From the NCBI GenBank assembly GCA_017503325.1, contig JAFVTI010000038.1:114428-178427 (forward strand): 64,000 nt of DNA. Direction: 5' to 3'. The notes under the pieces were generated by a model. That model ran no database searches and was not told where the DNA came from. It was given only the letters and a program-made list of their open reading frames with translations. Below, piece after piece: positions 1 through 64,000 of the stretch; the stretch's first letter is position 1; the number at the start of each line of letters is the position of its first letter. The stretch is from Clostridia bacterium. Lineage in GTDB: Bacteria > Bacillota > Clostridia > Oscillospirales > CAG-272. Both the position numbers and the translations under genes were made by a program.

Positions 1-1877
1 TTGTAATGCTCTTCACTTGACAGATCGTGCGAGCGGATATAATCCACCAAAGCATTGAACTCATCAGCATCCGCCTGCGTTGCGTCCATGGGAACATAGG
101 GTGCGCCGGGGTTGCCGCCCAGCACCAGAGCGTCGTAGTCGCTTTCGATCAGCGCCACGTTGTCCTTATTGACACCAAAGTGGGATTCCACGTATTCGGG
201 ACTGTAACGCTCACGCGCGTTGTAAACGCCCCAGAATTCGCCATTGATAAACAGCAAAACGGGCACGTACGCCATGGTATACACGTCAAGATCGCGGCAA
301 ACGCGCTGCATATATGCGTCACGGATAAAGGAATCCATGCAGTCGTTGCCCGAATTTCGGAGCAACAGACGCGAAAAATCCGTGATGACATTGCCGTCGT
401 TATCGCGGGCGTAGCCCTCGAACAGATCGTAATTGAGATCTCCGTCCGTACCCACGGCCGTATTGTTTGCGCTCTTGTAGTATATGCGCATCGACTTCAT
501 CGGCCAGCCGGAAGAGCCATGGCCGCTGATGGCAAGCTCAACGTAGGATGCGCCGTGGCGCTGACCGTCCGAGGAGAATACCTCCAGCATGCCGGTCTGA
601 CGCTGGTTACCCGTGCCGCCGGTGCTGCTGTAATGATTGTAAAAGCCTTGGCTTCCATAGATCAGGCTCTTGTCCATAGACAAGGACATCATGGTGACGC
701 CGTAATTCTTGAAGGTCTCGGAAATAAAGTACGTATTGGTAAAGACGTCTGTAGACTCCGTGCCGTTGGTCGCATACGCCTTGATGACGTAGCCGCCCGG
801 CATGGTCTGGCTTCTCGGGCGGTAGTCGCCGCCCATGTAAGTGATCGAGCCCTTGATGGTGTCTCCCCACTGCATTTCGGATGAATCCGCCAGCGGAATG
901 GAGGCGGTGTACACCTTGCCGTTGGTACGGGGATCGGTGCCGTCGGTAGTGTAATAAATGGTATAGCCATCGCGCGCGGAAAGCTCCAGCCAAAAGCCCT
1001 GGGAATAGATGCCCGCATCGGCCGAGAACAGCACCTCGTTGACCTTTGCGCCCACGATCGTATTTTTGCCCTTGGAGCTCTCGGGACAGGTCTGATTCAA
1101 TTTCGCGGTGGTTGCCTCAATCAAATTGACCTTATGAAATCCGCTGTAATGCTTGAGCGCGGTGCGCACCGCCACCTTGCTCTTGGACATATTGTCCACG
1201 GCAAAGGGACTGTCGTAGCCAAACTCGGCGGCCACGAAATACGAAACCGTTCCGCTGATATCCTCAACGGCGCAGGATTCGTTGATCTCCTGTCCTGCGG
1301 GCGCAAGTGCCAATTGGATGTCCTTGTTATCCAGAATCACGGGCCATTCGGCATCAAAAGAATCGATTGCCAGCACGGCAAAGGAATTATCATATGCCTG
1401 CGTGCCCTCTCTGGCCTCGGCCATACGGACAAGATAATAACCGCCCGCCTCGATCACGGCGTCCTCTGCAAATGTAAACTGACGGTAGCCGTCGCCCGTG
1501 CTCTCGCGGTAGTAAAGAGCCGCGTCCTTTAAGGACACCTGCTCTGCTCCCGCATTATACAGCTGAATAAAGCCGTGCGCAACTGCCGCATCCTTGTTCT
1601 GACCCGTGCCGTACACGGCCGAGATCATCACGTCCTTGAACTGCACGGCTATCTCGTAGGTGGGATCGTCAGGGTCAAGGATGTCGTCGCCCGTCGTTTG
1701 CTCTTCACCCGGGGTATGCTCTCCCGGCTGCGTGATCAGCTCCTCGGGGGGATTGGTCCCCTCCTCGCTGCTCTGCTCGGACGGATGATTGGTTCGACAG
1801 GCGGCAAGCGTGCCCATCAGCAAGATCAATATCAACAAAAATGATAAAACGGTGCGGAAGGATATTCTTTTTTTCAC
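1..1877 (-). CDS. CotH kinase-family exported lipoprotein with lamin-tail (LTD) and Fn3-associated-like domains; C-terminus lies beyond the window edge
   Basis: Absent from the ORF track because it is open to the left edge. My translation from GTG at 1877 (GGAGG 9 nt upstream) gives VKKRISFRTVLSFLLILILLMGTLAAC (lipobox), then ISAVYGTG..FIQLYNAGAEQVSL (LTD-like), YYTTDGTDP, and LLLRNSGNDCMDSFIRDAYMQRV..LFINGEFWGVYNARERY (CotH-like). Confidence 0.7.
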   Translation of the reverse strand, partial: MKKRISFRTVLSFLLILILLMGTLAACRTNHPSEQSSEEGTNPPEELITQPGEHTPGEEQTTGDDILDPDDPTYEIAVQFKDVMISAVYGTGQNKDAAVAHGFIQLYNAGAEQVSLKDAALYYRESTGDGYRQFTFAEDAVIEAGGYYLVRMAEAREGTQAYDNSFAVLAIDSFDAEWPVILDNKDIQLALAPAGQEINESCAVEDISGTVSYFVAAEFGYDSPFAVDNMSKSKVAVRTALKHYSGFHKVNLIEATTAKLNQTCPESSKGKNTIVGAKVNEVLFSADAGIYSQGFWLELSARDGYTIYYTTDGTDPRTNGKVYTASIPLADSSEMQWGDTIKGSITYMGGDYRPRSQTMPGGYVIKAYATNGTESTDVFTNTYFISETFKNYGVTMMSLSMDKSLIYGSQGFYNHYSSTGGTGNQRQTGMLEVFSSDGQRHGASYVELAISGHGSSGWPMKSMRIYYKSANNTAVGTDGDLNYDLFEGYARDNDGNVITDFSRLLLRNSGNDCMDSFIRDAYMQRVCRDLDVYTMAYVPVLLFINGEFWGVYNARERYSPEYVESHFGVNKDNVALIESDYDALVLGGNPGAPYVPMDATQADADEFNALVDYIRSHDLSSEEHY

Positions 1878-2027
1878 AGATATCTTCCTCCTTGTAAAAA
1901 TTACTATATAAATTGGTCAAGATACAGTTTGGGATTATACATTATACCATATTTTCCTTGGCTTGTAAAGACACATTTATACCAAATTTACGAAATGCAT
2001 CTCTGTGAGCACAGAAAGCATACAAAA

Positions 2028-2049
2028 AGAGGGGGCATACGCCCCCTCT
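2028..2049 (-). terminator. intrinsic terminator after CDS 2063..3646
   Basis: Hairpin AGAGGGGGC-ATAC-GCCCCCTCT, followed on the minus strand by TTTTTG. Confidence 0.7.
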
Positions 2050-2062
2050 GCGGATATTTCAA

Positions 2063-3646
2063 TCAACCGATTGCCCACTCCATCTGTGCGCAGAGCTTTT
2101 TGAGCTGCTTTTCAAACGATCTCTCATACTTCGCCCACACAGAAGAGACCGAAGCGTTGCCGCTTTCCAGCGCGGTGCGGAACAGCATGACCTTTTCGCC
2201 GTCCGTCATGGCCATATAGTTACAGCCGAAATCAAAGGTCTTGGACTCCAGGATCAGCTGCAGCATTTCCACATCCTCGGGGCTTGAGCAAACACGCATG
2301 GAAAATTCCCCGTCATATAAGCCGTTATTGTACTGCCCCAAAGCTTCAAGCGCATAGCCCGCAAAATCCTGATTGCGCACGCTCTGCGGTACCATAACCG
2401 CGGTGGCATTGCAATCCACGTAAGAGTGATACTCCTCGACGTCCCAGTCAGCCTTGGGATACGGCATAATGCCGAATTGCGTGGAAGTATTGACCATATT
2501 CATAGCCTGCTCCAGCGTCGTGCCATAGAACAGCGCTCTGCCGTCCGCAAAGACCTTCTCGGGCACTTGCAATTGGTCATAATCCTGCATCACGTCGTTC
2601 ATGGTCACCCAGACCGAGGCGATATTATTGGTCAGATTGTAAAACACCTCGTATACCCACTCCATCTGAGGTAAGCCCTGACTAAGCACGGGGATCTGCG
2701 ATTCGTCCTTGACGATCAGGGATATACCTGCGCCCGTTGCGAAGGCTTGCGCTCCGTCAAAGGCAGAAACGTAAGAAAACAGATCCGCGTCGGCATCCGC
2801 CATGCCGTTACCGTTGAGATCCACGTAGTTGTTTGCCACCATGCCAAGCATCTTTTCCATGGTCCAGCCGCCTTCCCGGACGTAGCTGTACATATCGATA
2901 TGATTTTGCTCGGCAAGCTCAGGATTAAACAGGATCACAGAGGTCTTGAGCATGGCGTCGGGCGTGATCGAACCCGTTGCCATAGGCAGGTACGAGCCGT
3001 ATGCCAGGCCGTTGTAAATGTCCTCATCCCAGCGCTCGTGCGTCAGATCCACCCAAGGAAGCCCTGACAGATTGACCAGAGCACCGTTCTGCGCCAGGGG
3101 CGAGCCGTCGCGGGCGATTGAGCCAAATACGATGTCATAGCTGCCTTCTCCGGACACCACGTCGTTGAGCACCTGATCGTAAAGTGCAGTCTGCTCTACC
3201 AGAACGCCGTCCACCTCAATGCCGCAATAAGCCGTCAAGGCCGCATTGCGCGCATACGTGGCTTCCTCCATGGAATCTCCGGATCTCTCCGATCCAAGGT
3301 CGTGCTTGTGGATACCAAGCAGCGTCAGTCTCTCGCCCTCATACATGTGCATGGGCAGCTCGACCCAAGGGCCTTCGGTTTCGATCTCACCATAGGTCAC
3401 GTCCTCGGTCCACATTTCCTCAATCCAGGTCTCGGTTTCCCAATGTCCGTTGGTCTCGGTCTCAATGGGTACACCTCCTCCTACGGGAGGTTCAGGCTCT
3501 ATCACTCCAAGGTTCTCACCCGGCAGATCCAAATTTCCAAGCAGCTCGCCGACAATCCCGCCAAGCTCAAATTCGGCAAAATTGCAAGCGGTCAGCGCAC
3601 AGGTTAAGGTCAAACACAAAAGCGTGATCGCAATTCTCTTTTTCAT
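2063..3646 (-). CDS. orphan extracellular solute-binding-protein-like lipoprotein (divergent paralog of the 4679-12768 array)
   Basis: Internal ATG at 3646 with AAAGGAGAC upstream. N-terminus MKKRIAITLLCLTLTCALTAC (lipobox). Size and composition resemble ~500-aa family-1 sugar-binding SBPs. The ORF-track start at 3739 is an upstream extension. Confidence 0.55.
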   Translation of the reverse strand: MKKRIAITLLCLTLTCALTACNFAEFELGGIVGELLGNLDLPGENLGVIEPEPPVGGGVPIETETNGHWETETWIEEMWTEDVTYGEIETEGPWVELPMHMYEGERLTLLGIHKHDLGSERSGDSMEEATYARNAALTAYCGIEVDGVLVEQTALYDQVLNDVVSGEGSYDIVFGSIARDGSPLAQNGALVNLSGLPWVDLTHERWDEDIYNGLAYGSYLPMATGSITPDAMLKTSVILFNPELAEQNHIDMYSYVREGGWTMEKMLGMVANNYVDLNGNGMADADADLFSYVSAFDGAQAFATGAGISLIVKDESQIPVLSQGLPQMEWVYEVFYNLTNNIASVWVTMNDVMQDYDQLQVPEKVFADGRALFYGTTLEQAMNMVNTSTQFGIMPYPKADWDVEEYHSYVDCNATAVMVPQSVRNQDFAGYALEALGQYNNGLYDGEFSMRVCSSPEDVEMLQLILESKTFDFGCNYMAMTDGEKVMLFRTALESGNASVSSVWAKYERSFEKQLKKLCAQMEWAIG

Positions 3647-3752
3647 AAGCAGGTCTCCTTTCGGTTCTTTGAATCTATTATAGCAAATTTTCCCGCATTT
3701 GTAAATACGAAAAATACCTTCTACCCATATAGACGCCAAAAATGCAAAAAGG

Positions 3753-3783
3753 TTCCGCGAAATCAGAAAAAAATTTCGCGGAA
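3753..3783 (-). terminator. terminator hairpin after the metallophosphoesterase gene
   Basis: 11-bp stem TTCCGCGAAAT / ATTTCGCGGAA, followed on the minus strand by CCTTTTTGC. Confidence 0.6.
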
Positions 3784-3796
3784 TCTTAAAAAATTT

Positions 3797-4615
3797 TCAA
3801 TTTGCGGGGACCAGCGTGATCTTGCGCGAGATACCGAGGTACGCGCCGCCCGTGATATACTGCACAAGCCCGGGGGCAAGCTCGTCCTCATGCGAGAAAT
3901 GCAAGTGCCCTGCGATGATGGCGGCAATCCCCGACGCGGGATCACGCACGTACTCGCAAAACGCTTCCGTTGCCTCGTTTTTGAGGATTGCGCCCGGCCC
4001 TATGTTGATATTTCTGCGCCAATCGCGCACCGTATCGTCATGCAGCGAAGGGCAATTGATGGGGATATGCATGCAAAGCAGGATCGGCTTGCCCTTCTCC
4101 TTCAATGCCATGAGAAAATCAATATCCTCCCTCTGCACGCACTCCATGCCGTCGTCAATACCCGCCACGATCAGATCGGGATACTCCAGATAGTGCCGCG
4201 CGACATCACCGTCCGAAAGTGCTGCAAACTTGCCGTAGTGCTGCGCTCTTGCCCCCTCGGTGTGATAATCGTCCGAATACGACCAATCGTGATTGCCTAT
4301 GACAAACATGGTCCCCAGGCCGCCTGCCCCGATCTCTCGATACAGGTCGCGCACGTTGGGGTCGCTTGGCGTATCCACGATATCCCCGGTCATGAGCATC
4401 AGATCTGCGCCCCATTCGCGCGCATCGGCATAAAAGCCCTGCAGCCTTTGCACACAAGGCGTGCCGTCGGTCTCAAAAATACATCTTGCACGCAAGGCCG
4501 CCTCGTCGTGGCGGGATTGCGGGTCGTTCTCTCCCATCCCCGTCAGATGCAGATCGGTGATATGATAAAGCTTATACGTATGCTGTAAGCCTCGGATGGC
4601 AATGGTGGTTTCCAT
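3797..4615 (-). CDS. metallophosphoesterase (calcineurin-like phosphoesterase family)
   Basis: Motifs HITDLHL, GDIVD, GNHDW and GHLH in the canonical order. ATG preceded by AAGGGAGAAAAAT. Confidence 0.8.
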   Translation of the reverse strand: METTIAIRGLQHTYKLYHITDLHLTGMGENDPQSRHDEAALRARCIFETDGTPCVQRLQGFYADAREWGADLMLMTGDIVDTPSDPNVRDLYREIGAGGLGTMFVIGNHDWSYSDDYHTEGARAQHYGKFAALSDGDVARHYLEYPDLIVAGIDDGMECVQREDIDFLMALKEKGKPILLCMHIPINCPSLHDDTVRDWRRNINIGPGAILKNEATEAFCEYVRDPASGIAAIIAGHLHFSHEDELAPGLVQYITGGAYLGISRKITLVPAN

Positions 4616-4678
4616 ATTTTTCTCCCTTATAGCAAGAGGCTACCCTTGCGGATAGCCCCTGTTTGCCTGAATTTTCAA

Positions 4679-6142
4679 TTAGTAATCGTAGCCGTAGGCC
4701 TCGTAGATCTTCTTGAGCTCCTTGAGCGTCAGATTCTCATTCTTGGAAATGTCTCTGGTGATAGAGGCACTCTTTTCGTTAAGCGAGGTCTGAGCGATGG
4801 ATGCGCAAGGCAGATTGCCGAAGTGCGTATAGCCAAAGTCGAATACCTTGTGACGGATGATCACGTCAACCATCTCTGCGGACTCGGGGTCACGTGCATT
4901 CTTGGACTTAGCAACCTTATCGTACAGGGTATCGGTCACCATGTAGTAAGAGGTGGAAGCCAGGACCTCCAGCAAGTAGCCGGCATCCTCCAAAGCCTCA
5001 TCATCAAGGCTTACGGGTATGCATGCAGTGGGAGCAGCACCGTTTACGAATCCCAGGTACTCAGCCTGCTTCTCATCGTACTTAGGCTGAGGCAGGATAC
5101 CGAATTCGGTCTCCATCTCGCGCAGGCTCGTGCCATCGATCAAGGAACCTGCAAAGAACAGTGCTCTGCCCGACTTGAATACGTTGATGGGCTCAGCATA
5201 CATGGAGTTGTTTGCCAGGTATTCCTTTACGGTTACGTGGAAGGACTGCTGGGTCACAACCAGCTCGTAGATCTTGTCGTAGATCGTCTGCAGTCTGTCG
5301 GCGTTGGGCTGATAGACGGGCAGGTGGTCCTCGTCAAAGGTGAACATGGTGCAGCCGGAGCCAAACCAGAAGTTATAGTCACTTGCCATAGACCAACCTG
5401 TCAAACCGTAGAAGTCGTCGGTATAGTTTATCTTACCGTCACCGTTAAGGTCATTGGTCTGATCCTTGGTGATTTCCAGCATGTCGTCAAGTGTCCAGGT
5501 GCCGTTTCTTGCATCTTCATAAGGATAATCAAGGCTCTGCTCGTCGAACAGGGTCTTGTTGAACATCATAGCAGCGGTGAGCATCATAGAGGTAGGCAGC
5601 AGGTCGCCGCAGACCACAAACATGTTGTCACCGAACATAAAGCCGTTCTTGCAATCCTGGTCCCACCAGGGGTTGTCAAAGTTGACGTACTCCAGATCAG
5701 TCAGGTTATACAGACAGTTGCCCATACCCAGGCTGGTAGCAGCATCAACCATGTGCTGGTAAATGATGTGATACTCACCACTACCCGAGCTGACGTCATT
5801 CTTGACCTTCTGGCTCAGAGCGAGGTAGTCAAGCTCAACAATAGGATTGAGCTTTACACCGTAGTGGTTTTGAATCTTGTCGTTTCTTCTGTAAATGGCA
5901 TCCTCCAGGGGGTCGGATTTGTCCGGCTCATCAGAACCCATATCAGTCTCTGTCTGTACCAGAAGATTGAACTCCTTGCCATTCAGATCCTCATTAGGCT
6001 CCAGATCAGCACTGATCCACTGGGACTCTTCTTCGGAGGAGTCACCGGAAGACTTTTCATTTTCGTCAGTGTCAGCACAACCAACGAACATGCTGATCAG
6101 CATAAGGCCGCACAAAAGCATAGCTAAGAGCTTTTTGTACAT
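4679..6142 (-). CDS. SBP-like surface lipoprotein, tandem paralog 1
   Basis: MYKKLLAMLLCGLMLISMFVGCADT lipobox. Ends ..YEAYGYDY. Shares long identical blocks with paralogs 2 and 3 (NPWWDQDCKNGFMFGDNMF, FGILPQPKYDEKQ, VLASTSYYMV.DTLYDKVAKSKNARD). Confidence 0.6.
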   Translation of the reverse strand: MYKKLLAMLLCGLMLISMFVGCADTDENEKSSGDSSEEESQWISADLEPNEDLNGKEFNLLVQTETDMGSDEPDKSDPLEDAIYRRNDKIQNHYGVKLNPIVELDYLALSQKVKNDVSSGSGEYHIIYQHMVDAATSLGMGNCLYNLTDLEYVNFDNPWWDQDCKNGFMFGDNMFVVCGDLLPTSMMLTAAMMFNKTLFDEQSLDYPYEDARNGTWTLDDMLEITKDQTNDLNGDGKINYTDDFYGLTGWSMASDYNFWFGSGCTMFTFDEDHLPVYQPNADRLQTIYDKIYELVVTQQSFHVTVKEYLANNSMYAEPINVFKSGRALFFAGSLIDGTSLREMETEFGILPQPKYDEKQAEYLGFVNGAAPTACIPVSLDDEALEDAGYLLEVLASTSYYMVTDTLYDKVAKSKNARDPESAEMVDVIIRHKVFDFGYTHFGNLPCASIAQTSLNEKSASITRDISKNENLTLKELKKIYEAYGYDY

Positions 6143-6190
6143 GCTTGTTCCTTCTTTCGTATTTATTTTTTTGCATAGGTATACGCATTC

Positions 6191-6219
6191 ATTCTATCAC
6201 AAGAGTAAATTGTTGTCAA
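6191..6219 (-). promoter_or_regulatory. sigma-A-type promoter of paralog 1
   Basis: Minus strand reads TTGACA (6219-6214), 17 nt, TAGAAT (6196-6191), with TGTGA just upstream of the -10. Confidence 0.6.
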
Positions 6220-6286
6220 GGAAATAGTCATTGATTGTCAAGAAAAGAGTCATTGATTGTCAAGAAAAGAGTCAATAATTGACAAG
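6213..6286. repeat. three tandem 22-bp direct repeats (TTGTCAAGAAAAGAGTCATTGA) ending in the palindrome GTCAAT-A-ATTGAC
   Basis: Units at 6213-6234, 6235-6256 and 6257-6278. Palindrome at 6271-6283. Each unit carries TTGACA on the minus strand. Confidence 0.8.
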
Positions 6287-6328
6287 AATAATTTCGGCCA
6301 CATTTTGTGCAATTTGACACAAACAAAA

Positions 6329-6353
6329 AGAAACCCGCACGTGGCGGGTCTCT
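6329..6353 (-). terminator. terminator after paralog 2
   Basis: CCCGC-ACGTG-GCGGG core with extended imperfect stem. The minus strand continues TTCTTTTTGTTTG. Confidence 0.65.
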
Positions 6354-6374
6354 TGGTGGGTATTCGAATATCAA

Positions 6375-7844
6375 TTAGTAATCGTAGCCGTAAGCCTCGT
6401 AGACCGTCTTGAGTGCCTTGAGGGTCTGATTTTCGCTCTTGGAAATGTTTCTGGTGATAGAGGCACTGCCGCTGCCGAGCGAAGTCTGAACAATGGTTGC
6501 ACAAGGCAGACCCTGAACGTGGAAGTGGGTGTAACCAAAGTCGAATACCTTGTGACGAATGATCACGTCAACCATCTCGGCGGACTCCTCGTCACGTGCG
6601 TTCTTGGACTTAGCAACCTTATCGTACAGGGTATCGGTTACCATGTAGTAAGAGGTGGAAGCCAGAACCTCCAGCATGTAGCCGGCATCAGCAAGTGCTT
6701 CCGCGCCAAGGCTCTTGGGCACGCATGCAGTGGAAGCCGATCCGTTTACAAAGCTCAGGTACTCTTCCTGCTTCTCGTCGTACTTGGGCTGAGGCAGGAT
6801 ACCGAATTCGTCCGCCATCTCGCGGAAGCCGGTACCATCGGACAGGGAGCCTGCAAAGAACAGCGCTCTGCCTGCCTTGAATACGTTAGCAGGCTCAGCG
6901 TAAATAGCACTGTTAGCCTGGAAATCCTGCATGGTTACGTGGAAGGCCTGCTGAGTAATGATCAGCTCATAGATCTTATCGTAAATGGTCTGCAGTCTGT
7001 CAGTATTGGGCTGATAAACGGGCAGGTGATCCTCGTCAAAGGCGAACATGGTTGCACCGGAGCCAAACCAGAAGTTGTAGTCGCAAGCCAGAGTCCAGCC
7101 TGCAAGGCCGTAGAAGTCGTTGGAGTAGTCGACCTTACCGTCACCGTTGAGGTCACGGGTCTGGTCCTTAGTGATCTCCAGCATGTCGTCAATGGTCCAG
7201 GTGCCTTCTCTTGCATCCTCATAAGGATAATCAATGCTCTGCTCGTCGAACAGGGTCTTGTTGAACATCACGGAGGCGGTGATCATCATGGACGAAGGCA
7301 GCAGGTCGCCGCAGATCACGAACATGTTGTCACCAAACATAAAGCCGTTCTTGCAGTCCTGGTCCCACCAGGGGTTGTCAAAGTTGACGTAATCCAGCTC
7401 GGTCAGATTGTACAAATTACCACCGGTACCGAGGTTGGTTGCTGCGTCTACCATATGCTGGTAAACGATGTGGTATTCACCACTGCCCGAGGTAACGTCG
7501 TTCTTGACCTTCTGGCTAAGCGCACTGTAGTCAATTTCAACCAAAGAGTTGAGTTTGACACCGTAATAGTTCTGGATCTTGTCGTTTCTTCTGTAAACGG
7601 CGTCCTCCAGGGGGTCGGATTTGTCCGGCTCCTCTGCCCCCATATCGGTCTCACTCTGTGTAAGGATGTTGATATCCTTACCCTTCAGACCCGGGTTGGG
7701 CTCCAGATCAGCGCTGATCCACTGGGACTCTTCTTCGGAGGAGTCACCGGAAGACTCTTCATTTTCGTCAGTGTCAGCACAACCAACGAACATGCTGATC
7801 AGCATAAGGCCGCACAAAAGCATAGCCAAGAGCTTTTTGTACAT
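6375..7844 (-). CDS. SBP-like surface lipoprotein, tandem paralog 2
   Basis: Same signal peptide/lipobox and the same C-terminal YEAYGYDY as paralog 1. Full-length ORF of 489 aa. Confidence 0.6.
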   Translation of the reverse strand: MYKKLLAMLLCGLMLISMFVGCADTDENEESSGDSSEEESQWISADLEPNPGLKGKDINILTQSETDMGAEEPDKSDPLEDAVYRRNDKIQNYYGVKLNSLVEIDYSALSQKVKNDVTSGSGEYHIVYQHMVDAATNLGTGGNLYNLTELDYVNFDNPWWDQDCKNGFMFGDNMFVICGDLLPSSMMITASVMFNKTLFDEQSIDYPYEDAREGTWTIDDMLEITKDQTRDLNGDGKVDYSNDFYGLAGWTLACDYNFWFGSGATMFAFDEDHLPVYQPNTDRLQTIYDKIYELIITQQAFHVTMQDFQANSAIYAEPANVFKAGRALFFAGSLSDGTGFREMADEFGILPQPKYDEKQEEYLSFVNGSASTACVPKSLGAEALADAGYMLEVLASTSYYMVTDTLYDKVAKSKNARDEESAEMVDVIIRHKVFDFGYTHFHVQGLPCATIVQTSLGSGSASITRNISKSENQTLKALKTVYEAYGYDY

Positions 7845-7892
7845 GCTTGTTTCCTTCTTTCGTATTTATTTTTTGCATAGGTATACGCATTC

Positions 7893-7921
7893 ATTTTATC
7901 ACAAGAGTAAATTGTTGTCAA
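7893..7921 (-). promoter_or_regulatory. sigma-A-type promoter of paralog 2
   Basis: Minus strand reads TTGACA (7921-7916), 17 nt, TAAAAT (7898-7893). Confidence 0.6.
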
Positions 7922-7988
7922 GGAAGAAGTCATTGATTGTCAAGAAAAGAGTCATTGATTGTCAAGAAAAGAGTCAATAATTGACAAG
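7915..7988. repeat. second copy of the 3 x 22-bp repeat plus palindrome block
   Basis: Units at 7915-7936, 7937-7958 and 7959-7980, then TTGACAAG. The whole 232-bp spacer 7845-8076 is near-identical to 6143-6374. Confidence 0.8.
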
Positions 7989-8030
7989 AATAATTTCGGC
8001 CACATTTTGTGCAATTTGACACAAACAAAA

Positions 8031-8055
8031 AGAAACCCGCACGTGGCGGGTTTCT
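8031..8055 (-). terminator. terminator after paralog 3
   Basis: Perfect 10-bp stem AGAAACCCGC / GCGGGTTTCT with loop ACGTG, and a T-run on the minus strand. Confidence 0.7.
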
Positions 8056-8076
8056 TGGTGGGTATTCGAATATCAA

Positions 8077-9546
8077 TTAGTAATCGTAGCCGTATGCCTC
8101 GTAGATCTTTTTCAGAGCCTTAGTGGTCTGCTTTTCGCTCTTGGTAATGTCTCTGGTGATAGAGGCACTCTTGCTGTTGAGTGCAGTCTGAACGATGGAT
8201 GCGCAAGGCAGGCCATCGTTGTGGAAGTGGGTATAGCCAAAGTCGAATACTCTGTGACGGATGATGACGTCAACCATCTCAGCGGACTCCTCGTCACGTG
8301 CGTTCTTGGACTTAGCAACCTTATCATACAGCGTATCGGATACCATGTAGTAAGAGGTGGAAGCCAGAACCTCCAGCATGTAGCCGGCGTCTGCCAGAGC
8401 ATCCTCGGAAAGGCTCTTGGGTACGCATGCGGTGGAAGCTGCACCGTTGACGAAGCTCAGGTACTCTTCCTGCTTCTCATCGTACTTGGGCTGAGGCAGG
8501 ATACCGAATTCGTTCTCCATCTCGCGCAGACCCGTACCTGCGGACAGGTAGCCTGCATAGAACAGTGCTCTGCCTGCCTTGAATACGTTGGAGGGCTCCT
8601 CATACATCGAGTTGTTGGACAGGTATTCCTGAACGGTTACGTGGAAGGACTGCTGGGTCACGATCAGCTCGTAGATCTTATCGTAGACGGTCTGCAGTCT
8701 GTCGGTGTTGGGCTGATATACGGGCAGGTGATCCTCGTCAAAGGTGAACATGGTGCAGCCTGCGCCGAACCAGAAGTTGTAGTCACAGTCCAGCGACCAG
8801 CCTACAAGGCCGTAGAAGTCGTCGGTGTAAAGTACCTTACCGTCACCGTTGAGGTCACGGGTCTGGTCCTTGGTCATCAGCAGCATGTCGTCGATGGTCC
8901 AGGTGCCGTCTCTTGCATCCTGATAAGGATACTCAAGGCTCTGCTCGTCAAACAGGTTCTTGTTGAACATAACGGCAGCGGTGATCATCATAGAGGAAGG
9001 CAGCAGGTCGCCGCAGACCACGAACATGTTGTCACCGAACATGAAGCCGTTCTTGCAGTCCTGGTCCCACCAGGGGTTGTCAAAGTTGACATACTCCAGG
9101 TCGGTCAGGTTATACAGGCAGTTACCCATACCCAGGTTGGTAGCAGCGTTTACCATGTGCTGGTAAACGATGTGGTATTCACCACTACCGGAGCTTACGT
9201 CGTTCTTGACCTTGTCGCCAAGTGCAACGTAGTCAAGCTCAACCAGCGGATTAAGAGTCACGCCGTAGAAGTTCTGGATCTTGTCGTTTCTTCTGTAAAC
9301 GGCATCCTCCAGGGGGTCGGATTTGTCCGGCTCCTCTGCGCCCATATCGGTCTCGGAGTTTGCAAGAATATTGATCTCCTTGCCCTTCAGACCCTCATTG
9401 GGCTCCAGATCGGCACTGACCCAGTTGGTCTCTTCCTCGGTGGAGGCATCGGTAGAGGTTTCCTCTTCACCGGTGTCAGCACAGCCGACGAATACGCTGA
9501 TCAGCATCAGGCCGCACAAAAGCATAGCTAAAAGCTTCTTGTACAT
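8077..9546 (-). CDS. SBP-like surface lipoprotein, tandem paralog 3
   Basis: MYKKLLAMLLCGLMLISVFVGCADT. 489 aa. Ends YEAYGYDY. Confidence 0.6.
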   Translation of the reverse strand: MYKKLLAMLLCGLMLISVFVGCADTGEEETSTDASTEEETNWVSADLEPNEGLKGKEINILANSETDMGAEEPDKSDPLEDAVYRRNDKIQNFYGVTLNPLVELDYVALGDKVKNDVSSGSGEYHIVYQHMVNAATNLGMGNCLYNLTDLEYVNFDNPWWDQDCKNGFMFGDNMFVVCGDLLPSSMMITAAVMFNKNLFDEQSLEYPYQDARDGTWTIDDMLLMTKDQTRDLNGDGKVLYTDDFYGLVGWSLDCDYNFWFGAGCTMFTFDEDHLPVYQPNTDRLQTVYDKIYELIVTQQSFHVTVQEYLSNNSMYEEPSNVFKAGRALFYAGYLSAGTGLREMENEFGILPQPKYDEKQEEYLSFVNGAASTACVPKSLSEDALADAGYMLEVLASTSYYMVSDTLYDKVAKSKNARDEESAEMVDVIIRHRVFDFGYTHFHNDGLPCASIVQTALNSKSASITRDITKSEKQTTKALKKIYEAYGYDY

Positions 9547-9696
9547 ACTTGTTTCCTTCTTTCATAATATTTTGCATAGGTATACACCTACATTCTACCA
9601 CAAGAGTCTGTTCTTGTCAAGAAAAATTTTCAACCCCGATTTTATATAGTCGAAGCCTGCACCGCGGTGCAGGCTTCTCTTCTTTGTTTCGTTTTA

Positions 9697-11172
9697 TCAG
9701 CCGTCGTAGCCGTACGCCTCCAGGATCTTATCCAGTTCCTTTCGGGTATTCTTTTGCGAATTGGTCAGATCTCTGACAATAGAGGGACGCTTATCCTGCA
9801 GCGCAACCATAATGATATTGGAGCACGGCAGATTCTTGTGTGAGAAATGCAGATAGCCGAAATCAAAGACCTTGTGACGGATGATGATGTCCACCATTTC
9901 GGCAGACTCCTCGTCGCGCGCGTTCTTGGACTTGGCGATCACGTCGTACAGCGTATCCGTTACCATATAATAAGACGAGGACGCCAGCGCCTCCATCATA
10001 AAGCCGGTGGTCTCCAGCTTTTGCTCGGACAGGCTGACGGGGACGATCGCAACGCTTGCAGCCGCGTTGACAAAGCCGAGATAATCCTTTTGCGTTTCGT
10101 CATACTTGGGCTGCGGCAGGATGCCGTAGTCGTCGATCATATCACGCAGATTGGTGGTGATGGACAGATTGGTGGGAAACAGCAGCGCACGTCCGTCACG
10201 GAACACCTCAATGGTGCCAAAATACAGATTGTTGTCCTTGAGATACTCGTTATAGGTCAGGTGGTAGGTATCGGGAGACAGCAGCAGCGCGGCGGTCTTC
10301 TCATAGATCGACTGCAGCTTATCGGTGTCGGGGGCAAAGGTGGGAATGTGCTGATCATCGTAGGTGAACATGGTCGCGCCCGCACCGTAAAAGAAGTTAT
10401 AGTCGCAGTCCAATGCCCAAGAGGTAATGCCGAAGAAATCGTCGGTGTACAAAATCTTGCCGTCACCGTTGAGGTCCTTGGCCTGGTCCTTGATCATGCC
10501 CTGCATATCGTCCATGGTCCACGTGCCTGCTCTTGCATCCTCGTAAGGATATTCCCAGCCGCGCTCATCAAACAGATTCTTGTTGAACAGCACGGATCCC
10601 GGGATCAGCTGCGTTGTGGGGATCAGGTCGCCGCAGGCCATCATCATATGATCGCCGATGGCAAGACCGTTCTTGCAGTCCTGGTCCCACCAGGTCTGAT
10701 CAAAGTCCACAAATTCCAGCTCGGACAGATCGTACAAATAGCCGCCCAGGGCGAGATTGTACGCAGCGTTGCCCATATGCTGATATACGAGATTGAATTC
10801 CCCCGTTCCGGCAGCCGTATCGTTCTTGATCGCATCCGCGATCACGTCAAGGCTTGGCTCGTCGGAGTTGTTGAATACGATCCCGTATTCTGTCTGCAGT
10901 CTGTCGTTTCTGCGGTATACTGCATCCTCAAGCGGATCGGACGAATTTTCCTCCGGGCCAATATCATATCGGCTTTGCGCCAAAATGACGAATTCCTGAC
11001 CCGCAAGCGGCGTTTCAAGCTTGGAAGGGTCCAGCGTCTCGGCAACCCAAAGCTCCTTTTCTTCAGTCGCCTCCGAGGACTGCTCCTCATTTTCCCCTTG
11101 CGCGCAGCCCGCAAGCAAGCCCACAAGCATCAAAGCACTCAAAAGCAAACATAAAATTCTGTCTTTCATCAT
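9697..11172 (-). CDS. SBP-like surface lipoprotein, tandem paralog 4 (more divergent)
   Basis: ATG at 11172 or 11169 after GTGAGG. MMKDRILCLLLSALMLVGLLAGC lipobox. Conserved blocks WWDQDCKNG, YGILPQPKYDE, KSKNARDEESAEMVDIIIRHKVFDFGY. Ends EAYGYDG. Confidence 0.6.
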   Translation of the reverse strand: MMKDRILCLLLSALMLVGLLAGCAQGENEEQSSEATEEKELWVAETLDPSKLETPLAGQEFVILAQSRYDIGPEENSSDPLEDAVYRRNDRLQTEYGIVFNNSDEPSLDVIADAIKNDTAAGTGEFNLVYQHMGNAAYNLALGGYLYDLSELEFVDFDQTWWDQDCKNGLAIGDHMMMACGDLIPTTQLIPGSVLFNKNLFDERGWEYPYEDARAGTWTMDDMQGMIKDQAKDLNGDGKILYTDDFFGITSWALDCDYNFFYGAGATMFTYDDQHIPTFAPDTDKLQSIYEKTAALLLSPDTYHLTYNEYLKDNNLYFGTIEVFRDGRALLFPTNLSITTNLRDMIDDYGILPQPKYDETQKDYLGFVNAAASVAIVPVSLSEQKLETTGFMMEALASSSYYMVTDTLYDVIAKSKNARDEESAEMVDIIIRHKVFDFGYLHFSHKNLPCSNIIMVALQDKRPSIVRDLTNSQKNTRKELDKILEAYGYDG

Positions 11173-11286
11173 AAACCTCACTGTTTTCGGTATTTATACG
11201 AATATCATATCACATACTTTGCCGTCTGTCAAGAGAGCCGGGTCACACATGACCCGGCTCTCTTTATATTTGATTTGTTCGGTTGA

Positions 11287-12768
11287 TCAATCGTAGCCGT
11301 AAGCTCTCAGAATCTTCTTGAGCTCGTTTCTGGTTCTTCTCTCGGAGTTGGTGATCTCCTTGACGATCGAGGTTCTGTTTGCCTGCAGCGCGGTCTGGGC
11401 GACGTTGAAGCAGGGGAAATCCTGACCGGAGAAATGCGAATAACCAAAGTCAAACACCTTGTGACGGATGATAATATCCACCATTTGTGCAGATTCCTCG
11501 TCACGAGCGTTCTTGGACTTGGCCACAACGTCGTAAAGGGTATCCGTGGTCATGTGATAGGACGAGGACGCCAGCGCTTCCATCATAAAGCCTGCGACCT
11601 CCAGATTAGCATCGCTCAAGCTGCCCGGCACGCACGCCATGCTTGCGCTGCCGTTGACAAAGCCGAGGTAATCCTCCTGCTTTTCATCATACTTGGGGTT
11701 GGGCAGGATGCCGTAGTCATCCACCATATCACGCAAGGAAGTAGTCGTAGACAGGTAGGTCGGGAAGAACAGCGCTCTGCCGTCTCTGAACACATCGATG
11801 GTCTTGTTGTACATGCCCGGATCTGTTTCGTACTGTGCCCAGATCACGTGGAAGGAATTCTGCGTGATCAGCAGCTCGTAGATCTTTTCGTAAATTGCCT
11901 GCAATCTGTCGGTGTCGGGATCAAATACGGGCAGGTGGTCCTCGTCGTAGGAGAACATGGTCGCACCCGAGCCAAAGAACAGATTGAAGTCTGCGTCGGC
12001 TGCCCATGCGGTCACACCGAAGAAATCGTCGTCGTGGAAGATTCTGCCGTCACCGTTGAGGTCCTTGGTCTGGTCCTTGGTCAGCTCCAGCATATCGTCC
12101 ATGGTCCAGTTCCCTTCCCGTGCGTCCTCGTAAGGGTAATCCCAGCCGTTGCGGTCGAACAGGTTCTTGTTAAACAGGACCGTTGCAGTGATCAGCATCG
12201 TCGAGGGCAGCAGGTCGCCGCACACCATCATCATGCTGTCGCCAATGACAAAGCCCTTCTTGCAATCCTGGTCCCACCACTCGTTATCAAAATTGACGTA
12301 TTCCAGATCGGTCAGGTTATACAGATAATTGCCGGGAGCCAGGCTGCGCGCTGCCTCGATCATGTGCTGATACACGATGTGGAATTCACCCGTGCCCGCG
12401 GTCACGTCGTTTTTGACGTTGGTGGAAATAACCGCGAAATCGGGCTGGTACTGATTGTTGAATTCAATGCCCAGCTCTGCCTTGAGCTTGTCGTCTCTTC
12501 TGTAAACGGCATCCTCAAGCGGGTCGGACGAATTTTCCTCGGGGCTGATATCGTACTTGTTGTACGCCAGAATGTTGATCTCCTGTCCCTGCAGGCTGAC
12601 GCTCAGCTTCTCGGGATCCAGCTCAGGGTTCATCCAATACGTTTCCTCTTCGGTAACGCCCTGGGAGCCCTCCGGGGTCTCTCCCTGATCGGGCTTATCC
12701 ACGCAGCCTGCAAGCACGGCAAGCAGCATAAGCACACCGAGAAGGATGCATAAGAGTCTGATCTTCAT
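11287..12768 (-). CDS. SBP-like surface lipoprotein, tandem paralog 5
   Basis: ATG at 12768, 8 nt after AGAGAGG. MKIRLLCILLGVLMLLAVLAGC lipobox. Same conserved blocks as paralog 4. The ORF-track start at 12774 is a TTG. Confidence 0.6.
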   Translation of the reverse strand: MKIRLLCILLGVLMLLAVLAGCVDKPDQGETPEGSQGVTEEETYWMNPELDPEKLSVSLQGQEINILAYNKYDISPEENSSDPLEDAVYRRDDKLKAELGIEFNNQYQPDFAVISTNVKNDVTAGTGEFHIVYQHMIEAARSLAPGNYLYNLTDLEYVNFDNEWWDQDCKKGFVIGDSMMMVCGDLLPSTMLITATVLFNKNLFDRNGWDYPYEDAREGNWTMDDMLELTKDQTKDLNGDGRIFHDDDFFGVTAWAADADFNLFFGSGATMFSYDEDHLPVFDPDTDRLQAIYEKIYELLITQNSFHVIWAQYETDPGMYNKTIDVFRDGRALFFPTYLSTTTSLRDMVDDYGILPNPKYDEKQEDYLGFVNGSASMACVPGSLSDANLEVAGFMMEALASSSYHMTTDTLYDVVAKSKNARDEESAQMVDIIIRHKVFDFGYSHFSGQDFPCFNVAQTALQANRTSIVKEITNSERRTRNELKKILRAYGYD

Positions 12769-12802
12769 TTGCAAAACCTCTCTTTAATATAGAATTACCT
12801 GT

Positions 12803-12831
12803 ATTTTACCACTTTTGCCCGGAATTGTCAA
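12803..12831 (-). promoter_or_regulatory. sigma-A-type promoter of paralog 5
   Basis: Minus strand reads TTGACA (12831-12826), 17 nt, TAAAAT (12808-12803), with TGG extended -10. Confidence 0.6.
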
Positions 12832-12843
12832 GTCAAATTGGCT

Positions 12844-14337
12844 TCATTCTGCTTTTTTCTGTGCTTTGCGTCGGATCAGGCGTATAATCAGAAGGATCAG
12901 AACGATCACAAGCACGATGGCCACCACCGCGCCCAGAATGACCAACAGTACGGGCAGGACGAAGAACAAAAACAGAAACCAAATAAATGCAAAGCCGCTT
13001 GTCTCGATTGGATTTTTCCACTTGCACAGCGTCACGTAGTAAACACCACTTTTGGGCGTGGAGCGCTCGGACAGCGTATATCCCTTCCGATCCTTTTTGT
13101 AGTTATCAACAGAGAGGCTGTTTCTCTCGTCGGTCATGATCTTGAGCTTTGTATCGATTCTGACCGTGTACTTCCCTACCGATTTCCAATCGGAGCTGCC
13201 GTGGAAATGATAGGTGAAGGTGGCCGCCTTGGGGCTGTAATACTCCATCACGTCGGGATAAACCGGCAAGGTGATGGAATTGACCGTGCTCTCGCCCGCA
13301 CCCAGCGTGACGTCGTAGGTCAGAAATCCTTGCAGATTGGACGTAACATCCAGCTCCATCCGTGTCTGATAACCAATCAGACAGGTGTCTTTCAGCTGAC
13401 TGCATATCAACATACTAAAGACGGCATTGTACCAATCCTTTTCAGGAATGCCCGCATCCGGGTCGTACTCGCTCATGGCAAGCTCGCCAAAGGTGGTGGT
13501 GCTCTGTTCTACCAGCTGCACGTCGCAGCCTCCAACCCGTTTGCCGTCATCGGTCAGCTTCCAATTGACTTCTCCGATATCCTCACCCAGCACGTACAAA
13601 GTCACAAGCGAACCCTTTGAAACTCGCACACGCATTTGGGGAATTGCATTTTCCTCGTAAACGTCGACATGTTTATCGGAAAAGATCAACGTGCGGGATG
13701 CATCATAATCAAAGTCGGCGACCATGTCGCAATAAAAGCTTTCGTTATTTCCCGACGTAGAATAAGGCTGATAGGTATACACCGTAACGGGCAGATCGGG
13801 CGACAGGAGCGAGTGTGCAGCATAGGAATCCTGCAGATTCTCTGCCCAATCACGAGGATCATAACCGCTGCGGCCTGTTTGATAGTTTTGCGAATTAGGC
13901 GTCCATGCGTAGCGAAGCTCGGGCGTGACTCGCTCACCGCCCACCTCCACGGTATAGAATGAAGCAAGCTGCGCTCTTGTACAAAGCCTTTGCGCATAGG
14001 AGGGCGCGTTGGCTGCGGCAAACATCATTTTCACCGTTTGCTCGGTGTCGGTGGGGTTGGAAAAGGTATAGTCCAGGCGCAGCGTTGAGGAATACTTTTC
14101 CAAAAGCTCCGATTGGTCAAATTCATCTGCCGGCAGCTCGGGAATATCGTAGGTCAGTGCCAGGCTCTCCATGCTCAGCTGACTCTTGCGCCCCTTTGGG
14201 AAAACGCCAAAGACGTCTATACCGGGATCGGGCTCTATGGGCGACATGGCAGACGCGGGTAGGATGGCTAAGGCGCACAGCAAAATTGCCATCGCGCCTG
14301 CAGCCAGGTGCTTGAAAAATTTTTGATATCGATTCAT
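12844..14337 (-). CDS. exported protein of unknown family with long C-terminal hydrophobic anchor (paralog P1)
   Basis: Signal peptide ..AILLCALAILPASAMSP. C-terminus FAFIWFLFLFFVLPVLLVILGAVVAIVLVIVLILLIIRLIRRKAQKKAE. Shares TTTFGELAM..YDP.AGI...DW.NA with P2 and P3. Confidence 0.7.
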   Translation of the reverse strand: MNRYQKFFKHLAAGAMAILLCALAILPASAMSPIEPDPGIDVFGVFPKGRKSQLSMESLALTYDIPELPADEFDQSELLEKYSSTLRLDYTFSNPTDTEQTVKMMFAAANAPSYAQRLCTRAQLASFYTVEVGGERVTPELRYAWTPNSQNYQTGRSGYDPRDWAENLQDSYAAHSLLSPDLPVTVYTYQPYSTSGNNESFYCDMVADFDYDASRTLIFSDKHVDVYEENAIPQMRVRVSKGSLVTLYVLGEDIGEVNWKLTDDGKRVGGCDVQLVEQSTTTFGELAMSEYDPDAGIPEKDWYNAVFSMLICSQLKDTCLIGYQTRMELDVTSNLQGFLTYDVTLGAGESTVNSITLPVYPDVMEYYSPKAATFTYHFHGSSDWKSVGKYTVRIDTKLKIMTDERNSLSVDNYKKDRKGYTLSERSTPKSGVYYVTLCKWKNPIETSGFAFIWFLFLFFVLPVLLVILGAVVAIVLVIVLILLIIRLIRRKAQKKAE

Positions 14338-14346
14338 AAATTGTCC

Positions 14347-14637
14347 TCCGTTCGTTTAGCCGAACGGGAGCCGAACCAAGTTGGTTTTGACGGGCAGATT
14401 TTCCCGATCCCTGCATCTTTTCTCCCCGGACATATTGCCTATATGCCCTGCGAGAAAAGCTTTTGGGCTCAAAAAAATCTGCTGCGTCAAAACTGCTCGC
14501 ACCCGACGGCGAATGCATTTTTGATAGATTTTGGCGCGATTTTGCGAAGCAAGATACCAATCTTGCGAGTGAAAGCACGCCGGAAGATGCGAAAATGCAT
14601 CGTCGTCGGGCAATTCGGTTCGACTCCCGTTCGGCTA
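14347..14637 (-). promoter_or_regulatory. structured intercistronic RNA element with three mutually complementary segments, one covering the P1 Shine-Dalgarno
   Basis: Segment 14617-14637 (GGTTCGACTCCCGTTCGGCTA) is the inverse complement of 14357-14377, with 20 of 21 positions matching. The latter also pairs locally with 14347-14355, next to GGAGG. Confidence 0.45.
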
Positions 14638-14675
14638 TCCTTCATCAATCAGGACAGGATTCTTCCGTTTTGATT

Positions 14676-16160
14676 TCACTCTTGCTGCGTTTTTTTGCGT
14701 TTTTTGCGCTTGATGATCGCACGGACGATCAAAATCACAACCGCAACGGGCAGCGCAACGGCAAGCACCGGGACCAGCACGACGATCAGGATCAGCACGA
14801 GCATCAGTACCGAATAGGCATTGAAAACGCGCTTGGGATTTTCCGTGGAGCTGAGCGTAAACACCAGATCCCGCTCGGGCAAGCCGTCAATGTGCAGCTC
14901 GTAGCCCGCCTCGGTCTTGATCCACTCCCCCGGAGCTATGCTAAACTCTCCCTTTCGTTCCTTGACCATGACGTACGGCGTGTTGACGTAAATATCCAAC
15001 GTGCCGAACTCCTTCCAGAGCGAGGCGGGGGAGGTCAGATATTCATAGATGTAGATCGGAACGTCGTATCCTCCGTCAATATTCGGATAAAGCGGGGCTT
15101 TTACGGTATTGGTCAAACGCTCACCCGGGGCGATCTTGATTTGATACTCGTACCATTGCAAAAGATGCCCGGAAATATCCCAGTCGTTCACGACACCGCC
15201 ATACAGACCGATCGGCTTACCCGACTGCTCCAGCTGCGCCACGATGGCATTGAACCAATCGTGCGCCGCGATCCCCGCCGCGGGATCGTAGCATTGCATG
15301 GCAAGCTCGCCAAAGGTGGTGCTTGTCTTGTCCACCACGCTCATGCTGCCCTCGATCCGTGTCTCCAGGGAGCCGTTTTCATAAAACTCCCATTTCAACT
15401 CCCCGGCGTCCTCGCCAAACACGTACACCGTGATCTCGGGATCGGACAGGTGCACGGAAGCAAAACCCGCATTTCCGTTCTCGTCAGAGCTGTATCCGCT
15501 CATATGCTCCAGCATAAAGCGCGTCTTTTCCAATGCTCCGTCAAAATACGTAGCCGCACGTGCCGAGCGGTAGGTCTCACGGTCCACGCCGCTGACGCTG
15601 TAGGTGTAGATATATACGGGCAGATCAAAGGTCAGAAAGCTGTCGGTACGGTAATCGCTGTACAGCTTTGCCATTTCCTCGGCAGGATCAAAATCATAGA
15701 GCGATCCGCCCCAATAGCTGTGCCGAATCACGGTATCCACGTCTGCTCCGTTGACCTGTGCTCCGTATTTTGAAGCATTATCGGGGGTGACGTATTCTCC
15801 CAGCTCGGAATTGTAAAATTCCGCATAATAGGGGTTGATACCAAACGGAAACAGCAGATTTGCCGTGACCGTCATGTCACTTGGGTTATAAAAGGTATAC
15901 TCTGCCGTCACGCTTGCATCGTACGCAAGGTAGTCCTTTGCGCTGCCAAAATGATTGGCGGGAAATTCCGCAATATCAAAGGTCAGCGTTTCGTGCTCGA
16001 CCACCAACGGGCATTCCCCATCGGTGACCAATACGCCCGAAGCGTTGACGCCCTCCCAATACGACTCCGCAGAATTGGCGGACGCAGGCAGGACGGCAAG
16101 CAGGCACAGAAGTGCGGCCAACAGCGCCGCAAGGGCGACTTTTGTTTTCTTACGCATCAT
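14676..16160 (-). CDS. exported protein of unknown family with C-terminal hydrophobic anchor (paralog P2)
   Basis: MMRKKTKVALAALLAALLCLLAVLPASANS signal. C-terminus ..LMLVLILIVVLVPVLAVALPVAVVILIVRAIIKRKKRKKTQQE. Its start overlaps the P3 stop (16150-16160). Confidence 0.7.
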   Translation of the reverse strand: MMRKKTKVALAALLAALLCLLAVLPASANSAESYWEGVNASGVLVTDGECPLVVEHETLTFDIAEFPANHFGSAKDYLAYDASVTAEYTFYNPSDMTVTANLLFPFGINPYYAEFYNSELGEYVTPDNASKYGAQVNGADVDTVIRHSYWGGSLYDFDPAEEMAKLYSDYRTDSFLTFDLPVYIYTYSVSGVDRETYRSARAATYFDGALEKTRFMLEHMSGYSSDENGNAGFASVHLSDPEITVYVFGEDAGELKWEFYENGSLETRIEGSMSVVDKTSTTFGELAMQCYDPAAGIAAHDWFNAIVAQLEQSGKPIGLYGGVVNDWDISGHLLQWYEYQIKIAPGERLTNTVKAPLYPNIDGGYDVPIYIYEYLTSPASLWKEFGTLDIYVNTPYVMVKERKGEFSIAPGEWIKTEAGYELHIDGLPERDLVFTLSSTENPKRVFNAYSVLMLVLILIVVLVPVLAVALPVAVVILIVRAIIKRKKRKKTQQE

Positions 16161-17730
16161 CGTTTTTCTCCTTTTCCTCCCCTTCTGTTTCTGTGATTTT
16201 CTCGGGCTGCGGCGGGATTTGCTCTGCTGCCCTTCTCTTTTTCCTTACTTTTCTGACGATCAGAAGGATGATCAGCGCAAGAATTGCCAAAGGCACCGCC
16301 GCGGGAAGGATGACACAAACAAACAGTACGATCAGAATCACAAGCAAATACAAAAGCAATGCAATAATGGAACTGTCAAACGGTTTTTGCTTTTCGCAGA
16401 CAGAGATCACCAGATAGTCAAAATCCGTATCTCCCTCCCAGCAATAGCCGTCCTCGGTTTGCTCATATTCCTTTTGGCTCGGAGTGGGGGCATCCACGTC
16501 ACACAAATACAGATCGGTCAGAATGCGCACGCTTGTCGGTCCGCACGTGCTCCAGGCTTCCGCTGCCGTCATGGCAAAGGCGTAGGTATATACCGACGGA
16601 CTGTAATTACCGTGCTCAAACGGATGCAGAGGTGCCGTGACTTTCACCGTAGCACTCTGCCCCGGTGCCAGCGTAAGATCAAAGCTGTTCCAGGCTTGCA
16701 GGTTGCTCTCATTAAGCTCCACCGTATCTCCCATATACGTCACGGCAGTCCCCTCGGTCCGATTGCTCGTAATATATGCAATAACTGCATTATAGTAGTC
16801 GATTTCGGATACACTTCCCTGCGCGTCATAGCCTTTCATAATCAGCTCGTAAAAGGACATTGTGGTTTTTGAAACCAACGTCACGCGCGCGTCCAATCGG
16901 TCTCCGTCCGCATCCACCGTCCAAGCCACCTCTCCTACGTCTGCGCCGATCGAATAAACGGTGGGGTTTTCACGATTAAACCCGGGAAAAGAAATTCTTA
17001 CCTTGTTCTCTCCCGCATTGGCAGGATACCACGCATTGGAAGGATACCACGCATCGGTGACAAGCACCGCGCACCTTGACGGATCGGCAACCAAAGAGCC
17101 CGACACTTCAAACATATCATCCTTTTGCGAGGTATCGTATTCGGTGCGATAGGCATATACGTAAACGGTCGCATCCGGTGCAAGAATGGAGTGCGGAACG
17201 TAAGTATCCGAATAATAAGCAAGAAATGCTGAGGCAGGGTCACGTTTTCCAAGTTGCGTGGGTGCGTGATAGTAGCTGTTATCCGGCGTATAGGAATGGC
17301 GCTGTTGCGCCTGTACCTGTTCCCCATCGATCTCCACGGTGTACTTATTTGCATCCGTGCCGTACGGCAGATCGTATGCATACCAGGGATCAGTGCCGAT
17401 GGGCGTCAACATACGCTCGGTGACGGTCTGATCGGTGGGATTGTGTATCGTATATGTGGCTATCGTATTTGCACTGTACGCAAGAAACTCTTCTTCGGTC
17501 TTGTACCGACTCTTGGGCGGCAGCTCACAGGCGTTCAATTCAATCTCGGTACGTTCCAGCGCAAGCGCGGTGGCCCCGTCCGCAACGAACAAACCACCCG
17601 CCACGCTGCCGGCATATGGCCCCGCGGGGTCAATGGCTGCAAAAGAAGGCATGACGGCAAGGACGCAAAGCAAAATTGCCGTCGCGCCTGCCGTCATGCT
17701 CTTGAGTATGGCTCTAAAATTTTTCTTCAT
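16150..17730 (-). CDS. exported protein of unknown family with C-terminal hydrophobic anchor and acidic tail (paralog P3)
   Basis: ATG at 17730 after GGAGGAAACGTCT. MKKNFRAILKSMTAGATAILLCVLAVMPSFAA signal. C-terminus ..LLLYLLVILIVLFVCVILPAAVPLAILALIILLIVRKVRKKRR plus a Glu-rich tail. Confidence 0.7.
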   Translation of the reverse strand: MKKNFRAILKSMTAGATAILLCVLAVMPSFAAIDPAGPYAGSVAGGLFVADGATALALERTEIELNACELPPKSRYKTEEEFLAYSANTIATYTIHNPTDQTVTERMLTPIGTDPWYAYDLPYGTDANKYTVEIDGEQVQAQQRHSYTPDNSYYHAPTQLGKRDPASAFLAYYSDTYVPHSILAPDATVYVYAYRTEYDTSQKDDMFEVSGSLVADPSRCAVLVTDAWYPSNAWYPANAGENKVRISFPGFNRENPTVYSIGADVGEVAWTVDADGDRLDARVTLVSKTTMSFYELIMKGYDAQGSVSEIDYYNAVIAYITSNRTEGTAVTYMGDTVELNESNLQAWNSFDLTLAPGQSATVKVTAPLHPFEHGNYSPSVYTYAFAMTAAEAWSTCGPTSVRILTDLYLCDVDAPTPSQKEYEQTEDGYCWEGDTDFDYLVISVCEKQKPFDSSIIALLLYLLVILIVLFVCVILPAAVPLAILALIILLIVRKVRKKRRAAEQIPPQPEKITETEGEEKEKNDDA

Positions 17731-17850
17731 AGACGTTTCCTCCAAATCATAATGCGGTTGGGGGCTTCTATCTATACAGTCGGAAAAAATGTGTTTTCGT
17801 TCCGTTTTTCGCCAAAAAACGTTTGTTAATATTTTGTGAATGACTCGGAA

Positions 17851-18222
17851 TCAGTCTCCGTACAGTCTGTCCAGGTCGTAGAATTCTCTTGCTTCGCGGC
17901 TGAACACGTGCACGATGACGTGGCTGTAATCCAGCACGATCCAGGAGTTGTTGCCTCTGCCCTCCACGGCCTCGGCCTTGATATCTCTTTCCTCCATCTT
18001 GAACTCGACCTCACCTGCCAACGCCTTGACGTGCGTGGAGGAGGTGCCGTTTGCCAGCACGAAATAATCCGCGATGTCGGTTTTTTCCTTAATCTCTACG
18101 ATCTTGATATCCTTAGCTCTTGTATCCTCTAAAATCTCGGCAATGGCCTCTGCCAGCTGCAGAGGAGTTGCACCGACCAGCGAGGGCTTCTTTGCGTTTT
18201 CATTGTTCAGAATCTCTTCCAT
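17851..18222 (-). CDS. rsfS: ribosomal silencing factor RsfS
   Basis: ..DYFVLANGTSSTHVKALAGEVE...WIVLDYSHVIVHVFSREAREFYDLDRLYGD. ATG at 18222 is preferred over the TTG at 18258. Confidence 0.85.
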   Translation of the reverse strand: MEEILNNENAKKPSLVGATPLQLAEAIAEILEDTRAKDIKIVEIKEKTDIADYFVLANGTSSTHVKALAGEVEFKMEERDIKAEAVEGRGNNSWIVLDYSHVIVHVFSREAREFYDLDRLYGD

Positions 18223-18247
18223 GTGTGTATCCCTTTCAATTTTCGGT

Positions 18248-18886
18248 TTATTTTTCAATTCTCAGTTGCAAAATCAGACTGTTTCTGGCACAAAACGTGT
18301 CCGGGCTGACGGGTGCGCCGTCTTCAAGCAGTCCCGCAATGGTCATGTCAAACGACTGCACCAGCACGCGATAAAGGTGCTCCCGACGCGCGTCCTCTGG
18401 CATTTTTTCGGGCTCTGCATCCCAGAATGCATGACGCAAGGTGACGCAATCGGGGAAGGTGCGCGACTCATCGATATAGTCTGCAAGATACACGATCTGC
18501 TCACAGAGCGTCATGCCTTCCCTGCCCGTGGTGTGAAAGCGCACCGCCGAGATCACCTCGGAATCGGCATACTCCGCAAACTCCTCGGGGATGAGCAGCG
18601 CGGCCGTTCTCGCGTGCAGCGTCTTGGGTGCTGCCACGTCCAGCGCACTTACTTCTACGCCCTTCTCCTGCAGAAAAGCCACGTGGCGATCGGTCTTCCA
18701 CTCCTTGGTCACGTCGTGCAACAGCGCCGCGACGCGCAGCAATTGCTCCTTCTCGGGGCAATAGAGTGCCGCCAATCTTGCGGCCATTTGTTCAACGGCC
18801 AAGGTGTGCCGTGCGCGCTTTTCGGACATGTCCGCCGTGACGCGCTCGCGCAGCGTCAAAATTTCGCTTTGATTGTATTCTCTCAT
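18248..18886 (-). CDS. yqeK: HD-domain bis(5'-nucleosyl)-tetraphosphatase YqeK
   Basis: HTLAVEQMAARLA..LLHDVTKE HD motif. Lies in the conserved nadD-yqeK-rsfS context. ATGA overlap with the nadD stop. Confidence 0.8.
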   Translation of the reverse strand: MREYNQSEILTLRERVTADMSEKRARHTLAVEQMAARLAALYCPEKEQLLRVAALLHDVTKEWKTDRHVAFLQEKGVEVSALDVAAPKTLHARTAALLIPEEFAEYADSEVISAVRFHTTGREGMTLCEQIVYLADYIDESRTFPDCVTLRHAFWDAEPEKMPEDARREHLYRVLVQSFDMTIAGLLEDGAPVSPDTFCARNSLILQLRIEK

Positions 18887-19485
18887 AAATATAGTCCGTT
18901 TTCCTCTATATATGCGGCAACGCGTGCGGGCACAAGGCCTTGGATGCTCTGCCCTGCACGGATGCGCTCTCTGACCTCGGTGGAGCTGACCTCGATGGGA
19001 TCTGACACGATCCTGCGCACCACCTTGCCGTAGGTTTGATTGTATTCCGCAATCTTTTGCACGATCTCCTCGTCCAGCGCCTGATCACTCTCGCGGCGGA
19101 TATAGACGGGATAGCACAGCTCAAAGATGCGCTCGGGCGAGCGCCATGAGCCAAGCGTGAGCATCATATCCGTGCCCAGAAGCAGGAAAAGGCGGCGGTC
19201 GTCACCCGAAAGTGCCTGCAGGGTGTCCACCGTAAAGCTTTTGCCCTCCCGTCTGATCTCCATGTCGCTGACAATCACGCCCTCCACGTCGGCAAACGCA
19301 AGCTCGCACATGCGCAGCCTCTGTGCTGCCGTGACCTCGCCGTCCATTGCCTTGTGCGGCGTCACGCCCGTGGGAATGACGTACAAAACGTCCAGCCACA
19401 TCTGCTCCATAAACGCCTTGGCAGCCGCTACGTGCCCTTGGTGCACGGGGGAAAACGTGCCTCCGTAAATCCCGATACGCAGCAT
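18883..19485 (-). CDS. nadD: nicotinate-nucleotide adenylyltransferase
   Basis: MLRIGIYGGTFSPVHQGHV (the (H/T)xGH motif). Start taken at the internal ATG at 19485, directly after the yhbY stop. Confidence 0.85.
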   Translation of the reverse strand: MLRIGIYGGTFSPVHQGHVAAAKAFMEQMWLDVLYVIPTGVTPHKAMDGEVTAAQRLRMCELAFADVEGVIVSDMEIRREGKSFTVDTLQALSGDDRRLFLLLGTDMMLTLGSWRSPERIFELCYPVYIRRESDQALDEEIVQKIAEYNQTYGKVVRRIVSDPIEVSSTEVRERIRAGQSIQGLVPARVAAYIEENGLYL

Positions 19486-19487
19486 AC

Positions 19488-19781
19488 TCAGGGCAGCTCG
19501 ATGCGATTCTTCTTTTTCTCGGAGCGGCGGTACAGAATGATCTTTTTGCCGATCACACCGCAAACCTCGGCTCCCAGCTCCTCGCCAAGCGCATCTGCAA
19601 GATCGCGAGGGGTATATTCACAGTTATCCAGAACGCCCAGCTTGATCAGTTCCTTTGCTTCAAGCGCGTCCGAAAAGGTCTTGATCATATTTTCGCCAAG
19701 GCCGTTTTTGCCGATCTGCATAATGGTGGGCAGGTCGGTGGCAAGGCTGCGAAGATATGCTCTTTGCTTACTTGTAATCAT
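19488..19781 (-). CDS. yhbY: RNA-binding CRM-domain protein YhbY
   Basis: ITSKQRAYLRSLATDLPTIMQIGKNGL...ELIKLGVL. 97 aa. Confidence 0.85.
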   Translation of the reverse strand: MITSKQRAYLRSLATDLPTIMQIGKNGLGENMIKTFSDALEAKELIKLGVLDNCEYTPRDLADALGEELGAEVCGVIGKKIILYRRSEKKKNRIELP

Positions 19782-19785
19782 ATTT

Positions 19786-20391
19786 TTATTGTTCTCCGTT
19801 TTCTCGCTGCACCAGAAATTCCACCAGCAGCTGCATAGCCTTACCGCGGTGACTGATGCTGTTTTTCTCCTCTGCCGTCATCTCGGCATAGGTTTTCTCC
19901 ATGGGCGGGTAGTAGAAGAGCGGATCGTAGCCAAAGCCGCCCTCGCCCTTGTATTCGTGTGTGATCTCACCCTCGGTTCTGCCCTCAAAATAGTAGCCCT
20001 TGGAAAGATCCTCGGGGAAAACGCAGGCGATGCAGCAAACGAATGCGCCGCTTCTGTCCTGCTTGTCGGCCAGATTCTTGAGCAGCAGCTGATTGTTTGC
20101 CTCGTCGTCACCGTGCTCACCGCTGTAGCGCGCACTGTAAATGCCGGGCGCACGGTCCAGCGCGTACACCTCAAGGCCGGAATCGTCGCCCACGCCGATA
20201 TATCCGCTCTTGGCGGCTGCGTGCGCCTTGATAAAGGCATTTTCGGCAAAGGTGGTGCCGTCCTCCTCAATCTCGTCGGTCAAACCCACGTCGTCAAGAG
20301 AGAGGATTTCCACGTCCTTGACAGAGCCCGCCAGAATCTCGCGCAGCTCCTTGATCTTTTTTTTGTTGTGTGATGCAAGTACGATTTTCAT
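19786..20391 (-). CDS. rdgB: non-canonical purine NTP pyrophosphatase (RdgB/HAM1 family)
   Basis: MKIVLASHNKKKIKELREIL...FGYDPLFY...SHRGKA. Confidence 0.85.
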   Translation of the reverse strand: MKIVLASHNKKKIKELREILAGSVKDVEILSLDDVGLTDEIEEDGTTFAENAFIKAHAAAKSGYIGVGDDSGLEVYALDRAPGIYSARYSGEHGDDEANNQLLLKNLADKQDRSGAFVCCIACVFPEDLSKGYYFEGRTEGEITHEYKGEGGFGYDPLFYYPPMEKTYAEMTAEEKNSISHRGKAMQLLVEFLVQRENGEQ

Positions 20392-20404
20392 AGTTTACTA
20401 TATC

Positions 20405-21313
20405 TTACTGTTCAAAAAGTGCCTTGATAAAGTCGGCAGCCACAAATTCCTGCATGTCGTCGATCTTCTCGCCAACGCCGATAAACTTGACGGGAATGCC
20501 CAGCTCTCGCTTGATCGAGAGCACGATGCCGCCCTTGGCGGTGCCGTCCAGCTTGTTGAGCGTCAAGCCCGTGATATTGGCAGCCTTGCCGAATTCCTTG
20601 GCCTGAATGATAGCGTTCTGACCCGTGGTGGCATCCAGCACCAACAGATTTTCTCTTGCTGCACCGGGCAGCTCGCGGTCGATGACGCGATTGATCTTGG
20701 CAAGCTCGTTCATCAGATTGGTCTTGTTGTGCAGTCTGCCAGCGGTATCAATGATCAGCACGTCAGCCTGCTTTTTCTTTGCGTAGTTGATGGCGTCGAA
20801 CACCACGGCCGCGGGGTCGCTGCCCTCGTTCTGACGCACCATTTCCACACCCGCACGGTCACACCAAACCTGCAACTGGTCGATCGCTGCAGCACGGAAG
20901 GTATCCGCTGCAGCCACGACCACCTTTTTGCCCTCGGCGCGCAGGCGGTTGGAGATCTTACCGATCGAGGTAGTCTTACCCGCACCGTTGACGCCGATGA
21001 CCAGCACAACCGACGGGGTGGTGGAGAGGTTGAGCGGGCCACCCTCTCCGATCATATCTGTCAGCAGCTCCTGCAAAGAGCGCATGACGTCCTCTTTTTC
21101 CTTGATTCTGCCATCCTTGATGCGCTCGCGGAGCTCCTCGATGATCTCCTCAGTCGCACCGACGCCGACGTCTGCCTCGATCAGCAGCTCCTCCAGCTCG
21201 TCCAGCAGATCCTCGTCCACGCGGACGAAATTTGAAAGCACGTTATGGACCTTGCCGAACAGCGCGTCCTTGGTCTTTTTGAGTCCGGCCTTGAGTTTAT
21301 CCAAAAATGCCAT
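20405..21313 (-). CDS. ftsY: signal recognition particle receptor FtsY
   Basis: VIGVNGAGKTTSIGK, LIIDTAGRL, LNKLDGTAKGG. Confidence 0.9.
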   Translation of the reverse strand: MAFLDKLKAGLKKTKDALFGKVHNVLSNFVRVDEDLLDELEELLIEADVGVGATEEIIEELRERIKDGRIKEKEDVMRSLQELLTDMIGEGGPLNLSTTPSVVLVIGVNGAGKTTSIGKISNRLRAEGKKVVVAAADTFRAAAIDQLQVWCDRAGVEMVRQNEGSDPAAVVFDAINYAKKKQADVLIIDTAGRLHNKTNLMNELAKINRVIDRELPGAARENLLVLDATTGQNAIIQAKEFGKAANITGLTLNKLDGTAKGGIVLSIKRELGIPVKFIGVGEKIDDMQEFVAADFIKALFEQ

Positions 21314-24300
21314 CCCAGTTACTCTCCTTTTGTTTTTCGATATCGTTGACGTCCAGCGTCAGCACCTTGGAAATGCCGTGCTCGGGCATGGTGACGCCGT
21401 ACAGTCTGGTCGCAGCAGCCATGGTACCGCGACGGTGCGTGATCATGATGAACTGCGTGCCGTCGGTGTACTTCTTGATGTACTGCGCAAGTCTTTCTAC
21501 GTTGACCTCGTCAAGAGCCGCCTCAATCTCGTCCAGAATACAGAACGGCGTGGGGTTGACCTTGAGGATCGCAAAGAACAGCGCGACGCCGATAAAGGCC
21601 TGCTCACCGCCCGAAAGCTGCATCAGATTCTTGATGATCTTTCCGGGAGGTGCCGCCTTGATCTCAATGCCCGACTCCAGAATATTTTCGGGATCGGACA
21701 AGGACAGCTCGGCAGAGCCGCCTCCGAACAGCTCGGCAAACACTCGGCCAAAGTTCTCGTTGATCTGATTGAAGGATTCGACAAAGACCGCCTTCATCTC
21801 GACCTCCAGCTCGGCAATGATCTTGAGCGTCTCAGCTCTGGATTTTTCCAGATCCGTGATCTGCTCGTTCATTTCGTCGTATCTCTTCTTGACATCCTGA
21901 TATTTTTCCACCGCGCCAAGGTCCACATGTCCGATCGCACGCAGCTTGTTGCGGCATTCGGTCTGCAGCGCCACCATTTCGCGGCGGTTTTCGGGCGTAA
22001 TGGCGGGATAACCAAGCGCGATCGCGTCGGCTCTTGTCATCTCGTAATCATCCCAGAGCTTGCTTGAAAGCTTATCCAGCTCGTCGCGCAGATTGGCAAG
22101 CTTTGTCTCGCATCTGGTATATTCGCGGAAAATGATCTCCTTCTGGTTCATCTTCTCGCGCATGCGGTTGTTCATTTCATTGAGCTTTTTCTCAAAATCC
22201 ATGCTGTCGCTTTCAATGCCTGCGCGCTTGGAATTGAGCTCCTGCAATCTTGCCTGTCCCGCTTCGAATTTTTGTCTGTTGTCTGCCTGGAATACCGTAT
22301 AGCCCTCGATCATGTCCTCCAGCGAGATGATTCTCTCGCGGGAAGCGCGGATCTCCTCGGCGTACATATCCACGCGCGTACGGCAAACGCCCAGCAGCGT
22401 GTGCTCGGTCTCGGTATCCTTGGCGGTCTCGCTGATCTTGATGATCACGGCGGTCATGCGATCGTTGAGGTCTGCCACGTGATCCTCGAGATCCAGTCTC
22501 TGCTCGTCCTTTTTCTGACGCAGCGCGGTGATCTCCTTGACCACGTTTGCAGCGCTGCGCTCATCAGCCTGCAGCACGGCCAGGTCTTCCTCGTATCTCT
22601 CGCTCATGGCGATGATCTGCTCGTAGTCCGCACGCATTTTTTCAAGCAGCGTGTTGTTGGCGTCCATCTTGGCGTTGATCTGCTCAAGCTGCGCGCTCTC
22701 TGTGCTCATCAGCACGCCCAAAAGCTCGCGGCGATCCTCGCACGATGCCTTGTCATCGGTCGCGTCGCCAATATCCTGCTTGACGCCGTCTATGCTCTTT
22801 TGCAGCTTGTCGATCTCCTTCTGGCAAGCAGCCGCGGTCTCTTCCAATCTCTTGATCTCGGCAGCTCTGCCAAGCACACCCGTGCCCTGACGCACAGATC
22901 CGCCCGTAAAAGAACCGCCCATATTGATCTGCTGACCGTCCAGGGTGACCACGCGTACGCGATAGCGCAGCGCCTTTGCCATGGCGGTTGCATTGTCGAT
23001 GGTATCAAAGATCAGCGTTCTGCCGATCAGCGAGGATACCACGCCGCGGAATTTATCATCGCAATCAAGCAAGGTATCCGCCACGGCAATATAGCCGCGG
23101 TAGCCGGATGCATCACGCATCTCGGGCGTGGGGGTAGACGCACGCATGGAGGTCAGCGGGAAGAAGGTGGCTCTACCCGCCTCGCCCTTTTTGAGCGCAT
23201 ACATAGCTGCCTTGGCAGTCTCCTCGTCGTCCACCACGATATGCTGCAGGTTTGCACCCAGCGCGGTCTCAATGGCAGTCACGTACTTTTCGTCCACCGA
23301 CACCACCTTGGAAAGCGGGCCGTAGATCTTGCCGCAGGGTGCACCGCCGTAGGTGGTGATCTTGCCCTCGGCATAGCGGTTCATGACGTATCTGACGCTG
23401 TTTGCATATCCCTCAAAGCTCTCTTCCATGTGCTTGAAGGTCTGCACTCTCTGGCGAGCCGAATCGCGGCGCAGAATAGCTGCATTGATTTGCTCGGACA
23501 GCTCTCCGTACGTACCGTTGAGAGCCGCCAGCTTTTTATGATATTCCTCGATCTCGGCGCTTGCCTCATCGATGGCTTTCTGATAATCTGCAATGGTTTT
23601 TTGCTTGTCGGCACTCTGCTTTGCCAGCGCCTCAAGTGCGCGCTCATAGGTCTCCATGTCGGCAAGAATGTCGCTGTTGCGGTCGCTGCCGCTGTTTTTG
23701 GCGTTCTCCAAAACAGAGATGCGCACGCGGATATCGGTCGCCTCAGCCTCAGCCTCGCGGATATCGTTAAGTGCGGTGGCAATATCTGCCTCCAGCACCG
23801 CAATCTTAGCTCTGGTGGTGCGGATCTCGTCCGCAATCTCACCCTGCTCCTTTTCCAACGCTGTGCTCTGCTCGCCAAGCGCGAGAATGCGCGCGGAATG
23901 CTCCCCGCAAGCAGCCTGCTCGTCTGCCATATTCTTCTGAGAAAGCGACATGGCAGAGGTAGTTGCCTCGATCAGCTCCTTGGTATGCGCGATATTGCTC
24001 TCGGTGACGCGGAACTCGCTGTCTAACGTGTGGTTCTCCTGCGTCTGCTCACGGATCTGCGTCAGCAGCTGCTCGGATGCCATTTTGTTGGACTGGGACG
24101 CCTCAAACAGGCGGTCGTTCTGCTTTTCCATGGACTGCAGGGATTCCTCGGCATTCTGCAGATCAAACGCAGAATGCTTGAGCGCATCCTCTGCTACACC
24201 GATCTCGTTGCGGAAACGCTCGGTATCATACAGCCAAAGGCTGACGTCTGCACGCTTTTTGGAGTCCATGAGCTCGATGGCGCGCTTTGCCTTGCCCGCC

Positions 24301-24950
24301 TCCTTTTCCAAGGGACCAACCTGTGCCTGTACCTCGGAAAATACGTCCATGATACGCACCATGTTCTCCTCGGCCTTGGCAAGCTTTCTCTCTGCCTCGT
24401 TTTTCTTATGACGGTACTTGGCAATACCCGAGGCATCCTCAAAGGTACTGCGTCGCTCGTCGCTCTTACGGGATACCATTTCGGCAATACGACCCTGACC
24501 GATGATGGAATAACCGTCACGACCGATACCCGTATTCATAAACAGCTCGTAAATGTCGCGCAGTCTGACCGCGCGGCGGTTGATGAAATATTCACTCTCC
24601 CCCTGACGGAAATAACGTCTTGTGACGGTTACCTCGTCATAAGGGCAGTCCAGCTTTGCAAAATCCCCCGTGTTATCAAAGGTCACCGAGACCTCGGCAT
24701 AGCCCATGGGGCGGCGGCTGTCTGCACCGCCGAAAATGACGTCCTCCATCTTGGTACCGCGCAAGGATTTGGACGAGATCTCGCCAAGCACCCAACGCAT
24801 CGCGTCCGCGATGTTGGACTTACCGCTTCCGTTGGGGCCGACGATGACGGTCACGCCCGCCTGCTCGCCCACCATGCCGTTGTCAAACACCAGCTTGGTT
24901 CTGTCCGGGAAGGACTTGAAGCCTTGTAGTTCAATCGATTTTAAGTACAC
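21297..24950 (-). CDS. smc: chromosome segregation protein SMC
   Basis: GTG at 24950 after AAGGAGACGG. YLKSIELQGFKSF, GPNGSGKSN Walker A, long coiled coils, LSGGEQAF signature, ILDEIEAALD Walker B. Confidence 0.9.
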   Translation of the reverse strand: MYLKSIELQGFKSFPDRTKLVFDNGMVGEQAGVTVIVGPNGSGKSNIADAMRWVLGEISSKSLRGTKMEDVIFGGADSRRPMGYAEVSVTFDNTGDFAKLDCPYDEVTVTRRYFRQGESEYFINRRAVRLRDIYELFMNTGIGRDGYSIIGQGRIAEMVSRKSDERRSTFEDASGIAKYRHKKNEAERKLAKAEENMVRIMDVFSEVQAQVGPLEKEAGKAKRAIELMDSKKRADVSLWLYDTERFRNEIGVAEDALKHSAFDLQNAEESLQSMEKQNDRLFEASQSNKMASEQLLTQIREQTQENHTLDSEFRVTESNIAHTKELIEATTSAMSLSQKNMADEQAACGEHSARILALGEQSTALEKEQGEIADEIRTTRAKIAVLEADIATALNDIREAEAEATDIRVRISVLENAKNSGSDRNSDILADMETYERALEALAKQSADKQKTIADYQKAIDEASAEIEEYHKKLAALNGTYGELSEQINAAILRRDSARQRVQTFKHMEESFEGYANSVRYVMNRYAEGKITTYGGAPCGKIYGPLSKVVSVDEKYVTAIETALGANLQHIVVDDEETAKAAMYALKKGEAGRATFFPLTSMRASTPTPEMRDASGYRGYIAVADTLLDCDDKFRGVVSSLIGRTLIFDTIDNATAMAKALRYRVRVVTLDGQQINMGGSFTGGSVRQGTGVLGRAAEIKRLEETAAACQKEIDKLQKSIDGVKQDIGDATDDKASCEDRRELLGVLMSTESAQLEQINAKMDANNTLLEKMRADYEQIIAMSERYEEDLAVLQADERSAANVVKEITALRQKKDEQRLDLEDHVADLNDRMTAVIIKISETAKDTETEHTLLGVCRTRVDMYAEEIRASRERIISLEDMIEGYTVFQADNRQKFEAGQARLQELNSKRAGIESDSMDFEKKLNEMNNRMREKMNQKEIIFREYTRCETKLANLRDELDKLSSKLWDDYEMTRADAIALGYPAITPENRREMVALQTECRNKLRAIGHVDLGAVEKYQDVKKRYDEMNEQITDLEKSRAETLKIIAELEVEMKAVFVESFNQINENFGRVFAELFGGGSAELSLSDPENILESGIEIKAAPPGKIIKNLMQLSGGEQAFIGVALFFAILKVNPTPFCILDEIEAALDEVNVERLAQYIKKYTDGTQFIMITHRRGTMAAATRLYGVTMPEHGISKVLTLDVNDIEKQKESNWDGIFG

Positions 24951-25969
24951 TGTTCCGTCTCCTTTACTGATATTGTGGGAAAGGGGCAATCCGCCGCCTC
25001 AAGGCGCACGGCGTTGCCGAATTCCTCTCGGAGTCGCAAAAGATTCTGCCTGTGCTGTCCGATGGCCATCGACAGCTCGCGGGCAGGAATATATATTGTC
25101 TGCACAGGCATTTGTGCCTTATGCAGCATATCTCTGAGTTTTCTGTAATACAGCTCGCTTCGCACAAGCTCGCCCATCGCGGGATGATTCGCCCCCGCAA
25201 CGGCACAGGCGGGATCGGACAGATTGTCCGACGCGCAAAGCCCGATGCGGATCACGGGCACGCCGTGCGCCAAAAATACCTCCAGCACCACTGCGCTGCG
25301 GCTGACAGCCTCGGATTGCGTCAAAGGCACGTATGCACCGCTCTGCATCAAGGCGCAAAGCTTGGTATTTGCAAAAACCACCGTGGGGTAAATGCGCGCA
25401 GCGCGCACACCAAGCTCACAAAGATGCTTTGCAGTCTGCACCTCGCTTTGCACGGTACTGCCCGGCAGGCCGATCATCATCTGGCCTACTACGTCGTACC
25501 CCGCATCCGAAAGCAAGCGGCAGGCCTGCTCTGCACTCTTTGCGTCATGTCCGCGTCCGGATGCGACAAGCACGGCATCATCCATGCTCTGCACGCCAAG
25601 CTCAACCGTGCGCACGCTGTAGTGCGACAAGACCCGGATGATCTCTTCCGATATGTAGTCGGGTCTTGTGGACATGCGAATGCCCTGCACACGCGCCTTG
25701 CCGGCAAGCGGCTTTTGCACGTACCGCTCGGCCACGTCCAAAAGGTAGATCATCAGCTCGCGGTCGATCCCTGTAAACGAACCGCCGAAATAGGCAATCT
25801 CGGCCGTATCGTCCTCGCATGTCGTGGCAAGGGCGGCCATGATCTGCGCGTCCACGCTTTCGGGATCAAAGCTCTGCGTGCCCGAAATGCTGCGCTGATT
25901 GCAAAATACGCAGGTATGCGGACAGCCCAGGTGCGGAATGAAAATGGGGATATTCAAATGTCGGCTCAT
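24941..25969 (-). CDS. radical SAM protein (ELP3-like family, commonly found between rnc and smc in Clostridia)
   Basis: FIPHLGCPHTCVFCNQ CxxxCxxC motif. Translationally coupled at both ends. Confidence 0.75.
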   Translation of the reverse strand: MSRHLNIPIFIPHLGCPHTCVFCNQRSISGTQSFDPESVDAQIMAALATTCEDDTAEIAYFGGSFTGIDRELMIYLLDVAERYVQKPLAGKARVQGIRMSTRPDYISEEIIRVLSHYSVRTVELGVQSMDDAVLVASGRGHDAKSAEQACRLLSDAGYDVVGQMMIGLPGSTVQSEVQTAKHLCELGVRAARIYPTVVFANTKLCALMQSGAYVPLTQSEAVSRSAVVLEVFLAHGVPVIRIGLCASDNLSDPACAVAGANHPAMGELVRSELYYRKLRDMLHKAQMPVQTIYIPARELSMAIGQHRQNLLRLREEFGNAVRLEAADCPFPTISVKETEQCT

Positions 25970-26697
25970 GGCTGTACGCCAAACAGCTCCAACGCCTGAC
26001 GCGCAGCACTTTGCTCAGCGCGACGCTTGGACTGTCCTTGGCCGCGACCGATCACGTTGGAATTGAGTCGCGCCTCCACCGTAAAGGTCTTTTGGTGATC
26101 GGGTCCGCTCTCGCCAACCGTGACGTATTCAAGGAAATCGCCCTCGGTCTGCTGCACGAATTGCTGCAAAAGCGTTTTGTAATCACGGCTGCCCGTATGG
26201 CTTGCATTTGCTATTTCCCTTTGTATAAAAGGCAAAAGCAGCTCTGTCACACGCGCAATGCCCTGATTTCCCGCGTCAAGATAGATCGCAGCCAGAACGG
26301 CTTCAAACGCATCGGCCAGGATCGACTTTCGCTCTCTGCCGCGATTCTTTTCCTCGCCCACGCCCAAAAGCAGATAATCACCAAGACGGATCTCGTCGGC
26401 AAACGAGGAAAGCGCACGCTCGCAGACCAGCTCGGCACGCATGCGCGTCAGATCACCCTCCGCAAGATCGGAATAGGCCGAATACAGATATCGGCTGACC
26501 ACCAAGGAAAGCACCGAATCGCCCAAAAACTCCAGGCGTTCGTTGCAAAGCAGGTGGTGATGCTTGTCCCCTTGCTCGTTGGAATATGAGGAGTGCGTCA
26601 GCGCCTTTTGCAGATATGAGGGATTTGTAAAACGGTATCCCAGCGACTCTTCAAGCTGTGTATAGGGTCTGGGATAGCAGTTCACAGGGTTGTTCAT
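25966..26697 (-). CDS. rnc: ribonuclease III
   Basis: NERLEFLGDSVL signature plus a C-terminal dsRBD. Confidence 0.9.
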   Translation of the reverse strand: MNNPVNCYPRPYTQLEESLGYRFTNPSYLQKALTHSSYSNEQGDKHHHLLCNERLEFLGDSVLSLVVSRYLYSAYSDLAEGDLTRMRAELVCERALSSFADEIRLGDYLLLGVGEEKNRGRERKSILADAFEAVLAAIYLDAGNQGIARVTELLLPFIQREIANASHTGSRDYKTLLQQFVQQTEGDFLEYVTVGESGPDHQKTFTVEARLNSNVIGRGQGQSKRRAEQSAARQALELFGVQP

Positions 26698-26721
26698 AGG
26701 GGTCCTTTCCCTGTCACGGGA

Positions 26722-28053
26722 TCACTTGCTGATCTCGGGCAGTAATTCTTGGATGGTGGCCATGGCAGTCTCGGCGATCACCGCGTTTCTGGCTGCCTTG
26801 CCTCCCTTGACTTTCTTTTCGGGCATCTGAATAATGCCGAAATTGGCGTTCATGGGCACAAACGAGCCCACGCTGCCGTTTTGCACGTAAAGTGCCATGG
26901 CTCCCGTCATGGTGGTTCTGGGCAGGATCAGCGGCTGCATCTCTCTTGCGCGTCTTGATGCGTTGATGCCCGCGACAAGTCCGGAGGCGGCCGATTCCAC
27001 GTAACCCTCCACGCCGGTCATCTGTCCCGCAAAATATACGTTCGGACGGGACAGCATGGAATAATCTGCGCAAAGCAGACCGGGAGAATTCAGATAAGTA
27101 TTGCGGTGCATGACGCCGTAGCGCAAAAACTCCGCATTTTCAAGTCCCGGGATCAGACGGAACACGCGCCTTTGCTCCGGGAAGGTCAGATGCGTCTGGA
27201 AGCCCACCAGGTTATACATGGTGCCCTCCTTGTTTTCCTTACGCAGCTGTACCACCGCGTAAGACTCCTTGCCCACGCGCGGATCGATCAGACCCACGGG
27301 CTTGAGCGGCCCGTAGCGCAGCGTATCGTAGCCGCGGCGCGCCATGACCTCAACCGGCATGCAGCCCTCAAATACCGTCAGATCCTTCTGGGTTTCGCGG
27401 TCAAATTCCTTGAGTGCCGCCTCCTCTGCCGAGACAAGTGCCCGATAAAAGGTGTCGTATTGCTCGCGAGTCATGGGGCAATTGATATAGTCTGCGTCTC
27501 CCTTATCGTAGCGGGAGGCGAAAAACGCAACGTCCATATTGATGCTTTCCGCATCCACGATGGGCGCGGCAGCGTCGAAAAAGTGAAGTCCGCCGCATCC
27601 AAGCTGATCACGAATGTAATCGGCCATGGGGTCGCTGGTCAATGGGCCCGTGGCAATGACCGTGACACCGTCGTCGGGCAAGCGATCGCACTCGGCCTCG
27701 ATCACCTCAATATTCGGATGGTTGCGGATATGATCGGTAATAAACTCGGAAAACAGCACTCTGTCCACAGCCAGCGCAGAGCCTGCGGGCACGCGCGTGG
27801 CGTCCGCCGCCTGCATGATCAGCGAATTCATGGCACGCATTTCCTCCTTGAGCAGACCAACTGCATTGGAGGTTGCATCCGAGCGCAGCGAGTTGGAGCA
27901 GACCAGCTCGCCAAAGGTGGGAGCGTGGTGCGCGGGAGTATACTTGATCGGCTTCATTTCGTAAAGTCTGACCTTGACCCCGCGCTCAGCAGCCTGCCAT
28001 GCGGCCTCGCTGCCTGCAAGTCCCGCTCCGAGGATCGAAATATATTCTGCCAT
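26722..28053 (-). CDS. trmFO: methylenetetrahydrofolate--tRNA-(uracil-5-)-methyltransferase TrmFO
   Basis: ILGAGLAGSEAAWQ FAD motif, ..ELVCSNSLR.., FAGQMTGVEGYVESAASG. Confidence 0.9.
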   Translation of the reverse strand: MAEYISILGAGLAGSEAAWQAAERGVKVRLYEMKPIKYTPAHHAPTFGELVCSNSLRSDATSNAVGLLKEEMRAMNSLIMQAADATRVPAGSALAVDRVLFSEFITDHIRNHPNIEVIEAECDRLPDDGVTVIATGPLTSDPMADYIRDQLGCGGLHFFDAAAPIVDAESINMDVAFFASRYDKGDADYINCPMTREQYDTFYRALVSAEEAALKEFDRETQKDLTVFEGCMPVEVMARRGYDTLRYGPLKPVGLIDPRVGKESYAVVQLRKENKEGTMYNLVGFQTHLTFPEQRRVFRLIPGLENAEFLRYGVMHRNTYLNSPGLLCADYSMLSRPNVYFAGQMTGVEGYVESAASGLVAGINASRRAREMQPLILPRTTMTGAMALYVQNGSVGSFVPMNANFGIIQMPEKKVKGGKAARNAVIAETAMATIQELLPEISK

Positions 28054-30350
28054 TATGCTTCACCCTCGCCGGTCATTTCCTTCTCGGTCGCCTCTCTGCT
28101 GTATCCGCAAGCCTTATCGTGGCAAACGATGAGCGCCTTGCCCTTCTTGCGGTACAGCGTGCCGCCGCAGCCGGGGCACTTTTCGGCGATGGGCATATCC
28201 CAGGACGAGAAATCACACGTGGGATACTTTTCGCAGCTGTAGAAAACGGTCTTGTTTCTGCCGTACTTCATGACCACCTTGCTGCCGCACTTGGGGCAAG
28301 GCACGCCGATATCCTTGGTTCTGGGCTTGGTGAACGCACAGGTGGGGTAGTTTGCGCAAGCGTAGAAGCTGCCGTATCTGCCCGAGCGCAGCACCATATC
28401 GCCGCCGCACTTTTCGCACTTGAAATCAGCCACCACGACCTTTTTCTCGGTCTGCTCGCCCTCTGCTCCGTCAGCACTCTTGCCTGCAGTCAGGGGCTTG
28501 GTATTCTTGCAGGTGGGATAGTTGGGACATGCGGCAAACTTGCCAAAGCGTCCGTTCTTGACGATCATGGTCGCGCCACACTTGTCGCAAATGATATCGG
28601 TCTTTTCCACGGGCAGCTCGTAGCTGGTATCAGCCAGCGCCTTTTCAGCACTTTCCAGCTGACCCGAAAAATCGCGCCAGAACTTTTCAAGCACGTCGTT
28701 CATAACGACGCTGCCCTTCTCGATCGAGTCGAGATCGTCCTCCATGCGTGCGGTAAAGCGATAGTCCACGATCGAGTGGAAATTGTCCTCCATGAGCTTG
28801 GTCGTGACCTCACCGTATGCGGTGGGACAGAGCGACTTGCCGTCACGGGACACGTAATTCTTGGAAATATTGGTGATGATGGTCGGATAGGTGGAGGGGC
28901 GTCCGATGCCCATCTCCTCCAAGTTCTTGACCAGCGTTGCCTCGGTGTAGCGTGCGGGGGGCTCGGTAAAGTGACGTGCGGGCTGCACCTCGTCGCTGCT
29001 CCAGCTCTGACCCTTCTGCATGTCGGGCAGGCGGATATCACTCATCTGGTCGGGGTCGTTTTCGTCCGCCTTTTCGTCGGTGGTCTCCTCGTACATGACC
29101 ATATAGCCGGGGAAAGTCACGGTATAGCCGCCGGTGCGGAAGATATAGCCCTCGCAGGTAAAGTCCACGCTCAGCGTTGCCAGCTCTGCGGACTGCATCT
29201 GGCTTGCCACAAATCTCTCCCAGATCAGCTTATAAAGACGATACTGATCGGTGGTCAGGTACTTACGGATCTTGGCGGGCTCGAGATCCACCTTTGTCGG
29301 ACGGATGGCTTCGTGTGCATCCTGCGCGCCCGCCTTGACCTTATAGGTTCTGGGAGCTGCGGGACAGTACTGATCGCCGTACTTGCCTGCAATATAAGCC
29401 AGTGCTGCGCCCTGCGCCTCCTCGGAGATACGCAAGGAGTCGGTACGCATATAAGAGATCAGACCCTGTGCGCCGCCGTTCTCGGAGCCGACGTTGATAC
29501 CCTCGTAAAGCTCCTGTGCCACGCGCATGATTCTCTGCGACTGGAAGCCCAGCTTGCGCGATGCCTCCTGCATCATGGTCGAGGTGGTAAAGGGCGGTGC
29601 GGGTGCCTTGTGTCTGGTGGCACGCTTGACGTCGGATACGGTAAAGGTCTTGCCCTGCACCGCCTCCACAACTGCCCCTGCCTCGGCCTGAGAGGTCAGC
29701 TTGACCTTGCCGTTTTGGTCACCCCAGAAGCGAGCCAGCACGCCTGCACCCTGCTCGGTGTGCAGATGCGCTGCGATGGTCCAGTATTCCTCGGGCACGA
29801 ATGCGCGGATCTCGTTTTCTCTTTCCACGATCATCTTGGTTGCGACGCTCTGTACACGGCCTGCGGAAAGACCGGGCTTGACGTTCTTCCAGAGTAAGGG
29901 ACTGATCTTATAGCCCACGATTCTGTCCACGATGCGGCGAGCTCTTTGCGAGTCGACCAGATCCATATCGATTTGTCTGGGCTGCTTGATTGCCGCCTTA
30001 ACCGCGGTTTTGGTGACCTCGTTGAAGGTCACGCGCTGGGTCTTTTCCACGGGAATGCCCAGCACGGCAGCGAGGTGCCAGGAAATAGCTTCGCCTTCGC
30101 GGTCAGGGTCGGTTGCCAAAAAGACCTTGGTTGCATGCTTTGCTTCCTTGCGGATCTCCTTGATCAGATCTCCCTTGCCGCGCACGTTGATGTAGTGAGC
30201 GTCAAAGCCGTTTTCAATATCTACGGCCAGCGTGCTCTTGGGCAGGTCACGCACATGCCCCTTGGAGGCGATGACCTTATAATTGGAACCAAGGTAGCCC
30301 TTGATGGTTGTTGCTTTGGAGGGTGACTCCACGATTACCAGATTTGCCAT
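28053..30350 (-). CDS. topA: DNA topoisomerase I
   Basis: MANLVIVESPSKA Toprim, ISYMRTDS active-site Tyr region, four C-terminal Cys4 zinc ribbons. Confidence 0.9.
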   Translation of the reverse strand: MANLVIVESPSKATTIKGYLGSNYKVIASKGHVRDLPKSTLAVDIENGFDAHYINVRGKGDLIKEIRKEAKHATKVFLATDPDREGEAISWHLAAVLGIPVEKTQRVTFNEVTKTAVKAAIKQPRQIDMDLVDSQRARRIVDRIVGYKISPLLWKNVKPGLSAGRVQSVATKMIVERENEIRAFVPEEYWTIAAHLHTEQGAGVLARFWGDQNGKVKLTSQAEAGAVVEAVQGKTFTVSDVKRATRHKAPAPPFTTSTMMQEASRKLGFQSQRIMRVAQELYEGINVGSENGGAQGLISYMRTDSLRISEEAQGAALAYIAGKYGDQYCPAAPRTYKVKAGAQDAHEAIRPTKVDLEPAKIRKYLTTDQYRLYKLIWERFVASQMQSAELATLSVDFTCEGYIFRTGGYTVTFPGYMVMYEETTDEKADENDPDQMSDIRLPDMQKGQSWSSDEVQPARHFTEPPARYTEATLVKNLEEMGIGRPSTYPTIITNISKNYVSRDGKSLCPTAYGEVTTKLMEDNFHSIVDYRFTARMEDDLDSIEKGSVVMNDVLEKFWRDFSGQLESAEKALADTSYELPVEKTDIICDKCGATMIVKNGRFGKFAACPNYPTCKNTKPLTAGKSADGAEGEQTEKKVVVADFKCEKCGGDMVLRSGRYGSFYACANYPTCAFTKPRTKDIGVPCPKCGSKVVMKYGRNKTVFYSCEKYPTCDFSSWDMPIAEKCPGCGGTLYRKKGKALIVCHDKACGYSREATEKEMTGEGEA

Positions 30351-30402
30351 AAATTCTATCTATTTTCCTTTCCGTAAACGGTAAATTGTTTTCAAAGTGA
30401 GA

Positions 30403-31707
30403 TTATTTGCGCGTGTAAAGTCCGCCGGGCAGAGACTGCAAAAGGCCCTTGATCTCAAACATGGTCAGCGCGGTCATGACCTCGTGCGTGGGATAGCCGC
30501 AGCGCACCAGCCAATCGGCCGAGATCGCTTTATCCAGCGGGATCTGCGCGAACATTTCGCGCTGTCTTGGGGAAAATGCCTCCAGCACCTTGGCAGAGTC
30601 GTCCTCGTGTACCCGGGGGACGATCTTTTCGGTGTCGGCAGGCTTTGCTTGCTGTTTCTTTTCTTGCTTGAGAGTCGGTTTCTCCCGCACCTGCTCGTCG
30701 CGCACCTGTTTGACGCTTTTTGCCGGCGCTTGTGCCGCAGGCAGACCGACGCCGTATCTTGCAAAGGCTGCGGGATCGGGATCGGAGCGCTCCTGTGCGC
30801 GCATCATTCTTGCGCTGTCCACACTGTCGCGGTACAAAAACGCGTAATTCTGTAAAATATCCCGTGCACCCAGCGCAACGGCTGCGCCGTCACGGATCAG
30901 CTGATTGGTGCCCGAGGTGTTGGGATCGCCCACGTTGCCGGGAACGGCGTAAATATCCTTTCCTTGCACAATGGCTTCCCTTGCGGTGATCAGAGCACCG
31001 CTGCCAAGATCGGCTTCTACCACCACCGTGCCCGCGCCAAGGCCGCTGATAATGCGGTTGCGCAGCGGGAAATGGTAGCCTCTGGGCGGCGTGGAAGGCG
31101 GATATTCGGTGATGACCAGACCGTGCTCCGCAATGGCGCGCATCAGCCTGTCATGCTGACGGGGATACGGCACGTCAATACCGCAGCCAAGCACCGCAAC
31201 GGTATATCCCTTTGCCGAAAGCGCACCCACGGCACAAGCCGCGTCCACGCCAAGAGCCATGCCGCTGACCACCACAACGCCCGTGCTTGCCAGCTCATAG
31301 GCTATTCTATACGCCATCTCCTTGCCGTATTCACTCATGCTGCGCGTGCCCACCATGCTGATAAACAGCTGCTTTTCAAAATCGGGCAGCTTGCCTTTGT
31401 AATAAAGCACGCAGGGCGGTGCCTTGATCGCACGCAGCGTGGAAGGATACGCGTCGTCGGTATAGCACAGGATGCCCACGCTGTTTTTCTGGCAAAACTC
31501 CAGAATGCCGTACGCCTCGTCTAAGGACTTGTTGCACAGCTTTCCCTTGAAGCTGTCGCTGACGTCCAGCGCCTCGATCTCGCTCTCCTCTGCTCTGAAG
31601 ATGGCATAAGCGGAGCCAAACTGCTCAAGCAGCGACACAAATTCGGTATTGGCAATGCCCGCACAAAGCGACAGCCACACCGAGAAAAGTCTTTCATCTC
31701 TGTTCAT
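30403..31707 (-). CDS. dprA: DNA-processing protein DprA
   Basis: Internal ATG at 31707 after AAAGGAGCC. ..VVSGMALGVDAACAVGAL.., GSGALITA. C-terminal winged-helix region reached through a Lys/Glu/Gln-rich linker. Confidence 0.85.
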   Translation of the reverse strand: MNRDERLFSVWLSLCAGIANTEFVSLLEQFGSAYAIFRAEESEIEALDVSDSFKGKLCNKSLDEAYGILEFCQKNSVGILCYTDDAYPSTLRAIKAPPCVLYYKGKLPDFEKQLFISMVGTRSMSEYGKEMAYRIAYELASTGVVVVSGMALGVDAACAVGALSAKGYTVAVLGCGIDVPYPRQHDRLMRAIAEHGLVITEYPPSTPPRGYHFPLRNRIISGLGAGTVVVEADLGSGALITAREAIVQGKDIYAVPGNVGDPNTSGTNQLIRDGAAVALGARDILQNYAFLYRDSVDSARMMRAQERSDPDPAAFARYGVGLPAAQAPAKSVKQVRDEQVREKPTLKQEKKQQAKPADTEKIVPRVHEDDSAKVLEAFSPRQREMFAQIPLDKAISADWLVRCGYPTHEVMTALTMFEIKGLLQSLPGGLYTRK

Positions 31708-31733
31708 GCAAATCGGCTCCTTTCGATTTTTGC

Positions 31734-32588
31734 TTATTTTCCGCGGGTCATCTCCCACATCAGCACCGATGCCGCGACCGATGCGTTCAGAGATTCCGCA
31801 TTTCCCGCCATGGGGATATAGACCTTTTCGCAGCACGCGTCCAGCATACGCTCAGACAGCCCGTGCCCCTCGTTTCCGATCACGGCACAGTCCTCTTTGC
31901 CAAACGCAAAGCTGCCAAGCTGCCGGGCGCTCTCGTCCAGGGCTGCCGCATACACGCGTCTGCCCTTGCTTTGCAGGATGTTTACCGCTGCGGGCAGATC
32001 GTCCACGCGCAGGATCTTTTGCGAGAACAGCGTGCCCATCGCGCCGCGCAGCGTTTTGGGATTGTAAAGATCCGCGCAATCGTCGCTGAGCACCAGCCAG
32101 TCAATCCCAAAGGCAAAGGCGGTACGCACCACCGTGCCCACGTTGCCGGGGTCCCGCAGCGATTCGCAAAGCAGGATTCGCCCGCTTTCGGGTGCCGCCA
32201 GCCGGTCGAGAATTTCCTGTCTACTATTTATTGTAGCGATTTTATGAATTTTGTCAATATATTTTGCAACACATATGATGCCTTCGGGCGCATTTTCGTC
32301 CGAAATTTTTACAAAAACATCGTGCGAAAGCGTCAAAATCCGAGCATCCACGGCATCAAGTCCAAAGCCATACAGTGCCTTTGCCTTGGCGTCAACGGCC
32401 TCTGTCAGCGTTGCATCCAACAGAATAAACTCAATTTCCACGCCGCGCAAAACGGCCTCACAATACAGCTTAACACCGTCAAACCGAAGCAATCCTTCGC
32501 TCTGGCGGTGCTTTCTCTCCTGCAGCTTTGCTGCCAACGAAACGTACTGATTTTGCCTTGACGTGATGATCATGGGGGTCTGTTCCAT
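31734..32588 (-). CDS. TrmH/SpoU-family RNA 2'-O-methyltransferase
   Basis: ATG at 32588, 8 nt after GGAGG. LRDPGNVGTVVRTAFAFG, VIGNEGHGLS, ESLNASVAASVLMWE. Confidence 0.8.
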   Translation of the reverse strand: MEQTPMIITSRQNQYVSLAAKLQERKHRQSEGLLRFDGVKLYCEAVLRGVEIEFILLDATLTEAVDAKAKALYGFGLDAVDARILTLSHDVFVKISDENAPEGIICVAKYIDKIHKIATINSRQEILDRLAAPESGRILLCESLRDPGNVGTVVRTAFAFGIDWLVLSDDCADLYNPKTLRGAMGTLFSQKILRVDDLPAAVNILQSKGRRVYAAALDESARQLGSFAFGKEDCAVIGNEGHGLSERMLDACCEKVYIPMAGNAESLNASVAASVLMWEMTRGK

Positions 32589-32638
32589 CAAAAAAACCTC
32601 CGTTTTCAAGTGTTTTTACCACACCAATAAATGCAACA

Positions 32639-32669
32639 GGGGATGCCTGCGTAACGCGCGGGCATCCCC
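32639..32669 (-). terminator. terminator after rplT
   Basis: 9-bp stem GGGGATGCC / GGCATCCCC. T-rich on the minus strand downstream. Confidence 0.6.
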
Positions 32670-32678
32670 AATATGCAA

Positions 32679-33032
32679 TTACAGAGCAGCCTTAGCCTGC
32701 TCGCACAGAGCGGTGAATGCAGCGGGATCGCTGATTGCGATCTCAGACAGCATCTTTCTGTTCAGGGTTACGTTAGCCTTCTTCAGACCGTTCATGAAGG
32801 TGGAGTAGTTCATGCCGTTTGCCTTGCAAGCTGCGGAAATTCTGGTGATCCACAGACGACGGAAGTCTCTCTTCTTCATCTTTCTGCCGGCGAATGCATA
32901 GTTGCCGGACTTCATGACTGCTTGCTTAGCCATCTTGAAGTGCTTGGATTTTGCACCCCAGTAGCCCTTTGCAGCCTTCAGAATTTTATTTCTTCTCTTA
33001 CGCGCCATCATCGCGCCCTTAACTCTTGCCAT
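32679..33032 (-). CDS. rplT: 50S ribosomal protein L20
   Basis: [29 protein letters not shown]. Confidence 0.95.
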
Positions 33033-33064
33033 TTTCTTATCCTCCTTCTGCTAATTTCTTCCGA

Positions 33065-33262
33065 TTACTTCTGAATCAGTTCTCTGATGTTTGCAGCGAC
33101 CTTTGCGCTTGCGATGGTTGCACCGGTGCGCAGATGTCTCTTTCTCTTCTGATCCTTGATGCCAAGCTTGTGGCGGTGGTGGCTGTGGTTCATCTTAACC
33201 TTGCCGGTTCCGGTAACGGAAAATCTCTTAGCCGAAGCCTTATGTGTCTTAACCTTTCCCAT
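33065..33262 (-). CDS. rpmI: 50S ribosomal protein L35
   Basis: [34 protein letters not shown] at 33262 after AAAAGGAGAAAAAGTAAA. Confidence 0.9.
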
Positions 33263-33371
33263 TTTACTTTTTCTCCTTTTCAATTTTGATTGGCGTGCTC
33301 AAGGCACTATCATTTTTCCCTCGGGGCGCAATGGAAAGGACGCACCTTCGGGCTAATAAAAATGAACGATG

Positions 33372-33896
33372 TTACTTTTTCTTTACGGGGGAAACTACAA
33401 CGCTGAGCAGCTTACCGTTGAGAACGGGTTTCTTGTCGGTCGTGCCGAGGTCCTCTACGTCCGCGATAAATCTGTCGATCATGTCCTTACCCAGCTGCTG
33501 GTGGCTCATCTCACGGCCGTGGAACACCAGAACGACCTTGACCTTGTTGCCTTGCTCGAGGAACTTGCGGCCGCGCTTCATCTTGGTTTCGTAGTCGTGG
33601 GTGTCAATACGGCAGGAGAGCTGAATCTCCTTGGTCTCGATCACCTGCTGCTTTTTCTTGGCTTCCTTTTCGCGCTTATCCTTTTCAAAGCGATATTTGC
33701 CGTAGTCCATGATCTTGCATACGGGGGGATTTGCGTCGGGAGACATCATCACAAGATCCAGAGACTTGTCGTAAGCCATCTGAAGCGCTTGATCAGAGCT
33801 CATGATACCGAGCATTGCGCCGTCGGTGCCGATCACGCGGATCTGCGCACAGTTGATATCCTCATTGATAAGCGTATCTTTTTGATTGGTAGCGAT
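33372..33896 (-). CDS. infC: translation initiation factor IF-3, with a non-canonical (ATC, or ATA at 33902) start codon
   Basis: Reading upstream of the track start (GTG at 33836) in frame gives (I)ATNQKDTLINEDINCAQIRVIGTDGAMLG, the conserved IF-3 N-terminus. There is no ATG/GTG/TTG in that stretch. GGAGG at 33910-33906 lies 9 nt before the ATC. Confidence 0.8.
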   Translation of the reverse strand: MATNQKDTLINEDINCAQIRVIGTDGAMLGIMSSDQALQMAYDKSLDLVMMSPDANPPVCKIMDYGKYRFEKDKREKEAKKKQQVIETKEIQLSCRIDTHDYETKMKRGRKFLEQGNKVKVVLVFHGREMSHQQLGKDMIDRFIADVEDLGTTDKKPVLNGKLLSVVVSPVKKK

Positions 33897-33911
33897 GGGT
33901 ATGCACCTCCG

Positions 33912-34048
33912 AAAAATAAAAATCGTACAGAAGCATTCTGCCCCCGTACGCCCACTGCGCCGACCTTTATCGACACAAGAAAAGAGAATATCGACCCGTG
34001 CGCGCTCGCGGCGGCAGGGTGGAAACCGAGGGGCTTCACTTCATTTAC
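33912..34048 (-). promoter_or_regulatory. infC leader with terminator-type attenuator (L20-leader-like)
   Basis: Minus-strand hairpin CGTACGGGGGC-AGAAT-GCTTCTGTACG (33950-33924) followed by ATTTTTATTTTT, just upstream of the infC SD. Confidence 0.5.
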
Positions 34049-34054
34049 CGCGTT

Positions 34055-34083
34055 ATTTTACCACAGATCCGCTTGCTTGTCAA
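34055..34083 (-). promoter_or_regulatory. promoter of the infC-rpmI-rplT operon
   Basis: Minus strand reads TTGACA (34083-34078), 17 nt, TAAAAT (34060-34055), with TGG extended -10. Confidence 0.6.
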
Positions 34084-34344
34084 TAGGTTTTCGAAATTTT
34101 TTCCCGGTTCTTTCAAAAAAATTTTTCCTTGTTTTTCTGCCGTATGTTTGCCGCGAGAGCGCATCCGATTTTTCGCAAAGGCCACAGCGGATGCCCCTGA
34201 AAGTCGCACTTTGGGAACAAGCGTTCGGTACGACATGCATGTCTATCGGGAAAATAGCCAAAATGCTTTTGAAAAAGCGTGGAGATTTTCTCAACCGTAG
34301 TGCTTTTCACGAAATATCTCGTCAAAAATCGTCAACTTTGCTAA

Positions 34345-34373
34345 TTTACAAAACGTGCCGGATGCGGTATAAT
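34345..34373 (+). promoter_or_regulatory. promoter of the orphan small transcript
   Basis: TTTACA (34345-50), 17 nt, TATAAT (34368-73). Confidence 0.55.
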
Positions 34374-34379
34374 AATCTT

Positions 34380-34562
34380 GCTCGACGGAAGCGGATGTTC
34401 CGTCGCTATGGTGCAGCTCAAGTCGGACTTTGCGGAATATCAATCTCATGGTATCAAGCGTGCAAAGACGCCAAACGTTGTACTTGCTCCGTTCGCATCG
34501 CGACGTTTTTTACGCGGACGGATACGGAAGCGGGATCGGTTTTAACCGATTCCGTTTTTTTT
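34380..34562 (+). ncRNA. candidate small RNA or leader of unknown class (promoter-to-terminator unit of ~180 nt)
   Basis: 5' hairpin CGACGGAA-GCGGATG-TTCCGTCG (34383-34405). 3' hairpin CGGGATCGG-TTTTAA-CCGATTCCG (34531-54) followed by T8. No SD-preceded ORF. Confidence 0.4.
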
Positions 34563-34721
34563 GCATTTTTTGAAATTATTATATTATAATTGTAAATAAA
34601 CCTTGAAAGGTATGGCTTTTTCGGGGCACTTGTGCTATAATGCTAAGTTGATATAGTGTTATCCGTTCTTTTGAACCGTATATATATCGCAATTCCCCCA
34701 CCACGAAAGGAACTTTTACTT

Positions 34722-37174
<2,453 letters not shown>

Positions 37175-37175
<1 letters not shown>

Positions 37176-37789
37176 TGGCTTTACAGACTCAGAATTCGCA
37201 GCTGCAGATCAGCGCGGGACTTTCCAAGCAATTCCCCACCAATCCCATTCCCCAGGTGGCCTTTTCCGGCCGCTCCAACGTGGGCAAAAGCTCTCTTCTC
37301 AACACGCTGCTGGGCAGAAAATCCTTGGCGCGCGTATCCGGTGCGCCCGGCAAGACCATTACGGTCAACTTTTATAACGTAGATAAAAAGCTGTTCCTTG
37401 TTGACCTGCCCGGCTACGGCTTTGCAGCCCGCAAGCCCGAGGACAAGGCCAAGTGGAGCGCACTGACCGACGGGTATTTCACCAACAACCCCAACGTGGA
37501 CCTGCTCTGCCTTGTGCTGCAGCTGGTGGACAGCCGCGTGGGTCTGACACGCGACGACGAGATGATGGTGGATTTTCTCAATCAGAGCGAGATCCCCTAC
37601 GCCATCGTGGCCACCAAGGTGGATAAGCTAAACAAGACCGAGCGTGAAAAGAGCTTTGCCGCGCTGGCGTCTCACCCTCTGATCGCCGAGGGCACGCCCA
37701 TCATTCCCTTCTCCGCGCTCAAGGGAGAGGGAAAGAGCGAGGTCTGGAAGGTAATCTGTGCACACGCGGATCTGCCGACGCCCAACTGA
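37175..37789 (+). CDS. engB: ribosome-biogenesis GTPase YsxC/EngB
   Basis: FSGRSNVGKSSLLN G1 motif, DLPGYG G3 motif, TKVDK G4 motif. TAATG overlap with lon. Confidence 0.9.
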
Positions 37790-37945
37790 TGCCTGCATCG
37801 CTTACGGCGGGCATCAGTAGTGAAATGTTTCGCATAGCGAAACGTGAAATATTTCGCCGAGGGCGAAATGTGAAATTCGCGCTGCGCGCGAGTGATATGT
37901 TTCGCTGCGCGAAACGTTAAGGTGGAAATTTGCCGGGAGGCAAAT
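37786..37945. repeat. array 1: six short perfect stem-loops, five of them preceded by the heptamer GTGAAAT or a variant
   Basis: See findings. Heptamers at 37820, 37844, 37870, 37892 and 37922. Hairpins at 37786-817, 37827-43, 37851-69, 37877-91, 37899-915 and 37928-45. Confidence 0.8.
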
Positions 37946-37991
37946 TTCAATTTAATCAAAATTTTTCTACCTGTTTTACGAGGTAATTCCA

Positions 37992-39314
37992 ATGGTACTT
38001 TATCCCCATTTTGATATCAACGGGCAAGGACACCTGACCGTAGGCGGACTTGACACCGTCAAGCTGGCTGCCGAGTTCGGCACACCCGTCAATATCCTGG
38101 ACGAGAATTATATCCGCTCGCAGATACGCCTTTACAAGGCTTGTGCAGCGCAGTATTTCGGTGCGGATGCGCTTCCGCTCTTTGCATCCAAGGCGCTTTG
38201 CTGTGCCGAGATCTACCGCATCGCGGCAGACGAGGGCATGGGCATTGACTGCGTCTCCCCCGGTGAGCTTTACATTGCCGGCCGCGTAGGCTTCCCCGCA
38301 CAGCGCATCTATTTCCACGGAAACAACAAGACCGATGCCGATCTTGCCATGGCGCTTGACATGGGCGTTGGCACGTTTGTGGTGGACAATCATGAGGAGC
38401 TTTCCTCTCTTGGTGAGCTGGCAAATGCGCGCGGCATGCGTGCGCGCATCCTTCTGCGCATCACGCCCGGCATCGATCCGCACACCCACAAGGCCATCTC
38501 CACCGGTGGCATTGACTCCAAGTTCGGCTCTGCCATCGGCACGGGACAAGCCGAGCAGATCGTGGTATCTGCCTTGAACACCCCCGGCATTGACCTGCAG
38601 GGTCTGCATTGCCACATCGGCTCGCAGATCTTTGACGCGCAGCCCTTCGTGGACGCTGCCGAGATCATGGTCGCTTTTATGGCAGATATGATCCGCAAGC
38701 ACAGAGCCCCCCTTACCGAGCTCAATCTGGGCGGCGGGCTTGGTGTGCGCTACACAGAAGAGCAGTCCACGCTGGATATTGACGGCACCATGAAAACCAT
38801 TGCCGCCAAGGTCAGGGAGCTTTGCCGTGCAAACGAGATCGAGATGCCCCGCGTCATCCTGGAGCCCGGCCGCTCGCTGGTGGCTGCGGCAGGCGTGACG
38901 CTTTACACCGTTGGCTCGGTCAAGGAGATCCCCGGCTTTAAGAATTACGTATCGGTGGACGGCGGCATGGCCGACAACCCCAGATACGCGCTCTACCAGT
39001 CTCCCTACACCGCGCTGATTGCAAATAAGGCCGACCGCCCCGCAGATTTCTGCGCCACGGTTGCGGGCAGATGCTGCGAATCGGGTGACCTCTTGGGCGA
39101 GGGCATGCTACTGCAGTGCCCCGAAAGAGGCGATATTCTCGCTATGCTGGTCACGGGTGCATATCAGCACTCCATGGCCTCCAACTATAACAAGCTTCCC
39201 CGCCCGCCGCTTGTCATGATCAAGGACGGCGAGGCACGCGTCGTGGTGCGCCGCGAGACCTATGAGGATCTCATGGCTTACGACGTCACCGATCCTGTAT
39301 TCAGTACGAGGTAA
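37992..39314 (+). CDS. lysA: diaminopimelate decarboxylase
   Basis: Fold-III PLP decarboxylase: ..FASKALCC.. (PLP Lys region), HIGSQI, GGGLGV, CESGD, GAYQHSMASNYN. Confidence 0.85.
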   Translation: MVLYPHFDINGQGHLTVGGLDTVKLAAEFGTPVNILDENYIRSQIRLYKACAAQYFGADALPLFASKALCCAEIYRIAADEGMGIDCVSPGELYIAGRVGFPAQRIYFHGNNKTDADLAMALDMGVGTFVVDNHEELSSLGELANARGMRARILLRITPGIDPHTHKAISTGGIDSKFGSAIGTGQAEQIVVSALNTPGIDLQGLHCHIGSQIFDAQPFVDAAEIMVAFMADMIRKHRAPLTELNLGGGLGVRYTEEQSTLDIDGTMKTIAAKVRELCRANEIEMPRVILEPGRSLVAAAGVTLYTVGSVKEIPGFKNYVSVDGGMADNPRYALYQSPYTALIANKADRPADFCATVAGRCCESGDLLGEGMLLQCPERGDILAMLVTGAYQHSMASNYNKLPRPPLVMIKDGEARVVVRRETYEDLMAYDVTDPVFSTR

Positions 39315-39319
39315 CATTT

Positions 39320-40030
39320 ATGCTGCTTACTTTACTCTCCGAGGGCTTCAGCCGCGATGCGCTGATCTCGGTGCTGCTCTCACTTCCCGTTATCGTGCTG
39401 TCTCTTAGCCTGCACGAAACCGCGCACGGCTGGGTAGCCTATAAGCTTGGCGACCCGACCGCACACAACTTAGGCAGACTGACGCTCAATCCGCTCAAGC
39501 ATCTGGATCCTATCGGCTTTATCTTCATGCTGCTGTTCGGAATCGGCTGGGCAAAGCCCGTACCCATCAACACGCGCCACTTCAAAAATCCGCGCGTAGG
39601 CATGGCGCTTTCCGGCATTGCGGGTCCCATCTCCAATCTGCTGCTCGGCTTTCTGGGCATGCTTTTGTACGTGCTGACCATCGTGATCTGCGTCGTTGCG
39701 GGCGTTGACCCTTGGGCGATCGTATGGACCAAGGTACTGCTTTTGTTCCTTGACGTGCTTGCGTTTATGAACATCGCTCTGGCTGTGTTCAATCTCATTC
39801 CCGTGCCTCCGTTTGACGGCTCGCGCTTTGCATACGTGTTCCTGCCCACCAAGTGGTACTTCAAGGTCATGCAGTACGAAAGATACACCGGCATCGCCAT
39901 CATGGCCATCATTTTTCTGCTTTCCCGCTTTGATCTGAACCCCATCGGTATCGTGGTGAATTTCATCATGACCAACACCATGAATCTCCTGATCTTTTTG
40001 GCAAATCTCCTGCTCAACCTGATTCTTTGA
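39320..40030 (+). CDS. site-2 protease family (peptidase M50) membrane protein
   Basis: HETAHGW HExxH motif in the first TM region. NLIPVPPFDGS second motif. Polytopic. Confidence 0.8.
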   Translation: MLLTLLSEGFSRDALISVLLSLPVIVLSLSLHETAHGWVAYKLGDPTAHNLGRLTLNPLKHLDPIGFIFMLLFGIGWAKPVPINTRHFKNPRVGMALSGIAGPISNLLLGFLGMLLYVLTIVICVVAGVDPWAIVWTKVLLLFLDVLAFMNIALAVFNLIPVPPFDGSRFAYVFLPTKWYFKVMQYERYTGIAIMAIIFLLSRFDLNPIGIVVNFIMTNTMNLLIFLANLLLNLIL

Positions 40031-40046
40031 CAGTGGACGGTACAGT

Positions 40047-40841
40047 ATGGCTGAATTAAAGTATAAAATTGAATCCTTTGACTTTGATGGTCCCTTGGAT
40101 CTGCTTTTGACGCTGATCCAGAAAAACAAGGTCAGCATCGAGGATATCCCCATCGCGCTGATCTGCGACCAATATATTGCGTACATCGCGCAGGCACAGA
40201 AGCTGGACTTAGAGGTAGCCTCCGAGTTTTTGGTCATGGCCAGCGAGCTGATCTTGATCAAGACCCGCATGCTGCTCCCGCGTGACGAAAAGGCAGACGA
40301 AAAGGACCCCCGCGCAGAGCTGGCCGATGCGCTGCTCAAATACCAGCAGGCCAAGGAGGGTGCTGCCAAGCTCAAGCTGAGATTTGAGCGATACAGCGGC
40401 AGAATGGTCAAGGATACCGACGAAATTTCGGTCGACAAGACCTTCGTGGACGACCAGCAGGTCACCTCTCTTTGCGCGGCGGTGCGCCGCATCATTGCCT
40501 ACAACGAGGCAAACCAGGGCAACGAGAAGGTGGTCTTCTCGCCCATGATTTCCAAGCCCATTGTGCCGGTCGAGGCCAAGATCGTGGGCATTCTGCACCG
40601 CATGCAGAAAAAGGAATGGACGCCCATGGAGGAGCTGCTCTCGGACTCGGTGTCTCATGCCGACATGATCGCCATATTCTTAGGTGTTCTGGAGCTCTTA
40701 AAGGTGCGTGACATTCTGCTTGACGACGAGGACGCCGACGAGCACTCGCTCTACCGCTCCAGCGCAAAGCTGCGCATCAATCCCATTCCCGCGGACCAAC
40801 GCCAGCCCCAAAAACAAGACAGTGAGGTGCCCACAGCATGA
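40047..40841 (+). CDS. scpA: segregation and condensation protein A
   Basis: FDGPLDLLLTLIQKNKVSIEDIPIA...ASELILIKTRMLLP. Confidence 0.9.
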   Translation: MAELKYKIESFDFDGPLDLLLTLIQKNKVSIEDIPIALICDQYIAYIAQAQKLDLEVASEFLVMASELILIKTRMLLPRDEKADEKDPRAELADALLKYQQAKEGAAKLKLRFERYSGRMVKDTDEISVDKTFVDDQQVTSLCAAVRRIIAYNEANQGNEKVVFSPMISKPIVPVEAKIVGILHRMQKKEWTPMEELLSDSVSHADMIAIFLGVLELLKVRDILLDDEDADEHSLYRSSAKLRINPIPADQRQPQKQDSEVPTA

Positions 40842-41497
40842 ACGAACAACAAATGCCTACCATAACCGATATCGGCGAAGCCATTGAGGCCATTCTGTTT
40901 GCCGCAGGCTATCCCGTCAAATACGACAAGCTCGCAGAGGTGCTGGGGCTTTCTGCTGCCGATGTCAAGCTGTTTTGCGAGCACATGGCAACCGAGTACG
41001 AAAAGAGCGGCAGAGGCATTCTGATGCTCTGCCTGCCCGAGACCTGCCAGCTGACCACCAAGGAGCAATACATGCCCTATATCCGCGAGGCACTTGGCAT
41101 CAAGAGAGGCGGTAACCTTTCCGCATCCTCCTTAGAGGTGCTTGCCATCGTAGCCTACAATCAGCCCGTGACCCGTGCTTACGTGGACGCGGTGCGCGGT
41201 GTGGACTCCTCTTATGCCGTTGGCTCACTCCTTGACAAGAATCTGATCGAGGCTTGCGGCAGACTGGACGCGCCCGGTCGCCCCATGCTGTACGTCACCA
41301 CAGACAAATTCTTGCGCGTGTTCGGCTTGAATTCACTCTCCGAGCTGCCCGAGACCGAGGCCTTGAGCATTGCAGCCGCACAGGTGGATGCAAACGCCGA
41401 AACTGCGGAGACCGACGAGGCAGAGGCCGCAGAAGAGGCTCTGCCCGAGGGTGAATACACCGAGGTAGCAGAAGACGACGCTCGCGCGGAAATCTGA
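40838..41497 (+). CDS. scpB: segregation and condensation protein B
   Basis: IEAILFAAGYPV...SSLEVLAIVAYNQPVTRAYVDAVRGVDS. ATGA overlap with scpA. Confidence 0.9.
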   Translation: MNEQQMPTITDIGEAIEAILFAAGYPVKYDKLAEVLGLSAADVKLFCEHMATEYEKSGRGILMLCLPETCQLTTKEQYMPYIREALGIKRGGNLSASSLEVLAIVAYNQPVTRAYVDAVRGVDSSYAVGSLLDKNLIEACGRLDAPGRPMLYVTTDKFLRVFGLNSLSELPETEALSIAAAQVDANAETAETDEAEAAEEALPEGEYTEVAEDDARAEI

Positions 41498-41538
41498 TTC
41501 TTACCCAATTTTGAAAATTTCGCGGAAAGGAGGTCGCC

Positions 41539-42327
41539 ATGCCGCCCGTTGTCAGGATTTTATTGATCATACTTGGCATCATCGCAGCGCTGATTGCCGT
41601 GCTTGTGCTCTGGCTGCTGACGCTGCACATCAAAATCAAGATCGGCTACAGAGATACGTTCTCGTTCAAGCTGTACGTGGGAGGAATTCGCGTCGCCTCT
41701 CTTCCCCGTCCGCCCAAGAAGCTGCGCAGGCTGCGTACCTACACCAAGAAAAGAGCCGAAAAGGCTGCAGCAAAATATGCCCGCCAGCCTGAGGATTACC
41801 TCGAAATGGTCCGACAAAACGCGCTTTACCGCGCGCTGATGCAAAAGCGTGCCGAAAAAAACGCGCAAAAAAAGAAAGCCCCCGCCAATGCTGCCGCGCC
41901 CAAGCCCAAGCAGCCCGCGGATAAGCTGAATATCGAGATCCTTATGCAGATGATCGCCGAGATCATCGATGCCTTGTTCGAGGGCACGCGCAAGGGTCTG
42001 CACATCCACGTCTGCCGCCTGCACGTGTTCGTCGTGGGCAAGGATGCCGCCCAGACCGCGCTGATCTGCGGCGGGCTGTGGGCAGCAATCTCCAACCTGC
42101 TGGCCGTGCTGGATGCGCACGCCAAGCTGCGCGTGGGCAAAGCCGACGTCAGCATTGTCCCCGACTACACGGGCGAGAAGACAAAAACCGATTTTTCGCT
42201 GGTCATCTCGTTCGGTGTCGTGCGCACGCTGCACACGCTGCTCTCGCTGATCCCCATTTTCCTGCGTCATAAGGGCTCTCTGCTCATCAAGCAAGCGCCG
42301 ACGCAGCCAAACACGCAAAAACAATGA
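41539..42327 (+). CDS. YtfI-like (DUF2953) sporulation-associated membrane protein
   Basis: N-terminal TM ILLIILGIIAALIAVLVLWLLTLHIKIKIGY. Positioned immediately before gerW, as in other spore formers. Confidence 0.6.
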   Translation: MPPVVRILLIILGIIAALIAVLVLWLLTLHIKIKIGYRDTFSFKLYVGGIRVASLPRPPKKLRRLRTYTKKRAEKAAAKYARQPEDYLEMVRQNALYRALMQKRAEKNAQKKKAPANAAAPKPKQPADKLNIEILMQMIAEIIDALFEGTRKGLHIHVCRLHVFVVGKDAAQTALICGGLWAAISNLLAVLDAHAKLRVGKADVSIVPDYTGEKTKTDFSLVISFGVVRTLHTLLSLIPIFLRHKGSLLIKQAPTQPNTQKQ

Positions 42328-42355
42328 ATCTACATATATGAAAGGAACACTCAGT

Positions 42356-42820
42356 ATGTCTTCTGAAAACAACAAGATCCAAGAGATCATCAAGGAATCG
42401 CTTGAGAACATCCGCTCGATCATCGATGCAAACACCGTCATCGGTACGCCTATGGAGACCTCCAACGGCGTGACCATCATTCCCGTATCCAAGATCACCA
42501 TGGGCTTTGCCTCGGGTGGCGTGGATTTTGACGGCAAGAAGGAATCCAGCACCGCCAAAAACTTCGGCGGTGGCGGCGGCACCGGTCTTTCGGTACAGCC
42601 CGTGGGCTTTTTGGTCGTCTCTCACGAGGGCCGCGTGGAAATGATCAACGTAGGTCAAAAGGCTCCCAAGGACACCATTGAGCAGGTGGCGGATCTGCTG
42701 GAGCGCACGCCCGACATTGTGTACCGTCTGAAGGCTATCTTCGAAAAGTTCAACGAAATGAAGCAGGACGGCGAGCCCTTGCCCACAGTCGCGCCCGAGA
42801 CCCAAAACGAACAGGAATAA
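42356..42820 (+). CDS. gerW: GerW/YtfJ-family sporulation protein
   Basis: IDANTVIGTPMETSNGVTIIPVSKITMGFASGG..GGGGGTGLSVQPVGFLVV. ATG at 42356, 8 nt after GAAAGGAA. Confidence 0.8.
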   Translation: MSSENNKIQEIIKESLENIRSIIDANTVIGTPMETSNGVTIIPVSKITMGFASGGVDFDGKKESSTAKNFGGGGGTGLSVQPVGFLVVSHEGRVEMINVGQKAPKDTIEQVADLLERTPDIVYRLKAIFEKFNEMKQDGEPLPTVAPETQNEQE

Positions 42821-42881
42821 GACATACTCTCCCCCTCCCTGCCGTATATTGTAACAAATACGGCTTTACTATGGGGGTACT

Positions 42882-44051
42882 ATGCAAAAAAATCCGATTC
42901 ACCGCGCCATCTGCGCATTCCTTTTCTGCGCTTTGTGTATGGGCGTGCTCTGCGTTCCCGCGGGTGCGCTTGGCAACCGCATCACGCCGGACGCTCCCGT
43001 TTATGCGGGGAGTGCCGTGCTGATAGAGGCTGAGAGCGGGTGCGTGCTTTACGAGCAGCATGCGCATACGCGCATGCCAATGGCGTCCACCACCAAAATC
43101 ATGACCGCGCTTGTGGTGCTGGAGAGGTGCGATCTGCAGGCCACGGTTTGCATAGACGCGCGTGCCGTGGGCACAGAGGGCTCCTCGGTCTATTTATATC
43201 CCGAGGAATGCCTGACCGTCGAGCAGCTGCTTTACGCGCTCATGCTCTCCTCTGCCAACGATGCAGCCGCTGCGCTTGCATACGAGGTGGCGGGCAGCAT
43301 TGAGGGCTTTGCCGCCTTAATGAATCAAAAGGTGCAGGAGCTGGGGCTTCTCAACACCCATTTTGCCAATCCGCACGGGTTGGACGCACAGGGGCACTAT
43401 ACCACAGCCTACGATCTTGCCTGTATTGCGGCATACGCTTTGGAAAACCCGGATTTTTTGCGCATTGTTTCATCAGAAAAAAAGGTGATCCCCCTGCGCG
43501 AGCAAGAGGGGGCGCGCGTTTTGCGCAATCATAACAAGCTGCTTGCATCATACCAAGGGTGCATCGGCGTCAAGACCGGCTTTACCAAAAAGAGCGGCAG
43601 ATGTCTTGTCAGCGCGGCAGAGCGCGACGGTGTGCGCCTTGTGTGCGTCACGCTGGATTGTCCGGACGACTGGCGCACGCATACTGCCCTGCTGGACGGC
43701 GGCTTTGCGGCCTTTGAGCGCGTCAGCCTCACACGTGCCAATGCCTACGTGACGGCTCTGCCCGTGGTGGGAGGCACGCAGACGCAGCTGTATTTGCAGA
43801 CCAATTCTTCGGTGTCCGTGACCCTGCCCCGCGAGCGCGGTGAGATCCGATGTCACATCGAGAGTGCACATTTCCTCTACGCACCGATCGCCCAAGGCGC
43901 GCACGTGGGTGACGCCGTGTGGACGCTGGACGGAGAGGAGATCGCCCGTGCACCGCTTTTTGCCACTTACGGCGTGGAAAAGCAGATCACCAAGCGCACG
44001 CCGCTTACATGGCTGCGCGTACTACTGAACAAATTGAAGGAAATTTTATGA
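42882..44051 (+). CDS. dacB: D-alanyl-D-alanine carboxypeptidase (S11, PBP5/DacB-like)
   Basis: Signal peptide, then MASTTKIMT (SxxK), LSSANDAA (SxN) and KTGFT (KTG). Confidence 0.85.
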   Translation: MQKNPIHRAICAFLFCALCMGVLCVPAGALGNRITPDAPVYAGSAVLIEAESGCVLYEQHAHTRMPMASTTKIMTALVVLERCDLQATVCIDARAVGTEGSSVYLYPEECLTVEQLLYALMLSSANDAAAALAYEVAGSIEGFAALMNQKVQELGLLNTHFANPHGLDAQGHYTTAYDLACIAAYALENPDFLRIVSSEKKVIPLREQEGARVLRNHNKLLASYQGCIGVKTGFTKKSGRCLVSAAERDGVRLVCVTLDCPDDWRTHTALLDGGFAAFERVSLTRANAYVTALPVVGGTQTQLYLQTNSSVSVTLPRERGEIRCHIESAHFLYAPIAQGAHVGDAVWTLDGEEIARAPLFATYGVEKQITKRTPLTWLRVLLNKLKEIL

Positions 44052-44782
44052 GCGAACAAGTAAGACTTGCAAAATACTTTACCGATTGCGGCGTGCTTTC
44101 GCGCCGCGCGGCAGAGGAAGAGATCAAAAAAGGCCGCGTCAAGGTCAACGGCACCCCGGCAGAGCTGGGGCAAAAGATCACGCCGGGTGAGGACGTGGTA
44201 GAATACGGCGGCAAAAAAATCACGCCGCCAAAGCAGGCCGGCAAGGTGTACGTCATGCTCAACAAGCCGCGCGGCTTTGTGACCACCATGTCGGATGAAA
44301 AGGGACGCCCTACCGTGGCAACGCTGACAAAAGGCGTGGGCACACGCGTCTACCCCGTTGGCCGACTGGATATGGATTCCTCGGGGCTTTTGCTCATGAC
44401 CAACGACGGCGAGCTTGCCAACCGCCTGACCCACCCGCGCCACGACATTCCCAAGATCTATCACGTGCTTGTAGCGGGTCACCCCACCACGGCACAGATG
44501 ACCGGGCTTGGCTCCCCCGCCGACCTGGACGGCTATATCACGCAGCCAATCCGCGTGCGCAAGCTGGCCGAGGGCGAGCATGAAACCTTGCTTGAAATGA
44601 CGCTTTACGAGGGGCGTAACCGCCAGATCCGCCGCATTTGCGAGACGCAGGGCTTGCGCGTCAAGCAGCTGGTGCGCGTGGCAATCGGCGAGGTGGAGCT
44701 CGGCGATTTGCCCGAGGGAAAATATACGAGGCTGACAAGCAATCAGATCGCGTATCTGAAAGGAGAGAGAGATCATGTTTAA
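44048..44782 (+). CDS. rluB: RsuA/RluB-family 23S rRNA pseudouridine synthase
   Basis: ATG at 44048 (ATGA overlap with dacB). S4 domain VRLAKYFTDCGVLSRRAAEEEI. Catalytic VGRLDMDSSGLLLMTNDG. Confidence 0.8.
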   Translation: MSEQVRLAKYFTDCGVLSRRAAEEEIKKGRVKVNGTPAELGQKITPGEDVVEYGGKKITPPKQAGKVYVMLNKPRGFVTTMSDEKGRPTVATLTKGVGTRVYPVGRLDMDSSGLLLMTNDGELANRLTHPRHDIPKIYHVLVAGHPTTAQMTGLGSPADLDGYITQPIRVRKLAEGEHETLLEMTLYEGRNRQIRRICETQGLRVKQLVRVAIGEVELGDLPEGKYTRLTSNQIAYLKGERDHV

Positions 44783-45173
44783 GGTTATACCGATCCAGGA
44801 CAAGCAGATGCAGGAGCAATACTGCAAGATGTGCAGCGTGGAATTTTTGCCCGAGGATTTTTGCTACAGCGTCTGGGACGAGGGCATTTTTTCGGGCGTT
44901 TGCCAATTCAATATTTATGCCGATCACGGCGAGATACACACGCTGATCTCGTTGCCCGAGGTGGACGCTTATCAGGCCATGTTCACCGCAGGCCGCGCTG
45001 CGCTCAACTTCATTGATCTTTGCGACGTGCACCTGGCGTATTTTACGGGAGAGGTGCAGGACGAGGGCATGATCAAGGCCATCGGCTTCCGCAAAAACGC
45101 GCAAGGAGCATGGGAGATGGATCTGACCGGATTCTTCACCAAGCCTTGCTCCTGTAAGAACCACGAATCTTGA
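44775..45173 (+). CDS. hypothetical cytoplasmic protein (132 aa), translationally coupled to rluB
   Basis: Overlaps the rluB stop by 8 nt. No signal peptide and no motif that I recognise. Confidence 0.5.
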   Translation: MFKVIPIQDKQMQEQYCKMCSVEFLPEDFCYSVWDEGIFSGVCQFNIYADHGEIHTLISLPEVDAYQAMFTAGRAALNFIDLCDVHLAYFTGEVQDEGMIKAIGFRKNAQGAWEMDLTGFFTKPCSCKNHES

Positions 45174-45192
45174 TCGAATTTATAAAAAATAA

Positions 45193-45221
45193 TTGACAAC
45201 CGGGTTACCATCATTTATAAT
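45193..45221 (+). promoter_or_regulatory. consensus sigma-A promoter
   Basis: TTGACA (45193-98), 17 nt, TATAAT (45216-21). Confidence 0.65.
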
Positions 45222-45257
45222 AGTCTTGTAAATCCAACAAAAGTGAGGAGAAATACC

Positions 45258-46094
45258 ATGAAAAAGTTATTGGCTGTTCTGCTGTGTGCGCTGATGTTGG
45301 CAACTTGCCTGTCTCTTTGCACATACGCAAATGAAGAAACCACGGCTGCTGAAGAAGCTACCACCGAAGAAGCTGCGGCTATTGAGCGCACCGCTGACAG
45401 AGTCGTATTCAATGGCGACCTGGCATCCAGGCCCAACTGCATCGTCGGCATGAGCGGTCTTGCTAAGGGCAGCGGTCTTTCCAAAAAGGGCGAATGGGAA
45501 GGCGTAAAGGTTGACATCAAGGAACCCGAGGACCCCAACTTCACCTTTGATTACAAGTCGTATTGCAATAAGTACGACCTGACCCCCATGAACGGTGAGG
45601 ACGTCGGATACATCGTTCTGAAGGTTCTGGTTCCCGAAGACGGCTTTTACGACGACATTGAGATCTTCTACGGTTCAGGCGACATCACCGGTGCAACGGC
45701 GGGATACTCCGTAACCAGTGAATACTGCGGCGAAGGCAACGGATTCGTATACTTCATCTACAACCTTGACGGCTTGTGGGAAGGCGCGGTCAACATGTTC
45801 AGAATTGACCCTGTGGGCATGGACGAGGGCGAATTGCTTTACATCATGGAGCTTGCAATGTTCAAGACCGAGGACGAGGCAATTACCTGGTGCGACTTTG
45901 ACGAGGAAGAGACCGAAGAGCCCACCACCGAGGCTCCCACCACCGAAGCACCCACCACTGAGGCTCCTACCACCGAAGCAGGCACCAGACCTCCCAGAGA
46001 GGAAAAGGATGAGGGCTGCGGCGGCATCGTAAGCGTTGGTGCTGTTGTTGCTATGATCGCTCTTGGTGCTGTTTGCATTAAGAAGAAGGATTGA
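45258..46094 (+). CDS. secreted protein with Thr/Glu/Ala/Pro repeat stalk and C-terminal TM anchor
   Basis: ATG at 45258 after GTGAGGAGAAATACC. Signal MKKLLAVLLCALMLATCLSLCTYA. (PTTEA)x4 stalk. ..IVSVGAVVAMIALGAVCIKKKD. Confidence 0.7.
   Translation: MKKLLAVLLCALMLATCLSLCTYANEETTAAEEATTEEAAAIERTADRVVFNGDLASRPNCIVGMSGLAKGSGLSKKGEWEGVKVDIKEPEDPNFTFDYKSYCNKYDLTPMNGEDVGYIVLKVLVPEDGFYDDIEIFYGSGDITGATAGYSVTSEYCGEGNGFVYFIYNLDGLWEGAVNMFRIDPVGMDEGELLYIMELAMFKTEDEAITWCDFDEEETEEPTTEAPTTEAPTTEAPTTEAGTRPPREEKDEGCGGIVSVGAVVAMIALGAVCIKKKD
45921..45980 (+). repeat. 15-bp in-frame tandem repeat x4 (CCCACCACCGARGCW) encoding PTTEA
   Basis: Units at 45921, 45936, 45951 and 45966. Confidence 0.8.
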
Positions 46095-46119
46095 TAAAAA
46101 AAGAAAAAATGAATATAAG

Positions 46120-46143
46120 AAAAGCCGCCGAAAGGCGGCTTTT
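46120..46143. terminator. bidirectional terminator between convergent genes
   Basis: AAAAGCCGCC-GAAA-GGCGGCTTTT. Confidence 0.8.
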
Positions 46144-46181
46144 CTACCTTCATTCTTCATTTTGCTTTCTGCGTTCTACAT

Positions 46182-47894
46182 TTATTTGATCAAATGTCTT
46201 TTGATCTTCTTGGAGGTGGTCTTTTCAAACTCGGTCTTGCGCAGCTCAATACGGCTGACCTGCTTGAAGCTGGGCAGCTCGCGGTTGATGGCACGGATGG
46301 ATGCAAGAATGGTAGCCTTGACGTTTTCGTCCGAGCTGTCCTTTTCAAACTTATCGTAATTGGGATAAATGACCGCTACCAGCGCAGTGGGAGCGTTCTC
46401 GTCCGGCTTTCTGCCAACCACCACGCACTCCGCAATGGTATCCAGCGCACCCAGGTATTCCTCGATCTCCTCGGGGAATACGTTTTTACCGTTGTCCAGC
46501 ACGATGACAGACTTGCATCTGCCCGTGATATAGTAATACCCCTTGTCGTCGCGATAGCCTACGTCACCCGTGCGGAACCAGCCGTCGTCGGTAAAGACCG
46601 CCGCATTGGCCTCGGGGTTTTCGTAGTACCCAAGCATGACGTTCGCGCCCTTGACCTGGATCTCGCCCTCGCGGTATCCCTTGTCGTTTCTGCCGTATCC
46701 CGCGGTATCCAGGCGCAGATTGCAGCAGGAAACAGGCTTGCCGATCGAGCCGGGACGGGGTGCAAAGAAGGGGTTGAGCGTGGTCAGAGGCGAGCATTCG
46801 GTAATCCCGCAGCCCTCGTAGACCGTAATGCCAAAGCTGTCAAAGGTCTTGATCAGCGCGGGATTGAGCTTGGCACCACCGCAGATGATGACGCGCAAAT
46901 TGCCGCCGAACGCCTTATGCACGTCCGCAAACAGCTTTCTGCGCGCGTCCACACCGGTCTTGCGCAGCGCATCCGAGGTCTTCATGGCCGCACGCAAGGT
47001 CTTTGCCTTTCCCTTCTTCTCTGCCTCTGCCCAAACCTTCTTTTCCATGGTATCAAGGAACAGCGGCACCAGCGTCATGACGGTGGGCTTGAAGCGGTTC
47101 ATGTTCTTGACTACGTGGCGCAGCTTGTCGTTGATGCAGATGGTCATGCCCAAAAGCAGCTCGGCCTGCAGGCACATCAATTCATAGGTATGGTGCACGG
47201 GCAGCACGCTCAGCGAAACGTCGTCCGGCGTGATGTTGATATACTGCATCGCGGCATTGACCGTGGCATAAATGTTCTGCTGGCTGAGCATAACGCACTT
47301 GGAAGAGCCCGTCGTACCCGAGGTAAACAGCATCTCTGCAAGCTTTGCGCGATCCGCAATTCTGGGCAGATTCCAGCCCGAGCGCACGCTTGCCGCACCC
47401 ATGCGCAGCACCTTTTCGTAAGAGGTCACCTGATCGTGGTCACCTCTCTCGGGCACCATGGGAATATAGTGCTTGAGCGAAGGATGCGTATCCATCGCCT
47501 TGTCAAATTTGCCGTTGAAGGATTCGCCGTAGATCACAGCCTCGGCATCCACCGACGCGATAAACTGCTCGATCTGCTCCTGCGCCACTTCCTTGTCCAT
47601 GGGAATGATCACGCTGTCCAGCGCAAGCACCGCCACGTATGCTGCCAACCACATGGGACTTGTCTCACCAATCAGCGCAATTCTCTTTCCCTTCAGCCCA
47701 AGCGCGTCAAGGCCTGCAGCCATATCCAGGATATTGTCGCAAAATGCCTTATAGGACATGTCCTTGACCTTGCCGTCCTCAATATAGCGCAGTGCAGTCT
47801 TTTCACCGTACTCCCGCATGGCAGCGTACAGATCGGATGCATCCCAGATCTGCGGGCAATAGGTGCTTGCAGCGGGCGTTGTATTCTTCTTCAT
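46182..47894 (-). CDS. long-chain fatty acid--CoA ligase (AMP-forming, FadD-like)
   Basis: ATG at 47894 after AAAGAGG. MLFTSGTTGSSK AMP-binding motif, YGITE-like CGITEC, GWFRTGDVGY. Confidence 0.8.
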   Translation of the reverse strand: MKKNTTPAASTYCPQIWDASDLYAAMREYGEKTALRYIEDGKVKDMSYKAFCDNILDMAAGLDALGLKGKRIALIGETSPMWLAAYVAVLALDSVIIPMDKEVAQEQIEQFIASVDAEAVIYGESFNGKFDKAMDTHPSLKHYIPMVPERGDHDQVTSYEKVLRMGAASVRSGWNLPRIADRAKLAEMLFTSGTTGSSKCVMLSQQNIYATVNAAMQYINITPDDVSLSVLPVHHTYELMCLQAELLLGMTICINDKLRHVVKNMNRFKPTVMTLVPLFLDTMEKKVWAEAEKKGKAKTLRAAMKTSDALRKTGVDARRKLFADVHKAFGGNLRVIICGGAKLNPALIKTFDSFGITVYEGCGITECSPLTTLNPFFAPRPGSIGKPVSCCNLRLDTAGYGRNDKGYREGEIQVKGANVMLGYYENPEANAAVFTDDGWFRTGDVGYRDDKGYYYITGRCKSVIVLDNGKNVFPEEIEEYLGALDTIAECVVVGRKPDENAPTALVAVIYPNYDKFEKDSSDENVKATILASIRAINRELPSFKQVSRIELRKTEFEKTTSKKIKRHLIK

Positions 47895-48308
47895 TTTTTC
47901 ATACCTCTTTTTTGAATGATGCTTCGCGAAACTCGCCATGAAGCTTGTTACATTTGTTACGTACATTATACGAACACGCAGAATTTTTGTCAAGGCAAAG
48001 TCAAGTTTGTTCACAATTCCATGCAGATAATGTTACAATTGTCACTATTCGCGATACACTTCCGGTTCTTTTATCACAGTATACATTGCAAGCATTTTCT
48101 CTGCCGCAGGTGCAGATATTTGCCACGCAAAACCGTGTGAGTTTGGCTCTCTTCGGCTATACGAGCAAAAGTTTTGCTTTTCTTTTTAGTTTTGTCAAGC
48201 TTTTGTTGAAACATGAAAGAAAGAAGTTTCCATACTTCTCTCTTATATCTTGCAATTGCAAAATTTGTATGCTATAATGAATTATATTCCATATTACAGG
48301 AGGTTTTT

Positions 48309-51300
48309 ATGCGACCGTTAAAAATTGCAGCTTTCATCCTTTGCGGCTGTATGCTGCTTGGCTTTGCCGCTTGTACTCCCGAAACGCCCCCCGAGCCTTC
48401 CGACAGCTCCGCGGAGCAAACTACAACACCTCCCGAACAAACAGAACCCGAAACTCCCCCCGATCCCCCCAAGGATGCACTCGAAGTGAAAAAGGAGGAA
48501 TTGGAAGCCATGAAAAAGACGATCGGTGCAACGACCGATACCGTCCTTTATGTCAAGGACTTCGGTGCCGTGGGTGACGGCAAGACCGACGACGGTGCCG
48601 CCATCTTTGCAGCAGTCAAGGCTGCCGCAGAGCAGCATGCAACGCTCAAATTTGAGCAAGAAAAATCCTACTACATAGCATCCGTGCCCGGTAGCCGTCT
48701 GACCCCCTTTGCACTTGACAACGCGCATGATATGACCATCGACGGCTGCAATTCGACCATTCTGATCGCGCCCGACATGCGTTATATCCGCTTCTTTGAC
48801 TGCGGAAACATCAAAATGACCAATCTGCATTTTGACTACGCCGTACCGGTTTATCTGGTTGGTAAGGTCATCGCCGTAAACGGCAACGACGTTGTTTACA
48901 GCGTGGATCAGGATCCTTACGCAGATCATTATGATTTCGCACGCATCAACGGCTTTTCGATCATGTATAACGAGGGCACGCAGCAGCGTCCTCACCAGTT
49001 TATCAGCAAATCGGTCAAGACCGGGGATAAGGAAATCACGTTTACGTATGCCAACCCGCATCACTATAAGCAAGGTGATCTGGTATTTCTTCCCAATCCC
49101 GGTGTAGGCCACGCAGCAGACCAGGTCATCCACGTAGCAGGATCGGATCAGCCCATGCTGTTTGAAAACATCGGTGTCCACGCAGCATCCTCGTTTGTTT
49201 GGGCAGTGATGCATAACTCCGCCCCCGTATTTTTTGAGAACGTAGATCTCGTTCCCGCACAGAGCAACGACAAAGAGATCAAGATGGTTTCCTGGCGCGA
49301 CGGATACCATTGCAAGGACAACTCCGCCTCCCTGCACTGGAACAACTGCGAGGCTGACGTGCTGTTTGACGACGTATTCAATATTGCAGCCACGCTCGGC
49401 AACGTGATCGAGGTGGACAACAACTCCACCTTTACCATCAAGAATCTGGAGAATCCTGCCGCTGCATTCGCATGCGAGCCCGGCGACACGATCGATATTT
49501 ATCATCTTCAGGATGGCACCTACAAGGGTAGTGCGCGCGTGCGCGCAGTCGTCCGCAATGCAGACGGCTCCTGCACAATCCACCTCTATTACGGACAAAC
49601 CATTGACCAGGTCACTACGGGCTGCGTAGTGGCAAACCGCGATACGGGTGCTCCCGGCTCTACCATTACCAACTGCCATTTCCAGGGCACGTTCCGCTTC
49701 TTGCGCAACCTGTACGTGGAAAACACCGTCTTTGATATGCTGGTGACCTGGATGATGGTGGAGGGCTCTGTGGAAGGTCCTCTGCCCGGCAATGTGGACT
49801 TTGTGAATTGTACCTTCAATGGCGGTGAGGTTCAGATCGACGCCTTTAACCGCAATACTGCAAAGCGTATGAAGAAGATCGGTGAGCACATCGTGGACAT
49901 CGGCTTCTGGAGCTGTACCTTTAACAGTGACAGCCGCGTATATACCAAAACCGGCGCAGATTATACCATTTCCGAATCTTATACCACAGAGGATCTCTTC
50001 ACGATCAAGAATGCAGCCGCCAACGCTGATCCGCAAAGCATCACCCCCGCCAAGAACGATCTGTTGCTCGGCGTTACCTACGACTGGACGCTCTTTACCA
50101 TGCCCATGACGGGCGAGAGCGCAGCCATTACGCCGCTTGACAGCCTGGATTCCTCTCTGGTTGCTCTGCTCAACCAAGAAAACGTAGGTGATAACGTACT
50201 GCAGCTGACTGCAAAGCAGGGTGAGAAGCTGTATTTGGACGGTCTGAGTGCTTCCGCATTCCCTGCCCTGCATGAAAAAGGCGGCAGTTATATCGTCAAG
50301 CTGACCTATTACACCGCGTCTCCCGTCAAAGCAAGCCTTGTCATCGGAGATCAGGTGGTTTCCGAGGACCTCTTCAACATTACGGGCGAGTTGACCACGG
50401 TAACCTTCAGATATGAAGCCAACGGCACGGGTAAGATTTCTTATATTGAGTACGCAGGCGACGGCACGGCATACCTTGGCGAGCTGACTCTGGCATCGTT
50501 CGTCAATGCCAATCCCTCGATCAGCCAGCTGGAGGCAGGACACACCTTCGCCTGGGATAACAAGGTACAGATCAAGGGTGGCGAGGTACTCAAGGTTTCC
50601 GATATTCAGGACGCGGCTGTCAAGCAAGCGATCCAGGGGGCTCCCGACCGCTTTGGTGAGACCGTCATGCACCTAAGTCAAGACTTTGGCCAGTTTACGG
50701 GGATTACCAAGAAGTCTTACTTCACATCCGGTACGACCTACCATTTAAGCATTGATGCCTATATCGCCTCCCCCGTCTCGGCGGGCACCACCATGTATCT
50801 GCTTGCCATGGACGATACCGAAGGCAATCGCGTGCTCAAGGAAGGCATTTTTGCAGGCGAGGGCATGTACCACTTTGAGATGGACTGGCAGGTTGGCACC
50901 ACCGGCGAATACGAGCTCAGATTCTTTATCAACAACACCCCTGCCAAGTATGCGGACATTTACGTGGGTAACTTCTCCATAACCAAGATGCCCGGCATGA
51001 ATCCCAACTCCACCATCGTTCCCGAAAGCATGGCCGCTCCCACGGCAGATCAGCTCAAGGCAGGCTTTACCTACGATTTTGCACAGGGTATCTTCTTTGA
51101 GACTACCAAGAATACCTACGTGGATTCCTCCTGCCTCAACGCCTATACCAAAGAGAAGCTGGCCGAAGCCGGATTTGGCGAGTATGCTTACTACTTCAAC
51201 GACAACTTTGACGGCGTTGCTCTGGCAAATCCCCTGCAGGGTGGCAAAAAGCATACCATCACCATGCGCGTCTTTGACTGCAAGGGCAATCTGGACGACA

Positions 51301-51512
51301 ACGCGCGCGGCGCGTTTGTGCTGCTCAACATGACCGGCGGAGGACAAAACAGCGCGGAATGTAATTATAAGATCACGGCTGTCGAGGGACTTCCCGGCGT
51401 ATACGATATCACCTTTACGGATACGCCTCCCATGGGAACAGATACGTTCAGATTCTACCAGATCGAACCCTGCGAGTTCTATATCGCATCCATCACGGTC
51501 AAGATCGGCTAA
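48309..51512 (+). CDS. large surface lipoprotein with N-terminal pectate-lyase-superfamily (right-handed beta-helix) domain
   Basis: ATG at 48309 after ACAGGAGG. MRPLKIAAFILCGCMLLGFAAC lipobox. VLYVKDFGAVGDGKTDDGAAIFAAV is typical of Pectate_lyase_3-type beta-helix proteins. The C-terminal ~550 aa are unassigned. Confidence 0.65.
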   Translation: MRPLKIAAFILCGCMLLGFAACTPETPPEPSDSSAEQTTTPPEQTEPETPPDPPKDALEVKKEELEAMKKTIGATTDTVLYVKDFGAVGDGKTDDGAAIFAAVKAAAEQHATLKFEQEKSYYIASVPGSRLTPFALDNAHDMTIDGCNSTILIAPDMRYIRFFDCGNIKMTNLHFDYAVPVYLVGKVIAVNGNDVVYSVDQDPYADHYDFARINGFSIMYNEGTQQRPHQFISKSVKTGDKEITFTYANPHHYKQGDLVFLPNPGVGHAADQVIHVAGSDQPMLFENIGVHAASSFVWAVMHNSAPVFFENVDLVPAQSNDKEIKMVSWRDGYHCKDNSASLHWNNCEADVLFDDVFNIAATLGNVIEVDNNSTFTIKNLENPAAAFACEPGDTIDIYHLQDGTYKGSARVRAVVRNADGSCTIHLYYGQTIDQVTTGCVVANRDTGAPGSTITNCHFQGTFRFLRNLYVENTVFDMLVTWMMVEGSVEGPLPGNVDFVNCTFNGGEVQIDAFNRNTAKRMKKIGEHIVDIGFWSCTFNSDSRVYTKTGADYTISESYTTEDLFTIKNAAANADPQSITPAKNDLLLGVTYDWTLFTMPMTGESAAITPLDSLDSSLVALLNQENVGDNVLQLTAKQGEKLYLDGLSASAFPALHEKGGSYIVKLTYYTASPVKASLVIGDQVVSEDLFNITGELTTVTFRYEANGTGKISYIEYAGDGTAYLGELTLASFVNANPSISQLEAGHTFAWDNKVQIKGGEVLKVSDIQDAAVKQAIQGAPDRFGETVMHLSQDFGQFTGITKKSYFTSGTTYHLSIDAYIASPVSAGTTMYLLAMDDTEGNRVLKEGIFAGEGMYHFEMDWQVGTTGEYELRFFINNTPAKYADIYVGNFSITKMPGMNPNSTIVPESMAAPTADQLKAGFTYDFAQGIFFETTKNTYVDSSCLNAYTKEKLAEAGFGEYAYYFNDNFDGVALANPLQGGKKHTITMRVFDCKGNLDDNARGAFVLLNMTGGGQNSAECNYKITAVEGLPGVYDITFTDTPPMGTDTFRFYQIEPCEFYIASITVKIG

Positions 51513-51522
51513 ACAAACACTT

Positions 51523-51554
51523 GAAGGACAGGATTTCTCCTGTCCTTCTTTTTT
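51523..51554 (+). terminator. intrinsic terminator after the beta-helix gene
   Basis: GAAGGACAGGA-TTTC-TCCTGTCCTTC followed by TTTTTT. Confidence 0.8.
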
Positions 51555-51643
51555 CATGCCATCTTGTGTATTGACAATTCCGGCTGACTGTGTTATACTT
51601 ATTATGTATGAGTATATCAAGAATACATACGGAGGAAATACAT

Positions 51644-52627
51644 ATGAATATCAAAAACAAATGGATCGCTGCTCTGCTTGCGGCAGGCATGATTTGTGCT
51701 GTCTGCGTAGGCTGTGATCAGCAGACGGGCCCCGAGCATTCCGAAAGCACCACGGACAACGTATCCGAACAGCAGACACAGGAGCAGGCACCCGTTACCA
51801 AATACGGCAACTTTACCACCGAGGGCTCTGCACTTACCTTGGAGGAGATCTTCAAGGATGATCTCAAGCACTCAAACGATACCTTTGCAACCGGCTCCTC
51901 TTACTCGGACGAAAAGATCTCTAACGTCTACAAGATCGCCGATTACGTTGCAAACTACGAAAAGTACATCGATGAATACGATGCGCGTGAGGAGTTCGAC
52001 AAGCTGTACGCACAGACCGGCTTTACCATGGACTTTGGCTTTGGCTCGGATATGATCGCACACTTTATCGGCATGTCGGGCGAGACCTTTGACTACACCG
52101 ACAGAATGTCCGAGCTGCTTGACTTCCCCAAGGTTGCTGCAGCGCAGTCCACCAGCGTCAACGCCGCTATGAAGGCTGCGGAAAATCTGGTCAAGGACGG
52201 TCAGAGCGGCGTTTCGATCAATCAGCTCACCCCCATCAGCTTCTCCAGCCTGAAATCCACCGACGGCCCGATCTACTTTGCTCTGGGCTCTTACCACACC
52301 ATGGCAGATCTTTCCGAGGTTCAGAGAACCGGTGATACGCTCAGCGCAAAGCTGACCTTCCGCATCGTAGACTTCTACGACTGGGCAGAGGACGCAACCG
52401 AGCCCGAATTCACCTCTTACCTGGAAAAGCTGGATGATGACTATCGCCTGCTGGTTGGCGAGATCATCGACATGCCCACGCTGGAGGCCTTCTGCCAGGC
52501 AGATATGGCTCAGCTGCATTACGCAGGTCTTGCACAGAATTTCCTGGCGCACGGCACCGTGGTTTATAACATCACCTGGACCGCAGGCCAGACCTTCGAC
52601 CAGGCAACCGTTGTTCCCGTAAACTGA
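51644..52627 (+). CDS. lipoprotein of unknown function
   Basis: ATG at 51644 after ACGGAGGAAATACAT. MNIKNKWIAALLAAGMICAVCVGC lipobox. Promoter TTGACA, 17 nt, TATACT lies just upstream. Confidence 0.65.
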   Translation: MNIKNKWIAALLAAGMICAVCVGCDQQTGPEHSESTTDNVSEQQTQEQAPVTKYGNFTTEGSALTLEEIFKDDLKHSNDTFATGSSYSDEKISNVYKIADYVANYEKYIDEYDAREEFDKLYAQTGFTMDFGFGSDMIAHFIGMSGETFDYTDRMSELLDFPKVAAAQSTSVNAAMKAAENLVKDGQSGVSINQLTPISFSSLKSTDGPIYFALGSYHTMADLSEVQRTGDTLSAKLTFRIVDFYDWAEDATEPEFTSYLEKLDDDYRLLVGEIIDMPTLEAFCQADMAQLHYAGLAQNFLAHGTVVYNITWTAGQTFDQATVVPVN

Positions 52628-52670
52628 TTTTGAAAAGCGTCTACCTAATCAAATATGAAGGAGAAACATT

Positions 52671-54158
52671 ATGAAATTCCGCGCTCTTTCTTTACTTCTT
52701 GCGATCCTCTTGCTTCTCCCCTGTCTGTTTGCATGTGCCAATGCGGGCCCCGATACGACCGATGAAAGCGCTTCCAACGAAGCAGAAACCGAATTTGATC
52801 CCTTTGCCGGGCTTGATTTTGGCGACGAGGAATTCTGGATCTACACCAGTATCAACGCAGCCTCCACAGGCATGGGCAACTCCAACTTCATGATCGAGGG
52901 CGAAGGCGAGGAGGCTGACTCCTCCGATATCGTGGCATCGGCCGTTTACAAAAGAAACCTTGACACAGAGGAGCTTTTGGGCGTCAATTTGGAATACGTG
53001 CACTCCGACCTTGTCTACACCGCCGTTTCTGACGATGTCAAAAAGTTCGTCACCTCGGGATCTAACGAATTCGACCTGATCATCAACGACCTCTTTCCCT
53101 TGGCGGGACTGAGCATCAACGGTTATTTCGTCAACACACTGGACGAAAGCTACAAGTTTGATTTTGATCAGAACTACTGGTACTCGGACTACATGACCGA
53201 CGTAAGCTTTATCGAGGGCTATCAGTTCCTGCTGGCCGGCGACTACTTTGCCGACGTGATCCGCAGCGGTCACTGCCTGCTTTACAACAAGGACCTTTAC
53301 GAGGACAAATACGGCAATCCCGACGAGCTTTACGAGATCGTGCTCAACTACGAATGGACGCATGCCAAGATGCTGGAGATCATTTCCGAGAACTACGTGG
53401 ACCTCAACGGTGACGGCCAGGCCGACATGGAGGACCGCTACGGTTACGTTATCAGCGATATGTGGGGCAGCTCGATCCCGCTGATCGCCTCGGGTGATAC
53501 CAACTACATGACCCGTGAAGAAAACGGTTATCCCACGATCACCATCAACAACGAGCGTACCTACACTTTGACCGAGAGTATTTACCACCTGATGTACAGC
53601 GAAGGCACCAAGGTGTTCAACGAGGGTGACGTGCTCAACGCATTTATCAACGACCAGGCCATGATCGTTGGATATCAGCGACTTGGCTCGCTGGAAAACA
53701 TGCGCCACATGGAGCATGACGCAGGCATTATTCCCTACCCCATGCTGCTGGCAACCGACAAGCAGTATAACACCTCCTCGCACGATACCACCGAGGTTGG
53801 CGTGATTCTGACCACCGCAATCAACGATATGGAATTTATCAGCACGGTGCTCGAGGTGCTCAACCGCGAGACCGCAAAGACGGTTATGCCGCAGTACTAC
53901 GAGACCGCACTCAAGGTTAAGTACACCGATGACCCGCAGGCGGGCGCGATGATCGACATCATTCACGACAACTTCCGTAACGTGTTTGAGCTTGCATACG
54001 ATTACGCCATCGGCACGCCCATTCAGAGCATCATTTACGGCACCATCGCTGCCAAGTCCTACAGCGTATCCTCCAAGCTGGCAAAGTCGCAAAAGAGCTG
54101 TCAGAAAAAGATCAACAAGCTGATCAGCCAGTGCGAAGAAGCATTTATTGAAAACTAA
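52671..54158 (+). CDS. SBP-like lipoprotein (seventh, distant member of the family in this window)
   Basis: MKFRALSLLLAILLLLPCLFAC lipobox. 495 aa. Same length class and similar internal blocks (NYWYSDY.., IIPYPML..). Confidence 0.55.
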   Translation: MKFRALSLLLAILLLLPCLFACANAGPDTTDESASNEAETEFDPFAGLDFGDEEFWIYTSINAASTGMGNSNFMIEGEGEEADSSDIVASAVYKRNLDTEELLGVNLEYVHSDLVYTAVSDDVKKFVTSGSNEFDLIINDLFPLAGLSINGYFVNTLDESYKFDFDQNYWYSDYMTDVSFIEGYQFLLAGDYFADVIRSGHCLLYNKDLYEDKYGNPDELYEIVLNYEWTHAKMLEIISENYVDLNGDGQADMEDRYGYVISDMWGSSIPLIASGDTNYMTREENGYPTITINNERTYTLTESIYHLMYSEGTKVFNEGDVLNAFINDQAMIVGYQRLGSLENMRHMEHDAGIIPYPMLLATDKQYNTSSHDTTEVGVILTTAINDMEFISTVLEVLNRETAKTVMPQYYETALKVKYTDDPQAGAMIDIIHDNFRNVFELAYDYAIGTPIQSIIYGTIAAKSYSVSSKLAKSQKSCQKKINKLISQCEEAFIEN

Positions 54159-54170
54159 ACGCAAAAAAAT

Positions 54171-54196
54171 AACGACCCTGCCGTGGCAGGGTCGTT
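54171..54196. terminator. bidirectional terminator between convergent genes
   Basis: AACGACCCTGCC-GT-GGCAGGGTCGTT flanked by an A-run and a T-run. Confidence 0.8.
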
Positions 54197-54209
54197 TTCT
54201 TTTACTTGT

Positions 54210-54971
54210 TTACTGTGCTGCGTCCACGATTGCGGTGAACTTAGCGGCAACCAGGGATGCGCCGCCGATCAGACCGCCGTCAACGTGCTGCTTTGCAAGC
54301 AGCTCTGCTGCGTTCTTATCGTTCATGGAGCCACCGTACTGAATGGTGGTAGCCTCTGCAACCTCTGCGCCGTAGATCTCTGCAAGAGCCTCGCGGATCT
54401 GGCCGCAGGTCTCGTCAGCCTGCTCGGGAGTAGCCGTCAGACCGGTACCGATTGCCCAAACGGGCTCGTAAGCGATGATGACGTTTGCCATCTGCTCAGC
54501 AGTAACGCCTTCAAGGTCCAGCTTGGTCTGCATGGAAACGACCTCACGGGTAATGCCGGAGAGTCTCTCCTCCTTGACTTCGCCCAGGCAAAGGATAACC
54601 TTCATGCCTGCCTCAAGAGCTGCCTTGGTACGAGCATTTACGGTTGCGTCGGTCTCGCCGAAGTACTGTCTTCTCTCGGAGTGGCCAATGATGACGTACT
54701 CAACGCCGATTGCGGTCAGCATCTCAGCGGAAACCTCACCGGTGTACGCGCCGCTCTTTGCAAAGTGTACGTTCTCAGCACCGATCTTGATGTTGGAGCC
54801 TGCTGCAGCCTTCATAGCTGCATCGATGGTAACGTAAGGAGCGCAGAAAATGATATCGCAGTTATCCTTACCGGCCACCATGGGCTTGATTTCTTCAATA
54901 AAAGCAGTTGCCTGTGCGGGAGTGAAGTTCATCTTCCAGTTGCCCGCGATCACGGTTCTTCTGTTAGCCAT
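54210..54971 (-). CDS. tpiA: triosephosphate isomerase
   Basis: ATG at 54971 after GGAGGATCGACAAA. VIAGNWKMN, IIGHSERR, AYEPVWAIGTG, GGASL. Confidence 0.9.
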   Translation of the reverse strand: MANRRTVIAGNWKMNFTPAQATAFIEEIKPMVAGKDNCDIIFCAPYVTIDAAMKAAAGSNIKIGAENVHFAKSGAYTGEVSAEMLTAIGVEYVIIGHSERRQYFGETDATVNARTKAALEAGMKVILCLGEVKEERLSGITREVVSMQTKLDLEGVTAEQMANVIIAYEPVWAIGTGLTATPEQADETCGQIREALAEIYGAEVAEATTIQYGGSMNDKNAAELLAKQHVDGGLIGGASLVAAKFTAIVDAAQ

Positions 54972-54991
54972 TTTGTCGATCCTCCTGTGGA

Positions 54992-56308
54992 TTATTCCTT
55001 GTCGCCAAGGCAAGCGATACCGGGCAGCTCCAGGCCTTCCAGGAACTCGAGGGATGCACCGCCACCGGTGGAGATGTGAGTGATCTTATCAGCATAGCCG
55101 AGCTGCTCGCAAGCTGCTGCGCTGTCGCCGCCGCCTACGATGGTGGTTGCCTCGGAAGCAGCCAGAGCCTCTGCTACTGCAATGGTACCCTTAGCAAGGG
55201 TGGGGTTCTCAAATACGCCCATAGGACCGTTCCAAACAACGGTCTTTGCGTTCTTAACAGCCTCTGCGTACAGAGCCATGGTCTTAGGACCGATATCAAC
55301 GCCTTCTCTCTCAGCGGGGATCTTGTCAGCGTCGTAGATTTCCACGTCAACGGGAGCGTCGATGGGGTTGGGGAATTCAGCGATGGTGGTCACGTCGATG
55401 GGCAGCAGCAGCTTAACGCCGTTTGCCTCGGCCTTAGCCATCATATCGCGGCAGTAGTCGATCTTGCTCTCATCCAGCAGAGACTTACCAACGCCGTAGC
55501 CCTTAGCAGCCTGGAAGGTGTAAGCCATACCGCCGCCGATGATCAGGGTGTCAACCTTGCCAAGCAGGTTGTTGATAACGTTGAGCTTATCGGAAACCTT
55601 TGCGCCGCCCAGAATTGCAACGAAGGGACGCTCGGGGTTAGCCAGAGCCTTACCCATAACAGAGATTTCCTTCTGAATCAGGTAGCCGCAAACTGCAGGC
55701 AGACCTGCATGCTGAGCAACACCTGCGGTGGATGCGTGTGCACGGTGAGCGGTACCGAATGCGTCGTTTACGAAAATTTCAGCAAAGCTTGCAAGCTGCT
55801 TTGCGAATTCGGGATCGTTCTTCTCTTCCTTCTTGGTGAAGCGGGTGTTCTGCAGCAGAACGATGTCGCCGGGCTTCATAGCGGCAACCTTAGCCTGTGC
55901 ATCGGGGCCAACGGTATCCTCTGCGAATACTACGCCGCCGCCAAGCAGCTCGTTGAGCTTATCAGCAACAACCTTGAGGGAGAACTTCTTAACGTCACCC
56001 TTTGCCTTTTCAAGAGCAGCAGCGGTAGCAGCTTCTCTTTCAGCCTCGGGCAGCTTTTCGATCTTTGCGATCTCCTTCTTGTCCAGCTTGAGCTCCTTGT
56101 CAAACACGTTGTGGGGCTTGCCCATGTGAGAGCAAAGGATAACCATAGCGCCCTGCTCCTTGAGGTACTTGATGGTGGGCAGTGCTTCTACGATTCTCTT
56201 CTCGGAGGTGATGACACCGTCCTTGACGGGTACGTTGAAGTCGCAACGAACCAGGCACTTCTTACCGGCAACGTTGATGTCTTCGATATTCTTCTTGTTG
56301 TAAGTCAT
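54992..56308 (-). CDS. pgk: phosphoglycerate kinase (with a ~35-aa Lys/Glu/Ala-rich insertion)
   Basis: ATG at 56308. [48 protein letters not shown]. Confidence 0.9.
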
Positions 56309-56418
56309 GGATGTATTCCACCTTTCACAAATAATTTTTTCCACCTAATACTATAACACATTTTGCACGCATTTGCAAGAGAATTTGCACAAAAAATCAA
56401 AAATCGGCAAAAACGTAA

Positions 56419-56442
56419 GACAGGGCGCACGTGCGCCCTGTC
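56419..56442 (-). terminator. terminator after lipoprotein gene 56461..57150
   Basis: GACAGGGCGCAC/GTGCGCCCTGTC perfect palindrome, followed on the minus strand by TTACGTTTTT. Confidence 0.75.
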
Positions 56443-56460
56443 CGTTTGTATAATATGGTA

Positions 56461-57150
56461 TTATTCCTCTTCAAGCTCGGTGATGGTCAGCGAGAATTTC
56501 GCGATCATCTTTTTGTTTGCCTTACCGTTGACCCAGGACTCGATTTCGTACTTGACGTACTCCTCGGGCATGGTCGTGCTCTTGTAAGGCTTACCGGTCC
56601 AAACGCCTACGCCGTCGCCTTCGTCAACGCCGTCGCAAACCAGAATCAGATATCTGCCGCCGGGGATCTGGTTCTCTTCAAATTCGCAAACCAGGTCGCT
56701 GTTGTCCGCAAAGTCAACGAACTGCTGCGTGTAAACAGGCTCTGCAGCGACAGTGGTGTCATAATCGGTGTTCCAAGCAAATACCTTAATGGTCAGGCTA
56801 CCGATGTTATCGCCGTAGCTGGGAGCCAGTACGCTTGCTTCGTACAAGAATCCGCCCTCGGGGATGGTTACGGCAACGCCAATGCCCTTATGATGGGCCT
56901 CGATCTTCTGTGCGGTGTGATTTGCATCGTCCACGTCCCAAACGTCTACGTAAACGTCGGTCAGATCCGGAAGGCCGTCATCGGTGGTCTCTTCCCTGGT
57001 GGTCGCTGCTTCGGTAGGCTTTTCGGTAGGAGCCTCAGTCTTTGCCTCGGTGGTCTCTCTGGGAGCTCTCGGCTCTTCCTTTTCGTCACATGCTGCAAAT
57101 ACGCAGCACAGCAGCATGGCTGCCAAAAGGATCGCAAGAATTCTTTTCAT
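56461..57150 (-). CDS. lipoprotein of unknown function
   Basis: MKRILAILLAAMLLCCVFAAC lipobox, followed by a Thr/Glu/Ala/Pro-rich linker. Confidence 0.65.
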   Translation of the reverse strand: MKRILAILLAAMLLCCVFAACDEKEEPRAPRETTEAKTEAPTEKPTEAATTREETTDDGLPDLTDVYVDVWDVDDANHTAQKIEAHHKGIGVAVTIPEGGFLYEASVLAPSYGDNIGSLTIKVFAWNTDYDTTVAAEPVYTQQFVDFADNSDLVCEFEENQIPGGRYLILVCDGVDEGDGVGVWTGKPYKSTTMPEEYVKYEIESWVNGKANKKMIAKFSLTITELEEE

Positions 57151-57255
57151 GGTATGTAAACTCCTTTCAAAAGTTTCTATATTGCCATTATAGCAGATTT
57201 TTCCGCTTTTCGCAAGAGGTCAAGGACAATATTTTTACATTTTTTCAAAAAGCGC

Positions 57256-57284
57256 TTGACAAAACGCAAGCAAAAGCGTACAAT
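57256..57284 (+). promoter_or_regulatory. promoter of the TPP riboswitch-thiT unit
   Basis: TTGACA (57256-61), 17 nt, TACAAT (57279-84). Confidence 0.65.
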
Positions 57285-57295
57285 ATACGCGGACA

Positions 57296-57400
57296 ACCGC
57301 ATAAAAAATCAGGGGTGCTGAAGGCCAAGAGCCAACGGCTGAGATGCGCAGGCGCGCGAACCCTTAACCTGATACGGATAATACCGGCGTAGGAAGATTT
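57296..57400 (+). promoter_or_regulatory. TPP (THI-box) riboswitch
   Basis: CAGGGGTGC...GGCTGAGA...GAACCCTTAACCTGATACGGATAATACCGGCGTAGGAAG matches the THI-element core. Confidence 0.9.
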
Positions 57401-57425
57401 GCACATACTTGAGATAGGAATTCCT

Positions 57426-57462
57426 CAACCGCACGGAGATCTTTCGTGCGGTTGATTTGTTT
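57426..57462 (+). terminator. riboswitch expression-platform terminator
   Basis: CAACCGCACG-GAGATCTTT-CGTGCGGTTG followed by ATTTGTTT. Confidence 0.7.
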
Positions 57463-57469
57463 GGGAACC

Positions 57470-57618
57470 ACTAAATATTCTGCCATCGGCGAAGCGGCGG
57501 AATCTTTTCCATCATTCGTCACAAAGAATCTTTCGTATAGAATTCACTATACGCGCAGATTCTTTGTTTAGACTGACGAAAAATCTTCTCACCGCCCGCT
57601 CGACGCAGAATACTTAGT
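57470..57618. repeat. ~150-bp nested imperfect palindrome (long rod-like hairpin) between the riboswitch terminator and the thiT SD
   Basis: Arms ACTAAATATTCTGC / GCAGAATACTTAGT, ACAAAGAATCT / AGATTCTTTGT and CGTATAG / CTATACG, centred on GAATTC at about 57540-57545. Confidence 0.75.
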
Positions 57619-57647
57619 GCTCCCCATTATCAAAGGAGGAGGTTTTT

Positions 57648-58319
57648 ATGAATACCTCACAAAAAACCAAACGTCTGACCGTCAGCGCGATCATGCTGGC
57701 AACCGCGGTCATTCTCGCGCTGATCAGCTCGCCCATCCCGCCCCTGCCCTTTGGCGGCAGCTTCACCATTGCAAGCATGCTTCCCATCGTGCTGATTGCC
57801 TACATGTACGGCACCAAATGGGGACTGTTTTGTGCGTTTACCTACTCGGTCATTCAGATCATCATGGACCTGATGCTTGGCAAGGGCTCAACCCTGCTTG
57901 CCTATTTCCTGCCCTCAAGCGAGGACTTTATGGGCTTTGGCGTCGCGATCGGCATTTTGCTGCTTGACTACTTCGTTGCCTACACCGTGCTGGGTCTTGG
58001 CGGCGTATTGAGAAACAAGATGCACAAGGTGCCTGCCATCATCCTTGGCGTGCTCATCGCGCTTGGCGCACGCTACGCAGTGCACATTGGCTCGGGATTT
58101 CTCTTCTTTGCATCGTGGGCAGAATGGTTCTTTACTCAAGAGAGCATTTACGCAATCGGCAGCGTCATTCTCGACACCTTCAGCGGGCACGTGCTGTCCA
58201 TCGTTTACTCGATCATCTACAATGGCACCTACATGATCCCCGAGATCGTGATCACCGCCATCTGTTCCTCGGGCGTTGCATGGATCCCCTACATCAAGAA
58301 ATACGACGTCAAGTCTTGA
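57648..58319 (+). CDS. thiT: thiamine transporter ThiT/YuaJ (ECF S-component-like)
   Basis: Six predicted TM segments. Immediately downstream of the TPP riboswitch. SD AAAGGAGGAGG. Confidence 0.75.
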   Translation: MNTSQKTKRLTVSAIMLATAVILALISSPIPPLPFGGSFTIASMLPIVLIAYMYGTKWGLFCAFTYSVIQIIMDLMLGKGSTLLAYFLPSSEDFMGFGVAIGILLLDYFVAYTVLGLGGVLRNKMHKVPAIILGVLIALGARYAVHIGSGFLFFASWAEWFFTQESIYAIGSVILDTFSGHVLSIVYSIIYNGTYMIPEIVITAICSSGVAWIPYIKKYDVKS

Positions 58320-58350
58320 CTTTTTTCCCTTCTTGTGCTATAATCGCACT

Positions 58351-58714
58351 TGCAGCTTGGCTAAACGGCCGCGCCGTATGTTGCCGAAAGGTATTACGGT
58401 GAGGAAAGTCCGGGCTTTACAGGGCAAGGGTAGCTGATAACGTCAGCCGCGGGTAACCGCCGGGAAAGTGCAACAGAAATAAACCGCCGCGCATGCGGTA
58501 AGGATGGAAAGGCGAGGTAAGAGCTCACCCACTTCTATGGTAACATAGATTTGCTGTAAACCCTACTCAAAGCAACACCGTTCGGGGAATGTCTGCCCGA
58601 CAGCCGCAAGGACCCGATGGGTGGCATGAGCGTTATGCTCGGAGCTTCTTGGTGACAAGGAGCAAAGATAGATGGCCGTTCTCGACAGAACCCGGCTTAC
58701 AGGCAAAGCTGCAA
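58351..58714 (+). ncRNA. rnpB: RNase P RNA (bacterial type A-like)
   Basis: GAGGAAAGTCCGGGC (P4 5' strand), AGTGCAACAGAAA, ACAGAACCCGGCTTAC (P4 3' strand). P1 pairs GCAGCTTGGC with GCAAAGCTGC. TGTGCTATAAT promoter at 58334-44. Confidence 0.9.
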
Positions 58715-58755
58715 AAAACGCTGACGCGTTGCGTCAGCGTTTTTTGCAGCTTTGC
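58703..58755. terminator. 25-bp perfect inverted repeat (bidirectional terminator) overlapping the rnpB 3' end
   Basis: GCAAAGCTGCAAAAAACGCTGACGC-GTT-GCGTCAGCGTTTTTTGCAGCTTTGC. Confidence 0.8.
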
Positions 58756-58756
58756 A

Positions 58757-58882
58757 GTTATGATTGCCCTGCGGGCAGCTTGAAGTAACAAGGGAAATCA
58801 TATCATAACGATGCGAAGCATCTCATAACTTTTGCCGCAGGCAAAATCATAACGCTTGCAAAGCAAGCTCATAACTCATAAC
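58757..58882. repeat. array 2: short perfect stem-loops separated by the heptamer TCATAAC
   Basis: TCATAAC at 58803, 58823, 58847, 58869 and 58876. Inverted GTTATGA at 58757. Hairpins at 58765-77, 58810-22, 58830-46 and 58854-68. Confidence 0.8.
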
Positions 58883-59009
58883 TTTTTCACACTTTTTTCT
58901 TTCATTTTGTGAATCCCGACAAAAATTGATTTTTTGCTGACATTCCCTTGCAAGCAGGCCGACTTTGTGCTATAATGTATTCGTAGATTTATGCCATAGG
59001 AGCACCCTC

Positions 59010-60155
59010 ATGAAAGAATTCCACATCGGTACACAGATATATTTCGGCGAGTCGGCATTGGACAGACTTTCCGAGATCGGCTTTGATCGTGTCATCATCT
59101 TAGCCGATCCCTTTGTCGTGACCTCGGGTCTTGTCAAGCACGTCACAGATAAGCTGGACGGCGCGGGCGTGAGCTATGCCCTGTTTACCGATATCGTGCC
59201 CGATCCCCCCGTAGACAAGGTAATTGCGGGCGTGGCCGAGGTGCTCAAGGGCAAATACCCCTGCATGATCGCAGTGGGCGGCGGCTCTGCCATTGATACC
59301 GCCAAGGCGGTGCGCAAGTTTGCAGGCCAGATTGAGCCCGGCTATGCACCGCGACTGATCGCCATTCCCACCACGTCGGGCACGGGCAGCGAGGTAACCT
59401 CGTTTGCCGTGATCTCCAATCCCGCCGAGGATAAAAAATATCCGCTTTGCTCCGACGATATGATGCCCGAGGAGGCTATTTTGGACGAGGTGCTGGTCAA
59501 ATCCGTGCCTGCGGCCATTACGGCAGATACCGGCATGGACGTGATGACTCACGCCATCGAGGCTTACGTCAGCACCAACAACAATGAGTTTTCGGGCGCA
59601 CTTGCCGAAAAGGCAGTGGAGATCTGCGGTCAGTTTCTCATCCGCTCCTGGGCAGATAACAACGACGCGCACGCGCGCCGTAAGATGCATATTGCAGCAT
59701 GCCTTGCGGGCATCGCCTTCAATTCCGCCTCTCTTGGCCTTGTGCACGGCATGGCACACCAGCTGGGCGCACACCTGCACATTCCGCACGGCCGTGCTTG
59801 TGCGCTTCTGCTTCCCTCGCTGATCGAATACAACAGCGGCATTACCACCTCTTCCAGATCGCAGGCCGAATATCCGCCCTGCGTGCGCAAATATTGCAAC
59901 GTGGCAAGAATTCTGGGCGTGAGCAACTTCAACGAGATCACCACCGTACGCGCACTGATCAGCTACGTTCACTTCCTCTCGCAGGAAATGCACATGCCCG
60001 CGCACATATCCGAGGCGACCAACGTCTCGCACGAGGAATACCTCGCCTTGGTCGAAACCATGGCAGAGGGTGCTTTGTCAGACTCCTGCACCGCAACCAA
60101 TCCCCGCGTGCCCACCAAAGCCGAGGTCGTGGAGATTTATAAGGCAATTTGGTAA
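59010..60155 (+). CDS. iron-containing (group III) alcohol dehydrogenase, EutG/PduQ-like
   Basis: ATG at 59010 after ATAGGAGCA. GGGSAIDTAK, PTTSGTGSEVT, metal-binding His cluster HGMAHQLGAHLHIPHG. Confidence 0.85.
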   Translation: MKEFHIGTQIYFGESALDRLSEIGFDRVIILADPFVVTSGLVKHVTDKLDGAGVSYALFTDIVPDPPVDKVIAGVAEVLKGKYPCMIAVGGGSAIDTAKAVRKFAGQIEPGYAPRLIAIPTTSGTGSEVTSFAVISNPAEDKKYPLCSDDMMPEEAILDEVLVKSVPAAITADTGMDVMTHAIEAYVSTNNNEFSGALAEKAVEICGQFLIRSWADNNDAHARRKMHIAACLAGIAFNSASLGLVHGMAHQLGAHLHIPHGRACALLLPSLIEYNSGITTSSRSQAEYPPCVRKYCNVARILGVSNFNEITTVRALISYVHFLSQEMHMPAHISEATNVSHEEYLALVETMAEGALSDSCTATNPRVPTKAEVVEIYKAIW

Positions 60156-60170
60156 ATTGCATATAGAAAT

Positions 60171-60206
60171 ACGGTACGGATTGCTCCGTACCGTTTTTCT
60201 TTTTTC
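60171..60206 (+). terminator. intrinsic terminator after the adh gene
   Basis: ACGGTACGGA-TTGC-TCCGTACCGT followed by TTTTTCTTTTTT. Confidence 0.8.
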
Positions 60207-60272
60207 AATAGTCACATTTCTCCGCTATGTCGTAATTCATCCCTCGCAGGCGAATAGAGTTGGTAGATGCTC

Positions 60273-61082
60273 TTATTGAGCATCCATCTCCGCTCCGCCC
60301 CACTCTACTACACAAAATCCCTTGCGTTCAAACGGCTCAAACGTCTGCGGTTCGATTTCTACCGCCTCGCTAAGCGGCATATACGCCATAAACACGCGCA
60401 GCAGACTGTCGGGCGCGGGATTGATCTCCAGGACAGCCGAATCGGTATACGCGTCTGTCTGGAAGCTGATTAGATTGTAAGCGTTGTTCTGCATGCGAGG
60501 CAGCCAATAAATGATAAACTCATTGGCCTCACGGGGACTCAAACCCTGCTTAGCCAAAGCCCACTCCAAAAACGCCTCGGTATCCGCGCCAGAAACGCAA
60601 AAGCCCTTGGAGAAATCATATTCCGCATCGCTCTTTCCTTCCCAGAACAGGCAATAATACTGCTTACCGTCGGGGAATGTCAGCGTGCCGTCGGGATGTG
60701 CGACAAAATTCTGCCAGCCAAGCGTGCCGTGCGCGGGATAGGTGAAGGTCAGCTCACCGTTCAAAAGCACGCGCACGTCGCATTCGGTGGGTACTTCGGG
60801 ATACAGATAAACGACCGGCTTTTCTTCAACCACCTCATCGGTACAAACGTGGGTATCCACCTCGGTGGTCTGCTCCTCGGTCGTTTGTTCCTCGGTCGTT
60901 TGAGGATCGGTGTTCGGGATATCGGGCAAAACGTCGGTCTCGATCGGCTCGGGATCGGTGGGATAGGTGCCCGCTTGGGTGCTCTGCGCGTCAAGGCCGT
61001 AAACGGGATCGTTGTTTGCACATGCTGCAAGTGCAAACAGGCACAGAATCATTGCCATACATAAGCTCAGTTTTTTCATCAT
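60273..61082 (-). CDS. lipoprotein of unknown function
   Basis: MMKKLSLCMAMILCLFALAAC lipobox. TTEEQ repeats. No family that I recognise. Confidence 0.65.
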   Translation of the reverse strand: MMKKLSLCMAMILCLFALAACANNDPVYGLDAQSTQAGTYPTDPEPIETDVLPDIPNTDPQTTEEQTTEEQTTEVDTHVCTDEVVEEKPVVYLYPEVPTECDVRVLLNGELTFTYPAHGTLGWQNFVAHPDGTLTFPDGKQYYCLFWEGKSDAEYDFSKGFCVSGADTEAFLEWALAKQGLSPREANEFIIYWLPRMQNNAYNLISFQTDAYTDSAVLEINPAPDSLLRVFMAYMPLSEAVEIEPQTFEPFERKGFCVVEWGGAEMDAQ

Positions 61083-61166
61083 AAACCTCCTGTGTGAGTT
61101 TTCTTCTACCTATATAAACGACCGAAATACAAAAATGTTCCCCGATTACGAAAAAAAGTTGCTTTT

Positions 61167-61967
61167 TCAAGCAACTTTTTTCTTTTTCGTGATCCGCTTG
61201 ACAAGCATTGCGATCAGCAGCATGATATAGGACGCCAAGGAAAAGCCCGCGATATAGATCAAGAGGCACCACGGATACGGCACAACTGCCTGCACGCTTG
61301 AATAGACGGGCAAGGAAGGATCGCAATGGCGGCTGACAAAGAACATATTGAAGGTCTCGTCCGGCACGATGCCCACCACCACGGCAAGCTCGTTGAGCAC
61401 CACCGCTGTCAGAACCGCCACAGAGAAAACTGCCATGCCGCCAAGGATGGTTTTGTGCTCGGCCTTGACCGTACCCGTGTAATACAAAAACACGCCGATC
61501 ACCAGCATGGATGCATGGCAAAACATGCTTTGGAAATTGATCCACACGCTGCTTGTGTACACGTCACCGGGATAGACCATGACGCACGCACCCGCAAACA
61601 CCGCAAAGGTGGCAAGAAAGCTCAAAAATGCGCTTTGCACCTTGCCGCGCGTCAGACTAACCAGATACCCCACGTACATGGGGATCGAGCAAAACTGGAA
61701 CGGAAAGGCGTACCATTGATAGTCAAACTCCAAAGCCCCGTCGTAGGAAAAGCTGTACTGGATCTGCTTGTAGATCTCCAGCGCGATGACGATCACGGCT
61801 GTGACAAATACCACGCCCTTCACGTTCTTGATCTTGCCCCGCTTGTAAAGCAGACACAAAAGAACGGTCGCACCTACCGTAAGCAGCAGCCAAAGAATAT
61901 GATACCAGCCAAACCACGTAGGCGTTGTCATTTTCAAATGCATGATATCACATAAAAATTCTGCCAT
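61167..61967 (-). CDS. polytopic integral membrane protein (possibly YwaF/TIGR02206-like)
   Basis: About 7 hydrophobic segments. ATG at 61967. The family assignment is from memory only and is weak. Confidence 0.5.
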   Translation of the reverse strand: MAEFLCDIMHLKMTTPTWFGWYHILWLLLTVGATVLLCLLYKRGKIKNVKGVVFVTAVIVIALEIYKQIQYSFSYDGALEFDYQWYAFPFQFCSIPMYVGYLVSLTRGKVQSAFLSFLATFAVFAGACVMVYPGDVYTSSVWINFQSMFCHASMLVIGVFLYYTGTVKAEHKTILGGMAVFSVAVLTAVVLNELAVVVGIVPDETFNMFFVSRHCDPSLPVYSSVQAVVPYPWCLLIYIAGFSLASYIMLLIAMLVKRITKKKKVA

Positions 61968-62130
61968 ATCCGCACCCCTTCCCTCATCATTGCCCCCATT
62001 TTACCACATCCGACACACGCAGACAATCACCGCGTGCCATTCTTAATAATTTTTAATAATTGCGCGCACGGGGCTTGCCCGGGAGACTGTTTTGTGCTAT
62101 AATGAAATCAAACAACCGAAAGGAGCAGAC

Positions 62131-64000
62131 ATGATGAAGCATACGCAAAAGGATATGGCTCTTCTGAGCTTTATACAGGATCATCACGATCCCGCGAAAG
62201 TTCCCTTCACCTTCACCTTGGACAACACGCGCTACGATGGCTTTCCCGCAAAATTCTGCCCGCAGGTCGAGCGCGAGCGCATTGACGCAAATATCACGCG
62301 CTACCGCATCACCGCAAAAACCGAGGACGGTCTGCTTTTGACGGCGGATCACTACGCCTACCGCGATTTTGCCGTGAGCGAATGGGTCATGAGTATTCAA
62401 AACGTGTCGGATCACGCGTCCGCCACCATCTCGGATTGGAGATTTACCACCACATTCGAGACCGAGTCTGCGTCCTTGTACCACGGAAACGGCGACACCT
62501 GCGGTGTCAACGGCTACGAATGGCAGACCGACCGGCTGACCCAAACGCCGCTTTGCATCGCCCCTGTGGGTGACGGCACCTCGTGTAACGGCGCATTTCC
62601 CTATATGCGACTGCTGACCCCTGAGTGGGGCATCAACCTTGCCATCGGCTGGAGCGGCCACTGGAGCGCGGATTTTGCCATGACAGAGGCAGGCGCGCAC
62701 TTTACGGCAGGTCAAGGCTTTTTCAATGCTTACTTAAAGCCGGGCGAGAGCGTGCGCACACCCCGCCTGACCATGCAGATCTTTGAGGGCGGCCACGACC
62801 GCGGCAGAAACCTGTGGCGTTCCTATTATTTTGCGCACATGCTGCCCCGCGAAAAGGACGGCAAGCCTCTCTCCCCCAAGCTGTTCGTGCACACCTGGGC
62901 GATCGACGGCAAGAGCGAATTTTCGGGCACGACCGAGCAAAATCAGAAAGAGGCCATCGATACCTACCTGCAAAAGGGCTTTGAGCCGGACGGTTGGTGG
63001 ATCGACGCGGGCTGGTATCCTTGCAACTACGATTGGGGCGTGGGCGTGGGTAACTTGCGTCTGAACGAGGAGAATTACCCTAACGGACTCAAACCCGTTT
63101 CGGATCACCTGCACAAAAACGGCATTGACCTGCTTTTGTGGTTTGAGCCCGAGCGCAACTACAAGGATACCGATATGTGGCGTGAGCATCCCGAATTTTT
63201 ACTGTTCTACAAGGGAGACAACCAATTCTGGCTGACCAATGCCCTCTTTAACCTGGCAGATCCCGTTGCCTGCGACTGGCTGATCGACAAGATCGACTCC
63301 ATGATCAAGGAATTCGGCGTGGATATCTACCGCCAGGACTTCAATTTCCAGCCCATGCCCTTCTGGCAGCAGAACAGCGAGCCGGGACGCGAGGGCGTTT
63401 TGGAAAACCTGCACATTCAGGGCTACTACCGCTACTGGGACGCTTTGCTTGAGCGCAATCCCGGCCTTTGGATCGATTCCTGTGCCTCGGGTGGCAGACG
63501 AAACGACCCCGAGACCATGCGCCGCGCAGTGCCCCTGCACTACACCGACGTAGGTTACGGCGACCACTACATGAAACAGGCGCAGCACAGACAGATGTTT
63601 GAGTGGATCCCCTATTTCCGCGCACACAACTTCAACTGGTGCGGTGACGACGGCATTTACAACGGTCAGCCCCACCGCATCGACGGCTTTGCCTATCAGA
63701 ACGCCATGGCGCCTGCCATGACCGACATGACCGAGTACTATCACGACGAGGTGCAGTTTGCACAGGGGCGCGTCTATCACGCCATCTGGCGCAAGGCGGC
63801 CGAGATTATGCTGCGCGCAGACTACTACCCGCTCACAGAATGCCGCAAGGACATTCACGACTGGTACGCGCTGCAGTTCGACGAGGACGGCAAGGGCTTG
63901 ATCCAGGTCATCCGCAACGTGGCGGTGGAAAGTGACACCTTTACCGCACAGCCGTTCATATTTGACGAGAGCAAGACCTACACCTTTACCGAGGCGGTCA
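62131..64000 (+). CDS. glycoside hydrolase, GH36-like (alpha-galactosidase family); 3' end beyond the window
   Basis: Absent from the ORF track because it is open to the right edge. My translation from ATG 62131 (GAAAGGAGCAGAC upstream) gives MMKHTQKDMALLSF...GWWIDAGWYP...LLLWFEPER...VDIYRQDFN...LWIDSCASGGRRND, a TIM-barrel GH36/GH27-clan-like motif order. Confidence 0.6.
   Translation, partial: MMKHTQKDMALLSFIQDHHDPAKVPFTFTLDNTRYDGFPAKFCPQVERERIDANITRYRITAKTEDGLLLTADHYAYRDFAVSEWVMSIQNVSDHASATISDWRFTTTFETESASLYHGNGDTCGVNGYEWQTDRLTQTPLCIAPVGDGTSCNGAFPYMRLLTPEWGINLAIGWSGHWSADFAMTEAGAHFTAGQGFFNAYLKPGESVRTPRLTMQIFEGGHDRGRNLWRSYYFAHMLPREKDGKPLSPKLFVHTWAIDGKSEFSGTTEQNQKEAIDTYLQKGFEPDGWWIDAGWYPCNYDWGVGVGNLRLNEENYPNGLKPVSDHLHKNGIDLLLWFEPERNYKDTDMWREHPEFLLFYKGDNQFWLTNALFNLADPVACDWLIDKIDSMIKEFGVDIYRQDFNFQPMPFWQQNSEPGREGVLENLHIQGYYRYWDALLERNPGLWIDSCASGGRRNDPETMRRAVPLHYTDVGYGDHYMKQAQHRQMFEWIPYFRAHNFNWCGDDGIYNGQPHRIDGFAYQNAMAPAMTDMTEYYHDEVQFAQGRVYHAIWRKAAEIMLRADYYPLTECRKDIHDWYALQFDEDGKGLIQVIRNVAVESDTFTAQPFIFDESKTYTFTEAV

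Follow-up and report, generated by a model that had tools for sequence, protein, structure and literature searches.

The locus raises the question of why a regular train of small hairpins lies between the terminator of rnpB and the promoter of adh in an uncultured gut member of the Clostridia. The window, i.e., the whole stretch of 64,000 nucleotides that was analyzed, holds two such trains (arrays 1 and 2), in which a constant heptamer alternates with variable hairpins. TCATAAC, the heptamer of array 2, occurs eight times in the window, five of them within the 80 nt at 58803-58882. The preliminary description of this DNA had proposed comparing the trains with shuffled sequence, and the comparison bears them out: trains of at least three perfect hairpins at a spacing of 6-8 nt were found twice in the window, as arrays 1 and 2, while 200 dinucleotide shuffles gave a mean of 0.01 and a maximum of 1. 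The array 2 region folds with a z of about -4.3, as RNA or DNA and on either strand. A chance origin, with short palindromes and a recurring word clustered by accident, can appeal only to the overall excess of short palindromes that the window shows. Given the shuffle result, the retention of the array 2 train in relatives and the significant score of the family model described below, this reading has practically no chance of being correct and is already refuted.

Every coordinate and sequence reported earlier for array 2 was correct base for base (Table 1), and so were the perfect Watson-Crick stems, the 3-nt loops and the lack of U tracts. The train starts at 58756 (A-GTTATGAT) and abuts the P0 palindrome without a gap. 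P0 itself reaches into the 3' end of rnpB and occupies the position of the terminator-like long palindrome ahead of canonical elements. On the + strand, only the rnpB terminator (58726-58740 and its T-run) combines a GC-rich hairpin with a U tract; the unit hairpins of array 2 do not qualify as intrinsic terminators, as TCATAAC and not a U tract comes next. The heptamer at the left end, GTTATGA (58757-63), is the reverse complement of the right-arm heptamer. The inversion, which the preliminary description pointed out, is meaningful: the heptamer is what remains of a mirrored left arm, and a relative (L015) still has this arm in full. L015 has three left-arm hairpins where the window has one, and the window is shorter by 47 nt, i.e., two units. 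This indel in the rnpB-adh interval is the gain or loss of units between relatives that had been suggested as a check. Judged by its alignment, the segment at 58778-58802 is the counterpart of the family's conserved centre and no mere filler. Its minus strand reads as an extended -10-like TG-n-TATGAT within a promoter-like site running from 58826 to 58797. The second right-arm hairpin shares its stem TTTTGCC/GGCAAAA with L054 and is identical, including the GCA loop, to the second right-arm hairpin of L024. In the same-species metagenome contigs (L001-L011) both arrays are identical, so these contigs carry no evolutionary information.

Table 1. Features of the hairpin trains and their surroundings (positions in the window).
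Feature	Positions	Strand	Sequence or remark
Array 1, single-arm family member	37820-37948	+ (Gut-1 orientation)	Between engB and lysA
rnpB	58353-58715		Basis: 226.5 bits
P0, 25-bp perfect palindrome	58703-58755		Contains the rnpB intrinsic terminator (A-run, hairpin, T-run)
Array 2, left end	58756-58764	+	A-GTTATGA-T; counterpart of canonical AGTTWTAT start
Array 2, sole left-arm hairpin still present	58765-58777	+	TGCCC-tgc-GGGCA
Array 2, degenerate centre	58778-58802	+	GCTTGAAGTAACAAGGGAAATCATA; counterpart of canonical GTTnnnnGGCGAATAWA (model alignment, L015 and window)
Array 2, right arm	58803-58882	+	Counterpart of canonical ATATCAC and C(GNA)G hairpin train
Right-arm unit 1	TCATAAC 58803, hairpin 58810-22	+	GATGC-gaa-GCATC
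Right-arm unit 2	TCATAAC 58823, hairpin 58830-46	+	TTTTGCC-gca-GGCAAAA
Right-arm unit 3	TCATAAC 58847, hairpin 58854-68	+	GCTTGC-aaa-GCAAGC
Right-arm end	58869 and 58876	+	TCATAAC TCATAAC
adh promoter-like site	58948-58976		adh ATG at 59010
Possible remnant of solo left end	60236-60296	-	By-eye reading; GGATGCTC-aataa-GAGCATC, then TACCAACTCTAT-TCGCC-tgc-GAGGG

The preliminary description had stated that no such family is described. This is not so, as the Gut-1 RNA motif (RF01706) has the same design, a covarying train of short hairpins with a constant GUGAAAU linker (Weinberg et al., 2010, Genome Biol 11:R31). Gut-1 was found in gut metagenome sequence, was rated a certain RNA from covariation, and since 2010 has had a one-sentence description with no function assigned (Weinberg et al., 2010); a search of the available literature library for later work on Gut-1 found none. 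Array 1 scores 48.0 bits (E 8.6e-9) against the Rfam model, below its gathering threshold of 50 bits. Canonical copies score 52-64 bits, and the arms of a third array 29 and 32.5 bits. Array 2 (58650-59000, both strands) gave no match at E<=10; the linker GUGAUAU/GUGAAAU is absent from it, and the Gut-1 strand there reads GUUAUGA. Array 2 nevertheless has three consecutive short hairpins with a constant 7-nt linker, and at least three is the number that defines Gut-1.

A family model (R1) was built here from 22 canonical two-armed elements. R1 matches array 2 (58736-58875, + strand) with 35.4 bits and the same order of parts, at an E-value of 7.8e-6 that is rough because of the shortened calibration. 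The counterparts of array 2 in two relatives score 54.3 bits over the full length (L015) and 48.6 bits (L018). Array 3 scores 154.5 bits and array 1 46.8 bits on the minus strand; no other site in the 64-kb window scored. Arrays 1 and 2 thus belong to one dispersed family in opposite orientation, as was originally proposed. The centre of array 2 and one of its hairpins match canonical copies, and only one other hairpin-filled TCATAAC train was found elsewhere (L255). As a specificity control, hairpins fill the spacers in 85 of 125 Clostridial ATATCAC trains compared to 2/140 and 3/123 generic heptamer trains. Judging by the R1 match, array 2 is homologous to the elements that contain Gut-1. 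It is very probably a partly decayed, heptamer-shifted copy of a composite repeat of about 170 nt that is dispersed in uncultured gut Clostridia, namely Oscillospirales and their relatives. Rfam Gut-1 is the left arm of this composite repeat, and the right half is unmodelled.

The left half of the canonical element consists of the terminator-like long palindrome, AGTTWTAT, and four mini-hairpins linked by GTGATAT. The right half starts with the centre GGCGAATAWA and continues with three mini-hairpins, each with ATATCAC ahead of it, and a fourth ATATCAC usually closes the arm. A long-range helix, P1, joins the 5' end to the centre, and is 98.9% paired with covariation from A-U (13) to U-A (9); the 12-bp inverted repeat AGTTWTATTCGCC / GGCGAATAWAAT is 98.9% complementary. 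The element has terminal inverted repeats as expected of a MITE (GTKATAT ... ATATCAC). Mirrored arms were found in 68 of 125 arrays, and a long palindrome stands at the left end of 40/68 two-armed elements vs 3/68 at the right end. Array 2 departs from this arrangement in its heptamer, which has changed jointly in the left (GTTATGA) and the right (TCATAAC) arm, and in the deletion of two left-arm units.

Stems had been described as variable and perfectly paired. The pairing was substantiated, with 97.3% of stem cells paired vs 34-49% in slid controls, and with 128 double-change cells, a number matched by none of 500 shuffles. The free variation was not, as the stems are position-conserved across species and their changes are compensatory. 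G·U pairs make up about 1% of the variable stem cells, and on the ATATCAC strand G·T outnumbers A·C by 25 to 12, an excess that is compatible with RNA and single-stranded DNA alike. The spacer consists solely of a perfect hairpin in 231 of 312 cases, and 140 of 160 perfect hairpins are closed by C-G. On the ATATCAC strand the loops are GAA, GCA, GTA or GNNA, never TNC, and the left arm shows the mirror image. From loop type and wobble bias, the favoured strand appears to be the one reading ATATCAC, i.e., antisense to the Rfam orientation.

The same genome holds further copies. Array 1, also a real train as first reported, has GTGAAAT three times, then GTGATAT and GTTAAGG, with a perfect hairpin after each (five hairpins), and lies within the lon-engB-lysA transcription unit. 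Array 3, a third and canonical copy, lies shortly beyond the end of the window. The three arrays have three different heptamers, uniform inside each array. The sequence at 60236-60296 resembles the left-end variants 'CAACTCTATTCGCC' and has the stop codon of the ORF 60273..61082(-) in its hairpin loop; it gave no family-model match at E<=10, and we tentatively read it as what is left of a left end that stood alone. Within about 70 kb, this genome would then have three copies and this possible remnant.

Carriers of the element are MAGs of Oscillospiraceae, Acutalibacteraceae, Christensenellaceae and related gut Clostridia, both human and ruminant. The flanking genes of about 125 arrays have no family in common, and among 333 flanking ORFs no recurrent neighbour protein family was found (largest cluster of at most four). 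This upholds the earlier view that the arrays are no gene-specific regulator, and a linked protein partner was rejected on the same grounds; nor does any candidate for the suggested RAYT-like or HUH protein recur beside the elements. At 13 or more of 60 loci, the gene immediately upstream is a tRNA gene oriented like the element. Two-armed elements begin directly at a terminator, and 25 of 32 are directed away from an upstream gene; single-arm arrays show no orientation bias with respect to flanking genes (10/10/6/5). Promoters were not enriched to the right of the element, with 9 in 95 arrays vs 6 and 4 in controls.

The element is also multi-copy and turns over. A second copy was present at 9 of 100 loci, several MAGs were matched on two contigs, and contigs frequently end within arrays. 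At L066, near-identical copies with unrelated flanks set the left boundary of the family at AGTTATAT; this duplicate fixes the left boundary only, as copy B is cut by the contig end. Identity among copies within a genome is mostly 56-68%. Where orthologous tRNA loci of different species carry the element, none of its seven hairpins is lost. Close relatives differ in the presence of an element at the adh 3' flank, and L012 has a 98%-identical adh gene with no array upstream. Neither a target-site duplication nor a pair of empty and filled sites was found among the compared loci.

Several known systems share parts of this design. Like Gut-1, the trains string together three to four short hairpins that covary, keep a 7-nt linker constant (GUGAAAU/GUGAUAU in Gut-1) and follow a terminator. 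However, the linker of array 2 is GUUAUGA/UCAUAAC with a single left-arm hairpin, and while the Rfam model is confined to the left arm, the element found here has two parts, including a mirrored right arm, and is multi-copy and dispersed. The RAYT-mobilised REP, BIME and REPIN repeats of Proteobacteria are likewise arrayed short extragenic palindromes with short constant linkers near gene 3' ends, often in inverted pairs. They also show compensatory upkeep of hairpins and, on the 5' side of each hairpin, a conserved short motif. REPs are numerous in each genome, and here three copies and a possible remnant were seen in about 70 kb. REP stems, on the other hand, share one sequence per genome, whereas here the stems vary by unit and array and the linker alone is constant. 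BIME units alternate, unlike the single orientation within an arm here, and the present hosts are Clostridia, where no RAYT was identified and no protein family recurs among the flanking ORFs. MITEs such as the Correia elements of Neisseria resemble the element in size (about 100-200 bp), non-coding nature, mirrored ends, presence/absence differences between strains, promoter-like and terminator-like sequence, and intergenic position. They differ in that no target-site duplication or parent IS was found here and that the interior consists of seven individually covarying mini-hairpins. The alternation of constant and variable segments at a regular period also recalls CRISPR arrays, but the logic is reversed. 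The constant part is 7 nt (23-50 nt in CRISPR repeats, whose spacers are unique and non-palindromic), and the variable part is a self-complementary hairpin of 11-19 nt, position-conserved across species, with no cas genes or foreign-derived spacers. Since the palindromic variable parts are conserved and no neighbour genes recur, a CRISPR-like array was rejected.

We favour an extragenic palindromic repeat of the REP/BIME or REPIN type that folds as a single strand. Taken by itself this mechanism is put forward tentatively, at somewhat less than an even chance; the identity of array 2 and a REP/BIME-like mechanism, taken together, stand at about even. Selection would make each unit fold by itself, on the ATATCAC-reading strand, into a mini-hairpin of high stability with a C(GNA)G cap, with the stems kept mutually different so that units do not cross-pair and with a G-free linker that stays single-stranded. 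The single-strand fold with its short linker might be the recognition feature during copying, or a trait selected at landing sites. The dead space that follows strong terminators would be where copies settle or are tolerated, above all behind stable-RNA genes, i.e., tRNA operons and, at this locus, rnpB. For rnpB and adh themselves, array 2 most likely has no specific role and only puts additional hairpins between a terminator and the promoter that follows. A repeat acting at the DNA level is argued for by the near absence of G·U pairs, the mirrored arms, the lack of orientation bias in single-arm arrays and the lack of a recurrent neighbour protein. It is further argued for by the L066 copies, the second copies, the contig breaks, the differences in presence and unit number, and the three heptamers in one genome. 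Against it, no mobilising enzyme was identified among the flanking genes, neither target duplications nor empty/filled pairs were found among the compared loci, and copies within a genome are mostly more divergent than would be expected of a recently active repeat. The seven hairpins kept at orthologous tRNA loci look like purifying selection for a host function, and the judgement of Gut-1 as RNA from covariation (Weinberg et al., 2010) also weighs against a REP-like mechanism.

The main rival is a small-RNA gene, which we consider unlikely but serious; a transcribed structured RNA fits the conserved internal promoter-like arrangement and the covarying P1 helix at least equally well. The canonical element would encode a small RNA on the strand opposite to the Rfam annotation, from a promoter with its -35 TTGAAA in the first right-arm hairpin and TG-n-TATTAT in the centre. 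Transcription would run leftward through the left arm as far as the bidirectional terminator upstream and yield four C(GNA)G/GNRA-capped hairpins joined by AUAUCAC. Array 2 would then be such a gene in a weakened or dead state, converging on rnpB. A leftward promoter-like site scoring at least 9 is indeed present inside 36 of 62 two-armed elements vs 6/62 for the mirror arrangement. In the right half, sequence conservation is highest in the first right-arm hairpin and in the centre, and array 2 retains the -10-like motif on its minus strand. Terminators at tRNA-type loci are perfect bidirectional palindromes, both loop type and wobble bias favour the ATATCAC strand in both arms, and Gut-1 has been rated a certain RNA. 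Such a gene, however, leaves unexplained the single-arm arrays and right-arm hairpins 2 and 3, which lie upstream of the promoter and yet covary equally strongly. So few G·U pairs are unusual in a real RNA family, and sRNA genes do not typically occur in many copies, decay or differ in presence between relatives. The resemblance to a promoter may simply follow from conserved motifs that are AT-rich. The GC-rich left-end palindromes, with a minus-strand T-run 10-14 nt past the hairpin, have poor terminator geometry.

It is less probable still, and on balance improbable, that the train acts in cis as RNA. When transcribed by read-through it would block 3'-to-5' exonucleases or serve as a back-up terminator or insulator, so that here rnpB transcripts would be protected or terminated and adh shielded from read-through. 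Cis action of this type is established for REP elements in E. coli. The orientation of two-armed elements away from the upstream gene, their enrichment behind highly transcribed stable-RNA genes and the position of array 1 inside a transcription unit are consistent with it. Yet the unit hairpins have no U tracts, single-arm arrays are unbiased in orientation, and the thermodynamically favoured loops of the proximal arm lie on the strand antisense to the upstream gene. The element is also placed after, and not before, an already strong terminator, and the nearly identical adh of L012 does without it. Duplex binding, with the heptamers as iteron-like or arm-type protein sites, inverted arrays upstream of promoters (e.g., that of adh) and incidental palindromic spacers, has a very small chance of being correct. 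The constant heptamer, the spacing of 20-26 bp, the mirrored arrays and the position of arrays 2 and 3 upstream of promoters would suit it. A single reader protein is nonetheless unlikely when one genome has three heptamers in three arrays, spacing from 20 to 26 bp does not keep helical phasing, promoters are not enriched beside the right arm, and the strong selection for spacer pairing would be left unexplained.

Other resemblances were rejected. The heptamer could be read as a mimic of the tRNA-Met anticodon loop (UCAUAAC as U33-CAU-A37-A38-C), but here it separates stems and occupies no loop, and in the family as a whole the common heptamer is ATATCAC. Read as integron attC sites, the units would have their inverse-core and core boxes in the wrong order, and they are far too short. 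A macro-hairpin formed by pairing of left-arm and right-arm heptamers is mismatched in up to 11 of 22 sequences, uncompensated. A rightward promoter from the TATAAT of the centre lacks a -35 element and scores at least 9 in only 6/62. Phage origin was dismissed, as only 2 of 120 viral-contig pattern matches are true elements. Resemblances to parS, cre, the DnaA box, the lambda operator half-site TATCAC and the CRISPR 5' handle each fit few copies at most.

In practice, these elements break short-read assemblies. They should be masked in gene calling and motif searches, and not be mistaken for regulators specific to rnpB, adh or lysA. Gut-1 gains named carriers and a two-part mirrored form of about 170 nt, of which the catalogued motif is the left half. 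The element that contains it is multi-copy, dispersed and turning over, and prefers the 3' flank of tRNA and rnpB terminators. More speculatively, and as a picture we hold to be doubtful, Gut-1-type trains might be a structure-defined genetic unit of a kind not recognised before, a self-contained cassette of bidirectional terminator, hairpin train, internal promoter and mirrored train that spreads behind stable-RNA genes and strong terminators. Its identity would lie in a short G-free linker and any stable C(GNA)G hairpin, irrespective of sequence, and the Rfam model would represent one half on the non-functional strand. Such a cassette could give rise to a multi-copy small RNA, or it could serve some enzyme as a recognition module of single-stranded DNA. 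An orphan RNA motif thereby becomes a concrete question, i.e., whether gut Clostridia carry a mobile palindromic repeat or a multi-copy sRNA cassette.

The preliminary description had proposed that arrays 1 and 2 belong to one dispersed family of heptamer and palindrome units, and that no such family had been described. A covariance model built from 22 canonical two-armed elements of gut Clostridia bears out the common family, as it matches array 1 on the minus strand (46.8 bits) and array 2 on the plus strand (35.4 bits, E 7.8e-6, a rough value from shortened calibration), with no other match in the rest of the window at E ≤ 10. The claim of novelty has to be withdrawn, as part of the family has an existing entry, the Gut-1 RNA motif (RF01706). 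At the Rfam gathering threshold, the left arms of canonical copies are Gut-1 (52-64 bits), and at one locus (L030) so is the right arm, on the opposite strand. Array 1, at 48.0 bits (E 8.6e-9), falls 2 bits short of that threshold, and the Gut-1 consensus linker GUGAAAU is its heptamer. The two arms of array 3, a copy past the window's right end, score 29 and 32.5 bits, and array 2 gives no match to the Gut-1 model at E ≤ 10. Array 2 thus matches the family model but not Gut-1, and is therefore a diverged member of a larger family, outside the published model. The only paper on Gut-1 found in the literature searched reports 43 representatives, each of them from metagenomes of the human gut and none belonging to a sequenced organism; the motif was rated an RNA on covariation, not cis-regulatory, and no function was proposed (Weinberg et al., 2010; PMC2864571). 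The Rfam model spans the left half of the element only, and the ATATCAC arm and upstream terminators can already be seen in the flanks of its seed alignment. New here are the recognition of two parts, names for the carriers, the presence of multiple copies, a preference for terminators and stable RNA genes, and the question of strand.

The canonical element starts with a long perfect palindrome, which is a bidirectional intrinsic terminator (GAAAAAA-stem-loop-stem-TTTTTTC) or a GC-rich hairpin, followed by CA-GTTWTAT. Then come the left-arm hairpins (TCGCC-n-GGCGA; GTKATAT + TGC-ttc-GCA; GTGATAT + TCGGC-nnnn-GCCGA; GTGRTAT + 3-5 bp hairpin), the centre (GTTTnnnnGGCGAATAWA) and the right arm (ATATCAC + TGAARCC-gyaa-GGYTTCA; ATATCAC + hairpin, twice; ATATCAC). 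Among the matches listed, a mirrored left arm is found in 68/125 arrays, 40 of these 68 two-armed elements carry the long palindrome at their left end and 3 at their right, and the upstream ORF is directed into the element in 25/32 cases. Where the palindrome is GC-rich (e.g., L032, L083, L118, L126), an A-run stands a constant 10-14 nt before it, often as TAAAAAA including the stop codon of the upstream gene.

Array 2, whose sequence and coordinates proved exact on re-reading, fits this plan part for part, with the rnpB terminator palindrome in place of the long palindrome. It starts with AGTTATGAT, one left-arm hairpin is left, the centre GTAACAAGGGAAATCATA is the counterpart of GTTAAGGGCGAATATA, and the TCATAAC units form the right arm, the second hairpin of which is identical to that of another compared locus (L024). 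The left arm of the terminator palindrome takes in the final bases of rnpB, from the 3' strand of helix P1, and its right arm is therefore rnpB sequence repeated inverted; the counterpart in L015, a relative, is imperfect. The riboswitch and transporter gene ahead of rnpB are an ordinary arrangement.

Features of the window at and around the hairpin trains
Feature	Position	Basis or content
Solute-binding protein paralogues (extracellular)	4679-12774 (-)	five tandem genes, ~490 aa, ~1.6-1.7 kb apart; weak match to SBP_bac_8
22-nt direct repeats (AAGAGTCATTGATTGTCAAGAA)	6201-6288 and 7903-7990	three to four per spacer between the solute-binding protein genes
Array 1	37820-37948	between engB and lysA; linker GTGAAAT
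TPP riboswitch	57301-57412	67.9 bits; upstream of ThiT/YuaJ-type gene
ThiT/YuaJ-type thiamine transporter gene	57648-58319	directly before rnpB
rnpB	58353-58715	RNaseP_bact_a, 226.5 bits
25-bp perfect palindrome	58703-58755	encloses rnpB terminator
Array 2	58757-58882	
Array 2, left part, after palindrome		A-GTTATGA-T, TGCCC-tgc-GGGCA, 25-nt stretch
Array 2, right part		TCATAAC + GATGC-gaa-GCATC, TCATAAC + TTTTGCC-gca-GGCAAAA, TCATAAC + GCTTGC-aaa-GCAAGC, TCATAAC TCATAAC
adh promoter-like site	58948-58976	
adh ATG	59010	
Possible solo left-end remnant	60236-60296 (-)	7-bp hairpin, then CAACTCTAT-TCGCC

Five of the eight TCATAAC copies in the window fall in array 2, which folds with z ~ -4.3 as RNA or DNA on either strand. 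Array 1 is equally real. Perfect hairpins, three or more in a row with 6-8 nt between them, form two trains in the window (arrays 1 and 2), while 200 dinucleotide shuffles yield 0.01 on average; such trains are commoner than in shuffled sequence, a comparison which the preliminary description had named. No further intergenic train in the 64 kb emerged when short words recurring at intervals of 12-32 nt were searched for without bias. The possible remnant gives no family-model match, and the stop codon of an ORF (60273..61082(-)) lies within its hairpin loop. The 22-nt repeats resemble operator or iteron sites and have no relation to the hairpin trains.

Relatives of the rnpB-adh locus were gathered via ADH homologues (98% to ~70% identity), and all DNA retrieved with their contigs was scanned for hairpin trains. 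Same-species contigs are identical across arrays 1 and 2. In L015 and L016 (ADH 89%), the rnpB-adh spacer holds a fuller array (L015, 54.3 bits over full length with the family model), with three left-arm hairpins joined by GTTATGA/GTGATGA as the mirror of the TCATAAC right arm. Compared with these, the window has cleanly lost two left-arm units (47 nt); its right-arm stems are the same, with one loop different (aaa/gca) and one heptamer being TCATCAC. A further relative (L018, ADH 88%, GCA_045587385.1; 48.6 bits) has GAATACCAC/ATATCAC + hairpin units at the same position. Array 3, in the window's own species (L001 11198-11367, ~200-380 nt past the window's right end at L001 10991), is fully canonical and two-armed with linker ATATCAC (154.5 bits), and lies between the terminator-like palindrome of a melibiase gene and the promoter of a 99-aa ORF. 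The 94% and 98% relatives also have ATATCAC arrays on the downstream side of adh, a position that holds no array in the window. Arrays are thus present or absent, and their units differ, among relatives, so arrays come and go between close relatives.

A pattern scan (ATATCAC-N11-20-ATATCAC-N11-20-ATATCAC, one genome per species) gave at least 120 stretches. About 109 were in MAGs labelled Clostridia, Oscillospiraceae, Acutalibacteraceae, Christensenellaceae, Eubacteriales, the like or unclassified, which among the matches listed came from human and ruminant guts. The other ~11 (Planctomycetes, Prevotellaceae, Methanothrix etc.) were without hairpins, and the family model, applied to 100 loci, matched none of the non-Clostridial stretches included, both among the matches listed. 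Within that same scope, the spacer is a perfect hairpin and nothing else in 231/312 distinct spacers, and spacers are hairpin-filled in 85/125 arrays of the Clostridial ATATCAC set, compared to 2/140 TCATAAC trains in metagenomes and 3/123 ATATCAC trains in viral contigs. Heptamer trains in general, as these controls show, do not have hairpins filling their spacers. One other true TCATAAC train, in a two-armed element at an unrelated locus (L255), pairs GTTATGA on the left with TCATAAC on the right; elements with the shifted heptamer therefore make up a rare subfamily, both arms having changed in concert.

Flanking ORFs share no common family among the matches listed, the largest cluster (4/333) being a four-helix-bundle-like protein. 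The only recurrent neighbour among these matches, and a rare one, is a gene for a ~120-aa protein starting MSDSILRDKSK downstream of the right arm (L024, L039, L104, L107), which we take to resemble four-helix-bundle ('23S rRNA intervening sequence') proteins. Single-arm arrays have no orientation bias, a second copy is found in 9/100 loci, and several MAGs are matched on two contigs (all among the matches listed); array interiors are frequent contig end points. Two copies 2.7 kb apart in L066 are near-identical from AGTTATAT onward with unrelated left flanks, and other within-genome copy pairs have only 56-68% identity. Eight tRNA identities are represented among the at least 13 of 60 loci in which the element comes immediately after the final gene and terminator of a tRNA cluster (L028, L030, L035, L044, L051, L054, L059, L068, L070, L075, L076, L090, L136), and array 2, behind rnpB, likewise follows a stable RNA gene. 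L059 has two full copies in mirror orientation with a tRNA gene ahead of each, L113 two in direct tandem (1896-2033 and 2050-2187), and in L303, a 37.8-kb predicted viral contig of ~60% GC, arrays at 3759-3890 and 4234-4377 flank a small gene.

In the 22-sequence alignment of canonical elements, local hairpins are 97.3% paired compared to 34-49% with slid partners, and double-change cells number 128 against 33 expected, a value reached by 0/500 shuffles. The variable stems have hardly any G·U pairs (~1% of cells). Between the 5' end (AGTTWTATTCGCC) and the centre (GGCGAATAWAAT) runs a 12-bp long-range helix, which is 98.9% paired, with one position alternating cleanly between A-U (13) and U-A (9), and which is in competition with the first local hairpin. 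No support was found for pairing of left-arm with right-arm heptamers. Of 160 perfect hairpins read on the ATATCAC strand, 140 have a C-G closing pair, and the loops on this strand are GAA, AAA, GCA, GTA or GNNA, never TNC; left-arm loops on the plus strand are their exact complements. C(GNA)G triloops are exceptionally stable in DNA, as are GNRA tetraloops in RNA. Near-perfect right-arm stems have 19 G·T against 10 A·C, and left-arm stems on the plus strand the reverse (2 against 6); the pooled excess on the ATATCAC-sense strand (25 against 12) modestly supports that strand. When RF01706 was compared with alignment A2 (e.g., L035 7422-7593) for strand and coverage, the C-GNA-G loops and the G·T/A·C bias favour the strand antisense to the Rfam Gut-1 orientation. 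The sense-strand linker variants (ATATCAC, TCATAAC, ATTTCAC, ATACCAC, ATATAAC) all lack G, which fits a segment meant to remain unpaired.

One genome carries three heptamers, uniform within each array (ATTTCAC in array 1, TCATAAC in array 2, ATATCAC in array 3), which speaks against one sequence-specific reader for all heptamers and in favour of concerted change per array. The data establish what the element is, its anatomy, dispersal and placement, its strand polarity and selection for mini-hairpins that fold independently; its mechanism is an inference. A duplex-DNA iteron model and a cis-acting RNA barrier are both less likely than the two readings that follow. The main rival to a mobile or tolerated repeat is a small-RNA gene whose internal promoter would drive transcription to the left, in the direction of the shared bidirectional terminator. 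It would draw its -35 (TTGAAA) from the first right-arm hairpin and TG-n-TATTAT from the centre; such a promoter-like arrangement reaches at least 9 in 36/62 elements compared to 6/62 for the mirror image (among the matches listed), and array 2 keeps TG-n-TATGAT. The favoured reading, compatible with such a gene, is that the element would be a REP/BIME- or REPIN-like repeat, which it resembles as an extragenic palindromic repeat. As such a repeat, array 2 would be a copy in decay that serves neither rnpB nor adh in any specific way, and the single-strand fold of the element may be what is propagated or tolerated.
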